Of a DNA stretch of 64,000 bases, positions 1-64,000 are shown in pieces. Every line of letters starts with the position of its first letter. The first letter of the stretch is position 1. A program made the translations under genes and the position numbers. The DNA is from Eledone cirrhosa (taxonomy: Eukaryota), in NCBI GenBank assembly GCA_964016885.1, contig OZ024741.1, positions 304,792,001 to 304,856,000 on the forward strand. Reading direction: 5' to 3'. A model generated the notes under the pieces. That model did not search any database. It had not been told where the DNA came from and saw nothing but the letters and a program-made list of their open reading frames with translations.

Positions 1-225
1 TAGCATTAGTCAGCTTAATATATTTTTCAAATGTATTTCAAAACAAAGCTTTTTAATGTGCAAATAGTAATGGATTCATAATAAACTGAAAAACTGCTTT
101 TATTCACTAATATAGAATCATTCATATATCACCCACTATTCAAACTTTATACAAATTTAACAATCAAAATCTTAAAATAAGTCTTTAAAAAAAAATAAAT
201 AAATTAAAAAAAAAAAAATAATAAT

Positions 226-261
<36 letters not shown>

Positions 262-2148
262 ATTTTTATATACAGTATCATCAATTAATATTTATTTTCC
301 ATGCTTGCATGGGTTAGACAGGTTGTAACGTTATGAGACAAGTCAGGTCCGGGGACCATGTCATGTTCATACAGATCTGTATTTCGGCTTGGTTTATATA
401 GCTGGATATGCTTCCCAACATCAACCAATGTTAGTGTGTACTGGGAGCTTTTTGTGACACTTTATAGGGTGAACTGGGCACTTTTTGTTATGTCACCAAC
501 ACAACCACCTTACAATGTGGATAAAATTGTGAATTGACAGAGACGTTAGGTCAGAATGTAAACCTTGACAAAAATGGAACTTACAAACAAAATATCATTC
601 TTAACTTACGCAGGAGTGCAGTAACACTCATTTGAATCATGACAACCTGTCCAAGCCATGCTGTCATGAAAAGGTATTATGTAAAATGATGATAACATCG
701 TATTGCAAATCGTATAGTCTATCACAATTTTTCAACCTGTACCAGTTTGTCAGTGAGAGATAATACTTACAGATCATGTCTTGCTAATTCTTAAATCTTT
801 TTTGAGTGATATAACCACTGTACAGAACATCTAAATAATGCTTTTAATGCCAAACCACTTTTTCAGATTATCTGCACCTTATCTTCTTGTATTATCCCCA
901 TCTGAAAAAATTCACCCCATCTTCCGTAACTATATAGCATTATACTCCTATTGACACAGCATGACTGAATAGTTAAGAAGTTCGCTTTACAATCATTAAG
1001 TCTTGGGTTTAATCTTATTGTGTGACATTTTGGGTTGACACATGCTTTGTGAGTAAAACTGGGTAGATGGAAACTGTTTGGAAGCCTGTCAGATAGACTG
1101 TACTTTAAAAGACCAGCCTTGTCACTGTCATGCTAAATTTTAGTATATTAAGGATACACATGTCTGTGGCATGCTCAGCTACTTACACATTCATTTCATG
1201 AACAGGCTGTTTCATCGACAGAAGAATTGGAACATGCATCACTGAAGCCTATACCGATAGAGGTCCATTCCATCCCACACATTTTGCAGCTTTGTAATTA
1301 ACTTGTACTTTGGACTTCACCCTACTGAACTTTAAGCTTTTTAATGTTAGAGCCACAAACAATTCATGTTCTACAAATTGATACAGACTTAACTGATCAT
1401 ATGATATGCAATGTTAATGCTTTTGATATCAAACCACCCTTGGTATACAATACAAAACTTAATTTTTAAGTTATATCTATCTGAAAACCTTCCAACAACA
1501 TTTTTTATAACAACCTTTAAGTTAAGTTACACTCTAAACATGAGCTTAACACCGAGAAAGTTACATAAGTAAATCCCTAAAAATTCTCTATTTTCTAAAT
1601 CATTTGCATATTAGAAATTTGGTAACCAAAGAGTTAATAACAACAGCACAGCAGTATGATCAAGAAATTTGCTTCACAATCTCTTGCTTCCACTGCACAG
1701 CGCACTGATCAAATATAGCCTCAGGTTGATCAATACCATGAGTAAAATTTTGTACAGAGAAATTATGCCAGACTGACATTTATGTGCGAGTGTGTGTGTA
1801 TTTATGCCTGTGCATACTGTTGTGTTAAGTTACCTATTTATGCCCCAAAGGAAAATAAAAAAAATCTTCACTATTCGATAAACATAAAATATGTCATTGA
1901 AATAAATTCTGTGGTTGATATGATTGACTAAAATCTTGAAACCAGTAAAATGGAGTAAATTTCACCAGGAAGAAAAATTAAAATTTTTAAGAAACTAAAT
2001 ATTTTGTTGAAAATCTTGAAAAACACTGAAAAGAATAAGACATTTAGAGAATAACTTGTATTAAAACTAAATAGTGAAACCAATATTAGAAACAAAAAGG
2101 ATGGTTATAAACTCTGGAGGGACATTGAATGTTACAAAATTCTCTGCA

Positions 2149-2401
2149 TACTCTTGGGTCCCAAATAATAGTTTGGAAAATTGGCAATTTTTCTAGGTTG
2201 TTTCCACTGATTTTTTAAAAATCCAGAATTAGTCGTTTAGTCTACATATTGGGACCCCCAAACCATAGAGATTTCTAGTAATGTTCTTTTTTTGACATGT
2301 ATAAAGAAAATTGTCACAGGAATGCTACCACTTAAAATAAAATTTCGCTGGATGTAGCTTAGCAAAATTTAAAGGGGTGGGGGATTTGAGACCTGCGAGT
2401 A
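2149..2401. mobile_element. TA-flanked non-autonomous DNA transposon (MITE); related copies at ~31205-31543 and 37171-37469 (reverse)
   Basis: Ends TACTCTTGGGTCCC ... GAGACCTGCGAGTA form an imperfect TIR; internal TTTTTCTAGGTTG...CCAGAATTAGTC...ATGCTACCACTTAAAATAAAATTTC recurs in the other two copies. Confidence 0.7.
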
Positions 2402-2604
2402 TATTAAAAAAAGATGACCTCTGTTATGAGTGAAAACTAACATTGATGATGGGGAAATAATCAGCATTTTCGAAAGTGGGTTCCAGGGGCAAGTATTTTA
2501 ATCAAATTTGATACTGTTTTTATGAATAAATTCTCTCTCTAAAACAAATTGTTTCATTTAATATTTTAAATGAAATACATTCTATTTCAATCAAACTTAA
2601 ACCA

Positions 2605-2815
2605 TCAATTATTTTGTGAGTTTGATATCGAATAATAATCGATTCATTTGCAAGCAAACAGCCTCATTACGCTGTTTTTTAGATGACCATCACCATCCTT
2701 TTGTTCTAGCGGTGACATAGGATGGTGATGGTAAAAAAACATAGCATAAGGAGGTTGTTTGCTTGCAAATGAATTAAATCATTATTATTTGATATAAAAC
2801 TCACGAATGCATTGA
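2605..2815. repeat. Fold-back inverted repeat, ~85-bp arms
   Basis: GTGAGTTT..TTCATTTGCAAGCAAACAGCCTC..ACCATCACCATCCT mirrored by AGGATGGTGATGGT..GAGGTTGTTTGCTTGCAAATGAA..AAACTCAC. Confidence 0.85.
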
Positions 2816-3829
2816 CATATCCGCTATGTTAGAGCAAAAAACGAAATTCTAATTTTGTTTTTTTAATTATTTTATTAGTTAAGTGTTTGTAACAAATGGT
2901 TCTAATATAAAATTTATGTTGGAAGATTTAAATTTAAATAGGATCACTTTATAATTGGCTGTGAATCATAGAACAAGGTGATTTAGTATCAAAAAGATTA
3001 ATAGATTCTTTCAATTTAAGATATTACATACAATTATTGTGTGTGTATCAGTCAGTTGTATTTAGTAAATGATGAAAAAGTTGGAAGAAAAACAACTTTG
3101 ATTAAAGTTTTTACAATGAAGCTTTAAGTCAAGACTGGCTTTTTCAGGTGAGATTATTAAGGTCCCATGTGCAAGATATGCAAGGTTTTGAATTGTGGTA
3201 TTAACTATGTCCTGTACCACAGCAAAATATTCTTGAAAAGTACAAAACAGCAATATGCCTGTATAGCATTAAAAATTAAAATCTTTACCAGTGGACAGAT
3301 CATTGTGAAAATAATGTTTACAACAATCTTCCCACTATTAAAGATTTTAGATATTTTCTGCGAAATAATTACAGGGTGTTAGGAATTAAATGTGTATTGG
3401 TTTTCCTTAAAAAATTAATATTCATGTATGTGCTGAGGTTGTTCAATGGAAATAAGTTGTCATGTGTTCTTTGCAAAATAATTGTCATTGGGATGTTAGA
3501 CTTGGTCAGAAGTATTAACCCTACCATTAACATTTTTAAAAAAGACACTATGATTATCAAATAATTTTTTTAAATAATCAAAAATTTGGAGGGATTTAGT
3601 AATATAACTTTCTCATATTTAAACTGGTGCTTGAAACCTAGCTTAAAAGTTCTTAAAATTATGGCAGCAGGATATTAAATATAAACACTTTATAATAAAC
3701 AGCTTTGTATTGCAGAACCAAAGGCCATATTGGGTCGTTTGATATTAAAAGGGATAAGATGTGAGCTGTAAATTTCATTAGAAGGCACAACCAAGTTGAC
3801 AGGGTTCAGATGGCCAGTTATGCCATTCA

Positions 3830-4100
3830 CCATGGCTTAATGGTTAAGATCGTAAGGTTGTGAGTTGAGTAGCACGTAACATACTTTAACAAGACATTAT
3901 TTCACATTGCTCCAGTCTACACAACTGGAAAAAATAAGTTGTGTGACAACACTGATGACAAGCTGTATCAGCCTTTGCCTTTCCCTTGAAAGGCATTGGT
4001 GGCATGGAGAGGGGAGACTAGCATTCATGAACAACTGCTGGTCTTCCACAAAACACCTTACCCAGGTTTGCAGGTTTGCACCTTGGAGAACTTTCCAAGT
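3830..4100 (+). mobile_element. Degenerate tRNA-derived SINE (related copies ~31590-31715, ~41095-41360)
   Basis: A-box-like TGGCTTAATGGTTAAG head and shared body CAAGACA(T/C)T..ATTTCA..TTGCTCCAGTC.AC. Confidence 0.55.
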
Positions 4101-4437
4101 TCAGCATCATAGTCAGTCATGACCGGAAAGGGGGGGGGGGGGCTTTGCCTCCTCCATCTGCAATATTCTCAGACATGCTTCCAGAGTCTTTGGGGTCTCA
4201 GGATCTGAAACCTACCTTTCTACATCCATCCACACCTCCCAGGATAGTCACAAGCATGACGGCAGATTTTTCAGCATTAGATGAAAACTGCAATATATTT
4301 TTCAAACAAGCCCCTCTACCAAAACTCAGTTTACAAATTGTAAAAATTACTTTTTAAATACCAACCCACCTCTATTAAGGTATGAAGATATTCAAATTTA
4401 AGCCTGGGACTGAAATCTCATTATTACAATTACTGTA

Positions 4438-4595
4438 TCATCATCATCGTTTAACGTCTACCTTCCACACTAGCATGGGTTTAGACGGGAATTGTCCCAC
4501 GTGAGGCAAGATTGGTTGTCTTACTCATATAAGACTGCCTGGCAGGTTTTCTATGGCTGGATGCTCTTCCTAACACCAACCGCATTTACAGTGTA
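4438..4595 (-). mobile_element. RTE LINE 3'-end fragment with (CAT)n tail
   Basis: Matches the 3' UTR end of the RTE at 56465-56640. Confidence 0.8.
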
Positions 4596-4862
4596 TATAC
4601 TCATTTAGCAGTATTGGTTATAGATGTTATCGCCACTTTAGCAGGGTGGTAGAATCAGTGGTCGTTAGTTGCCAGTGTGGTAAGTGATAGTATCCTCGTT
4701 GGATTATCTTGTTGACATAGACGTGAGGGAAGGTCCCTCGATCTATTTACCATCTATTCACAATATTCCTTTCGTCAGGTCGCCAATTCCAGCAGCATGG
4801 ATTAAAGATGTTATTGAGACACGAGTAACATAACGACTTCAACCGCAGTAATTAGAGATGAA

Positions 4863-4877
4863 ACGTCGGGGTCACCA
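4863..4877 (-). other. tRNA-Trp-type primer binding site (TGGTGACCCCGACGT) in reverse orientation to pol
   Basis: Plus strand ACGTCGGGGTCACCA equals the 3' end of metazoan tRNA-Trp including CCA (recalled); directly abuts the first pol codon at 4878. Confidence 0.75.
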
Positions 4878-7113
4878 GGATTAAGGAATGCCGCTAGTAC
4901 TTTTCAGCGGTTTATGGATGAGGTTACTCGCGGCCTCGATTTCGTCTATACCTATATTGACGATCTGCTCATTGCTAGTTCTTCTCCAGAGCAGCATACG
5001 CACCATTTGAATCTTCTTTTCCGCCGATTGAAGGCGTATAATGTGCAGCTTAATGCACCCAAATGTGTTTTTGGTGCTGAGTCACTGACTTTCTTGGGTC
5101 ACGTCATCGATGCTGACGGAATTCGACCCCGGCCTGAGCGAGTTAAGGTCATAGAGGATTTGCCTCCACCGACCTCACTACGTCAGTTACGCCAGTTCTT
5201 AGGTCTGGTTAACTTTTATAGGCGTTTCGTGCCAAATTGTGCCAAGTTGCTTTTCTCCCTGACAGAAATTTTGAAAAATTGTCGGAGGAAGAACAAAGAT
5301 ATTTCTTTGACAGACACTCAACTTGCTGATTTTCAGCACGCCAAAACTGTTTTGGCTAATGCTTCGTTACTGACTCACCCGGTACCCGGTGCAAAGCTAA
5401 CGCTTTGTGTTGATGCATCGGATATCGCTGTGGGCGCAGTACTTCAGCAAAACATCAATGGTTACCAGCAACCGCTGGAGTTTTTTTCCAAAAAGCTAAA
5501 TCCTGCTGAGACGCGCTACAGCACCTTTGGAAGAGAGCTTTTAGCCATCTATTTGGCCGTGAAACATTTTTCACATGTGCTAGAGGGTAGACAATTTACT
5601 ATCCTCACTGACCATAAACCATTGACTTTTGCTTTGAGAGCGAAGGCCGATAAATACTCGCCCAGAGAGACGAGACACCTTGATTTCATCTCGCAATATA
5701 CGAGTGATATCCAGCACATTCCGGGTTCACTAAATACAGCGGCCGATGCTTTGTCCCGCTTACCCGTGACAGCGATCTCGTCACCCTCTGACATAGATCT
5801 GACTCGTTTGGCTGCGGATCAGCCTCCCCTTGAGTCACTGGATGTCACATCGCCCGAGTTTGCGAATTGCGAGATGAAATACTTGCCTCTGTCGACTGCA
5901 GTTGGCCAAATTCTCTGCGACGTCTCTTTGGACGTGCCTAGGCCCTTCGTTCCAGAGAATCATCGTCGGACCGTGTTTCTGGGATTACATTGTATCTCGT
6001 ATCCAGGATCTTCTGCCACAGCAAAGCTCATATCAGCTAGATTTTTCTGGCCAAATATGAGGCGTGAAATTGCTGCTTGGTGCCGTTCCTGCGTCGCTTG
6101 CCAGAGATCAAAGGTCCATCGACACGTCAAGGCTCCCCTGGGTACCTTTGCTAACCCAGATGCGCGTTTTTCACATATTCATATTGACATAGTGGGACCT
6201 TGGCCTGTCAGCGATGGTTTTTCTTATCTACTTACCGTCATTGACCGTTTTTCGAGATGGCCTGAGGCCATCCCCTTGAAAAACATCACCGCGTGCTCTT
6301 GTGTCTGGATGGATCTCTCGTTATGGAGTTCCATCCACAATAACTACCGACCGTGGACGACAGTTCGAGTCGAGCCTTTTCCTCGAGCTGTCAAAAATAA
6401 TTGGTGCTAAACGCATTCGAACTACGGCATACCATCCCGCTTCGAATGGTATGGTGGAGCGTTTTCACCGCCAACTGAAGGCCTCCTTAATGGCCTCAAT
6501 GGACTCGGCGCATTGGAGCGAGTACCTCCCTATTGTGCTACTAGGGATTCGGTCAACGGTGAAGGTCGACTTTGGATTTTCACCGGCCGAAGTACTGTAC
6601 GGTGCCCCTCTGACGTTGCCCGGGCAAATGCTTGCCCCTATCGATCTTGATGCCCAAGATCACGCTTCCTACGTGTCCCGTTTGCGCTCCTATTTCCAGG
6701 ATTTGCCGCCAATGGACACTAGGAAACAAACTGTCAAGACTGCTGTCCCGAGGGATATTGCCTCGTGGACGCATGTCTTTGTAAGGAATGATACGGTGAA
6801 GCCCCCGCTCACACAGCCTTACACTGGACCTTACCGTGTCTTAGCGCGCTCAGCTAAGCATTTCACGTTAGATATTAAGGGGTCCAGGGTGACAGTTACA
6901 TTAGACAGGCTTAAGCAGGCGCACCTTGATACGGACGCTGTGGTTCCTGATCCACGAACCCCTTCGTATTTGCCTGTTGAGCGAACGACTGTTCCTGATC
7001 CACCATCATCGCCTGTCCCTACACCACCACCATCGCCACGTTACAAGACCACGACCCGTTCAGGTCGTAGGGTCCACTGGCCCAAAAAACTTTGCAGCAC
7101 CGTCTATATTTAG
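4878..7113 (+). pseudogene. Gypsy pol fragment: RT (C-half) - RNase H - DDE integrase - GPY/F; frameshift near 6295
   Basis: GLRNAASTFQR, YIDD, VDAS/RELLAI/TDHKPL/ADALSR, zinc finger H..YPG..CVAC, HIDIVGP, TTDRG, GMVERFH, PYTGPY; RT-RH-IN order is Gypsy; split across ORFs 4914-6410 and 6301-7113. Confidence 0.95.
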
Positions 7114-7340
7114 ACTATGTTAGCTGCACCTTTTTTTTGGCCTCTGTGTTTCTGCTTTTTCTTTGCCTTGTTTTTTTTTATGCATGCATGTCGTTTTTTT
7201 TTAACATTTTTCAAATCCTTATTCTGGATTCAATTTTTGCTAGAGCGGATAGCTCCCCCTTGTTGCATTGTTCGCCATCTTACTCCACATGTGAGTAATG
7301 ACATCGATTTTCAATAATTTGAAAATCTGGTTCGAGGTAC

Positions 7341-7566
7341 TGTAGTAAGACGCCTCACGCTCCTTGATAGAACAACGCCGGTTGAGAACGCCAGAAAGAA
7401 AAGACAGACAGCCACTGGAAAGCCGACGGATCACACGCCAGATACCAGCCTCTGTACAACACCATTGTTTGTGCTACAACAAAAAATAAACGTATATTTC
7501 ATCTCTAATTTCTGCTGTTATTATGTCACTTGCATCTCGATAACATCTACAACTAATACTGCTAAA
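7341..7566 (+). repeat. Probable 3' LTR-like segment of the Gypsy element
   Basis: Begins TGTAG after degenerate PPT-like CTGGTTCGAGGTAC; AATAAA at 7485-7490; no direct-orientation partner found. Confidence 0.55.
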
Positions 7567-10250
7567 CTCATATATAAGCTGACCCCTATTTTATGTCTGA
7601 GAAATGAGCAAAAATCCAAATCCGATGTATAAACTGAAGCAGCTAATCAAATGTCACGGTTTTGAAATTCTCATTCATAGAAAATATATTTATGAAGTTT
7701 AATATTTAAAATGTTTTCAGTGTTTGTTTCAGAACTCCATTATGCAATGATTATTTTTACCAATTTCTGATTGTTTTGAAGGCCATATTCATTAAAAACA
7801 GAAAAAGCGAATTTCAAGTTGTGTGAATGAAACCATAGTGATATTCACCTCCAAAGCGAAAATATCTTAGCACATCATTTACATAAAATTTTGAAGGTGA
7901 AAATTGGTCAAAATATTGACTTCAAATATAAGCCAAACCCTATTTTACCATAGATTTTTTTTTTTTTTGTTACATATTTCTTGTTTTATATACAAGTATA
8001 TACAGTAGATAAAATTAGATTTCAGTTATTAAGTTAATTGTTTTACTAACCCTCTCATAATTATTGATTATTTTGATAAATTAAAATGCAATGGAAGTAT
8101 ATTCTTGTTAGAAATATGGTAACAAAAGGGTTAAAACTAACGAATACATAACACAAATATAAAATGTCTAAATTGCTTACATCAATATACTTTTAATTAT
8201 TAATGTGTTGCTACTCTAAAAACAAGTGATTTTTCAGAGTCTTATCATACACGACTCTTAAAAACACTTGCCTTAACCTTTTTGATACAAAACTGCCTAA
8301 ACTAGTCCTGATGTTTCAATATGGAGATGTTTATTTTAAAGTATTTGTATTTATATAAAAACTTTCCATCAAAGTTTTTATGCAAGAAGTTTGGTAAGTT
8401 ATGTTCCAAACACCAGTTTAATAACAAGAAAGTTCAGTATATATCTAAATCCTTCCAAATTCTTAGCTATTTTAAAAACTACTTGCAAATCGTAAGCAGT
8501 GTCTTTCATTAGAAAAATGTTAATGAAAGGATTAATTAGTTTCTTACTGAATAATTTGAATAAATTATTTCAGCACACAATTTCACAATCACAATTTTAT
8601 TACAAGCACATTTCAAGAGTGCTGCATCATAACTACTTTAAATTAGACAAGATACTATTCATTGAATAAAAATTTATGGAATACATAACTATACATTTAA
8701 TCTATAAAAATAGACAAGCTGTGTAGTAGGTGAAGAATTTTCATAAAAGTACATAATTCGGAATTCATACAGAATGTGTTTCTGTTTACTTAAGATTTTA
8801 CTTGATTATTGTAATATCCCAACTATTTTCTTGTAAATATTTCAATTTATTTAACTTGTGCCATGATAAAGAGCACCCATTCTCCCTTGTAAGGTGATAC
8901 TGCTGGAGTCATGATAAAATGCTTCCAGTACATGCTTGGTAGAATCCAAGTCAAAAATGAACTTAAGAAAGACATTATCAACTGAACAGTCTAGCCTCTA
9001 AATAGAACAACCCATACAAGCACGGAAAATAAACATTAAAAAAAGATGATTATCTAATATGTCTCAGCAGCATGACAATTAACTTCTATAAAAGACAAAA
9101 GATGCATAAAAGGATAGCAACCTCAAGATGAATGTTGTAAAGAGACTCAAAGTGAAATTAGTACAAGTCATAATTAGGTTGTGGTGTGTACTAGACACAT
9201 CATCATCATTGTTTAACATCTATTTTTCATGGGTTAGCAAAGCTGTCACGTAATATAGTTAGACTGGTCAGGTAACCGTGTTTTGCTCATATGTTTCATT
9301 TTGGCTTATTTTCTATTTCTGAATGACCTTCCTAATTAATGCCAATCACTTTACAGCATGTACTGGGAGCATTTTATTGTGACACAAACACTACCACTTA
9401 AAGTGGAATCACACATAACTAAAACAATACAAATAATTAGAGAAACAAAAACCCAGTTCACTAAGGGAGAGCTCCACTCAATATTGTACACAAACATTTC
9501 ACAAGTCTTCATTCCCTATAGCTTGCTGAAACTGAGAAAGCTACATATAGTTGAACAGCTTTGAAGAACAATTCAACCCTGTATGATAATACCATACACA
9601 AAGTCAGGATTAGCAACAAATTCAGTTTTGGGGCAGGTTATTTTTTTTCCGTGGGCTGTTCCTATCCCCTCACTCCAGCCACCCTCTAAGCACAGGTTGT
9701 GCTGATCTATTAATCATTACATAATTTTTCAGAGCTAGAGAAAAAGTACCAAACCTAAAAGAATAACCAAGTACATAAAATATATTAACTCTTAAAATCA
9801 TGTAATGATTGAGCAGAAAAATACTAAAAATGCAATTTTAATTCAAATTTTATAGTATTCTTTCTAGTGAACAGATTGTAAGAATCTGTGATGCAGTCAC
9901 CGTACTGTTTTGTACTTTTTAAGAATGTTTAGCTAATGTGGTTTCATGTGATAAATTAAGACTATGAGAAGAGGCTGTACTGGTTTGCTAGGTAAAAAAG
10001 TGCTGACAATGTCAGACTGAAACTAAATATACAAGTGATGGTGAGGCCAGTCAGATCTACAGTTATTGAATTTCACAGATGAAATAACACAAGATTGTGA
10101 AAAATGACATGCATAGAGGAACAAAAGCAAAGACAATGTTTCAAATACAGCATGACAGCTATTCAATAAATACAAATTAATATAATAAGTACTAGAATGG
10201 AATAGGTGCTGGGGATGATGTAATCAGTTAAAACACTCAAAGGCAGTGTC

Positions 10251-10310
10251 CCAGCTCAATTACTAAAACCATATCTTTTACCAGCTCAATTACTAAAACC
10301 ATATCTTTTA
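10251..10310. repeat. 30-bp perfect tandem duplication
   Basis: CCAGCTCAATTACTAAAACCATATCTTT(T)A twice. Confidence 0.9.
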
Positions 10311-10478
10311 AAGAAATAACTTTCAGTGTTATATCAATGTAAATGCTTTTATAAAATATACCCTGGCTAGAACAAATTTATATTGAATAAAAAGTTGCGA
10401 AATGAATTTGCTATTACCCTTTTGATACCAAACCACCTTAAACTGGCCGTGGTTCTATGATACAAAGCTGCTTTTTTT

Positions 10479-12492
10479 AACGTTTAACATCCATATTCCA
10501 TGCTTGCATGGGTTTGGACGGGAGTTTTCCCACTTGAGGCAAGAGTGGTTGTCTTGCGGGTTTTCTATGGCTGGATGCCCTTCCTAACACCAACCACATT
10601 TACAGTGTGGAACTGGGAGGTTTTTACTGTTACCTACACGGCCACATTACAGCGTGGACTGTGCTTTTTTTGTCGCAACACCTACACGACCTCATTTGTT
10701 TCGGGCTGGATGTTGTGGTACCAACATAACTTTACATTGAAAGGGGTGGTGTGGATGGGGTGGGGGCAGTGGGACGGGGGGGGGGGTTATTTTGTTAGAG
10801 GTGCCTACTGACTGTAGTAGGTTTCACTTTGTACTTAGGTAAGGCGGGTCTTCTCTATTACTGTGTAGCACCAAAGCTCTTGGTCCAGTGACATTGTCTT
10901 GGAGAGGTGTAAGTGTGTGAGGTCGGAATTTATCAAGTCGTCCCAGGTTTTTCTGAGTCTGCCTACTCCGTGGCTACCGTCTATTTTTATTGCCCTGCAC
11001 TTTTTTTATACAGCTGTCGTCTTTCATGCGCATCACGTGACCATACCAACGTAGCCTTCTCTCGAGTAGACAACATCTGATCCCTCTTATTTCTAATTTT
11101 TCCCTTAGTTCGTTTATGTTTTGCCGTTCACGTATATTACTATTACACATCCAGCGGAGCATGCAAGCTTCATTCCTCTCCAGTCTGCGTATATCCTCTG
11201 CACACAATGCCCAGGTCTGACTGCCATGCAACATTGCTGTTCGTATGCAGGCATCATACAGCCTGCCTTTCATTTTTAGAGAGAACCCTTTAGCGGCTAA
11301 TAGTGGTATAAGCTCTCTGAACTTTTTACATCCAGTTCTGACTCTAGCTACTGTACTTTCAGAGCACCCTCCCCCACTGCTGATTTTGTCACCCAGGTAA
11401 CGGAAGCTGTCCACTATTTCTATAGAACCATCTGTGCAATGGAATGAGCTAGTATTCTGTGGGCACTTGCTGCTACTTATTGCACCAGAGCACCGGCCAC
11501 ATATAAAATCTATGTTCTTAGTTAGCTTACCTGTGATCCCACTACATCTTTTATGCACACATACTTTGCATTTGGGACATAAAATGGAGTTTCTACCTAC
11601 TCTTTTCCTACACACTGAGCATGGCCATTTCCCGGATGGGACCGGCGCCCTATTTTCCTTCCTACAAACTAGAACTTTAGTCTTAGACAGGTTAATTTTA
11701 AGGCCTTTTATTCTAGGCCATGCTTCCATGTTTGGAATTTCTTCTCTAGTTTGGCCATTGATTCAGCTGAGTGTTAGATCATCTGCGTATAGGAGTTCCC
11801 ACGGGCAGCCGGTCTTGAACTCCACTGTTATAGCCTGAAGGGCGATAATAGTAGGGGGCTAAGAACGGAGCCCTGATGAACACCAACTTTTACGCTAAAC
11901 TCTTCACTATATTCGTTGTTAATTCTAACCTTGCTGACTGTTTCTTTATACATGGCTTGTATAGCTCTCACAAGCCATTCATCAACACCTAGTTTTCTAA
12001 GAGCCCACCAGCTAATGGAACGGAGGACTCTGTCGAAGGCTTTCTCCAAGTCGACAAAAGCTAAGTATAGGGGTTTACTTTTAGCTAGGTACTTCTCCTG
12101 TAGTTGTCGTACAATGAAAAGAGCGTCTGTGGTATTTTTGCCTGACACAAACCCGAACTGCATTTCATCTAGATCAATTCTCTCTCTGGTTAGTTGCGCT
12201 ATTACTTTTTCTGTGACCTTCATGACCTGGTCGATTAATTTAATGCCTCTATAGTTACTCCTATCTAGGGCATCTCCTTTACCCTTGTAGCAGTTAATGA
12301 TGATGCTGCTACGCCAGTCCTTCAGAACAACCTCATTCTGTATGACTTGGTTTACTATCCGGGTGACCACGGTGTGTCCCACCGTTCCAGAAGCTTTCAG
12401 CATTTCAGCAACTATTTCCGAAGGCCCAGCCGCCTTACCCGTCTTCATATCTTTGATTGCCCAGCCGCCTGACCCGTCTTCATATCTTTGAT
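10479..12492 (-). mobile_element. 5'-truncated RTE LINE (family 1), frameshifted RT
   Basis: ORFs 11828-12448 and 10974-11729 nearly identical to the 56868-58500 protein (FVDLEKAFD, GVHQGSVLSP, RRLRWYGHVMRM); same 3' UTR. Confidence 0.95.
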
Positions 12493-13206
12493 TAACATCC
12501 TGTAGCTATTTAGTAGAATGTCTAAAAATGGGTCTTAATTCAAATTTGCAGTAAACTATAGACTTACTTTTAATGTGATGTAGTGAGTGCTGTTTTGTAC
12601 TTTTCAAAAATTCTTACTAATAAAGTTTAATGTGGTACAGAACATTATGAGTTTAAGTGTTTATTATTTAACTAGAAAACTTTTATAATTTTATTTAAGA
12701 ACCAGCTAAAATAAGTTATATTATCTTCAAAATTATTTGAAAATCATTCCAAAAGGGTTAAAATCCAAATAAACTAGTGATGTTCTGCATCAGCAAAAAT
12801 ACAAATATTTCAAACAGTGGAATAAGTTTTATATTTATGTATAAAACCTATTCCACTATTTCATCATCATTAACATTTGATTTCCCTTCTAGCAAATGTT
12901 TGACGAAATGTCAAGGACCAAATCAGTACTCAATCAGAGCCACTGATTTCACAATACAGAGAGCACTGTGTATTCTATCATGGCACCAGTACTGGGGAGG
13001 TTGTCATATCGTATTTTTTTGTGGCAGCAGCATTATGGAAATGATGTCCGTTACATCTGAAGAGTTCTCTCAATGCTTTTTTTGGAATGGTTTCTACAGC
13101 TGGATGATCTTCCTATCACCAATCACATTACAACGGTATATTTTTCGTGGCATGTTATGATTGGAGAGTCCTCTCAACACTTCTTGCATAAAAATGTTCA
13201 GCGAAC

Positions 13207-13554
13207 ATTATTAGCATTATAGCTTTCCAGCATAGTTACGTCCCTTTACGATCTGAGTTCAAATCCCGCCGAGGTTGACTTTGCCTTTCATCCTTACGGG
13301 GTCGATAAAATAAAGTACCAGTAATGCACTGGATAATTGCTGGCCTTGTACCTAAAGTAGAAACAATTATTAGCATTATAGTCGGACGCCATCCTTTGAA
13401 GCATAGAGTTACGTCCCTTTATGATCTGAGTTCAAATCCCGCCGAGGTTAACTTTGCCTTTCGTCCTTACGGGGTCGATAAAATAAAGTACCAGTAATGT
13501 ACTGGTTAATTGCTGGCCTTGTGCCAAAAGTAGAAACAATTATTAGCATTATAG
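13207..13554 (+). mobile_element. Two tandem 5'-truncated tRNA-derived SINEs (Meta/MESC-like core) separated and flanked by a 16-bp direct repeat
   Basis: B box GAGTTCAAATCC, core TTGCCTTTCATCCTTACGGGGTCGATAAAATAAAGTACCAGT twice; ATTATTAGCATTATAG at 13207, 13366, 13539. Confidence 0.85.
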
Positions 13555-13739
13555 GGCTTCAACTTACTACTTCATGATTTTTTTGATTTTTTTTACTAAG
13601 TATGGAATATATAATGTTTATCAAGCCTTGACCCAAAAGAAACGAATCAAATTGACTACAGTGGGGTTTGAACAAAATAGATACCATTAAAAAGGGATAG
13701 CAACTGAGAACCCACGAACAATATTTTTCAGACTCAATA

Positions 13740-14015
13740 TGTATGTATGGACCCATAACTCCCAACAGTTGCTGTAGTGACATACAGCATGTCTTGGGCA
13801 TTGTAAACCTGGTGGATCCCATCACTTTCCAGGTTTGAATAAAACCAATTTCAAGGAGAGGAAGTGAGAAAGAGATATAGTAGGGAAGAATCAAACTCGT
13901 TATTGGAATGGTAATTTATTGACTTCGAAACGGCAAAGTCAAAGTTGACCTCATAAAACCGGAATAAATGCCGCAAAGAAAGAATTCCACACAACGACTG
14001 TCAATTTGTCACCTC
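13740..14015 (-). mobile_element. Longer SINE subfamily with the same core; copies at ~16140-16360(+), 24770-25085(-), 33580-33760(+), 43835-44495(-)
   Basis: Shared GTATGTATGG.CC.TAACTCC tail, AAACCTGG..GA.CCCATC body and GGCAAAGT..ACCTC core. Confidence 0.65.
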
Positions 14016-15006
14016 AATAAGGATACGGGGGTAAAAAAATTATGAAGCATTTTTTCTACAGCCTGATGAAACACACACTTTATATTAAGTATAGTGTATA
14101 CTGCTGAAGTCAGTCAAATCATTGCACCATGGGACATATTGTTCATGAAGAATATAAACAAACGTCATTGCTCGCTTTTAAACGAATAAAGTCGTTTGCT
14201 GTGACTGATACACGTGACTAAATACACAACTATGAAGGGCTTCTTTGCAATTTCTGCCTCCGAAATCCACTTACAAGACAGTATTAGTAATCCTGAGGCA
14301 ATAGTAAAAACAGGTGCTCTCGAAACCTCATGGTTCCGAAGCATACCTAGCAGTCTCAACGTGGTGTTCGCCGTTCTAGAAATAGTACCCAAATCTCACT
14401 CAAACCACTGTCTGTAAAAGAAGTACACTGAATTATGTAGCCCTATAAACTATATCTGAGAAAAATGGTAACAACTGGAACGTTTCTCATAAGTATGCTC
14501 AGTCAGGACTAATCTGGGGCTAAAGAATAAAACAACATGAAAGACCACTTTTTTTTTAAATTCAGAAAACAATGACAGGCTTAAGGAATGAGTTAGCTAC
14601 TTGAAACTTGCGAGAACTAGGCGAGGTGGGGGGGGGGGAAAACAATAAATTCCAAACAAATGTCAAAGTATATATTTAACTCTAGCTAAGTATTTACTTT
14701 AAAACACCACTTTATATTTGGTTAAATAAATTCAGAACCAATAATTAACAATCAGCTGATGAAATTTCTTTCGAAAGGGCCCTTAGAAATAACTCCAATT
14801 ACGTTGTACAAACAGAAGCCACTCGGTTTTAAGTTTCAAAATGGTGGACAGAATGTCGGGTTTTTAACGGATTAGAGTAATTTCTTCCGTTAAATTCAGA
14901 TCCCATCAAAATTAAACGCGTTCCATCCTTCGAGGGCCGAAAAAATCAATACCAGTAATACATCGCATCTGAAAACTTCTACCAATATTAAATTGATATT
15001 CTGCGC

Positions 15007-15046
<40 letters not shown>

Positions 15047-17745
15047 TTGACCAGATCACAGCGGAGTAATCAAACTTTATAGTTACGCCTTCTTGTAGGA
15101 TTGCCAATTTTTCCAAGTTAAGGTCCACTTTGCAGAATGGCAACCGAAAGAGAGCTGATGAATCAAATTAAAATGTTCAAATTGTTGTGCATACATAAAC
15201 AAACAGAAGTGATTTTATTGTTAACCAAAATGGTATTTTGTGGAAAGTTTTTTTTAGAGGCAACACCGATATTCATTAGATGCCACTTCCTATTTTTGGT
15301 TAAAAATACAGTGAAAATTTGTCATTTTGCAAGATCAAGCGCAGTTATGACAATCTCTCGACGAGCAAGTCGCCTGAAAGGTTGAAAACATTTCAAAATA
15401 TCACTACTGCTCTTCAGAAAGACAAACGCTTTATCGCATAATTTCACTAGACCTTACAAAACTGAGACTTATGTAATTTAAAAGATCTACGCGGTATAAC
15501 GCCACAATTTGATTTAGATTTCTTGATTCAATTATACCATATTAAACTTCGCTAATACTTCCATAAAAACGACATGAACATCACAATTTCTTATTTGATT
15601 TCCTCTACAAAATCTCGACTCCTAAGTGTCAAGTTTTAGAAAGAAAAAAGCAAGCGAACCCATTCCTTTATATATATTATATAAGAAACTCCTCACACGA
15701 GGAATAGAAATTGCAAAAAAAGCACCTGAATTTGCAATAACTTATAACAATCATGCTGAGAAAAGGAACAAATTAGTTAACTGCGAACCAACAAGCGGGA
15801 TGCTTATGTGGTCATTCGACCCCCAAGAAACACTAGTCAAATTTCCTTTAAACACCCTATCATATTAAAAAGAGCGGAAGACATTAGATAATGTAGTCCT
15901 AGATGCACTGTTTAAATATCAGAAAAGACGAAGTATGCTTGATCAGAGTTAAACAACTAGCCTACAGCTATTATAGACCTCAGTGGAGGTTGGCCGATCC
16001 TTCAAATTACGACTTTAAACTCTAAAGAAATGTCAACTGAATAGCAGAATAACTATAAATACAAAAGAAACGCAATGTTTCAAATATATATATGAAATGT
16101 GTAATTGTATAAGATATAAGGCCACTGTCGAATTAAATACATCGCGGTTTTCGTTCTGGCTCTCTGCACCCAAAACCCACTGAGATCAACTTTGCGGTTC
16201 ATCTTTTTGAAGTCGATAAAAAAAGTACCAGTCAAGTACTGAAGTCTATTCCTCTATCTCTTTCTCACTCTCTCCTTCTTTGGAAGAATTTGGATGCATT
16301 TAGACCTGGAAATGGGATGGGCTCAGCTCCTACGACTATCAGGAATTACAGGTCCATACATACATAAAAGATATTTAACAACGATAGTATTAACACCAGA
16401 TTCTTTGCGAGTTACATACAATATTTGTTTCGTCGCTCGTTTGGTGTCACTAGTATATTTTGGACCAGCAATGCTATGTTAAATATATATGTACATTACT
16501 TTAGATTTGAAAGAAAAAAACCCATTAAATACACATATTTCAAGCATTGCTTCTTCAGAAAAGTTGATGAAATTCCTGTTTGCCATCATATTAAGGATTC
16601 TGTTCGTTGATTTTCTTTCAAGTTTACAACCAAAATATTACGGGAAATTGTTTTAAGAGTTGAATGTAGACAATATTTTACTGGTATCTATTTGAGCGAC
16701 TATTGAAGAATCAAAATCGAACTTTGATAATATAGGAACCAAGATAATAACGGAAACAAAGTGCAAACGGTACGCTTATACTCCAAGATCGACGAAAGCA
16801 TTTTAACCGTTTTCCAGCCAACTCCAACTTTTTAAATATTAATTTTTTTTATTTAATGACGATTTCACTTAGAAGCACATGGTTCCAAACTTATAGAAAA
16901 ACCATGTCCATTACTTTCTTCAAATGATTTGTGTGTGTGTGTGTGTGGTGTATGCACAGGTTTAAGTACGATTCTTAAAAGTGGGATGTTGCTTGAGAAA
17001 CTAAATGGCGAGGAGAGACTATGAAAACATGCCGACTAGGGTGTTGTTTAGTTCAACTGGTGGCTGTTGTAAACTTTACCGGGATAGTTGCCGAAATTAG
17101 AGGATAAGGGAACAGTACGGATATCGCGGAAAAAAGGGGGGAGTATTAAAGAAAGAGACCATCTAATAAAACAAATATATTAATAAAAAATATATATATA
17201 TATATATTCTTTCAACGTTCACTCATTCCCCACGCAAAAAAATGTATTCTACATATATTATGTATTTCTATACACAAAATGCATGTATTTATTCACAAAA
17301 CATCCATATAATACACGTGGCTTGTTACCGTGTTGTATGCTTGCACAATGGATATATATATATAATTCGTACAAAATATATTACACGATTTGGTTATGGA
17401 AAATACATAAATAGAGTTTGTAAACTATTTGCTAGGATAAAAAACACCAAGTATATACCACAAGATACGCCGGGTACCATAATAAATCTTTGAAGAAAAT
17501 GAAAATACTTCGTCCGATTCACCGAATTCATTTCGCATGTTCCACTATATATACACATATATGAGGTGACCAAAACCAATATATACGAAATGAATTCGTT
17601 AAAGGACGGAATATTTCCATTTTCTTCAAAGGAAATCTATTGAAAATGATACCCGACACGCTTGTGAAGATTGCATCTGTATAATACTTAAAAATTATAT
17701 ATATATATATATATACATGGAACTTTTTTAACCATCTTTTAATTT

Positions 17746-17798
<53 letters not shown>

Positions 17799-18452
17799 TG
17801 CCAGTGTGTTATACTGATATTATATACCGACAAATATACACAGGTATAAAACACACACATACCGGTTGTTGGTATGTGATAATTCACACACATTAAGCAA
17901 AGTAGGATTCTGACAAAACTTTCAACAATTTGTCAGGAAAAGTTATTCTTTCTTACATTCACAACTTTCAATCAACTCTTTTATGTCTATTATAAACTCT
18001 TGTGTATTGTTTCGCATTTAAAAAAAAAGGAAAAACATTGCAAAGTAGGGGTTATTGAGAGAAAGGGGGAAAATGTGTGGTAATTATTTGAACAGATAAG
18101 GTATTGCAAGAATATGGGAGGGGGGGTCCTGAATAGGGAGAACAAAGTTTCGTTTTTTGTTAAAAGTCATCAAAGATTTCGTAAACAATTCACTAAAAAC
18201 GATATTAATTATTTATGTAAAACTTTGCCATAGTTTAAATTTCACTTTCAAAGGGGAAAAGAAATGATAAGAGAATTTACACATGTTGGGTATGTTACGA
18301 TGTCTTCTAACCGGCCATTTTGAATAGCTGTCCGTCAAGACTTTAGCAATCGGATAAAATAGATGATTAAAACGGGTTTTAAAACATAACTTATAGAAAA
18401 AGTGTGAGTAGAAATATTTCATTAAGAAAAGACAGATAATTACTGTTCTTAC

Positions 18453-18624
18453 CGTTGAGATTGTCAATAGCTTTCTCGGTGTTAATCTGATCGGGACAGT
18501 CAACAAAAGCGTAATTTGACTTCAGCAATATATGGCTTGTCTCTACTCCATGCTCCTTGAACAAACCGCTCAGCTTACTATTAGTAATATTAGGCGGCAA
18601 ATTTCCTATGTACAATTTAAACAT
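18453..18624 (-). CDS. IGF2BP: IGF2 mRNA-binding protein (IGF2BP/Imp) first coding exon, RRM1 N-half
   Basis: MFKLYIGNLP...KSNYAFVDCPDQINTEKAIDNLNG resembles vertebrate MNKLYIGNL...KTGYAFVDCPDE..A.KAIE.LSG; phase-1 donor G|GTAAG at 18452, as recalled for vertebrate exon 1; exon 2 not identified in window. Confidence 0.92.
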
Positions 18625-18819
18625 TGCCTTTGTTTAAGAGTAAAACAATAACTTTGATAGTTAAGAAAAGTTTTTAAAATGCAACAGCAAAATTAACTGC
18701 TAAAGATGAAGAAATATTTGGCACTATATTACAAATATATTTTGACACTCAAAAAAAAAAAAAAAAAAACAGTCCTACAGGGTAAGCGGAGGAATACGAT
18801 AGCGTCACCTCTACATGCT

Positions 18820-19110
18820 TTAAGAGGGGCGGAAGCATTTTTATGGGAGTACAATACCAATATTTAACAATATATAAACTTTTAAAATTACGACAATTGA
18901 TTTATTTATAATATATAAGAAATTCAAATAAAGAGATAGCAATTACAATTATTTTCCCGTAACTGCTTAGAATGTGCAAACTGTGATTAGCAACTGTTGC
19001 GCCAACTACTCACCCCTATGAAGCAAAGTAAATGGATTCGTTCTATGGTTTTCATACTCCCACTTAGCACGTGGTCCGGCTTATAAGGCCGCCTCCCAGC
19101 CCAATGCAGC
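18820..19110 (-). promoter_or_regulatory. Candidate IGF2BP promoter/5' region
   Basis: GGGGCGGAAG GC/ETS-like box ~18825, CACGTG 19068-19073, TTATAA 19081-19086, CCAAT 19101-19105, upstream of the ATG; motif-only support. Confidence 0.4.
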
Positions 19111-20089
19111 ATTCAATTATTTGTATACATATTTTTTATTCGTCTTATTTCTCTAAATTTTAAGATTAAAGTTTGAGATTTAATTATTTTTAAAAAAATC
19201 TTTAATATCAAAATCCAAGAAACAAAATTGCTTGCCTTTTTTATTTTTGTCATTATATCATAGAAAGTTGAGTAAGTCTATATATTATATATAATCTTAA
19301 AAATTAAAAAAATGTTTACTTTTTCACAGTTAATTATTTTTTGGTAAGCTAAAACAAATATGTTGAGTAGGAATTTTTCAACTTTCCTTATAACCATCAA
19401 ATGTACAAATATTCAGAAAATTTCTTGGGTGGGATAATATTTTTTCTCTTTTTTTTTATAGGTTTCAATAATTAGACTACGACCGTGCTAGAGCACCTCC
19501 TTCGGGATATTTTATTTATCTTATCTACTCTATAGATATTTTAGTCTGTTATATATATATATATATATAGTGAAAAATAAGTATGCATAGTGGGTTTTTA
19601 CATCAATCTATTGGGAAATTTTCCATTACTAATGTTTCAATGGGTTTGACGACTATCGAGTGTGTTGGTTCCATAGCATCAACCCGGTCTCTTCAGCTGT
19701 CTTCCGAACATTAGTTTATCCACTGCTGTTTCTATGGAGAGGTGAATTTGATAAAATTCAATCTCCTCTTTCTCCAATATCAGCATTGGATGCAATGCCC
19801 TATTTGGTTGTCTACCTGCATATAATATATGTGTGTGTGTGTAAAAATTGACATACTAATTGAAACTGGTAATATTTGACAAATCTTAAATCCATTTAAT
19901 GTAACAATGATAAAAATATTTCTCTTGTTGGATTAAAGAAAAAAATTATCTTCAAATATATCCCTATACTTTTTCAGTTTTATTTCTTACTTATAATCTT
20001 TGTATGGAACTTTACCTCTTTTTTCAATTATATATATATTTCGTGGAAAGTGGACGTTAAACGATGATGATATATATATATATATTTAT

Positions 20090-20447
20090 CAGCAACTGGA
20101 GAGAAATGAAACAAGCCTGTTCCGGTGGATGTGCAATGTCAATGTGTGTGAACGACCAAGCATGGATGAGTTGAGAGGGAAACTGTATAAGAGGAATAAA
20201 CTGTAGTGTGCAGGAAAGAATACTGCATTGGTATGGCCATGTGATGCACATGGAAGATGACTGCTGGGTGAAGAAGTGCCTAGAAATCCCAGTGGAAGGA
20301 AGACCACAAAAAACATGGGCAGAGGTAGTGAGAGCTGACCTCACAGAGGAGATTACGAAGGACTGTGACAAATGGAGAGATGCTGTGCTGAAGAGGACCC
20401 ATCCCAGCCTTGCAAGCAAGGGAAAGCGGACGTAAAATGATGATGAT
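20090..20447 (+). mobile_element. RTE LINE 3' fragment (family 2-like)
   Basis: LERNETSLFRWMCNV, WYGHVMHM, GRPQKTW remnants and (GAT)n tail. Confidence 0.85.
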
Positions 20448-21549
20448 ATATATATACATACAATTGGTATACACCTATTTAAGATGAGGCAGATGATGTT
20501 GATAGAACTTAATGCAGCATTGTAGTGGTAGATTCGTCAAGGTAATGCTTCAGGGCTTTGTGGTTGGCACCAGTCGTATAAGGTATCCTTGAAGAATGTA
20601 CACAGCTAGCATGGTAAAGGTGGCTACCAAATTCAGCTGGTGCTTTAGTCAACAAAAGTGAGTATGTAATTCAAGCCACCTGTGCAGATTGTAACCACAG
20701 TCCAGTTTTTCCAGCACCTATTACAGTATTACTTCCAGATCACTATAGTATTCATAAGATTATGATTAAAGTGAAGCAAAGTTGAGTAATATTATGCCCA
20801 GTATTGAATTAGCATTTCTTTAAATCATTTCATTCTACTTTCAAAGAGACAGTGGGTGACGGTAAATCCAGTTTTGAAATAATGTTTCTTCAAAACATGG
20901 GTAACGTTGAGACCTGACAGACATGGGCCTGGCCTGTGACAAAGCCTGAAACCATACAGAATTGAGATCTCTTGTTCCATGCTCCATGGAAAGCAAAAGG
21001 AACTAAAGAAAGAAAAGACTGGATAATCACATCTGGAATGCCTTTTCATCACAGATGGATGAGTCAGAGTGCTGATGTCTACACCATGGAGCTTTTCATA
21101 AATAGAATGATGTTTATAACTATCCAGGGTAAGTATTGACAATACAGTAAAACTACTAAGTGTTTAAACAGCTAACATTGCTGGATTCCAGCCCTATGAG
21201 AAATGGATAGTGATCGGCTGACTAGCTTTGATATATTATATATTGATAATCATCTTCCGCACTCTTTCTTTCTACACTTTTCAGAAGCAGTAGCATAACA
21301 GATCAAAATGAATGGGAAAAGTTTAAGTCAAATGATTTATAAGTATTTTCTCTTCCTTAACCTAGATTCACACCAAACAATGCAATTCAATACATACCCA
21401 TTTAGCCCTGCTTCCCAAGAAACTGGTTATTGAGTGTTCCTGCAGAGAGGCAGGAGGTTAATCAAGGTAAGGCGAGGTTATTTACAGGCAAAAGGAGACA
21501 TACAACATTGTCAATTTCTTCTTTTACTATAGCTCACCTGCAGCTGAAT

Positions 21550-21798
21550 TTAACCCTTTCATTGCTGCACTTCTAGTAAAATACACTGCCTATATGTTTC
21601 ATTTTGAAAATATCTTTAAATTTGGAGGAATTTTATAAAATAACTAAGATTTTTAAAAGTAAGCAAACATTTAGGATATTACTTAAGAAAAAAATTCTAA
21701 AATAAGATTATGATGGAAAGTTTTAATATAAGAATAAACAATTTAAAATAGGCAGTTCTGTATCATAAATCCAGGGTGGTTTGGTATTAAAAGGGTTA
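21550..21798. mobile_element. TTAA-flanked piggyBac-like MITE (many partial copies in window)
   Basis: TTAACCCTTT ... AAAGGGTTAA; the end GGTTTGGTATTAAAAGGGTT recurs at ~1415, 10420, 22310, 27380, 29975, 30480, 41420. Confidence 0.65.
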
Positions 21799-23202
21799 AA
21801 AGGTAAGAACTGCACTAAATATATTCATTATCCACAGCATAGAAAAAAGAAAAAAAACATGCCTGATTTAATAAGGGTTATTCTTTGAACCCTTCTGTTA
21901 GCATATTTTTAATGAAAGATGCAAGATATAATTTTCAAATAAGTTTGAAAGAGATAAACAAAATTTGGAGGAACTTTGTAATATAACTTTCTCGTTTATT
22001 TAGCTAGTGTTTAAAACATTAATTAGTAAAGCTTCTTATGTAAAATTATCATGTTTGATAAAACAAACAGCCAGGTGGAGGACTCTTCAGCTGTGACAAC
22101 CTCCCTAGATCTAGAATCATGATAAAATGCACTAGTAGAGTTTAGGAATGTGCGTAATCAAGATGCAGGCCCCTGCCACATCTGAGATCAGAAGCTCTGA
22201 TTGAGTATTATCTGGTCTGTCACAACCCAGCCAACCCTTTCTAGCAGGGAAACAAACTTTAAATGATAATGATGATAAACAATTTTGTATTGTAGAATCA
22301 GGGGTGGTTTGGTATTAAGGGTTTATTTGAAACTAAAAGATAAAGGAAAAATGTTCTTAATGTCAGATTTGATATTTTGATACTTTATCAAATATACTCT
22401 TAAATCACAGCTGACTGGGCCAGTAGAGTGTCAGCCTACTACACTAATATTAGTTCAAGTTAATTATATAATTTAAATTAAGCTGAATCTTATGGTGAAG
22501 TAGATTTCATACCTTTTGGTACTGACAGCAATATATAATTGACCACATCTTGCCTATATGTTTCATTTTTGTTTTCTTTCTATGGTTGGATGCTCTTATT
22601 CCACTTATTCCAAACACTGCAATGTGTACTGGGAGCATTTTATCATGGCACCTTCACAACCACCTTATGGGGTGGACTGGATATTATTTATATTTGTGGC
22701 ACCAACATTACCATTTTGAAGGAAGCAGTGATAGAAATGGGGGTGAGGGCTACATGTTACTTGCCTGGGGAGGGGGTCATCCCAGTGGGTGAGAAAGTGT
22801 TGGGTTGTGGAGGAAGTCTTGAAGCAAGTGAGGGGTGCCTGGCATTATGTAGTGGAATGTGTCCAGCTTTCCTTGTTGGCATGGGTGGGACAGGGAATGT
22901 GTCAGGTATATGAATCTGGGGAATTGGTGAGGGCATGGTTTTGGTGGAGAAGGTAAATCAGAGAAGTGAGTGAAATGAGGAGTTAGGTTCGCCCTGACTT
23001 TCCATGCTTTCATGTATTGAATGATGAAGGGAGGTGGAAGAAGGGTATGAATGTGAGTGAGAGTAAGGGTATGAGTGGAGGTAAGAATATGAGTGAGGGT
23101 TAGAGTGTGAATTCACAGGCATATCTTTGTTAAAGTTTGGTGAAGCAACCGAATATTACTTATTCTGTGTGTAAAACAAGGGATTATGTACTAGTAAAGA
23201 TT

Positions 23203-23914
23203 CATCATCATCATCGTTTAACGTCCATCTTCCACGCTAGCATGGGTTTGGACGGGAATTTTCCCACTTGAGGCAAGATTGGTTGTCTTGCTCGCATAGG
23301 ACTGTCTGGCGGGTTTTCTACGGCTGGATGCCCTTCCTAACACCAACCCCGTTTACAGTGTGGACTGTGAGGTTTTTACCGTGTTACCTACACGGCCACA
23401 TTACAGCGTGGACTGTGTTTTTTTGTCGTGACACCTACACCTCATTTGTTTCGGACTGGATGTTGTGGTACCAACATAACATTACATTGGAAGGGGCTGT
23501 GTGGTTGGGGTGGGGGTAGTGGGACGGGGGTGTATTTTTGTTAGAGGTGCTTACTGACTGTAGGTTTCACTTTGTACTTAGGCAAGGCTGGTCTTCTGTA
23601 TTACTGTGTAGCGCCAAAGATCTCGGTCCAGTGACATTGTCTTGGAGAGGTGTACGTGTGTGAGGTCGGAATTTATCAAGCCGTCCTAGGTTTTTCTGGG
23701 TCTGCCTACTCCGTGGCTACCGTCTATTTTTATCGCCCTGCACTTTTTTATACAGCTGTCGTCTTTCATGCGCATCACGTGACCGTACCAACGTAGTCTT
23801 CTCTCGAGTAAACAGCATCTGATCCCTCTTATTCCTAATTTCTCCCTTAGTTCGTTTATGCTTTGCCGTACACATATATTGCTATTACACATCCAGCGGA
23901 GCATGCAAGCTTCA
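23203..23914 (-). mobile_element. RTE family 1 3' fragment
   Basis: ORF 23686-23904 MLRWMCNSNI...GRPRKT plus full 3' UTR and (CAT)n. Confidence 0.92.
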
Positions 23915-23969
23915 TTATTTATATTAATTTTTTTTCATGATAGCATAACAAATTATTTATTCTACTCCA

Positions 23970-24420
23970 ACAGCTTCTACAATACCCCATCCATGAGTGC
24001 AAAATGTTTTAGGAGATTGGGTTGATGCCGTGTCTGTGGCCAACTCAGTCTGAGTGAGCTCTGTATCTCCATTGCCTTCAGAGATGGAAAAGATGTTTGT
24101 GGTGGATAGAAATGTGGCAGGATTAAATATCCCCTCAACTTGACTCGACAGTTTTTCATGGATCATCAATGTAGGTCACTTTGCTTGTCATACCGAGCTG
24201 AACTCAATTACTAAGTGGGCTCCGAAGAGAGTAAATATCCCCTCAATTCTGAAACCAGATGGATTGTCCAGAGTTGATGGAAAGCAGCCAGATAGTTTTA
24301 TCTTTTGCCCCAGAACAAGCTAGATGTCACCTTTGAGACACCCTAGTCAGTGACTCTTTTGCTCCTTCCTACATCCTTGATATTGTGGTAAAAGTAAGAT
24401 GGGGAACCTGCAGCCTTCTA
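23970..24420 (+). pseudogene. Decayed CRE-clade non-LTR retrotransposon, RLE endonuclease region
   Basis: Translations LGDWVDAV, ELCISIAFR and GHFACHTELNSITKWAPKRVNIPSILKPDGLSRVDGKQPD resemble CRE consensus GRH..LN..I.RAL....IPS.LEP.GL.R.DGKRPDG. Confidence 0.7.
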
Positions 24421-26608
24421 TGCCATGGACTTTTGTAAGAATCAAAAATTTCCAACAAATTTTTAATTTTTATTAATGTTTTTGTCTATCTCTTATTATT
24501 TTAATTTAAACCATAAGATGAACGTATTTTAAATACCAAAGAATAAAAGAACATTCAATGAAATAATCCACACTGATAGACAACCAGAATAAAAAAAATT
24601 AGTAGATCATAAGGGCCATTTCAGCACTTTCTATACTTATGTTTTAATGCTATTCTAGAATGTACATGGTGCATTGTATTTGCAAGGTTCCTAGTAATAG
24701 TCAATTGTATTTATTATGTGTTTATATTTCATTTCTGAAAGAATTGTGAACAATTTATAATGTTATTTGTATGTATGTATGGTCCGTAACTCCTGATAGA
24801 GGCGTAGTTTCTTGGGTATTTAAAGCCTTGCGGAGCCCATCCCTCTCCAGGCCTGAATACAGCAGATTTCTTCTAGGGAAAGATAGAAAGTGAGAGAGAG
24901 TAAATGAAAAAGATATAGAGGAAGAATCGACCCAGTACTCGACTGGTACTTTTTTTTATCGACTTCGAAAGGATGAAATGCAAAGTTAACCTCAGCAGGA
25001 TTTGAACTCAGAGAGCAGAGAGCCGAAACGAATACCATAAAGCATTATATTTGACGTTCTAACGACTCTGCCAATTCGTCTTACAACTGTAAATAAAAAT
25101 ATGCAAATCTTGGATTCCAAGAGAACTAATCACTAAAAAAAATTACATAATAAAAACCCAATTGGTTTTGAAAACGGTTAAAGTGTTTATCGTTTTCTCA
25201 ATTTACAGGTGAATATGTATATTTGGCATGTTTACATGTCTATATATTTTAAAATGTGCAAATTTACAGTCTTGGTTACTTCTATTTTGTATAAATACAG
25301 ATCTAACTTTCCCATATACCATTCAGTTTAAACATTATCACTTAGCCCCTGAGTGCCTTTAGCAAGTAAGACATCTTCAGTTTCTTCTAGATGTTCAGGC
25401 TGGGCTAATAATTAGCCTCATTAATTTCAGATTAACTAAATAATTTTTTTTTCTTTCGAATTCTCGAATAGGCTATGTAGCCGGTAAACCCTAAAGAGAC
25501 GCAACACACATCGCTATAGCATTTCACCAACCTCTTCCTTCTGTTTATGTATTTACGTGTAGATATGTGTGTGTATGTCACACGTTACGAATGGACGACT
25601 AAATGATTTAAACTTGTTTTTTAACAATTGATGGTGGAAAAGATTTCAAATTGTCTTAACTCGGACCACAGCTCATAGCCTCTTCCCTTTTTTTCTTCTG
25701 GGACGTTTTCCCTTTAAAAAAAAATCAGTTAACATTTTGGAGTAGTCTTCCTTTGATCTTCCCTTGTCATGTATGACTTATCTCCCTTACATAAGCAGGA
25801 AGTTGTTTCTTAAGAACGCAGTAAACACTGTATGAATTTCCACAACGTATGTCATTAAATAAGAGATATTCTCCCTTCACAATATATGACAGAATAAGAT
25901 TATGCATATATATATACAGTACTAAAAAAAATAAGGGAGAAAAAAGGGGAGTAATAAAGAAGAAAAAATGGGGTTGGGGAGAAGACCCGCGCACTCAATA
26001 CACACATCATAACAAGAGACGTTGAACTTTCGTTAGGTGTTTATATTTTATAGAAACATTTGCAAATCATGTCACCTTAAAGCAACTGCACATATATTTG
26101 GCATATAAAAATGATTTATGTATAAAGTGATTACAAATCAGCTTTTAATTGAAAAGAATACTTTTACTCAGATATATTTTTCGTATCATTGGAAACTGAG
26201 AAATGCGTTTAATCAGTGGTGAGATGTTTATTTACTTATAAACATAGACAACACACTCCACACAAACAAGTAGCTTATCAACCATCTCTTTGTCAACTGC
26301 ATTTAATAACTTGTGTTTATCAATCAAATATGGGAAATTTTAAAAACAAAACAAAAGAATAAAAAATCGTTAAAATTCTAAGTTTGGGTAAAAATTAAAT
26401 CAACGGAGTCCACCCTATTGTAAGCATCTAAACTAGAACTCTGTTCCATTCCCGTTCGTTGTTATCTGGCAGATGTATCAGATCGGGTATCAAGCAGATC
26501 ACTCTCACAGGTCTTCCCTCCCTAATCTATATAAATATTTTGAAGTTCATTTCTCTGTGTCTGCTTTGTTCTATCTATTCAAGTAGACAAATTGGGGAAT
26601 AATTTTGT

Positions 26609-26701
26609 ATGGCGTGTGAGACAACAAGGGTGGTAGTGTATTGGGATGGGGCCCTAGAGTTTTTCCCAAATAAGTTTGGAGGAGAGCTATCACACATGCA
26701 G
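26609..26701 (+). CDS. Candidate upstream first coding exon of FBXL4 (MACETTRVVVYWDGALEFFPNKFGGELSHMQ)
   Basis: ATG, 31 open codons, CAG|GTGATA phase-0 donor matching the phase-0 acceptor at 26913; no homology support. Confidence 0.3.
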
Positions 26702-26912
26702 GTGATAGCGAGGCTAAGATACTGGAATAACCAAGCACTCTTGCCATAAGCATCATCTGATACATTGTTATGGCAAGCCGCCAACAATAACAAGATTTCC
26801 GTTGTTAAGCCGCTCAGCTTGCCCGAACCTCTCGAACGTTGCAAGCTGAAAAAATTGTTTGTCGATAATTCCTTGTATCTATTAATGAAAACATTTACCC
26901 TTTTCTTCACAG

Positions 26913-27161
26913 ACCTACCAAGCATTTAATAACAAATGTCTATCAAACAAAATGATTGCACTCCGAGCTTCCAACGAAACCACACTTTACGAAAAGCCAT
27001 CAGATGACAAATTCCACATGGAGGAACTTTTCGTGAGCAGTGTTCGTCAATACAGTTCACAGTATGGTGCAGCGAAAAGTATGTGCTACATTGTCAATAA
27101 TTTAGTTGGACCACCAGAAGTTTATCCTGAACATGGGGACTTCACATGTACATGTGTGTTT
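26913..27161 (+). CDS. FBXL4: FBXL4 exon (N-terminal domain start)
   Basis: Acceptor TTTTCTTCACAG; YSSQYG...YIVNNLVGPPEVYPEHGDFTCTCVF resembles human [31 protein letters not shown]; donor GTGAGT; in-frame ATGs at 26952 and 27018. Confidence 0.9.
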
Positions 27162-28124
27162 GTGAGTTGTTTTAACCCTTTTGTTTTATTTTTAATAAAA
27201 GAAACTGCCTGGAAATAATAAAAAAATTTGGAGGGATTTTGTAATATAATTAACTTTCTCATTAAACTGGTGTTTGGAACACAACTTAACAAAGGATCTT
27301 ACAGAAAATGATAGAAAGTTTTTAGATAGATGTAACACTTTAAAACAAACAATCATACAACCAAGGACAGTTTCAGGGGGTTTAGTATCAAAAGAGTAAA
27401 CTTTTATTTCAATTTTTGATCGGGAAAATAAAGTACACGGAGCTAAGTTTACGCCTAAATAATGAAATTAGCACCAATTCAATTTTTAGGGATTATTTTT
27501 TTAAAATCTATCAATCTAGTAAAATGTTTTAATTAAAGACACCTTATTGGAAAGCTGTTTTCATTCAACATAAAACTGAGTAACAATATAACATCTGATA
27601 GTGCAGATAACACACAAAATGACTACATTCACATGTCAAGAAATTCCATTTGAAAGAAATTACAGTAGAGGAAGACCTATGCAGAGGTGATGAGAGTTTA
27701 TTTCAAATCACAATGTATAAAGAGATACTGCGCTGGAAAAGATCTGCCCAATCCATTCTAGCATGGAAATATGGGCAAAAATTTGGGGATGATATTTTCT
27801 AAAGAATAAGAATATATGATTATGATGAGAATGAAACCAGTAGTTTCAAGAAATTCATAACCATGTAAGGCCCCAGAGTTTCAAGGCAGTGGATGAATTA
27901 GCTCCAATATTGTCTAAATTACATTTCCCTTTTTCACAGTAATTAAACTTGCGGGTTTTTTCTTCGTATTCAAATATTTCAATGTACGAGGTTTATCCCA
28001 AAAGATACTAAAGCAATATATGTAAGATTTAAGCATCTGTAGCCAGCCTAGTGGATAAACTATTTTGTGGATATCTCATCTTAAATACATTATGCCCTAG
28101 AATTTATATTCTCTTTTGTTTTAG

Positions 28125-28215
28125 CGCACGTATGGGCCATGGTGGAAAATGGCTCCATCTGCCCCAAAAAACTTTGGAAGATTTTCTACACCTTACCCAA
28201 GTGATGATTTTGTTG
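28125..28215 (+). CDS. FBXL4: FBXL4 exon
   Basis: RTYGPWWKMAPSAPKNFGRFSTPYPSDDFV; AG/GTAAG, phase 0 to 1. Confidence 0.92.
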
Positions 28216-29407
28216 GTAAGTTGCTATTAGAATTTTCTAATCTTGTATCCTACCCAATATAAACAGAAGCAAACTCTATGTAAAATTAAACCACAGTCCT
28301 TATTACCATCATTTTACCTGTTCATTTTTCCATGTTGGATGGGTTGTTGCAGTCTAAATCATTTCCTATTTGGAGTTACTATCCTCCTAGTTAGGTTATG
28401 GATCGTATCTCACCCATATGTTACATTTGTTGGCATGGTTTCTATAACCAGATGCTCTTCCTATTGCCAACCATGTTACAGAGTGTAAAGGGTGCATTTT
28501 AACATAGTTCCAGCACTAGAGAGGTTGCCTTGACTCTGGCAACAATAAACCCTCTATGTTGTGTTCATTCATTAACCAGTACTAGAGAGGTCATCTTGTT
28601 CATGGCAAGACTAAAAAGAATTGCCTTTATGTTGGCACTGGTCATTTGTTCCTTTCTTTCCCTCACAGTTGTATGGGAAGGAGACTAGAGCAAGAGAGTT
28701 ATATAAGAAAAAGTATCAGAAGTAAACCAGAGTGATGCTAGAGGGTCATAGAAGAGAGAATCTGTGTGCACAAATATTCACCCATATTGCAATATTGATA
28801 AGTAAAGTTATCAGTCAAATGCTTCAGAATCGGCTTTGTTGTGCTGAGAGGGACATGGGGGATCACTCACACTCCTTTTCCTCCAAGAAATAGAGCAGGG
28901 TTGAGCTAAGAGCTAGCAACCTTTTCTTATCTTGCATGCTACATGTAGATACATATACATGTATATGATTCATTTTCATGTCCACTTTTCTATGCTGACA
29001 TGGGTTGGATGGGATGTTTTGAGACAGTGTTTTAATAATAATTGTTTCTACTTTTGGCTCAAGGCCAACAATTTTCGCAGTATATTTCTGGTGCTTTATT
29101 TTATCAACCCCGTAAGGATGAAAGGCAAAGTTAACCTTGGCAGGATTTTAACTCAGACTGTAAAGGGCCGTAACTCCATGCTTCAAAGTATGGCATCCAA
29201 CCCTCTACTGAAATTGCCAATCCAATGATGATGTATATTCACATACACACAAACGCACACACTTTTTATGGATATCAAAGAAATCAAAACCAATCAATAT
29301 AAAAATACAGATATACATTCATGCATAACTCATGTATACTAATGAATGCAAACACTTTAAGAAAAATAATTCTTCCATATGATTTAATAAGATTTTGTTG
29401 CTTTTAG

Positions 29408-29537
29408 AAATTTTGTTTGAACGGATGGTGTACCCTGTAGGGATCAATGTCTATGAAACATATAACCCTGGAGCAATTGTGAAAGTAATGGCATGTGACA
29501 GGTTAGCTGGCACATGTGTTGACCAAGGAGAAGCAAA
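29408..29537 (+). CDS. FBXL4: FBXL4 exon
   Basis: EILFERMVYPVGINVYETYNPGAIVKVMACD; phase 1 to 2. Confidence 0.93.
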
Positions 29538-29695
29538 GTATGTATCCTTCATTTTAATCCTATCAACCCATATTTCTGATTTAAAAAACACTATTTGAAT
29601 TAATCAATGAAGTATTTAGAGTGATTTCAATTCTTAAGATGTATTTGTAATATACAAAAAAGTTTTTATATAAAATCATGTTCAAAGATTTTAAT

Positions 29696-29911
29696 TTAAC
29701 TCTTTAGCATTTGCATTACTCCATATTTACTATTGTATTTTCATAGTAAAGGCTTTACCTCATATAATACCGAATCTATGAGATTTTGGTGTTATTTACT
29801 TTGACAACAATACCTTAACATCAGTATGAATAGCCAGTTACAGCCGGTTTGAACAGAAATAGGCGAGAGAATTCTAGCTGGTTACAGCCGGTTTAAATGC
29901 TAAAGAGTTAA
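29696..29911. mobile_element. TTAA-flanked MITE with subterminal direct repeat
   Basis: TTAACTCTTTAGCATTT ... AAATGCTAAAGAGTTAA; GTTACAGCCGGTTT twice near the right end. Confidence 0.8.
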
Positions 29912-31008
29912 ATAGGAACCTTCTGAATGGATGGTTTTGTTCCATAGAACAAGAGGCAGTTTCAGGCATATTGGTATCAAAAGGGTTCACCTTTTTGTTA
30001 TTATTTTTCTAATGAAAGACAGTGTTTATATGCTTCAAATAATTTTGAAAATAACCATGGATTTAGTTGAATACCTAACTTCCTCATTATTCGACTTATG
30101 TTTGGAACATAACTTAACAAAAGGTTCTCACGAGAAGCAGGACTGATTGGTGCCTGGAACTTGCAACTCTGGGTGTAGCCTTAAATGCATTTTCTGAGCA
30201 CAAACGCTCATCCTTTACCAGCCTTCATTGTTTATAACATTATGAAGGAGGGTTTTAATTTAGATATATTTAAATATAAGCAAGATGGTTGGATAACATC
30301 TGTTGTTCCCACTTGGGGATCCAGCTTGATCATTTGGTGATGGTTGCTTCCAATAGGACTCTCTAGAAGGCATGTCTGAGAACTTTGCCTCGACAACCAT
30401 CTCAGAAATAAGAAAAATATAAAACAATGTAAAATGAGAGACTTTATATCATAGGATCATGTGTGGTCTCAGGTGGGTTGGTATTAAAAGGGTTTTAAAC
30501 TTTAAAAAAATGTTCTTTTATCAGTTTTTTGCAATTTTGTGACAGTATAAAGTTGAGGCTTAGATCATGCTCTATCTTGTCGCCCTCAGACTCTTATTGA
30601 TTTATCTTTCTTTCCTCTTCCAAACATTGTAAGTTATCTTGTTAGTCTCTTTTATTCATTATCATCATCATCGTTTAACGTCCATTTTCCATGACAAGCT
30701 GTCCCGTTGTGAACCTTACAGGGCAGATTGGGTGCTCTTTATTGTATCTCCAGCACTACCACTTTACAGTGTAGACGGGGAGCATTTTATCATAACACCA
30801 ACACTGACACTTTACTGTGTGGGCTGGGAGCATTTTATCATGGCATGAATACTATCACTTTACAGGGTGGATTGGGTGTTTTTTGTTGTGGCACCAGTTT
30901 CACCAGTTTACATCATATACTGGGAGTTTTCTTTGTGGCACCCTAAACTATAAATTTATCAATGATAAAAAATAAATAACTAATTTTGGTTTTCATTTAC
31001 TTTTTCAG

Positions 31009-31101
31009 GTGGAATTGTGTCTGGTCAGGTTCCCCTCAGAAATGTTCAGAAAAGTGCAGAATTTTTAAGATATACTTCAAACCAATTTCTTACCCAACTA
31101 A
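31009..31101 (+). CDS. FBXL4: FBXL4 exon
   Basis: WNCVWSGSPQKCSEKCRIFKIYFKPISYPTN; TTTCAG/GTACGT, phase 2 to 2. Confidence 0.9.
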
Positions 31102-32338
31102 GTACGTCTGTTGCTCTGTTTTTGACTTGATCAGCCAATGTTCTTGAAAATCAAACCTTTTATTTCTCCTCTCTCTATAAGTGTCTTTTCTCTCTCATCT
31201 AATAATTGACCTCTCTTTGTCAATAATAGGGGTTGGAATAAGCGGGGTTGGGGTGGAAAATCAGTAATTTTTTTAGGTTGTCTCTGTTGATTTTTTTTTA
31301 AAACCAGAATTAGTCATTTAGTTTGCATATTGAGATCACAACCTATCCTATTTATTTTATAAAATAAGGGATTTCTAGTAATGTACTTTTACAGTAATGT
31401 TTTTAATGTATAAAGAAAATTAATTGTTGCAGGAATGCTACCACTTAAAATAAAATTTCACTGGAGATAAGCAGGGAGTTGGAAAGAATCTGAAAAATTA
31501 ATAAGCGGGGAGGGGTGGATGATTATTCAAGACCTGAGGGTACTTATTTTCTCTGGCATTGTAGATATGTATAGTGAAGGCTGATGACTTAGGGGAGTTA
31601 AGGTGTTTGACTCATGATCATAAAGTTGTCAGTCCAATTCCCTGACTGAGTGTTGCATTGTGTCCTTGAGCAAGACATTTTATTTCATGTTACTCCTGTC
31701 CACTTAGCTGTAAATATGTTGAGGGATCAGAGGCTACAGTGTTAACAATTGAACAGAGACAATATAAGGTTTGAGAGGACCCTTCAGTCTGGATTAGCAA
31801 GTGATAACTTCTCTAAGGATGGTGCCTCAATAAAATGCATATAGTATGCACTTTAAAATGTTAGTGATGGTGCCATAATAAAACACACCCAGTACATTCT
31901 GCAAAATGATAATGTTAGTACCACAGAAAAAAAAAAATTATCCAGATCACTCTATAAAGTGGTGGTGGTGCCACAAAAAAACACACCCAGTACACCATCC
32001 TGCAAGATCCTTGGTATTAGGAAGGGCATCCAACCATTCCAAATAGAAAACATATGGGCAATATGAAATCTTTGTGACATGTCTGGTCTCAGACCATGAC
32101 AACCCATCTAACCCATGCAAGCACAAAAAACCTGTAATACAGTGATGATGATGATAATTCTTTGTTTTCCTCTTTCTTTCTTCTCATTCATTTTGCTTTG
32201 TATTAACTCTTAACAACCTCTAATGATTTAGCAGAAAATATCTAAATACTGGTTTGTTAATTTAAATGATTATAGTATATTTACTAGTGGACAACTTGTA
32301 AAAATTTGTGGTACAGGATATTAAGAGTTAATCTTCTA

Positions 32339-32556
32339 CGGGGGGGGGGGGGGGGGGGGGGGGGGCTGAAAAGTTCCTGGCTTTGGGTAAAAGAAAATAC
32401 AGAAGAATCAGTTAAAAGAAAATGCAGGAGGATCAGTTAATTATGATTTTATTCAACATATTCCCCTTTCAGATTCGCACACTTATTCCCTATAAAGGTA
32501 ACTGCTCTACCCTTTTGCGATACTCTTAAAGCCAGGAACTTTTCAGCACACCCTTG
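32339..32556. mobile_element. mariner-like MITE, TA flanks
   Basis: GCTGAAAAGTTCCTGGCTTT / AAAGCCAGGAACTTTTCAGC TIR; TA at both ends; poly-G expansion in the left TIR. Confidence 0.8.
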
Positions 32557-32692
32557 TAAACCATTTGTTTTTTCCAAACTAGATGTTCAAAATATTTTAG
32601 TTTTCTCTCTTTGATGTAAAATAATGTTTTCTTATTTTTTGGACCTTTTTAGTATTTCATTATTATATAAATTATAATTCTTCATTTTCTAG

Positions 32693-32891
32693 TTTATTTC
32701 GTATTGAATTCCACCACCAAATGCTACAGTATTATACAGAGATAGATGCCATACAATTGATTGGTTACACACCTGATCTTCAAAATGATATCCTTTCCCA
32801 GATTTCATCTAGTCCTGCTATTACTTCAGATCCTGCCATTCAAAATGTTTCCTTTACTGAAATGGATGGTGGTTATTTTAAACTGTTACCG
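32693..32891 (+). CDS. FBXL4: FBXL4 exon (end of N-terminal domain, F-box start)
   Basis: LFRIEFHHQMLQYYTEIDAIQLIG...GYFKLLP; phase 2 to 0. Confidence 0.93.
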
Positions 32892-34877
32892 GTAAATATA
32901 TATACTAATACATACATTTATCCCTTTAAAAAAATCTATTTTTCACCATTTGTTTTTGTAAAATTGTTTGGTTGGCTGAATTTGAAAATTCCATTATTAT
33001 CCAGCTATGCAGGAAAAATAGTAATTAATTGAATTTAGGTTGGTTATTATACATTATTTTGTGTATTGTTCTTGATGTTTGTCCTCCAGGCCAGCCCTGA
33101 ACAAAGGCATTGTAACCACAATGATCCTGTTTGTATATCAGACTATATTGTCTATTATGCCTTTCCTATTTAAAGATAGTGGAGTGTGATTTCAGCGAAA
33201 TTTGTTTGCTATATTAACAATAGCATTGACAGTAACAAATATTCTTAGTGGGATGCATTAAAATTATATTTTCAAATGGTATTTTCTAGTATTATATAAA
33301 GGATTTACATGCTATGAACTGAAATACAACTAATTAATTTACTTTATCTAATATTTATGAGACCTGTGTTTAGTGAATTTCAAAACAAATTATGTACTGT
33401 TCCAAGAAGAAATGGCAAATCACTGTATTATCTTAGATAAATTATACAGTATGCCATTTCCTAAGCTTTCAAAAATTTTAAGTCCTCAATACAGGATTTT
33501 TGAATCAAATTGAATCAAATTGAATCACAGTATCTCCCATGTAAAAAAATTAACTATGGATATAAATTCTCTCTGTAGAAAACTTTGCTTTTCGTCCTTT
33601 CGAGGGTGATATAAAAACATGTACTAGTTGGGTACTGGGATTGATTCTTCTATATCTCTTTCCTTCTCTGGAAGAATCTGCCAGATTTAAAATACCCAAG
33701 ACACACCATTTGTCACTACAGTGCCACTATAACTCCATTAGGAATTTTGAGTCCATACATACAAGTTCTTTTAACTTGTAAAATTTCATAAAAACAAGTT
33801 TCCCAAGAACAAAGAAACACTGTACAAAAACAGGGTTTTTGAGGCAGGTGTGCAAAAAAGCTCTTGGAGTGTATACCTGGAAATACTGAAAACCTTCAAA
33901 GGATTAATAATTTTCCTCAAAGAGTTGGCTTTAGTGATATTCACCCATCTTTTGCAGTTCTCATTTTAGTTTTGAATGGTAAATCTAAAATTGGAAAAAT
34001 AGAAAACCTGTAGTGAAAGCTTTTAATACTTGATTGGAAAAGTAGATTTCTTGAAAGAATTCCTATTGACGGGTCAGAATTTTGGTGTGAACCAGCAAGA
34101 TTTTAAAATGCTGCTGATGACTCTGGTTTGCCATATTTGTCAGAAGATGAATTGATTGTTTACAGCATGCCACAGTTAAAAGAATGTGTTCAAAAGTAAC
34201 CCTCACCTAAACTATATTTTTGTCAATTTGAACACAAAAATGGATGGTTAATTATGGAAGCAGTGCTCACATCATAATACAATTCTAAAATACACAGACT
34301 GACATCATAAACACTTATCATCATCATCTTATGTCTATTTTTCCATGCTTGTGTGGGTTGGATGGGTCCTTTCCTGCACAGTTTCCCTCCACTTGCAGTG
34401 TCATCTACTCTATCAAGTTCAACATTTTGAGATCAGATCCAACCACCTTTTCCCATGTCTAAGCGTCAAATATCAAATTACAAATTCTGGCAATAAAGTA
34501 AACACAAATTCTGGCAATGAAAATTTCATAAATTACATTTGCTTACAATAAAAGAAGCAGTTTAAAAAAGCCAATACTACTACACATCCTGGTGACAGGG
34601 CTGTCAATGGTCTAGAAACATTGATTATGGGTTTAGGAGTCTTCTTGTTCCAAATGAGCTGCAAACGACTCATAAGGAAATATGACAAAAAAAAAAAGAC
34701 CTGATAAAAATATTAAAACATAGTTGTGTCTTAATAATATATGTGCATGGAAAAGTTGACATAGAAGTGATGAGGGTGATGATGATTTCATGTTACCATT
34801 ATGCAAATGTGACTTCAATAAACTCCATAATACTTATAAACATATATGTGTATATATATTTTTATTTTATTTTTCAG

Positions 34878-34948
34878 CAAGAAATACTGTTTTTCTTGTT
34901 AAGCTATCTTGATCAAGTGTCTTTATGTTTACTTTCACAAACCTGCAA
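34878..34948 (+). CDS. FBXL4: FBXL4 exon (F-box)
   Basis: QEILFFLLSYLDQVSLCLLSQTCK; TTTCAG/GTAAG, phase 0 to 2. Confidence 0.93.
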
Positions 34949-35977
34949 GTAAGAAAACAATTCAAATTTTTATTGCTTTTCATAGTTTTATAATTCTTTT
35001 AATTCCATCATCTAAAATTTTGTGTTTTGTAACCTGTTAGACATGAGATATCAAATATTTGCAGTATTATTATAAATTTCTCCTTGTAGTTTAATTCTTA
35101 ACATCCTGTAAAGATTTTTCAGAAAATATTTAAAAATTGATTTGTTAATTCATCATCATCATCATCATTGTCATTTTACGTCCGCTTTCTTTGCTAGCAA
35201 GTGTTGGACAGGTCCATATAGAACAAGTCAGTACTGAAGCGGAGCCACTGATCTCCCAGGCAGACCAGGGGCCCGTGCGCTTATGTACAGTCTCACATTC
35301 CATTGAGTGCTCAGGAGAGGTTGTCATACTCTTGACACAACTGGAAGTCCTCTCAACCCTTTCATTGGCAAGATTTCTATGGCCAGATGCCCTTCCTATC
35401 ACCAATCACTTTATAGTTTATGTTTATAGTATCTTTACTAATGGACACTCCATTGTGAAAGTTTGCAATACTAGTGTCATGACTCTTTAATTTTTAATGT
35501 GTTGCAGTCATAGTGCTGTTTTATACTTTTCAAAAATATTTCGCTAATGCTATTCCATGTAGTATAAGACGTTAAGAGTTAAATGTTAGATGTGTGTTTA
35601 GAATTGCTATATGTAATAACTACTGCATATGATACTAGAAAATGTGAATTTTCTAGGTTTCAATCATTGACATATAACAACTATTACAACTTCTTTGGGT
35701 AACTGCCAAATTGAGTGGGCTAATTTATTGAAACTACATATACATTTATGTGAATTCCATCAAGCTACTTCTTAAGAATTTTGCCAGAATCTGTGGTCTT
35801 GAAAGGGTTTTCATTGAGTTTACAGTCATCAATTTCCTTAATTTTTAGAAATTTTTCAGTTTATAATTTTTATTTATTAACCAGCATTAAATGAATAGCT
35901 TTTTACTTAAAAATTTATTTCCTTAAAAACTTTAAAATGTTATCAAAACTAAAATCCATTTAAATTTTCTTTGTTAG

Positions 35978-36047
35978 ATATCTCAGAGATAGTACCTATG
36001 ATGTTTTCATATGGACGAAAGTCAATTTAAAGCCATATTGGCACAAG
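35978..36047 (+). CDS. FBXL4: FBXL4 exon
   Basis: YLRDSTYDVFIWTKVNLKPYWHK; phase 2 to 0. Confidence 0.9.
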
Positions 36048-36132
36048 GTATGTTCATATTAAAGCTGTATAGTTCATTTATATTTTCTGTTGATACTACG
36101 CTCAATTAAATCCTATTTTATAACTGCATCAA

Positions 36133-36515
36133 CATCATCATCATCATTTTCATGTCCATTTTTCCATGCTTGCATGGGTTGGACGGGTCCTTTTCAGCAT
36201 CGCTCCACTTGCTGCATTTCTTCATTATTTCCTCAGTGAGTCAGTGATTCGAGGTCAGCTGTCACCACCTCTGCCCATGTCTTTCCCAGGCTACCTCTAC
36301 TGCAGCTTCCATCCACTTTTTCGTGGCACTTCTTCACCCATTGATCATCATTTATGTGCATCACATGTCTATACCAACACAGTGTTCTATCCTGCACGCC
36401 ATCTCGGATTCCTCTTAAACCCAACTTCTTCCTTGTTTCATCCAAGCTCTGCCTTTCTCTCATATTTACGTTGCACATCCAATAAAGCATGGCACTGTAA
36501 TTTTTCTCCCTGCTC
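36133..36515 (-). mobile_element. Old RTE 3' fragment
   Basis: MLYWMCNVN..LGLRGIR..WYRHVMHI..KTWAEVV remnants plus (CAT)n tail. Confidence 0.8.
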
Positions 36516-38232
36516 ATATCTTATCTCCTTACACCAACTTACACTACTAGGCCACTTGATTCAGTAAAAATAGCAGGCTAGAAAACCTTTGATCATAGGA
36601 TTATGCAGTAGGAGCTGATCTGGGCTAAACCATAGCAACAACCACACCACCCTATCCCTGTTAACTAGTCTAACAGAGCTTACAAAGTTTATGAACATTA
36701 CCCACTCTCCTTCCCTCTGACTTATTAACCAAGAGAAAAAACTTAAGCCACATTACGTACAAACATAGGAAAAAAACAATGACATAAACTCCATTTTACT
36801 GGAATTTGTCATGGTGCATTTCTTACACATAATGTAACAATCTGTCTAATCCTTGCAAGCATGGAAAATAGATGTTAGACAGTGGTGATGGTGATGATAA
36901 TGAATTTGTGTCATTATATACTAATGTTGTGTCAAGTAGGGAAACTTTGGTTTATAGCTTTCAGCTGATATTAAAGTATTTATTACATTTTGTTTCCTTT
37001 TATATATTTTCACTTGAAAGAAAATATATGACAGTTGGTGGGATGTAATAGTTCATAGAGATTCTTCTAGACAGAAAAATATTGGGTCCCAGAGTAATAT
37101 AAAAACTATGTAATATGATGGTTGGAGCTTGATGACATCTATTACTGTTTACCAAAAATTAGACCAGACCACTCTCAGGTCTCGGATACCCACCCCCTCT
37201 CAAATTTTGCTAATTTATTCCTGGTGAAATTTTATTTTAAGTGGTAGCATTTTTGCGTAAATTAATTTTCTTTAGACATTAAAAAACATTATACATGACA
37301 AAAAAAAAACATTACAAGAAATCCCATACGTTATAGAATAAATAGGATGGGTTAGGGTCTCAATATGTAAACTAAACGACTAATTCTGGTTTTTAAAAAA
37401 ATCAACGGAGACAACCTAGAAAAATTAAGGATTTTCTAAAGCCCCCCAATTATTTGGGACCCGAGAGTAGTTGTTTGACTGAGAAGGCTCTGGTATGGGT
37501 TTGAAAGACAGATCTGATTTTAATCTATGGCTGATGTGATATGATTTTGTTGGTAGGGTTGAATGTAGCATTATGATTTACTTTATTTAGATTTATTTAC
37601 ATTCTAGTTGAGTCATATACAGTCTTAGTTCTATAAATATACACAACAAAAAGCGCCCAGTCCTTGCTGAAAATTGGTCGTGTAGGTGTCACAACAAAAA
37701 GCACCCAACACACACTGTATATGTGGTTGGTGTTAAGAACCACATCCAGCTGTTAAAACCAAGCCAAAACCAGTTCTGTATGGGCAAGACATGGTTATCT
37801 GACCTGGCTTGTCTTAATGGGTAAACTCGTCTAACCTATGCTAGTATGGAAAAATGGACGTTAAACAGTGATGATGATAATTCAATGTTAAGTATCAAAT
37901 CTTTTCACTGCTTATTAAATCAGTGTATGTTTGTCAATTGACAGGACAAAGAGCTAAAAGATCCTAACTCAGTAATGATACTCTGCTGACTCCATATCAA
38001 AGATACTTATACATAATATAAAATTGTGTACTAAGTTGTCAAAGTATGCAATAAAGTTGTCTGTATACATACAGTATAGAGGTAATGAAGACTGCATAAA
38101 TGTGTATAGATTTACACATTTTTAGTATTTTAACATGTAAATATGCCAAATATATGTATTTTCCATCAATTTAGAAGAAAATACATATATTTATATACAC
38201 GTATATGCAGTCTCAGTTACCTTTATACTATA

Positions 38233-39327
38233 CTAGCAGTGTATCCCGGCATTGCACGGGTAAGAACATTGGTAATAGCACCTCCAATGAGAAACGTTCA
38301 TTTGTGAGTGCCTGTTAAAAACTCACGAAAATTTACCAACAGGAAACTTGTTTTATTTGGAGAAAATTAAGAAGTTGAAAGTACAGTTTAGCTGTCTACG
38401 TGCATTGTTCATAGAAATATTGTTGAGCCCCTTCTTTTCATACTCCTTCTGTGACAGTTGTCCACTGGCGTTTCCACTCTGTTTTGGCCTATTGGAGTAA
38501 ATGTGAAAGATATAGTCACAGGTAAAGTTGGCAGAAGGTTCCAGTGTCATAGCAGTAAGGCGTAGGCTACTTACCTCAAAAGTTCATTCGCACTCTTTCT
38601 TTCTATCCCTCTCGGTGCAGTCCCTTGCGAATTTCTCACGTAGGCCTGGTGTAGATTTGCACCCGATCCATCTGCCCGATGCACATGTCTGCTTTGTACG
38701 GCTTTTGGAGGAAGGAGTGACCAGCAGTATGTTGTTCGGTATTATTATGAAAAGGTGTAGCAGAGAATCCCGCGTGAACTAACAGCTTGGGAGGAAACTG
38801 CTTACCTCGAAGATTCATTCGCCATCGTTCTTGTCAACGCTCCGTTTAGTTGGTATTTGTTGGTCTACAGTTAGATGAATGGCACACAAAGGGTTAATGT
38901 TTATTGGCAAGAAGTTTTTTGATTAATAAAAGACGTGTTAAAGCGACCTACAATGTATCATTCTGCGTTGATGTTAGCGGTTTTTGTTATTGTCAATGGG
39001 TTTTTTGGACGGCAAATTCGAGACCCTTCTGTTTCTCCCTCAATAAACTGACTACTATGAAGACCATTCCATGTTGACCTGCAGATGGAAATTCTGAACA
39101 CAAAGGTGAAAGTAATGGGAGTCCTATGTAGCAGCATTAACATTGACATTGCTTACAACGTGTGCTTTCACCCTTAACGGGATCTTCTGAAACTAAAAAA
39201 AATCAATCTGTGAACGCAGAAGTAAATATTTCGAAAAACGTTGCAACCGAAGGAAAACAGGAAGACGATACTTTAGTTCGTGAAGACGTTCCCTGGCAAT
39301 GAATGGAAAATAGCAAAGAAAATACGT
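38233..39327 (-). mobile_element. Non-autonomous Helitron-like element (3' end clear, 5' limit uncertain)
   Basis: Minus strand ends CCCGTGCAATGCCGGG hairpin, short spacer, CTAG|T; CpG-richer than flanks; 39163-39191 shared with 63692-63720. Confidence 0.65.
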
Positions 39328-40481
39328 CTGCAAAGTATGGGTACATAAAAGATGTAGTGGGATCACAGGTAAAATATCTAAGAACGTAGACTTTATATGT
39401 GGCCGATGCTCAGGTGAAATAGGTAGCAAGTGTCCACAGGATACTAGCCCCTTCTATTGCCCAGATGGTTCTATAGAAATAGTAGACACTTTCCATTACC
39501 TGGGTGACGAAATCAGCAGTGGTGGAGGGTGTTCTGAAAGTACAGTAGCCAGAGTCAGAACGGGATGGAAAAGGTTCAGAGAGCTTATACCGCTGTTGGC
39601 CACAAAAGGTTTCTCTCTAAAAATGAAAGGCAGATTGTATGATGCTTGTATATGAACAGCAATGCTACATGGCAGTGAGACATGGGCATTGCGTGTAGAG
39701 GACCTGCGTAGACTGGAAAGGAACGAAGCATGCATGCTCCGTTGGATGTGTAATAGTAATATACGTGAACGGCAAAGCATAAATGAACTAAGTGAGAAAT
39801 TAGGAATAAGAGGGATCAGATGCTGTTTACTCGAGAGAAGACTACGTTGGTATGGCCACGTGATGCGCATGAAAGATGACAGCTGTATAAAAAAGTGCAG
39901 GGCGATCAAAATTGATGGTAGTTACAGAGTAGGTAGACCCAGAAAAACCTGGGACGATCTGATAAATTCTGACCTTACACACTTGCACCTCTCTAAAACA
40001 ATGTCACTGGACCGAGATCTTTGGCGCTACGCAGTAATACTGAAGACCCGCCTTGCCTATGTACAAAGCGAAACCTACAGTCAGTAGGCACCTCTTAACC
40101 AAATATACACCCCAATCCACTACCCCTACCCTATCCTCCCACTCCCACCAACACCACCCTCTCTCTATAAAGTTGGTACCACAACATCCAGTCCAAATAA
40201 ATGAGATAAACGAGATCGAGATCGTCTAGGTGTCACGAGAAAAAAAAAACACACAGTCCACGCTGTAATGTGGTTGTGTAGGTAACACAGTAAAAAGTTC
40301 CCAGTTCCACACTGTAAGTGTGGTTGGTGTTAGGAAGGGCATCCAGCCGTAGAAAATCTGCCAGATCGTCCTATATGAGCGAGACATGGTCACCCGACCA
40401 ACCTTGCCTCAAGTGGGACAACTCCCATCTAACCCATGCTAGCGTGGAAAATGGACGTTAAACGAAGATGATGATGATGAT
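39328..40481 (+). mobile_element. RTE family 1 3' fragment
   Basis: CKVWVHKRCSGI through ORF 39662-40087, 3' UTR and (GAT)n tail. Confidence 0.93.
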
Positions 40482-40726
40482 ACAATGTCCAGTTTGCCTC
40501 ACTGTGAATAGGTTTATAGATAAGATGATGCAAGCTTGAGAAGAATGACATATCATACTGTAGGTGCTTTCATTTTATTTTAGCATGGAAATTGCATTTG
40601 AATAATGACATTTGTGATGATAATGATTTATATACATATTTCTAATTAGTACAAAGCTATTATAGGGGAATTAATAAATGTAATTAAGATATAAAAAAAC
40701 ACAGCAGCTTTGTTTAAACATTTCAG

Positions 40727-40824
40727 GTATCTGATAAGACTTTGAATAGTTTGGTTTCAAGATGTAAAAAGCTGAATAAATTGGATGTGTCGTGGTGTAA
40801 TGTAACAGACTTAAGCCTGAAAGG
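40727..40824 (+). CDS. FBXL4: FBXL4 exon (LRR)
   Basis: VSDKTLNSLVSRCKKLNKLDVSWCNVTDLSLKG; phase 0 to 2. Confidence 0.9.
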
Positions 40825-42338
40825 GTATGTTTTACCATTTGACATGTGGTCTTTTTTTTTCATTGATTTTAACTGTAATGTAGCTTGGAGGTTATAAGTT
40901 TGTATCCATTGAGGCCATAAAAAATATAACTTCCGAATTCTTTTAACTTCTATTACTTTATTTCTTATGAAATACTCAGTATTTGAATTAGTTACTGAAG
41001 TTATCAATTATTTCATTAAGATATTTCTCTCATAACTTAACAAAAGGTAAAAAATTGAACTTAAAAAGGAATCCTTTAAAATTAGTGAAGGCTCATGGCC
41101 TAATGATTGTGTTCAACTTATGATCATAATGTCATGGTTTTGATTCTTAAACCAGGCTGCATGTTGTGTTCTTGAGTAACACACTTCATTTCATGTTGCT
41201 CCAGTCCACTTAGCTAAAAACAAATACCAGGAGTAGCTGGGGGTTGACCCTGCGATGGATTTGTCTCTTGTCTAGTGGGGAGTCTTATACTCTTAGTCAC
41301 ATGATGCCAATGAAACTAGGATAAACACCAGCCTGATGAACCACTGGACTTGGGATAGACTTTAACTTATGATAGGTGGTTTTGTTTCATAGTACTTTGG
41401 ATTGTTTAGAGCAAGTTAGTATAAAAAGGGTTAACTAACATAATATTTACCACATTCATTAATCAGGTTTAACCATAATCATTTTAATTTTTCAACAGTT
41501 TCTTCATTATTTTTTGTTAGAATTAACTATTTGTTTTTATAATTGTATATGCAAATGTTTAGAGATTACAATAATTTTCTTAAGTTGCTTTTTAACTTAT
41601 ACCAGACCAATTATAATGCACTTGGGTATTACTCTTTTACTTATTGAAGTCAGTAGACTGTGACCAAGCTTGGGCACCACTTTGATTTAGTCATGCATAT
41701 TGACTCCAGTATTTTTTCAAGTCTAGCACTTATTTTATGAATCTCTTTTTGTCAGACTGCTAATTTAAAGGATATAGATGTAAACATACACATACATGTA
41801 TACATTACATCTAATAAATTCCCTTCACAAAGCAGTCAGCTCAAGGCTATATATAGAAGGTTCTACTTGCCTAAGGTGGTGTAGTTGGACTGAACCCAGA
41901 ACCAACTGATTGTGAAACAAGCTCTTTAACCACTCAGAATCTAAAGATTATATAACTTTTTTGTTGCTCAACTTTACACCCATATTACAATAGTGATAAT
42001 GGAATCTCTACTTCAGTAATGTATGCTTATGTAAACCCATCACAGAAGCAAAAATGTTTAAAGATCTATTCAGACTGAATGCCATAGTTCAGCTGATGAA
42101 ACATTTTGAACAATAACTTTTCCTTAACTAGAAACCCCAGTCTCACTGACTGATAACAACTACTCTTCTTATTTTACCATTGAGTGTCTAACTCTTAACA
42201 TCATTAAAAAATTTAGCAGCAACTATCTAAAAATGAGTTCATTAATTCAAGTGGTGCCAGATTTAATGTAGTCTATTTAAACAACTATACAATATATGCA
42301 TCTGTTATCAAAATTCTTGTTATTCAGTGATTCCATAT

Positions 42339-43632
42339 TAACTCTTAACCTCTTGCGATGGCTTAGCATAAAATATCTAAAACTGAGTTTCTTAATTCAA
42401 ATGTTTATAGCTTTATTATGTTTATTATGGACAGATCATTATGAAGATTTGCAATAAACTAAAGAATTTAATTTTTAATGTGATGTAGTCATATACTTTT
42501 CTAGAATGTGGTATCATGTGGTATGGGATGTTAAGAGTTAATGCTAAAGAGGGTGCCTGTATATAAAAACAAAACTGCCTGAATAGTATGCAAATGTCCA
42601 GATTTGTTTTAAAGCTAGACTTGAAAAAGTGATGTAAAATAATATCTGGTAAATCTATTTAAATTTAAGTTTTAAAAAATACTAAACTTGAATAACCTCA
42701 AATAAATACTACTATTACTATATATTAACTCTTAACATCCTGCAATGATTTAGCAGAAAATATGAAAAAATGGAGTTTGTTAATTAAAATATTTATAGTA
42801 TTCTTATTAGTGGATAGATTGTTGTGAAAATGAGTCATACTAGAGTGAAGACTTTATTTTTAATGATACAATGACAGTGCTGTTATGTTCTTTTCAAGAA
42901 GAATCTCTTGTTAATGCAGTTTCATGTAGTACAGAGTGTTAAGAGTTAAATTGACATATGTTAGCAAATATACTTTACGAGTTTTAAAGTCTTTTGGTAT
43001 AGGCATTTTGAATTAATGCCTAAATTTAACAAACATGTCCAACAATTGAACAATTGCGATTTCAACTTCTTTTGAACTACTGCCAGATTTAGTGTAGTCC
43101 ATGTAAACAACTATACTAATATATACATCTATTCTCAAATCTTAGTTTTTATTCAATGATACTGTATTAACTCTTAACATCATGTAATTCTTAACCTGTT
43201 GACTGCTTCATATATGTTACACAGCTACAGTTGCTGTGCCTGGGTTTATTTTCAGTAAAATGACTATTTTGATTGACAAACATCACATCAATAAACTAGT
43301 AACCCCATCTAACTTTGAAGTTATGAACTATTGGATACAAGTTCAAACATGTTAGGACGAGTTATCTTGTCTGTGGCACTGGAATGAATACATGTTAGGA
43401 CGAGTGATCTTGTCTATGGCACTGAAGAGGTTAAGCAGAAAATATCTAAAAATGAGTTTGTTCATTCAAATATTCATAGTATCTTTACTAGTGGACAGAT
43501 CACAGTGAAAATCTGTAATAGTAGAGTAAGGACTTAAATTTTTAATGTGATACAGTCCTGGTTATATTTTATACTTTTTCAAGAATCTCTGTGTTAATGA
43601 GGTTTTAAGCAGTACAAGACGTTAAGAGTTAG
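42339..43632. mobile_element. Cluster of TTAA-flanked MITEs (42339-42541, 42725-42949, 43167-43632, the last with a nested TTAA element 43190-43434)
   Basis: TTAACTCTTAAC ... GTTAAGAGTTA(A) termini; other copies near 9785, 12491, 32205, 35091-35582, 44680-44880. Confidence 0.75.
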
Positions 43633-43700
43633 TATACCTATTAATTAACTCACTTTATATGATGATAACTGTAAATTTCATTAAAATTTCTTTCTTGCAG

Positions 43701-43810
43701 ACTTCTTGTAGCGTCTAATACCAACCTAATATGTTTACGATTAGCATGCTGTACTTCAATAACTGTGACATCTCTGCAAATACTTGTCAAATCATCTCCA
43801 AATTTGGAAG
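43701..43810 (+). CDS. FBXL4: FBXL4 exon (LRR)
   Basis: LLVASNTNLICLRLACCTSITVTSLQILVKSSPNLE; TTGCAG/GTAAGC, phase 2 to 1. Confidence 0.92.
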
Positions 43811-43890
43811 GTAAGCATTGTTTTCATATCTGTATTTATGTATGGACCCATAACTCCTGATGGAGTGGTACAGGCATCATAATAACTTGG

Positions 43891-44220
43891 CATCATCATC
43901 ATTTCATTTTACATCCGCTATTTCCCTGCTTGCAAGGGTGGGACGGGAACTGATTCTGGCTTGATTTTTACAGCTGGATGCCCTTCCTAACACCATCCTC
44001 ATTTACAGTGAGTGCTGGGTGCTTTTTTGCCGTGGCACCTCCACGACCACTTTGCAGTGGAATGATAGGGACCCCAGTCCCTATCATCTCATTTCTACAG
44101 CTGAGTAAACTGGAGCAATGTGAAATAAAGTGTCTTGCTCAAGGAAACAACACATCACCCGGTCTGAGAATTGAACTCACAGCCTTTCGATTGCAAGCCC
44201 AATGCTCTAACCACTAAGCA
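43891..44220 (-). mobile_element. tRNA-derived SINE with RTE-derived 3' tail, nested in an older SINE; second copy 60836-61158
   Basis: Minus-strand head GCTTAGTGGTTAGAGC..GTGAGTTCAATTCTC (A/B boxes); tail CCCGTCCCACCCTTGCAAGCAGGGAAA..GTAAAATGA matches the RTE family 2 end at 45614-45666. Confidence 0.85.
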
Positions 44221-45134
44221 TGTCTTGGGCATTTTAAACCTGGTAGAGCCCATCCCCTCTCCAGGTCTTAACATAGCTGATTTCTTCCAGAAAAGGAGAG
44301 AAAGACAGTGTGATAGAGTGGAAGTGAGAAAGAGATATAGAGTTAGAATTGACCTCAGTACTAGACTGGTACTTTTTTTTATCGACTTGAAAGGATGAAA
44401 GGCAAAGTTTACCTCAACAAGTTTTGAATTCAGAGCATAGAGAACCAGAACAAATACCATCCGATGGCCGAATCACTGCCAATTTACCACCTCATTTTCA
44501 TATAATTATATACCTAATTATATACCTAAAATCAGGTATGAAGTTATAATGTTATAGATTAAAACAAAATGGTTATGTAGATATAGTAATGGAATACCAA
44601 TTCAAAGTTCTTGGATACCAATCTAATACAGACATCTCATTTTATATTTGGGTAGTATGTTTAATTCTACACATTTTGGTTAACATCCTGTACTACATGA
44701 AACTGCATTAGTAAGACAGCCTTCAAAAATACAAAACAGCACTACAACTGCATCACATTAAAAATTAATGTCTTTATTTTTATTTACTGCAAATTTTCCC
44801 AATGATGTGTCCATTATAAACATTTGAATTAACATACCTGCTTTTAGATGCTAAATCATTACAGGATGTTGAGAGTTAATCTGCATGTATCTGATCCTCA
44901 ACAAATGTTTCCTAAGATACGAGAAACCAAGCCTAAATCAGTCTTGTATGAGTAAGACATTGTCATCTAATCTGGCTTGTCTCACAACAGGACAACTCAT
45001 CTAACCCATGCTAGCTTGGAAAATGGATGTTAAACAGTGATGATGTATGTGTGTGTGATTTTGTGTGCACAATCTTCAACTCCTACTTTATTTAATGTGT
45101 ATATTGAGCAGTCATTTTTCCCCTTTATCTCTAG

Positions 45135-45264
45135 AGTTAGATTTACACAGTTGCTCAGGAATCCAATGCAATGAATTTGAATATATTTGTCGACTTCAGC
45201 ATCTTGAGAATCTCAACTTATATAGTACAACTATCACAAGTCCTGCAATACTACAAATACTGAA
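45135..45264 (+). CDS. FBXL4: FBXL4 exon (LRR); last exon found in window
   Basis: ELDLHSCSGIQCNEFEYICRLQHLENLNLYSTTITSPAILQILK; phase 1 to 2, donor GTAAGC. Confidence 0.92.
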
Positions 45265-45613
45265 GTAAGCATTTAAAGTTTTCATTTTCAATTTAAAGTG
45301 AATGAGCTCACATGTTGTGCAGAGGCAAGTTTTCAAAAACTACCCAATCCATCCTGTAATATGGGTCATGCTGGTACTACGATAAAAAAACACCCAGTGT
45401 ATCCTTTTTTATCCATCTCGAAATGATGAAAAGCAAAGTTGACCTCAGCAAGATTTGAACTCATAGCACAGAGAGCCAGAACAAATAGCACAAAGCATTC
45501 TATCTGATGTTTAAATGACTCTGCCAATTTTCCACCTTATGGGGGCATATGCAATATGTTTATATGTAATAAACATATATATGTCTTGTGATTATTTTTG
45601 ATTGATATATATA

Positions 45614-48147
45614 TCATCATCATCATTTTACGTCTGCTTTTCCCTGCTTGCAAGGGTGGGACGGGTCTTATTAAGCATGGCATCTCTCCATTTGTCATGG
45701 TCCTTTGTCATCTCCTCCGTGAGCTTCAGCAATCAGAGGTCTGCTCTCACCACCTTCGCCCATGTTTTTCGTGGTCATCCTTCTACTGGGATTTCTTGAC
45801 ACTTCTTTACCCAGCAGTCATCCTCCATGCGCATCACATGTCCATACCAACGCAGTCTTCTCTTTCGCAGAGTTTCTCTCTCAACTCGTCTATGCTTGGT
45901 CGTTCACACACATTGACATTGTACATCCAACGGAGCATGCTTGCTTCATTTCTCTCCAGCCGTTGCATATCTTCCACAGTTGCTGCTCATGTCTCACTAC
46001 CATGCAGCATCGCACATCTCACACAGGCATCATATAACTGGCCTTTCATTCATAGGGAGAAACCCTTCTTTGTCAACAAAGGAAGCAGCTCCCTAAACTT
46101 CTTCCAACCCATCCTTTTTCTGGATACTATGGCCTTGAAGCACTCTCCTCCCTTACTAATCTGATCACCTAGGTATCAAAAGCTATCAACCACCCCTATA
46201 GGTCCTACCCACATTTGAAAAATGTGTCTATCACTGCGACTTCTGTCAAATTTCCCTGTACATCTACTGCATATATAGTTTTCCCTACCTGTTAGCTTGC
46301 CTACTATCCCACTACATCTCTTGTGTACCTAAGATCTGCATTGTGTACATTTTATAGAATTTATGCCAACTCCTTTCCTACATATCGAACATGGTCATTT
46401 CCCTGATGGAATCAGATTTTTGTCCTCTTTCCGACTTATCAATACCTTTGTCTTAGCTAGGTTTACTCTCAGTCCTCTTGATTCCAGCTGCTGTTTCCAT
46501 AGCTAGAATTTATTCTCTAGCTCCTCTACTGATTCTGCTATAAGTACCAGATCGTCAGCATAGAGAAGTTCCCATGGGCAGCCAATCTTAAACTGTTTTG
46601 TTATTCTTGGAGAACTATAATGAACAAGAGTAGGCTGAGGACTGAACCCTGATGTACTCCTAGTTGTATCTGGAATTCCTCACTAAACTCCGTTCCTACT
46701 CTCACTTTATTGACAGCACCTCTGTACATAGCTTGCACTGTTCCTCACAAGCCATTCCTCTAGACCTAGTTTCCTTAGGGACCATCAGATGACAGATCGG
46801 GGTACCCTATGAAAGGCCTTCTCTAGGTCAACACAAGTTAAATACAGTGGCTTATTCTTCTCTAAGAAGACTCTTGTAGTTGTCTCACTAAGAAGAGGGC
46901 ATCTGTTGTACTTTTCCTAGACACAAAACCAAACTGCATGTCATCTAATTTGACCCTTTCTCTAATTAGTTGCGCTAGTGTTCTTTCTGCCACTTTCATA
47001 ACTTGATCCATGAGTTTTATACCTCTATAATTGCTCCTCTCCAGAGCATCCCCTTTATCTTTGTAGCAATTTATAAGAATATTGCTGCACCAGTCTTTGG
47101 ATATGACTCTGCCATATATAGCTTGGTTGACGATGCGTACAACCAGTTTAGATCTTACTTCTCCTGATGCCTTCAGCATCTCAACAACTATCCCTGATGG
47201 CCCAGTGGCCTCACTATTTTTCAGTTCCTTAATTGCCTCTTGGACCCTATATTCATCAATCTCAATAGCTGGTCCCGCTGTTGGGTCTACCAGGGGTAGT
47301 TTCTCTCTCTCCCATTCGTTCTCAACATTCATCAGTCTCTCATAATGACATTTCCAGGCCTCCTTTTTGTGAACATCAGTGACACTAAGTACACCTGCAT
47401 CATTTCAGACACACTTATTTCCAACAACATCTTGATTTACACTGACACACTGCTTTGCAATGCGGAACACTGCCCGTCTCTGATTTTCTCGTCGCAGAAC
47501 ATTGGCAAACCTCCTACTCTCAGCTTCCCTGCGTGCTAAGTACACCTGACGTCTAGCTTCTCTTTTAGCGGATGTGTACCGGTCTCTACTCCCACCATTT
47601 TTCCAATCCTTCCATGCTAGTCTTTTGTCTCTAATGGTCCTATCTACTGTACTGTTCCACCACCAGGTCACACTCTGACTGGTCGGAGCTCTGCTCCAGC
47701 CACAAGTTTCTTCAGTAGCCTGAAGTAAGTTGTCACATAAGAAATTCCAGTTATCATCTATGTCATATGACTCTAAATCATCTTCTTTTTCGTCATACAC
47801 ATCTTGAAGGGCTTTCCTAAATTTATATTTTAGTGAAAGGTCTTTTAGCTTCCAGATCTTTCTTTTCCACACCTTCCTGTATGTCTCATTTTGTCTCTTG
47901 CTTATTGAGATGTCACTAACGACTAACCTATGCTGGGGGGTACATTCTTCCCCAGGATATGCCTTAGTATTTGACACCATCTATCTATCTCGTTGCCTAA
48001 CTAGCAAGAAGTCAATCTGGCTTATGTGCTCACCTGATTGGTAGGTTGTTAGGTGGTTGGTAGGTTTCTTGAAGTTAGTGTTGCAAATGGTTAGTGCACT
48101 TGCATCACAAAATTCAAGAAGCCTCACTCCTTCTTCGTTTCTTGATC
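45614..48147 (-). mobile_element. RTE LINE family 2, 5'-truncated inside the APE domain, multiple lesions
   Basis: ORFs 47405-47980 and 46862-47332 (QHRLVVSD, TWWWN, NYRGIKL, MQFGF); Cys-rich WPCSIC module ~46260-46400; short 3' UTR. Confidence 0.93.
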
Positions 48148-48289
48148 TCTATATATATATATATATATAGGCATTATAGTAGCTCTGCAACCTCCTCTTT
48201 TATCATCTGCCTTCTGACCCCACTCCTCTCTACCACCAACAGGTTTCCTCTACTCTACAAAATACAAAACTAGGGGAAAAGAGCTAAAT

Positions 48290-50879
48290 GTTATCATAGA
48301 GTAACTGAAGCAATGCATTGTAGCAAAAAATGCAAAGATTAGGCGGTATTAGAACAGAGTTAGTCAGTATAGACAGAACCACATGTTTGACAACAACCAG
48401 AAGATGTTGTTTGAACAGCTTGAAGAGAAAGAAAGAGGTAATGATGTGATTCCTGAGGCTGAACAGACTAAGACATTCTGGAGAGGAATATGGGTGCAGG
48501 ATGTTGAACATAATAGTCAGGCAGTGTGGATTAAGACAGTTCAAAAGGAGATTAGTGAACAAGCACACCAACGACCTGATTTGAGTATCACAGCTGAAAC
48601 TCTTAAAGGGCAGGCCAAAAACTAACCAACTGGAAATCACCAAGCCCAGATGGTGTGCAAGGATATTGGATAAAAAATAGAACATCCCTCCACCCAAAAC
48701 TGACAGCCATGTTCAATGACTGCTTGATGTCGGGTGAAGTACCAAAGTGGTTGACAAAAGGTACCACAGTTCTGGTAATGAAAGACCGAATCAAGGATAA
48801 TGAGGTTACCAACTATAGGCTTATCACATGTCTGTCAGTAATGTGGAAACTGTTAATAAGCATTGTGTCTGAGGACATCTACTACCACCTCCACATAAAC
48901 AACTTGTTACTGGATGAACAGAAAGGATGCCGAAGAAGTCCCATGGTACAAAAGACCAGTTACTTATTGATAAGATGGTAATGAGGAATTGCAAGAGGAG
49001 GCATATTGGTCTTGCCATGGGATACTCTTTTACTCTTTTACCTGTTTCAGCCATCCGGCTGAGGCCATGCTGATGGATAGATTACAAAAAGGCATTCGAC
49101 ATGGTACCTCATTCTTGGATAACCAAAAGCCTAAAGATCTTCAAGGTAGCAGACAACATCAGACAGCTATTAAGTAAAAGTATGAAGTCCTGGGAAACAG
49201 AGCTAACATCAGATGGAGAATCCTTGGGAGGCGTGAAGATCAAGAGAGGTATCTTCCAAGGAGATAGTTTGTACCCTTTGCTGTTCGTTCTTACCCTCAT
49301 ACCCTTGTCCTATATATTACGAAAAGTGAGAGCAGGATACAAGCTGGGAAGAGGAGAGCTTACCATCAACCACCTCCTATTCATGGACGATCTTAAACTC
49401 TTTGGGAAGAGTGAGAAGGAGTTGGATGTACTTGTTGACCCTGTCCGTATTTTCAGCAATAATATATGTATGGAATTTGGTGTTAATAAGTGTGGAGTCC
49501 TAATGATGAAGAAGGATAAATTGAGCAGAAGCAACGGAATCCAGGTACCAACAGGTGAGATGATAAAGGAAATTGACACTGAAGAGGGATACAAATATTT
49601 AGTTGTTCTGGAGGCAGATGACATCAAGAACAAAAAAATGAAGGAATTGATAAGATCTGAATACATAAGGAGAGTAAGGAACATACTAAAATCACATCTA
49701 AATAGTAGGAATCATAAGTGCAGTATATTCCCGAGCTGTGTCTATTATTAGGTACAGTGCGGGAATTCTGAAATGGAATGTTACCGAACAAAAAGAAATG
49801 AATAGAAAGACTAGGAAGCTAATGACTATCTACAACATGTTTCACAAGAGGAGTGATGTTGATAGACTCTACTTAAAGAGATCTGAAGGTGGAAGAGGTC
49901 TTATCAGCATAGAGGACTGTGTTCAGATGGAGAAAAACAGTCTGCACAAATATGTAGGTGACAGTAGGGAGCCAATGCTCAAAATTGTACTGAAGGAGAA
50001 GACAATAGACCAGGGGATGTCCAAGGAAGAAATAACAGCAGGGAGGAGGAGCAACCTTCATGAAAAATCCCTTCATAGCTCCTTCTTTAAGAAAACAGAA
50101 TTCAGAGATCCACAGACATGGAACTGGTTAAAAAGTGACCTTAAAAAATCTACAGAAGGAATGCTAATGGCTGCACAAGAGCAAGCCCTCAGAACGAAGT
50201 AGGTGAAACACTATATTGACAAGGAGGAGGCCAGCTCACTGTGTAGGATCTGTGGAGAGAGAGAGGAGACTGTGGCTCACATTGTATCTGAGTGTAAACA
50301 CCTAGCCCAGACTCACTATAAAGGCTGGAGACATGATATGATAGGAAAGGTGATTCACTGGCACCTATGCAAACTAAACAATTTACCACATTCTGAGAAG
50401 AGGTATGAGCATAAGCCAGAGTTGGTGATAGAAAACGATCAAGTGAAGGTGCTATGGGATTTTAGGATACAGACGGACAAGAAATTAGAACACAACAGGC
50501 CTGACCTAGTGGTTTTTGACAAGGAAAAAAGATTGTGCCTGATTGTAGATGTAGCCTGCCCATTTGACACGAGAATGCAAGAAAAGTAGAGGGAGAAAAT
50601 TAACCGATACCAGGATTTAAAGTGGGAGTTAAAAAGGATTTGGAACTGCCATGAGATCAAGGTGTCCCGATTGTCATAGGAGCACTAGGTACTATCTCAA
50701 GGAGTTTCCAAGGATGGTTAAAGAAGATTAGTCCAGCCCCGTTTTTTGGAACAGCAAGAACCCTCTTATACGTCCTGAATATCTGAGGCTGCAGCTAGTG
50801 GCTTGATATTCATTCCAACAAACTTTCCAGTTAAATAACATCAATGACTGAGACTGAAAGAACAGCAATAATAATAATA
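48290..50879 (+). mobile_element. R4/Dong-clade non-LTR retrotransposon (RT + CCHC + RLE), decayed
   Basis: NYRLITCL, GIFQGDSLYP, HLLFMDDLKL, RSEGGRGL, CRICGEREETVAHIVSEC, RHD, KVLWDFRIQTD, RPDLVV, IVDVACPFD; (AAT)n tail. Confidence 0.92.
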
Positions 50880-51119
50880 GTGAGTAAAATCGAAGTTGCA
50901 GCAGCAATTAGCATTTTTCAAAATCAATCTTCTGAGTTTGGCACAAAGCACTCAATGAGGAGGTATCGATAAATTATAGCTCAGAGTAATAACAATACGT
51001 TAGGGGTGTGACACAGTGACAATTGCGACTGGAGACAAGTTGCCACAAAAGCCACTACAACAACGAAAATACAAACATTTATGTATATATATATATATAT
51101 ATACATATATATATACACA

Positions 51120-51202
51120 CAGGGTGTCCCAAAAAATGTATTCTAATGAATATTGCCTGTACAGGTAATGAAAGTGTGTATACCTTTTTTGGTGACACCC
51201 TG
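51120..51202. mobile_element. Tiny Tc1/mariner-like MITE in TA repeats
   Basis: CAGGGTGTCCCAAAAAATGTAT / ATACCTTTTTTGGTGACACCCTG. Confidence 0.75.
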
Positions 51203-51478
51203 TATATATATATAATATATATATGTCTAATGGTAGCTACGATGCTTCCATAGGCGGTATGCCAGTTGAGCACTCTATGCTCTTACGGAGCAGAGTATTA
51301 TAGAATGGAAAATGAAAAGAGGATATGCTCCAAAATCAATAGACGTGTCTGAAGAACCTGTGAGTCTAGAGTCAGGTCGATCCACACACAGATTGCACCT
51401 CGAGCTGTTTGCTGGGGAAACAATTGTAACACGCAATAAATTGAGTTCCAATGCATCACTGATTTTTCGTTTTCCATT

Positions 51479-51534
<56 letters not shown>

Positions 51535-51710
51535 AAAAGAGTCAGAACCCCGATGGCGGAGCTCCTGCCGTTTTGACAGCTAGCTTCATCAGAAGAAAGA
51601 ATGAGAAATTAGAAAGATTGACGAGATGGGCAGGGTGGAATTGGAAAAAAAAGGTTTTTAGAGAAAAAGAACAGCTCCATTCATGTTGCCATATATATGT
51701 ATATATATAA

Positions 51711-52094
51711 AGCGAAACCTACAGTTAGTAGGCACCTCTTAACCAAAATACACCCCCGTCTCACAACCCCTACCCCAACCGCCATCTACACCACCCCTTT
51801 CGATGTAAAGCTATGTTGGTACCACAACATCCAGTCCTAAATAAATGCGGTCGTGTAGGTGTCACGACAAAAAAACACACAGTCCACGCTGTAATGTGGC
51901 CGTGTAGGTAACACAGTAAAAACCTCCCAGTCCACACTGTAAACGTGGTTGGTGTTAGGAAGGGCATCCAGCCGTAGAAAACCCGCCAGACAGTCCTGAG
52001 CAAGACAACCAATCTTGCCTCAAGTGGGACAATTCCTGTCCAGACCCATGCTAGCGTGGAAGATGGACGTTAAACGATGATGATGATGATGATG
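51711..52094 (+). mobile_element. RTE family 1 3' UTR copy
   Basis: Reverse complement of 56465-56850; (GAT)n tail. Confidence 0.9.
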
Positions 52095-52098
52095 TATA

Positions 52099-52369
52099 TG
52101 ATGATTTCTCACGAATGAAACAGTTCTAGTCCTGTAGAAGCTCGTCTATATTAAAACTTTTATACACTGCTATGTATTGAGTACCTTACTTATTGTGGTT
52201 ACCTCCGATTAAACCCGGAATAACTTATATATATATATATATATATATATCAAAGTGGATTCAGTAAAAACCTGTTAGACCATTACTGACCTGAATAGTG
52301 GTAATATGAAAGAGCTCAGCTGTTGCGGTCCCGACTCTTTCATATATATATATATATATATATCATCAT

Positions 52370-52427
<58 letters not shown>

Positions 52428-52553
52428 AGTTATTCCGGGTTGAATCGGAGGTAACCACACTAAGTAAGGTACTCAATATATAGCAGAGTATAAAAGTTTT
52501 AATGTATATGAGATTCTACAGGACTAGAACTGTTTCATTTTTTAGAAATCATC
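52099..52553. repeat. Inverted repeat, ~130-bp arms (52099-52228 / 52425-52553), with (TA)n-rich spacer
   Basis: GAAACAGTTCTAGTCCTGTAGAA..GTGGTTACCTCCGATT.AACCCGGAATAACTTA mirrored. Confidence 0.9.
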
Positions 52554-52561
52554 AGGAATCT
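52511..52561 (-). ncRNA. Type I hammerhead ribozyme motif (stem II degenerate)
   Basis: AGAUUC-CUGAUGA-uuucuaaaaaau-GAAA-CAG uucuaguc CUG-UA-GAAUCU: 6-bp stem I, 3-bp stem III plus the A-U pair, GUA site. Confidence 0.65.
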
Positions 52562-52989
52562 GGCTGTCCAAAATAAATGTTGTGGTATTTATATATTTTC
52601 AGGTGGTAGGAGAGGGTGGGGAGTGGGATGGGTGGAGGTCATTGGTTGAAAGAAAAGGGAATTCATTAAAAGCTAATTCTTTAAGGCTATAATTTATATT
52701 TAGGCAGAAAGAATTCTATAAACAAGTTCTAAATTGGGGTGCCACTCCTTATTTTTAAGTTTCTCTTAAGCTAACAATGCCTATATTTCAAGTGTCTATA
52801 AGATGGTTGGGGGTCGGTCATGGTTGATAGATTTAAAGAAAAGGGAAATTCTTTAAAAGCTAATTCTTTAAAGCTCTACTTAGAGTTACAAAGGCCAAGA
52901 GAATTCTATAAACCAGTTCAAATATTGGGTGCCTATCATTATTGTCATGTTTCTCTTAAGCTATATTTCAGGTGTCAACAGACAGATTC

Positions 52990-53005
52990 ACATACACACA
53001 CACAC

Positions 53006-53042
<37 letters not shown>

Positions 53043-53105
53043 TACACATATACAAACACATTTACACATATACTCATATATACACATATACATAAATACA
53101 CATAC

Positions 53106-53162
<57 letters not shown>

Positions 53163-53213
53163 TTTATATATACATACATTTATATATATATATACATTTA
53201 TATATATATATAC

Positions 53214-53256
<43 letters not shown>

Positions 53257-53363
53257 TATATACACACACACATACATACATGTATACATATATATATATA
53301 TACACATATATACAAATACATGTATATATATATACACATACACACACACATATATATATACAC

Positions 53364-53422
<59 letters not shown>

Positions 53423-53445
53423 CACACACACATACACACATACAC

Positions 53446-53476
<31 letters not shown>
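52990..53476. repeat. Compound (TA)n/(CA)n microsatellite
   Basis: Direct inspection; source of the spurious YIYI ORFs. Confidence 0.97.
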
Positions 53477-53480
<4 letters not shown>

Positions 53481-53513
53481 ATATTAACAAATGGAAACTA
53501 TATTTATAAAACC

Positions 53514-53590
53514 ATATTTATTTCATTATACATATTTCAAGGGCCACCAAAGCAAACTATGGTGCGCTTTCATCAGATAAAATATAATAT
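53514..53590 (-). ncRNA. Minimal type I hammerhead ribozyme motif
   Basis: Inverted copy of 55210-55286, with a CACCA/UGGUG helix in stem II. Confidence 0.7.
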
Positions 53591-55209
53591 AGGTTAGTTT
53601 TATAAATAAATATTGACATACCCTTAAAAAATGCAACCATTCTGGTTGGAATATCCTGGGTAGTGGAGTTATTAGATTTATTGTTGGCAAATTAGTGTTG
53701 GAAAGGTTTAAACAGTATATTTAAATTAAGCCGTTGGAATAGGGAAAAAAAAGAAAAGAAAGAGAAAAATCGAAGGAAAAAAAGAAAGAAAGAGAGACAC
53801 CTGAGTATATTTTAGTGAGAGAGAATAGCGTAATTTTGAGGGAAGAGATGAAGAAAATAAATATAGAGTGGATGAATACCGTAGGATGGATAAATCAATA
53901 ACAAGTAATAACAGATACTAATCAAAAATATATAATGTGGATGAATACCAACTAATAACAGATACTAATAAAAAAAATAGATAAAAACAATAATAAAGTT
54001 AAGTTGGAGAATTTATCTAATGTTTAATTAATAATTTTTTATTAAATGTTTAATTAATAATTTATCAATTCAATCCGTAGTTTAAATGTTTAAATGTGTA
54101 TGTTCGGTGGATTGGCAGTATCAGTAGAGGGTCGGAAGCCATGCTTTGACGCAAAGAGTTATGTCCCTTTATGATCTGATTTCAAATCCCGCCGAGGTTA
54201 ACTTTGCCTTTCATCCTTACGAGGTCGATAAAATAAAGTACCAGTAATGTACTGGGTAATTGCTGGCCTTGTGCCAAAAGTAGAAAAATTATATTATTAT
54301 TAGAGAATATATATTATTAAAAATTATATTATTAAAGAATATATATTATTAAAAAAACAGTATATTTAAATTAAGCCGTTGGAATAGGGAAAAACGAAAG
54401 AAAGAAAGAGAGAAACCTGAGTATATTTTAGTGAGAGAGAATAGCGTAATTTTTAAGGGAGGATGCGAAGAAACAATATAGCGTGGATGAATACTAATAA
54501 CAACCAATAACAGATACTAATAAAAAATGGATAAAGCTAAGTTGAAGAATTTATCTAATGTTTAATTAATAAATTTGATTAAATGTTTAATTAATAATTT
54601 ATCAATTCAATCCATAGTTTAAATGCTTAAATGTGTATGTTATATTATTAAAGTTGAGACCTATATATTATTATTAAAGAATATATATTATTAAAAAATA
54701 TGTTATTATTAAAAAACCAAATATAATTTTTTTATTATTAATTAATTAATTAATTAATTATTTTAAAAAAATTTTAAGTTTAAAATATTTGAATATTTCT
54801 AAGCTCATGGAATTTCTGAAAGTTTGCCGAAGAATAATCACTTATATGTAATAGCAATAGAGCGTAAGGAAATTGCTAGCAATCAATAATAATTAAGATA
54901 GCTCTAAGGATTAAATGTTATAAAGTTAAGATGTTAAAAAATTTTAATTATCCATCTTAACAGTGTAATTATAGCATGAATTTTATGTTATTTTATATCA
55001 AGTTATAAAATCATAACTCAGCCTGTCATACAGTTATGACTGTTAAAACTTAAATTTTTTTCCTATAACGTGTTAGCATTTAAAAAATTCAAAAAATTCA
55101 TTCATTGGAATATATCCAAAGCATAAACCACAAAAAAATACATATGTATTCCAACCAGAATGGTTGCATTTTTTAAGGGTATGTCAATATTTATTTATAA
55201 AACTAACCT

Positions 55210-55286
55210 ATATTATATTTTATCTGATGAAAGCGCACTATAGTTTGCTTTGGTGGCCCTTGAAATATGTATAATGAAATAAATAT
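55210..55286 (+). ncRNA. Minimal type I hammerhead ribozyme motif
   Basis: AUUUUAU-CUGAUGA-AAG..CUU-GAAA-UAUGUA-UA-AUGAAAU; stem I AUUUUAU/AUGAAAU, quasi-palindromic stem III, AUA site. Confidence 0.7.
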
Positions 55287-55411
55287 GGTTTTATAAATAT
55301 AGTTTCCATTTGTTAATATATTGTATATTTACTCCAATAATTTGTTGAGTGCTTTATATCAGTTATAAAAATATTTAGCTTGATGTATCCCAACAAATTA
55401 ATATAGCCTCT

Positions 55412-55488
<77 letters not shown>

Positions 55489-56070
55489 TAATAAGAAACA
55501 CGCGCACCAGTTGCTTCCACTTCAATTTATTATAATAAATTTATAAATTTAGGAATTTATAAATTTCCGGTTGGTTGGTTCCACAACCAGATGATTGTTT
55601 ATATATTGTCAAAGTTCTTTCGTCACACATTCTGTGACCTCTTCAGTAGTAACTGGGGATTCTTTTCTTTGTTTTTGTGCCTCTCTTTTGTTCTGTCCTA
55701 CGCCATCTTGTTTTTGTGTGTGTGTTGTGTGCTTAGTTTGCGCATGTGTTACATCCAGGTGTCTGTGTGTGTTTATATTCGTTTATTTATTTGTTTATTT
55801 ACATGTCACTGGTTGGTTGTTTTTTCTATGTGCGTGTGTGTTTTCATTTTGTCCTTAATTGTAAGTTGTGATGTTGCTGTTCCATTCATGAGGAGAGGCA
55901 CAAAAACAAAGAAAAGAATCCCCAGTCACTGAAGAGGTCACAGAATGTGTGACAAAAGAACTTTGACAATATATAAACAATCATCTGGTTGTGGAACCAA
56001 CCAACCGGAAATTTATAAATTTATTATAATAAATTGAAGTGAAAGCAACTGGTGCGTGTGTTTCTTATTA
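55489..56070. repeat. Inverted repeat, ~180-195-bp arms (55489-55685 / 55893-56070), with a degenerate hammerhead motif
   Basis: Arms mirror each other; GUCA-CUGAAGA-G-GUCACA..UGUGAC-(G/A)AAA-GAAC-UU-UGAC. Confidence 0.85.
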
Positions 56071-56463
56071 GCAACATGACCCTCCCAAAGTATAACAATA
56101 TCGGTTTCAACACACGTTTTCAGATAAAGAATCTTGCTAAACAAATTCAGAAATGAAATATATATAGATAAATCTACCAAAATATATGGTAGTGTCCAAT
56201 CCGTATGAAGAACTCAATGTAATCCAAATATCATGAAAAGAGAAGATGCATTCAAAAATTTTCGATGAAAATCATAGGAAAACAGAGTCAAGATAAATTT
56301 TAAAAATTTTCTTTACAAATTAAAGATAATATCCCCCAAAATTTTTTACTATCCTAGAGAAAAACTTCCCGCCAAACCATAAATATCATCAAATTTTAAA
56401 TAGATCAACTGTCAAATTTTCCTACTCCACTACCAAAAATATACAACAAAATATAAGTGTGTA

Positions 56464-56464
<1 letters not shown>

Positions 56465-56495
<31 letters not shown>

Positions 56496-59400
56496 ACGTT
56501 TAACATCCGTGTTCCATGCTTGCATGGGTTTGGACGGGGGTTTTCCCATTTGAGGCAAGAGTGATTGTCTTGCTCGCATAGGACTGTCTGGCAGGTTTTC
56601 TACAGTTGGATGCCCTTCCTAACACCAACCACATTTACAGTGTGGGTCTGGGAGGTTTTTACCGTGTTGCTTACACGGCCACATTACAGCGTGGACTGTG
56701 TGTTTTTTTGTCGTGACACCTACACGATCTCATTTGTTTCGGCCTGGATGGTGTGGCACCAACATAACTTTACATAGAAGGGGGCGGTGTGGATACGGTG
56801 GGGGTGGTGGGACGGGGGTGTATTTTGTTAGAGATGCCTACTGACTGTAGTAGGTTTTACTATGTATTTAGGTAAGGCGGGTCTTCTCTATTACTGAGTA
56901 CCGCCAAAGGTCTCGATCCAGTGACATTGTCTTGGAGAGGTGTAAGTGTGTGAGGTCGGAGTTTATCAGCTCGTCCCAGGTTTTTCTGGGTCTGCCTATT
57001 CCGTGGCTACCGTCTATCTTTATTGCCCTGCACTTTGTTATACAGCTATCGTCTTTCATGCGCATCACGTGTCCATACCAACGTAGCCTTCTCTCGAGTA
57101 AACAACATCTGATCCCTCTTATTTCTAATTTTTTCCTTAGTTCGTTTATGCTTTGCCGTTCACGTATATTACTATTACACATCCAGCGGAGCATGCAAGC
57201 TTCGTTCCTCTCTAGTCTGCGTATATCCTCTGCACACAATGCCCAGATCTCACTGCCATGCAACATTGCTGTTCGTATGCAGGCATCATACAACCTGCCT
57301 TTCATTTTTAGGGAGAACCCTTTAGCGGCTAATAGTGGTATAAGCTCTCTGGACTTTTTCCATCCAGTTCTGACTCTAGCTACTGTACTTTCAGAGCACC
57401 CTCCCCCACTGCTGATTTTGTCACCCAGGTAACGGAAGCTGTCCATTATTTCTATAGAGCCCTCTGCGCAGTTGAAAGAGCTAGTATTTTGTGGGCACTT
57501 GCTGCTACTTATTGCATCAGAGCACCGGCCACATGTGAAATCTATGTTCTTAGTTAGCTTACCTGTGATCCCACTACATCTTTTATGCACCCATACTTTG
57601 CATTTCGGACACAAAATGTAGTTTCTACCTACTCCTTTCCTACACACTGAGCATGGCCACTTCCCGGAAGGGACCGCCGCCTTATTTTCTTTCCTACAAA
57701 CTAGAACTTTGGTCTTAGCCAGGTTAATTTTAAGGCCTTTTGATTCTAGGCCGTGCTTCCATGTTTGGAATTTCTTCTCTAGCTCGGCCATTGATTCAGC
57801 TATGAGTGTTAGGTCGTCTGCGTATAGGAGTTCCCATGGGCAGCCGGTCTTGAACTCCTCTGTTATAGCCTGAAGGGCAATAATAAATAGTAGGGGGCTG
57901 AGAACAGAGCTCTGATGGACGCCAACTTTTACGCTAAACTCTTCACTATATTCATTGTTAATTCTAACCTTGCTGACTGTTTCTTTATACATGGCTTGTA
58001 TAGCTCTCACAAGCCATTCGTCAACACCTAGTTTTCTTAGAGCCCACCAGATAATGGAACGGGGGACTCTGTCGAAGGCTTTCTCCAAGTCGACAAAAGC
58101 TAAGTATAGGGGTTTACTTTTAGTTAGGTACTGCTCCTGTAGTTGTTGTACAATGAAAAGAGCATCTGTGGTACTTTTGCCTGACACAAACCCGAACTGC
58201 ATTTCATCGAGGTCAATTCTCTCTCTGATTAGTTGCGCTATTACTTTTTCCGTGACCTTCATGACCTGGTCGATTAATTTAATGCCTCTATAGTTACTCC
58301 TATCTAGGGCATCTCCTTTACCCTTATAACAGTTAACGATGATGCTGCTACGCCAGTCCTTCGGAACAACCCCATTCTGTACGACTTAGTTAACTATCTG
58401 GGTGACCATGGTGTGTCCCACCGTGCCAGATGCCTTCAGCATCTCAGCAACTATTTCCGAAGGCCCAGCTGCCTTACCCGTCTTCATATCCTTGATTGCC
58501 TTACTTATTATACTACTCTCGACTAACACTGCCGGTCCCTCTATTGGGTCGATGTGGGGGAGACTGTCTTTCTCCCATTTATTCTCCTCATTTAGTAGCC
58601 TTTCATAGTGACACTTCCAAGCTACCTTCTTATCAGCGTCGGTGATGGCAAGTACGCCGTCATCATTAAGTACACACTTCTCCCCGACAATATCACGGTT
58701 TTCCTTGACACATTGCCTAGCAATCCTGAACACCTCACGTTTTTGGTCCTCGCATTGTAGAACATGCTTGAACTTTCTTTCCTCTGCTTCCCTTCTTGCG
58801 AAGTACACTTGTCTCCTAGCTTCCCTCCTGGCCACTTGATAGTCTTCTCTACTTCCCCCATCCCGCCATACTTTCCAAGCCTGCTTTTTGGCCTTAATTG
58901 ACCCCTCCACCTTACTGTTCCACCACCATGTTACTCTCCTCCTGCCTACAGGCCTGCTCCAGCCACAGACTTCGTCTGTCGCCATCAGCAGGTTTGCTTT
59001 CAGGAATTCCCACTGTTCCTCTATATTGTACGACTCTAATTGCTCTTCCTTACTGTCGAAAGCATCAAGTAGTATGCTTTTAAATTTATTTCTGGCTGTG
59101 GGGTCCTTTAGCTTCCATATTTTTCTCCTGAGGATAGTCCTCTTCTGTTGTCTAGTACGTCTCGTCCTGACTATTAGGTCGCTAATTATCAGTCTATGTT
59201 GAGAGGTGCATTCTTCATGGGGGAGGGATTTAGTGTTTACAACAGACACTCTGTCACGTCTTCTGGTAAGGATATAATCTACCTGGCTTGTGTGTTCCCC
59301 GGATCTATAGGTGATCAGGTGATTGTCACATTTTTTGAAGTTAGTGTTACAGATAGTTAGGTTATTTGCGTCACAGAATTCCAGGATTCTGGAGCCTTCC

Positions 59401-60195
59401 TCATTTCTAGTATCAAACCCATAGCCTCCATGGATTTCGTCGTAGCCGTCACAATGTTGTCCAACGTGACCATTTAGGTCACCTGCAATAATTATATAGT
59501 CACTGTCGGTTATTTGGGAAGTAGTGAGCATCAGTGTCTCATAGAATCTGTCTTTTATAGTGCCGGGCAGTTCAGATTGGGGTGCGTACGCAGATATTAC
59601 TGTCACCGTAGTTCTATTGAGGACAAGTCTTATTTTAATTATTCTGTCGTTCACTCTATTTACGTCTATTATCTTAACTGCCCACTTTTCTGCTACCATG
59701 ATTCCTACTCCACCCAGCCCATCGTCATTTCCCACCCAGAAAAGCTTATAGCATCGTTTTTTACCCTCAATGAATCTAGCAGACCCACCCCTCCACCTGG
59801 TCTCTTGAATACAACAAACATCGACCTCCTTACGTTCGAGCATTTCTACAACCTCGTTAGAGCGACCCTTTAAGGTGCCTACATTCATGGTACCAACTCT
59901 GAAGTTTTGGATTGCGTTTGGAGGGTGGGAGCGGGGGGAGATGGGGTTATGTTAGCCATCCGCGGCCGAAACAAAGAGGAGTGCTCGCATTCTCGTCCAC
60001 GAGGTGAATTTGTCTTTATCTTTGGCATTGTCGCTGAGCGTCCAGATTTTTCTCTCTTCCACTCTCCAGAATTCCGTAGTCCATCCATCATATAGTAGGA
60101 GCGGGAGTTTAGCGTTTTCGAAGTCACAAATATATTTAAAAGAATTTATAAGAAGAAGAAGGATTTTGTTTTGTTTTGAAAATACGATAGAATTA
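56465..60195 (-). mobile_element. Near full-length RTE LINE (family 1)
   Basis: (CAT)n tail at 56465, ~370-bp 3' UTR, APE-RT ORF, 5' leader; exact 5' end uncertain. Confidence 0.95.
56868..59888 (-). pseudogene. RTE ORF: APE endonuclease + RT + Cys/His-rich finger (~1006 codons), one internal stop at 58386-58388
   Basis: NVGTL, CIQETRW, SAYAPQ, GDLNGH, VDYIL, SQHRL; FVDLEKAFD, LLYADD; the two listed ORFs are in frame and TAA corresponds to CAA in the 12.3-kb copy. Confidence 0.95.
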
Positions 60196-60760
60196 AGGAA
60201 TTAAGGTTGTGTTAGCGAGAAGGTAAGGTTTGAATGAGGTCCTCGTATTTAACAAGCGATAACAAAAATACAAGATTTGTTTTGTATAATACGACAAAAA
60301 CCTCGTATTTAACAAGCAATAACAAAAAATACAGATTTGTTTTGGAAAATACGACAAAACTACAGTAGGATTTGGCAAGATTGAATTCGGGGAAGAGAAA
60401 ATGCTATAGAATTGTCGGAGGGTTGGATTGGATACGAATGGAGTGTGGAAATGGTAGAAAAATGTGTACATTACGTTACATGATATACCGTGAAGAAAGC
60501 AGCGATGAATTTGGCGAATGTGATTTACTTGAAGGGTTTATCTTATATATATATAGATAGAGAGAGAGAGAGAGAGAGATGGGGGGGGAGGGTTGGCCGC
60601 ATGATGTAGATTGGGGTGGCTGACCGCGAACCCTCATGAAGTAGGGGAGGGGGAGAAGATAGTAGGAGCGTTAGTTTAGAGTTTTCGAAGTAAATATATT
60701 TAAAAGAATTTATAGGAAGAAGAAGGATTTTGTTTTGTTTTGAAAATACGATAGAATTTA
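60095..60760. repeat. ~100-bp direct repeat (60095-60195, 60661-60760) with an internal 60-bp tandem pair (60241-60360)
   Basis: AGTAGGAGCG..GTTTTCGAAGT..GGATTTTGTTTTGTTTTGAAAATACGATAGAATT twice; CCTCGTATTTAACAAGC twice. Confidence 0.9.
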
Positions 60761-61278
60761 CAATGCATATAAATGTAAAAAAACCCACGAATATACCACC
60801 AACACATCAAACCAACCATAATACTAAAATAAACCATCATCTCATTTTACGTCCACTTTTCCTGCTTGCAAGGGTGGGACGGGAACTGATTCTGGCTTGA
60901 TTTCTACAGCTGGATGCCCTTCCTAACACCAACCTCATTTACAGTGAGTGCTGGGTGCTTTTTTTCCCGTGGCACCTCCACGTCTACTTTACAGTGGAAT
61001 GATATGGATCCCAGTCCTATCATCTCATTTCTACAGCTGAGTAAACTGGAGCAATGTGAAATAAAGTGTCTTGCTCAAGGAAACAACACATCACCCGGTC
61101 TGAGAATTGAACTCACAACCTTTTGATTGCAAGCCCAATGCTCTAACCACTAAGCCATGTCCCACCCTTGCAAGTAGGGAAAAGTGGACGTAAAATGAAA
61201 TGATGATGATGATGATGAAACCGCAACAAACCACCATCTCCTTCACATATAACAAGTCGAGTAAATTCCACACCAAAT

Positions 61279-61720
61279 TTGACTAACTCCCCTGATATAA
61301 CATTCACGAATGGTTGTAACTATAGAAACAAAAGTAATTGCCCATTAAAGGGAAATTGTCTTATTAATAACATAGTATATAAATGTAAAATTAGCACTAA
61401 GGTCTCAACTTATTTATATATAGGAGCTACGTCTAACCAATTTAAAGTAAGATTTAATATCCACAAACATAGGTTTAAAAATGCTGCATTAGCTAATACA
61501 ACATCCTTGGCTGAAACAATTAATAATTATAGAAAAACGAATTGGAGTGTGCTCAAAAGGGCCACCCCTTATCAAAATAACAGATAAGAGTGTAGATTAT
61601 GCTCCCAGGAACTTTTTTAAATAATGAAATCTAAGGATATCCTATTAAATAAGCGACAAGAATTAATTATATCTTGCAATCATAGAATTAGAAGAACTTT
61701 CAAATATTATAAACCTAATT
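61279..61720 (+). pseudogene. Penelope-like element C-terminal GIY-YIG endonuclease remnant
   Basis: GCNYRNKSNCPLKGNCLINNIVYKC..YIGATSNQFKVRFNIHKHRF..TSL..WSVLKRATPY then CRLC.QE..LLNKRQE: PLE-type CPL.G.C + VY/YIG + CxLC motifs. Confidence 0.88.
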
Positions 61721-61861
61721 AATATACACCTTACACTTATATTTTACATATTATTATAATTATTTTTTTTAATTTAGTTAACTTATAATTAGTACTTTAC
61801 TACAGAGAACTTCATAATTTTATTTCCCTCTTACAGCTCTCTTTTCCTAAAATTAATACCT

Positions 61862-62190
61862 AAAAGTATACATATAAATTAATTTAATTTCCTGTTATGA
61901 ATCTAGATTCCTTGTAGTCTATATAAGATTGGTATTTCTCACTAATACATTTATCCAAAAATTCTATTTTCCTTCGTTTTTAACAACATTCTTTAATAAC
62001 ACCTAATTCTTATTTATCACATCCATATGAATTAATATAAATTTATCCCTATAAGTATACCTATCAATTAATTTAATTTCTTGTTATAGATCTAAATTCC
62101 TTGTGTTTTAAATAAGATTGGTATTTCTCACTAACACCTTTACCCTAAAATTTTATTCTCCTTCGGTTTTAACATTAACATTATTCTTTA
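61862..62190. repeat. ~190-bp tandem duplication in the PLE 3' region
   Basis: AAGTATAC..AATTAATTTAATTTC..ATAAGATTGGTATTTCTCACTAA twice. Confidence 0.8.
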
Positions 62191-62458
62191 ATAACATCAA
62201 ATTTTCGTGTACCCTTCACCGGCTTGACCTCTTTTCATCCCCAAAGTATTCTTTTCATTCAAAGTATTCTTTCCATTCAAAACTTAAGTCTGCATTCCTC
62301 TACCCCTAAATTAAATTTCTACTACTACTATTCTATCAACTTGACCTCTTACTACTTTTCTATTGGTCAATTCAAAACCTGTTCCCAAACAGACCTATTA
62401 TATTAAATCTTTGTTGTTTTTTTTTCAATAAACAAATATCATTATTTCTGAAGACAGC

Positions 62459-62584
62459 GGCCCTTGCCATTCTGAGTTCAAATCCCGCCGAGGTTAACTT
62501 TGCCTTTCATCCTTACGGGGTCGATAAAATAAAGTACCAGTAATACACTGGGTAATTGTTGGCCTTGTGCCTAACGTAGAAACA
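62459..62584 (+). mobile_element. 5'-truncated SINE with 18-bp TSD
   Basis: Same core as the 13.2-kb SINEs; ATTATTTCTGAAGACAGC at 62441-62458 and 62585-62602. Confidence 0.92.
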
Positions 62585-62718
62585 ATTATTTCTGAAGACA
62601 GCATATATATGTGAAGGTATGTATATTTCCTCTGATAGTTTGTAAAATTTTTACATAGATCTATATGATATACATACCAACACACATATATATCCTAGAA
62701 ACGATCGTAAAATGATGA
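62585..62718 (+). ncRNA. Type I hammerhead ribozyme with long stem II and palindromic stem III
   Basis: AUUAUUU-CUGAAGA-[AUAUAUAUGUG/CACAUAUAUAU and GGUAUGUAUAU/AUAUACAUACC helices]-GAAA-CGAUCG-UA-AAAUGAU; predicted cleavage after 62709. Confidence 0.8.
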
Positions 62719-62839
62719 ATTTTTTAATATAAGGAACTTGTTCTTTGTTTTTATTCATTGTTTTTATTAATTTATATATATATATATATATATATACAAA
62801 CACATGTGTATACATATACATGCGTATACACACATACAT

Positions 62840-63420
62840 ATCATCATCATCATCATCATCGTTTAAGGTCCATTTTCCACGCTAGCATGGGTCTGGACGG
62901 GAATTGTCCCACTTGAGGCAAGATTGGTTGTCTTGCTCAGGACTGTCTGGCGGGTTTTCTACGGCTGGATGCCCTTCCTAACACCAACCACGTTTACAGT
63001 GTGGACTGGGAGGTTTTTACCGTGTTACCTACACGGCCACATTACAGCATGGACTGTGTGTTTTATTGTCGTGACACCTACACGTCTAGCGCGTTTTCTA
63101 TGGCTGGGTGCCCTTCCCAACACCAACCACGTTTGCAGTGTGTACTGGGAGGTTTTTACCGTGTTACCTACACGGCCACATTACAGTGTGGACTGTGTGC
63201 TTTTTTGTCGTGACACCTACATGACCTCATTTGTTTCGGACTGGATGTTGTGGTACAACATAACTTCACATTTAAGGGGGTGGTGTGGATGGGGTGGGCG
63301 TAGTGGGACGGGGGTGTATTTTGTTAGAGGTGCCTACTGACTGTAGGTTTCGCTTTGTACTTAGGCAAGGTGGGTCTTCTGTATAACTGTGTAGCGCCAA
63401 AGATCTCGGTCCAGTGACAT
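62840..63420 (-). mobile_element. RTE family 1 3' end with an internal ~130-bp duplication
   Basis: GTTTTCTA.GGCTGG.TGCCCTTCC..GTGACACCTACA repeated from ~62954 and ~63094. Confidence 0.9.
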
Positions 63421-63437
63421 TATATATATATACATAT

Positions 63438-63490
<53 letters not shown>

Positions 63491-63567
63491 ACAAAGGAAT
63501 TGTGGTAGGGAACCAGATGAACCATAATGCTCCACAGTACTCAATACTTAGGGTAGTAGAGTGGAAA

Positions 63568-63684
63568 ATAGGAAAAAGTATGACCCCGATGGCAGAGCTC
63601 AAGCCATTTCGACGGCTATTTCTGGTCCAGAAATAGCCGTTGAAACGGCTTGAGCTCTGCCGTCGGGGTCATACATTTTCCTAT
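63568..63684. repeat. 117-bp near-perfect palindrome centred at 63626
   Basis: ATAGGAAAA.GTATGACCCCGA..GCTATTTCTGG T CCAGAAATAGC..TCGGGGTCATAC.TTTTCCTAT. Confidence 0.92.
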
Positions 63685-63812
63685 ATATATATTCAGAAGA
63701 TCCCGTTAAGGGTGAAAGCAGCGATTCTTTGCTTAAAATTTAATCTGTTATTTTAATAAATATATATATAACCCAGAGACCCTTCCCTACGAGTGTCGAC
63801 AAATGCCCAAAA

Positions 63813-64000
63813 CTCCGAGTTGGTACCATCAATGTAGGCTCAATGAAAGGAAGAGCAGGAGAAATCGTAGAAATGCTAGAGCAAAAGGAAATTGATGTAT
63901 GCTGTGTGCAAGAGACTAGATGGAGAGGAGAGTCTGCCAGAGTCCTGGTAGGAAAAAGTCGGTGCTACAAATTTTTCTGGGTGGGAAATGACGATGGGAT
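63813..64000 (+). mobile_element. Start of another RTE APE domain, cut by the window edge
   Basis: LRVGTINVGSMKGRAGEIVEMLEQKEIDVCCVQETRWRGESARVLVGKSRCYKFFWVGNDDG. Confidence 0.9.

Follow-up and report, generated by a model that had tools for sequence, protein, structure and literature searches.

The locus described here raises the question of how a Gypsy-type reverse transcriptase (RT), RNase H and integrase region came to lie between inverted termini. All positions refer to the window, the whole 64-kb stretch of DNA that was analysed, in which the unit together with both copies of its TSD spans 4600..7570. Sequence comparison confirmed the outline given in the initial annotation: the unit is 2963 bp long, starts and ends with a 29-bp inverted repeat (4604-4632 / 7538-7566, 27/29 identical, 93.1%, E 8e-6 in a search against the window), is flanked by CTCA on both sides and contains no direct LTR pair. 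The accompanying proposal, integration as one piece through two copies of the same U5-like end, holds for the single piece and the two U5 ends, but these ends belong to two different families, here called A and B, which share the 29-bp tip (B 526-554 vs A 198-226, 93%).

The left TSD copy (4600..4603) is followed by the 3' 263 bp of the 554-bp LTR of B in inverted orientation (4604..4866, minus strand; 98% to B LTRs, positions 554 to 289), whose U5 tip is the left arm of the inverted repeat (4604..4632, minus strand). This piece is probably U5 plus most of R, and its size would be about that expected for the minus-strand strong-stop DNA of B; in a chimeric B/A LTR at another locus (L122), the crossover lies ~10-15 nt beyond the boundary of this piece. 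Next comes an inverted PBS of the tRNA-Trp type in its longer form (4863..4877, minus strand), which ends exactly at the PBS 5' edge. The 3' part of the A pol gene follows on the plus strand (4878..7113; 98.4% to a full-length copy, A positions 2792-5492), with the C-terminal RT at 4878-5108, RNase H at ~5390-5700 and integrase from ~5950, a frame break near 6291 and a GPY motif visible in the second frame. A putative plus-strand primer tract at 7320..7340 (plus strand), common to both families (A 5246-5272 vs B 2113-2139, 85%), precedes the complete 226-bp 3' LTR of A, TGTAGT...CTGCTAAA (7341..7566, plus strand), whose U5 tip is the right arm of the inverted repeat (7538..7566, plus strand), and the right TSD copy closes the unit (7567..7570). 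The Pfam matches in the unit are the C-terminal RT only (RVT_1 profile 122-205), RNase H, integrase H2C2 and the start of rve, and there is neither gag nor protease. Being composed of one LTR of A, part of an inverted LTR of B and an inverted PBS, the unit does not have the two direct LTRs and forward PBS of an LTR retrotransposon.

The right-hand part comes from family A, whose full-length form is 5.5 kb long, has direct LTRs and is flanked by 4-bp TSDs. Its LTRs run TGTAGT...CTGCTAAA and are bounded by TSDs, within the TGT...AAA or TGT...ATA pattern of CsRn1 elements, and a U3 start with a matching 4-bp TSD was found for 116 of the 173 A/B ends read. The TTTAG...CTAAA terminus that had been regarded as non-canonical is the normal U5 end of A; CsRn1-like elements end TGT...AAA (PMC2582038). 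The PBS of A, TGGTGACC(CC)GACG, lies one base after the LTR and by motif comparison matches the tRNA-Trp motif of PMC2582038; among 78 sites read, the longer form was present at 9 and a 2-nt-short form at 59. The CHCC (CX2HX9CX3C) Gag signature was found in 22 of 26 full-length copies. By its LTR ends, TSD, PBS and Gag signature, A is an ordinary direct-LTR Gypsy of the CsRn1 type, and within what the available text of PMC2582038 describes it resembles the clade (CsRn1, PwRn1, AgCR) in its TGT...AAA LTRs, 4-bp TSD, tRNA-Trp-type PBS, CHCC Gag, overlapping gag/pol frames and GPY integrase. The window unit is unlike this clade in having no 5' LTR, gag or protease, and its left end is instead an LTR tip that comes from a different family and lies in inverted orientation; the same text describes neither such inverted forms nor a non-coding partner.

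Elements of family B measure 2.7 kb and have two LTRs of 554 bp; in one natural 2687-bp copy the longest ORF is 115 aa. The U3 start, R/U5 block, U5 tip, PBS, leader and PPT are common to B and A. One 20-codon patch aside, the 2687-bp copy resembles A only in its termini, leader and PPT; LTRs, PBS and PPT are kept and pol is absent. Non-autonomous LTR partners of the TRIM or LARD type have two LTRs, a PBS and a PPT, no coding capacity, and the cis-signals of an autonomous element. B is similar to them in being non-coding with cis-signals common to A, but differs in that it is joined to A in chimeras, direct ones as well as inverted ones, whose rate can be measured. The shared cis-signals and the A/B chimeras with TSD imply that B is co-packaged with A, and make B a candidate, though only that, for trans-mobilisation.

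A and B are abundant (>1000 candidates per search) and no public read bridged the joint, which would agree with two independent neighbouring insertions followed by a deletion, with CTCA repeated by chance, or with a mis-assembly. The interrupted target is an old host repeat, which we take to be MITE-like (7571..7760, plus strand), the beginning of which (about 4594-4603) is found on the left side of the element; an unrelated, apparently SINE-like repeat with many copies in the window precedes them (4437..4594, plus strand). The right-flank repeat has 1839 candidate matches, and in 24 paralogues the six left-flank bases before CTCA were matched by 13-22 per column, compared with 1-3 at columns -20 to -17. 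Because the paralogues match the left-flank bases up to CTCA, both flanks are one repeat with a single CTCA-like word, indicating that the CTCA duplication is a real TSD. The single CTCA, together with the TSD matches and the fit to the integrase signature described below, makes neighbouring insertions or mis-assembly very improbable. Among public contigs and RAD reads from other samples, no listed piece runs across the junction and none shows a clear empty allele, the Logan contigs being fragmented over the repeat and the RAD runs having almost no depth at 4860-5003. A joint from 4581 to 7588 in one sample was set aside for its 21-nt side and the many similar chance joints.

The initial annotation had left the choice between a one-off aberrant cDNA and a member of an undescribed TIR-bounded Gypsy derivative. 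Other U5-U5 units with their own TSDs were found; the window junction (the B/A joint) is single-copy, with one occurrence genome-wide at <=2 mismatches. In a census of exact 28-mer ends only, U5 was present at both termini, with a TSD, in 6/183 surveyed insertions (3.3%, 95% CI 1.2-7.0%), a proportion biased upward because inverted units get two sampling chances; these six units account for 10 of the 173 U5 ends read. In this count, 165 U5 matches followed by GT were excluded as PBS-side ends without individual checks, 12 further ends are unlisted, and coordinates alone were used to assign 14 to direct pairs. L086, found earlier than the survey, is a seventh U5-U5 unit with TSD. The same architecture has thus arisen at least seven independent times, each with its own junction and 4-bp TSD, and 'one-off' is too weak a description. 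The TSD copies match in 7/8 U5-U5 units (chance match p 0.028 per unit), L085 being inverted with no clean TSD. Three loci were not counted: L085 and L092, both inverted with no clear TSD, and L240 (C1:163.72 Mb), a candidate inverted pair that proved to be a complex palindrome, truncated at its right end, from a B-like family of greater age. The mean target-site score was 3.0 for the seven units, 2.2 for canonical sites and -3.3 for random ones, and 0/2857 random sets reached the score of the seven units, which together fit the integrase target signature of the family.

A TIR-bounded Gypsy derivative moving as a unit would account for the inverted ends, the 4-bp TSD and the integrase region between them. 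However, the junction occurs once, the LTRs of the parent are direct, each of the eight inverted units has a size and a junction of its own, and the window unit lacks gag, protease and a full RT and has a frame break in its integrase, so this possibility is hardly credible. The unit resembles Ginger1 and Ginger2 in the inverted ends, the 4-bp TSD and the Gypsy-type integrase region, and the layout of the unit is the one proposed for the origin of the Ginger1 TIRs, the 3' LTR of one element and the opposed LTR of another around an integrase region (PMC2836005). In the same source, Gingers have TIRs of 40-270 bp starting TGTNR, lack RT/RNase H and are copies of one unit, whereas the 29-bp inverted repeat studied here starts TTTAG, the unit retains part of RT and RNase H, and every unit is unique. 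The origin of the Ginger1 TIRs, called unclear by Bao et al. (PMC2836005), is envisaged there as two incidental insertions, unlike the single event that the one TSD shows here. The unit also shares inverted terminal repeats around RT/RNase H with DIRS-1, but DIRS elements have a tyrosine recombinase, a family absent among the Pfam matches of the unit, which instead has Integrase_H2C2 and rve of the DDE type and a 4-bp TSD. In defective proviruses, inverted segments arise when reverse transcriptase switches template from one nascent strand to another, and proviruses with inversions usually retain a U3 end as well as a U5 end. The window unit has inverted segments like them but, unlike them, two U5 ends, parts of two families and fixation in the germline. 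The literature searched, in which older virology is thinly covered and some sources were partial, did not describe U5-U5 units or germline two-family units with two U5 ends.

We consider it probable that the inverted B LTR tip and the 3' half of A were joined when minus-strand cDNAs of A and B, co-packaged in one particle, primed on each other, and that the resulting linear DNA, with a U5 end at either side, was inserted, likely in one step, by the A integrase. As judged by sequence comparison, the firm parts of this account are the origin of both parts, the single-copy junction, the 4-bp TSD, the fit to the target signature and the recurrence with different junctions. In the window copy, B strong-stop DNA would have landed just behind a PBS, copied this PBS to the cut 5' end of the RNA, stalled at the expected second strand transfer and then jumped onto the A minus strand within RT; the plus-strand primer and the second transfer would be dispensable on this route. 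Alternatively, the PBS piece may just as well have been copied directly from free tRNA. All units have the same order, the 5' minus strand of one element and then the plus strand of another, with exact microhomology of 0-6 nt, and 3/16 break ends lie <=25 nt from the PBS, against 0.26 expected (p 0.002 in a post hoc test). Other template-switch products with TSD comprise four direct A/B chimeras and three internal double inversions. Against mutual priming, 13/16 break ends lie away from the PBS, 0-6 nt of microhomology would be no less expected from host end-joining, the PBS/RT joint of the window unit has no microhomology, and the observations are of genomic copies, with no cDNA intermediate among them. 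A search for a hairpin or fold-back at the window joint found no structure beyond shuffles (z -0.19).

The main rival, which we judge considerably less probable, is that separate linear A and B cDNAs each contributed one U5 end to the same intasome and that the host trimmed and joined the far ends. It accounts for the TSD, the target signature, the variable truncation and the short microhomology; L104 and L081 end 13 and 163 nt before a full cDNA end would be reached, as resection would leave them, and concerted-integration assays in vitro use separate donor ends (PMC11054761). It would poorly yield, however, the R-sized piece and isolated inverted PBS of the window, the clustering at the PBS edge, or a U3-U3 unit with TSD in a related B-like family (L239), in which the jump lands in the PBS tail. 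It also predicts similar frequencies of U3-U3 and U5-U5 units, whereas in young A/B copies we found U3-U3 in 0/112 clusters vs U5-U5 in 6/183; the difference is not significant (Fisher p 0.086) and an excess of U5-U5 is not established. The only opposed A-start pair, L064/L241, is not a U3-U3 unit and shows no TSD match. Auto- or inter-integration inside the particle could also have made the inverted segment before chromosomal insertion, and both the double inversions with normal ends (L122, L105, L147) and the joining of a U5 end to an internal opposite-strand position in L064/L241 agree with it. This is improbable for the units considered here, as it expects a processed LTR end on one side of the joint and none of the seven U5-U5 joints has a complete LTR terminus.

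The window unit itself is likely a dead end, because it has neither gag nor protease, only half of RT and no forward promoter LTR. These insertions show, in a natural genome, that DNA carrying a U5 end on each side is inserted by a Gypsy integrase, and they indicate that neither plus-strand priming nor the second strand transfer is likely to be indispensable. The opposed-LTR architecture named by Bao et al. (PMC2836005) arises here in one event rather than by two chance insertions. U5-U5 units would be missed by LTR finders, because these require direct repeats, and mislabelled by TIR finders. Units whose inverted arms are long (798 and 1495 bp) could form hairpins from which small RNAs are made. 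More tentatively, it is possible that CsRn1-type elements routinely make DNAs with two like ends (U5-U5, and also U3-U3) by mutual priming of nascent strands of the same polarity. If so, a few percent of germline insertions would be TIR-bounded integrase units formed in one step because such DNAs are routine, there would be a living route to the Gypsy-to-Ginger intermediate, until now a hypothesis only, and long hairpins with arms of up to 1.5 kb could trigger silencing of the family.

The unit at 4604-7566 of the window, a 2963-bp insertion, has a 29-bp inverted repeat at its two ends (27 matches) and CTCA on either side (4600-4603 and 7567-7570), all as the initial annotation had described. 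Between these ends lies coding sequence for the C-terminal part of a reverse transcriptase (RT), followed by RNase H and by an integrase whose frame is broken near 6291. The right flank is included in an old host repeat (1839 candidates), and in 24 paralogues of this repeat the 6 bases before the CTCA-like word equal the left flank of the window unit in 13-22 copies per column, while only 1-3 copies match at columns -20 to -17. Because of this match before the CTCA-like word, both flanks are read as one interrupted repeat and CTCA is, judging from the paralogues, a true target-site duplication (TSD). Neither joint-bridging reads nor a clear empty allele were found in public contigs, which are fragmented over the repeat, or in RAD reads, which have almost no depth at 4860-5003. 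Elsewhere in the window, broken LINE-type RT frames were recognized by eye at 10974-12505 (minus strand).

A genome search with the right end of the unit gave 1150 candidates, and most of the 38 fetched with 9 kb upstream are 5.5 kb long, with a direct pair of 226-bp LTRs, 4-bp TSDs and a PBS one base downstream of the 5' LTR; they constitute family A. The A LTR starts with TGTAGT and ends with CTGCTAAA, and CHCC is present in 22/26 full-length copies. CsRn1-like elements have been described as having LTR ends TGT...AAA or ATA, a 4-bp TSD, a PBS for tRNA-Trp and the CHCC signature in Gag (PMC2582038); family A has CsRn1-like LTR ends, and therefore the non-canonical terminus of the unit is the normal U5 end of this clade. 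By four clade features, A is a CsRn1-type element. The left end gave 1464 candidates, with the match confined to 4604-4866, which correspond to a 554-bp LTR found either solo or within a 2.7-kb two-LTR element (family B). The genome matches suggested as a check identified a parental Gypsy end on the right and an inverted LTR part of B on the left. As the longest ORF in one B copy examined is at most 115 aa, and the U3 start, R/U5 block, last 29 bp, PBS, leader and PPT are common to A and one B copy, B is probably a non-autonomous partner of A. The 29-bp inverted repeat is the U5 tip common to both families, one copy coming from B (inverted) and one from A, and between the two parts lies an inverted PBS (4863-4877) that ends exactly at the PBS edge. 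Non-coding B elements of 2.7 kb with two LTRs occur at L099:3514-6200 and many other loci, and related B-like starts have >1000 matches. Inside the B LTR, LTR-end-like words precede two PBS-like words, which gives it the look of an assembly of old LTR/PBS units. Tandem B arrays whose members share LTRs, and deleted A copies that recur with identical flanks, were seen at L181, G000:C1:431.64 Mb and L095/L096.

The 32-nt junction of the window unit occurs once in the genome at ≤2 mismatches, which speaks against a TIR-bounded family moving as a unit. The alternative of a one-off event holds for this junction but not for the architecture, which recurs in seven units with differing junctions. Our census was based on exact 28-mer U5 ends (364 in the genome), 199 of them without GT next; 187 of those were listed, of which 173 were examined in retrieved sequence, while the other 14 were assigned to direct pairs by coordinates alone. 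Among the 173 ends, 57 lie in two-LTR elements, 52 in solo LTRs, 4 in direct A/B chimeras and 3 in internal double inversions (all these with TSD); 10 belong to six units with a U5 end at both termini (U5-U5 units) and a TSD, 2 are inverted without clear TSD, and 45 are truncated or without TSD match. U5-U5 units thus represent 6/183 insertions (3.3%, 95% CI 1.2-7.0); a seventh, L086, came from a first sample of loci. They measure 1502-4158 bp and no two junctions are alike; five (window, L062, L081, L086 and L093) are B-minus/A-plus and two (L104 and L106) are B/B. The arms of the latter two, 1495 and 798 bp long, are self-complementary at 97% identity, which makes these units possible sources of hairpin RNA. 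Direct A/B chimeras with TSD include L067, L068, L176, L210 and L133, some with LTRs from two families and one a mosaic solo LTR. L122, L105 and L147 have normal U3 and U5 ends, a TSD and an inverted inner segment (double switch). At L064/L241 (G000:C2:149.486-149.491 Mb), the U5 end of an A 3' part lacks 2 nt and is fused to a 5' part of A in inverted orientation, without TSD match, and this looks like an autointegration product.

Canonical insertion sites show the palindromic preference W-T-R|NNNN|Y-A-W, their commonest TSD being TATA (15/116). The seven U5-U5 units had a mean target-site score of 3.0, compared with 2.2 at canonical sites and -3.3 at random ones, and no random set out of 2857 scored as high as the seven, among which L093 is the weak member (-0.5). 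Given the TSDs of this family, the chance probability of the TSD match is p 0.028. These scores and TSD matches indicate that each of the seven was inserted by integrase in one piece, as the initial annotation had inferred for the window unit.

On either strand, every U5-U5 unit starts as minus-strand DNA at a U5 end and continues as the plus strand of another template, as far as the U5 end of that template. Exactly this layout would result if two minus strands, each primed by a tRNA, primed on each other with their 3' ends; from standard LTR replication, neither PPT priming nor second transfer would be required. Exact microhomology at the junctions is 0-6 nt. Minus strands await second transfer at the PBS, and 3/16 break ends lie ≤25 nt from it against 0.26 expected (p 0.002, post hoc). 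In the window unit the B piece, which appears to be about strong-stop length judging from the U3/R crossover in L122, is followed by the PBS copied to its edge. A short PBS, two C fewer than the longer form, is found in 59/78 sites (the longer in 9) and might impair normal second transfer; the short form predominates in young copies. In a mirror case from a related B-like family (L239:2526-3479; G000:C1:51.570-51.571 Mb), both ends are U3, the TSD is CATA and the joint carries an inverted PBS, the structure expected from two plus-strand strong-stop DNAs; one arm contains a SINE-like insertion that has a duplication of its own. However, 13/16 break ends are away from the PBS, the PBS/RT joint of the window unit has no microhomology, and an excess of U5-U5 (6/183) over U3-U3 (0/112 clusters) is not established (p 0.086), all of which count against mutual priming, its main rival being that two cDNAs entered one intasome and were then joined by host end-joining.

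Inversion errors in retroviral reverse transcription are known, and the novelty of a mutual-priming mechanism is uncertain; no published report of such units was found in the literature searched, older papers being outside our reach. The window unit differs from Ginger transposons, DIRS elements and canonical LTR elements. Bao et al. (2010; PMC2836005) called the route from LTR retrotransposon to DNA transposon unclear and suggested that TIRs could derive from two elements, the 3' LTR of one and an opposed LTR of the other flanking the integrase region. The U5-U5 units match this layout, here made in one event, with no sign of later movement of any unit. The window unit is real, a likely dead-end chimeric insertion and no new family, and it belongs to a class of insertions with two U5 ends that a CsRn1-type element and its partner have produced repeatedly.
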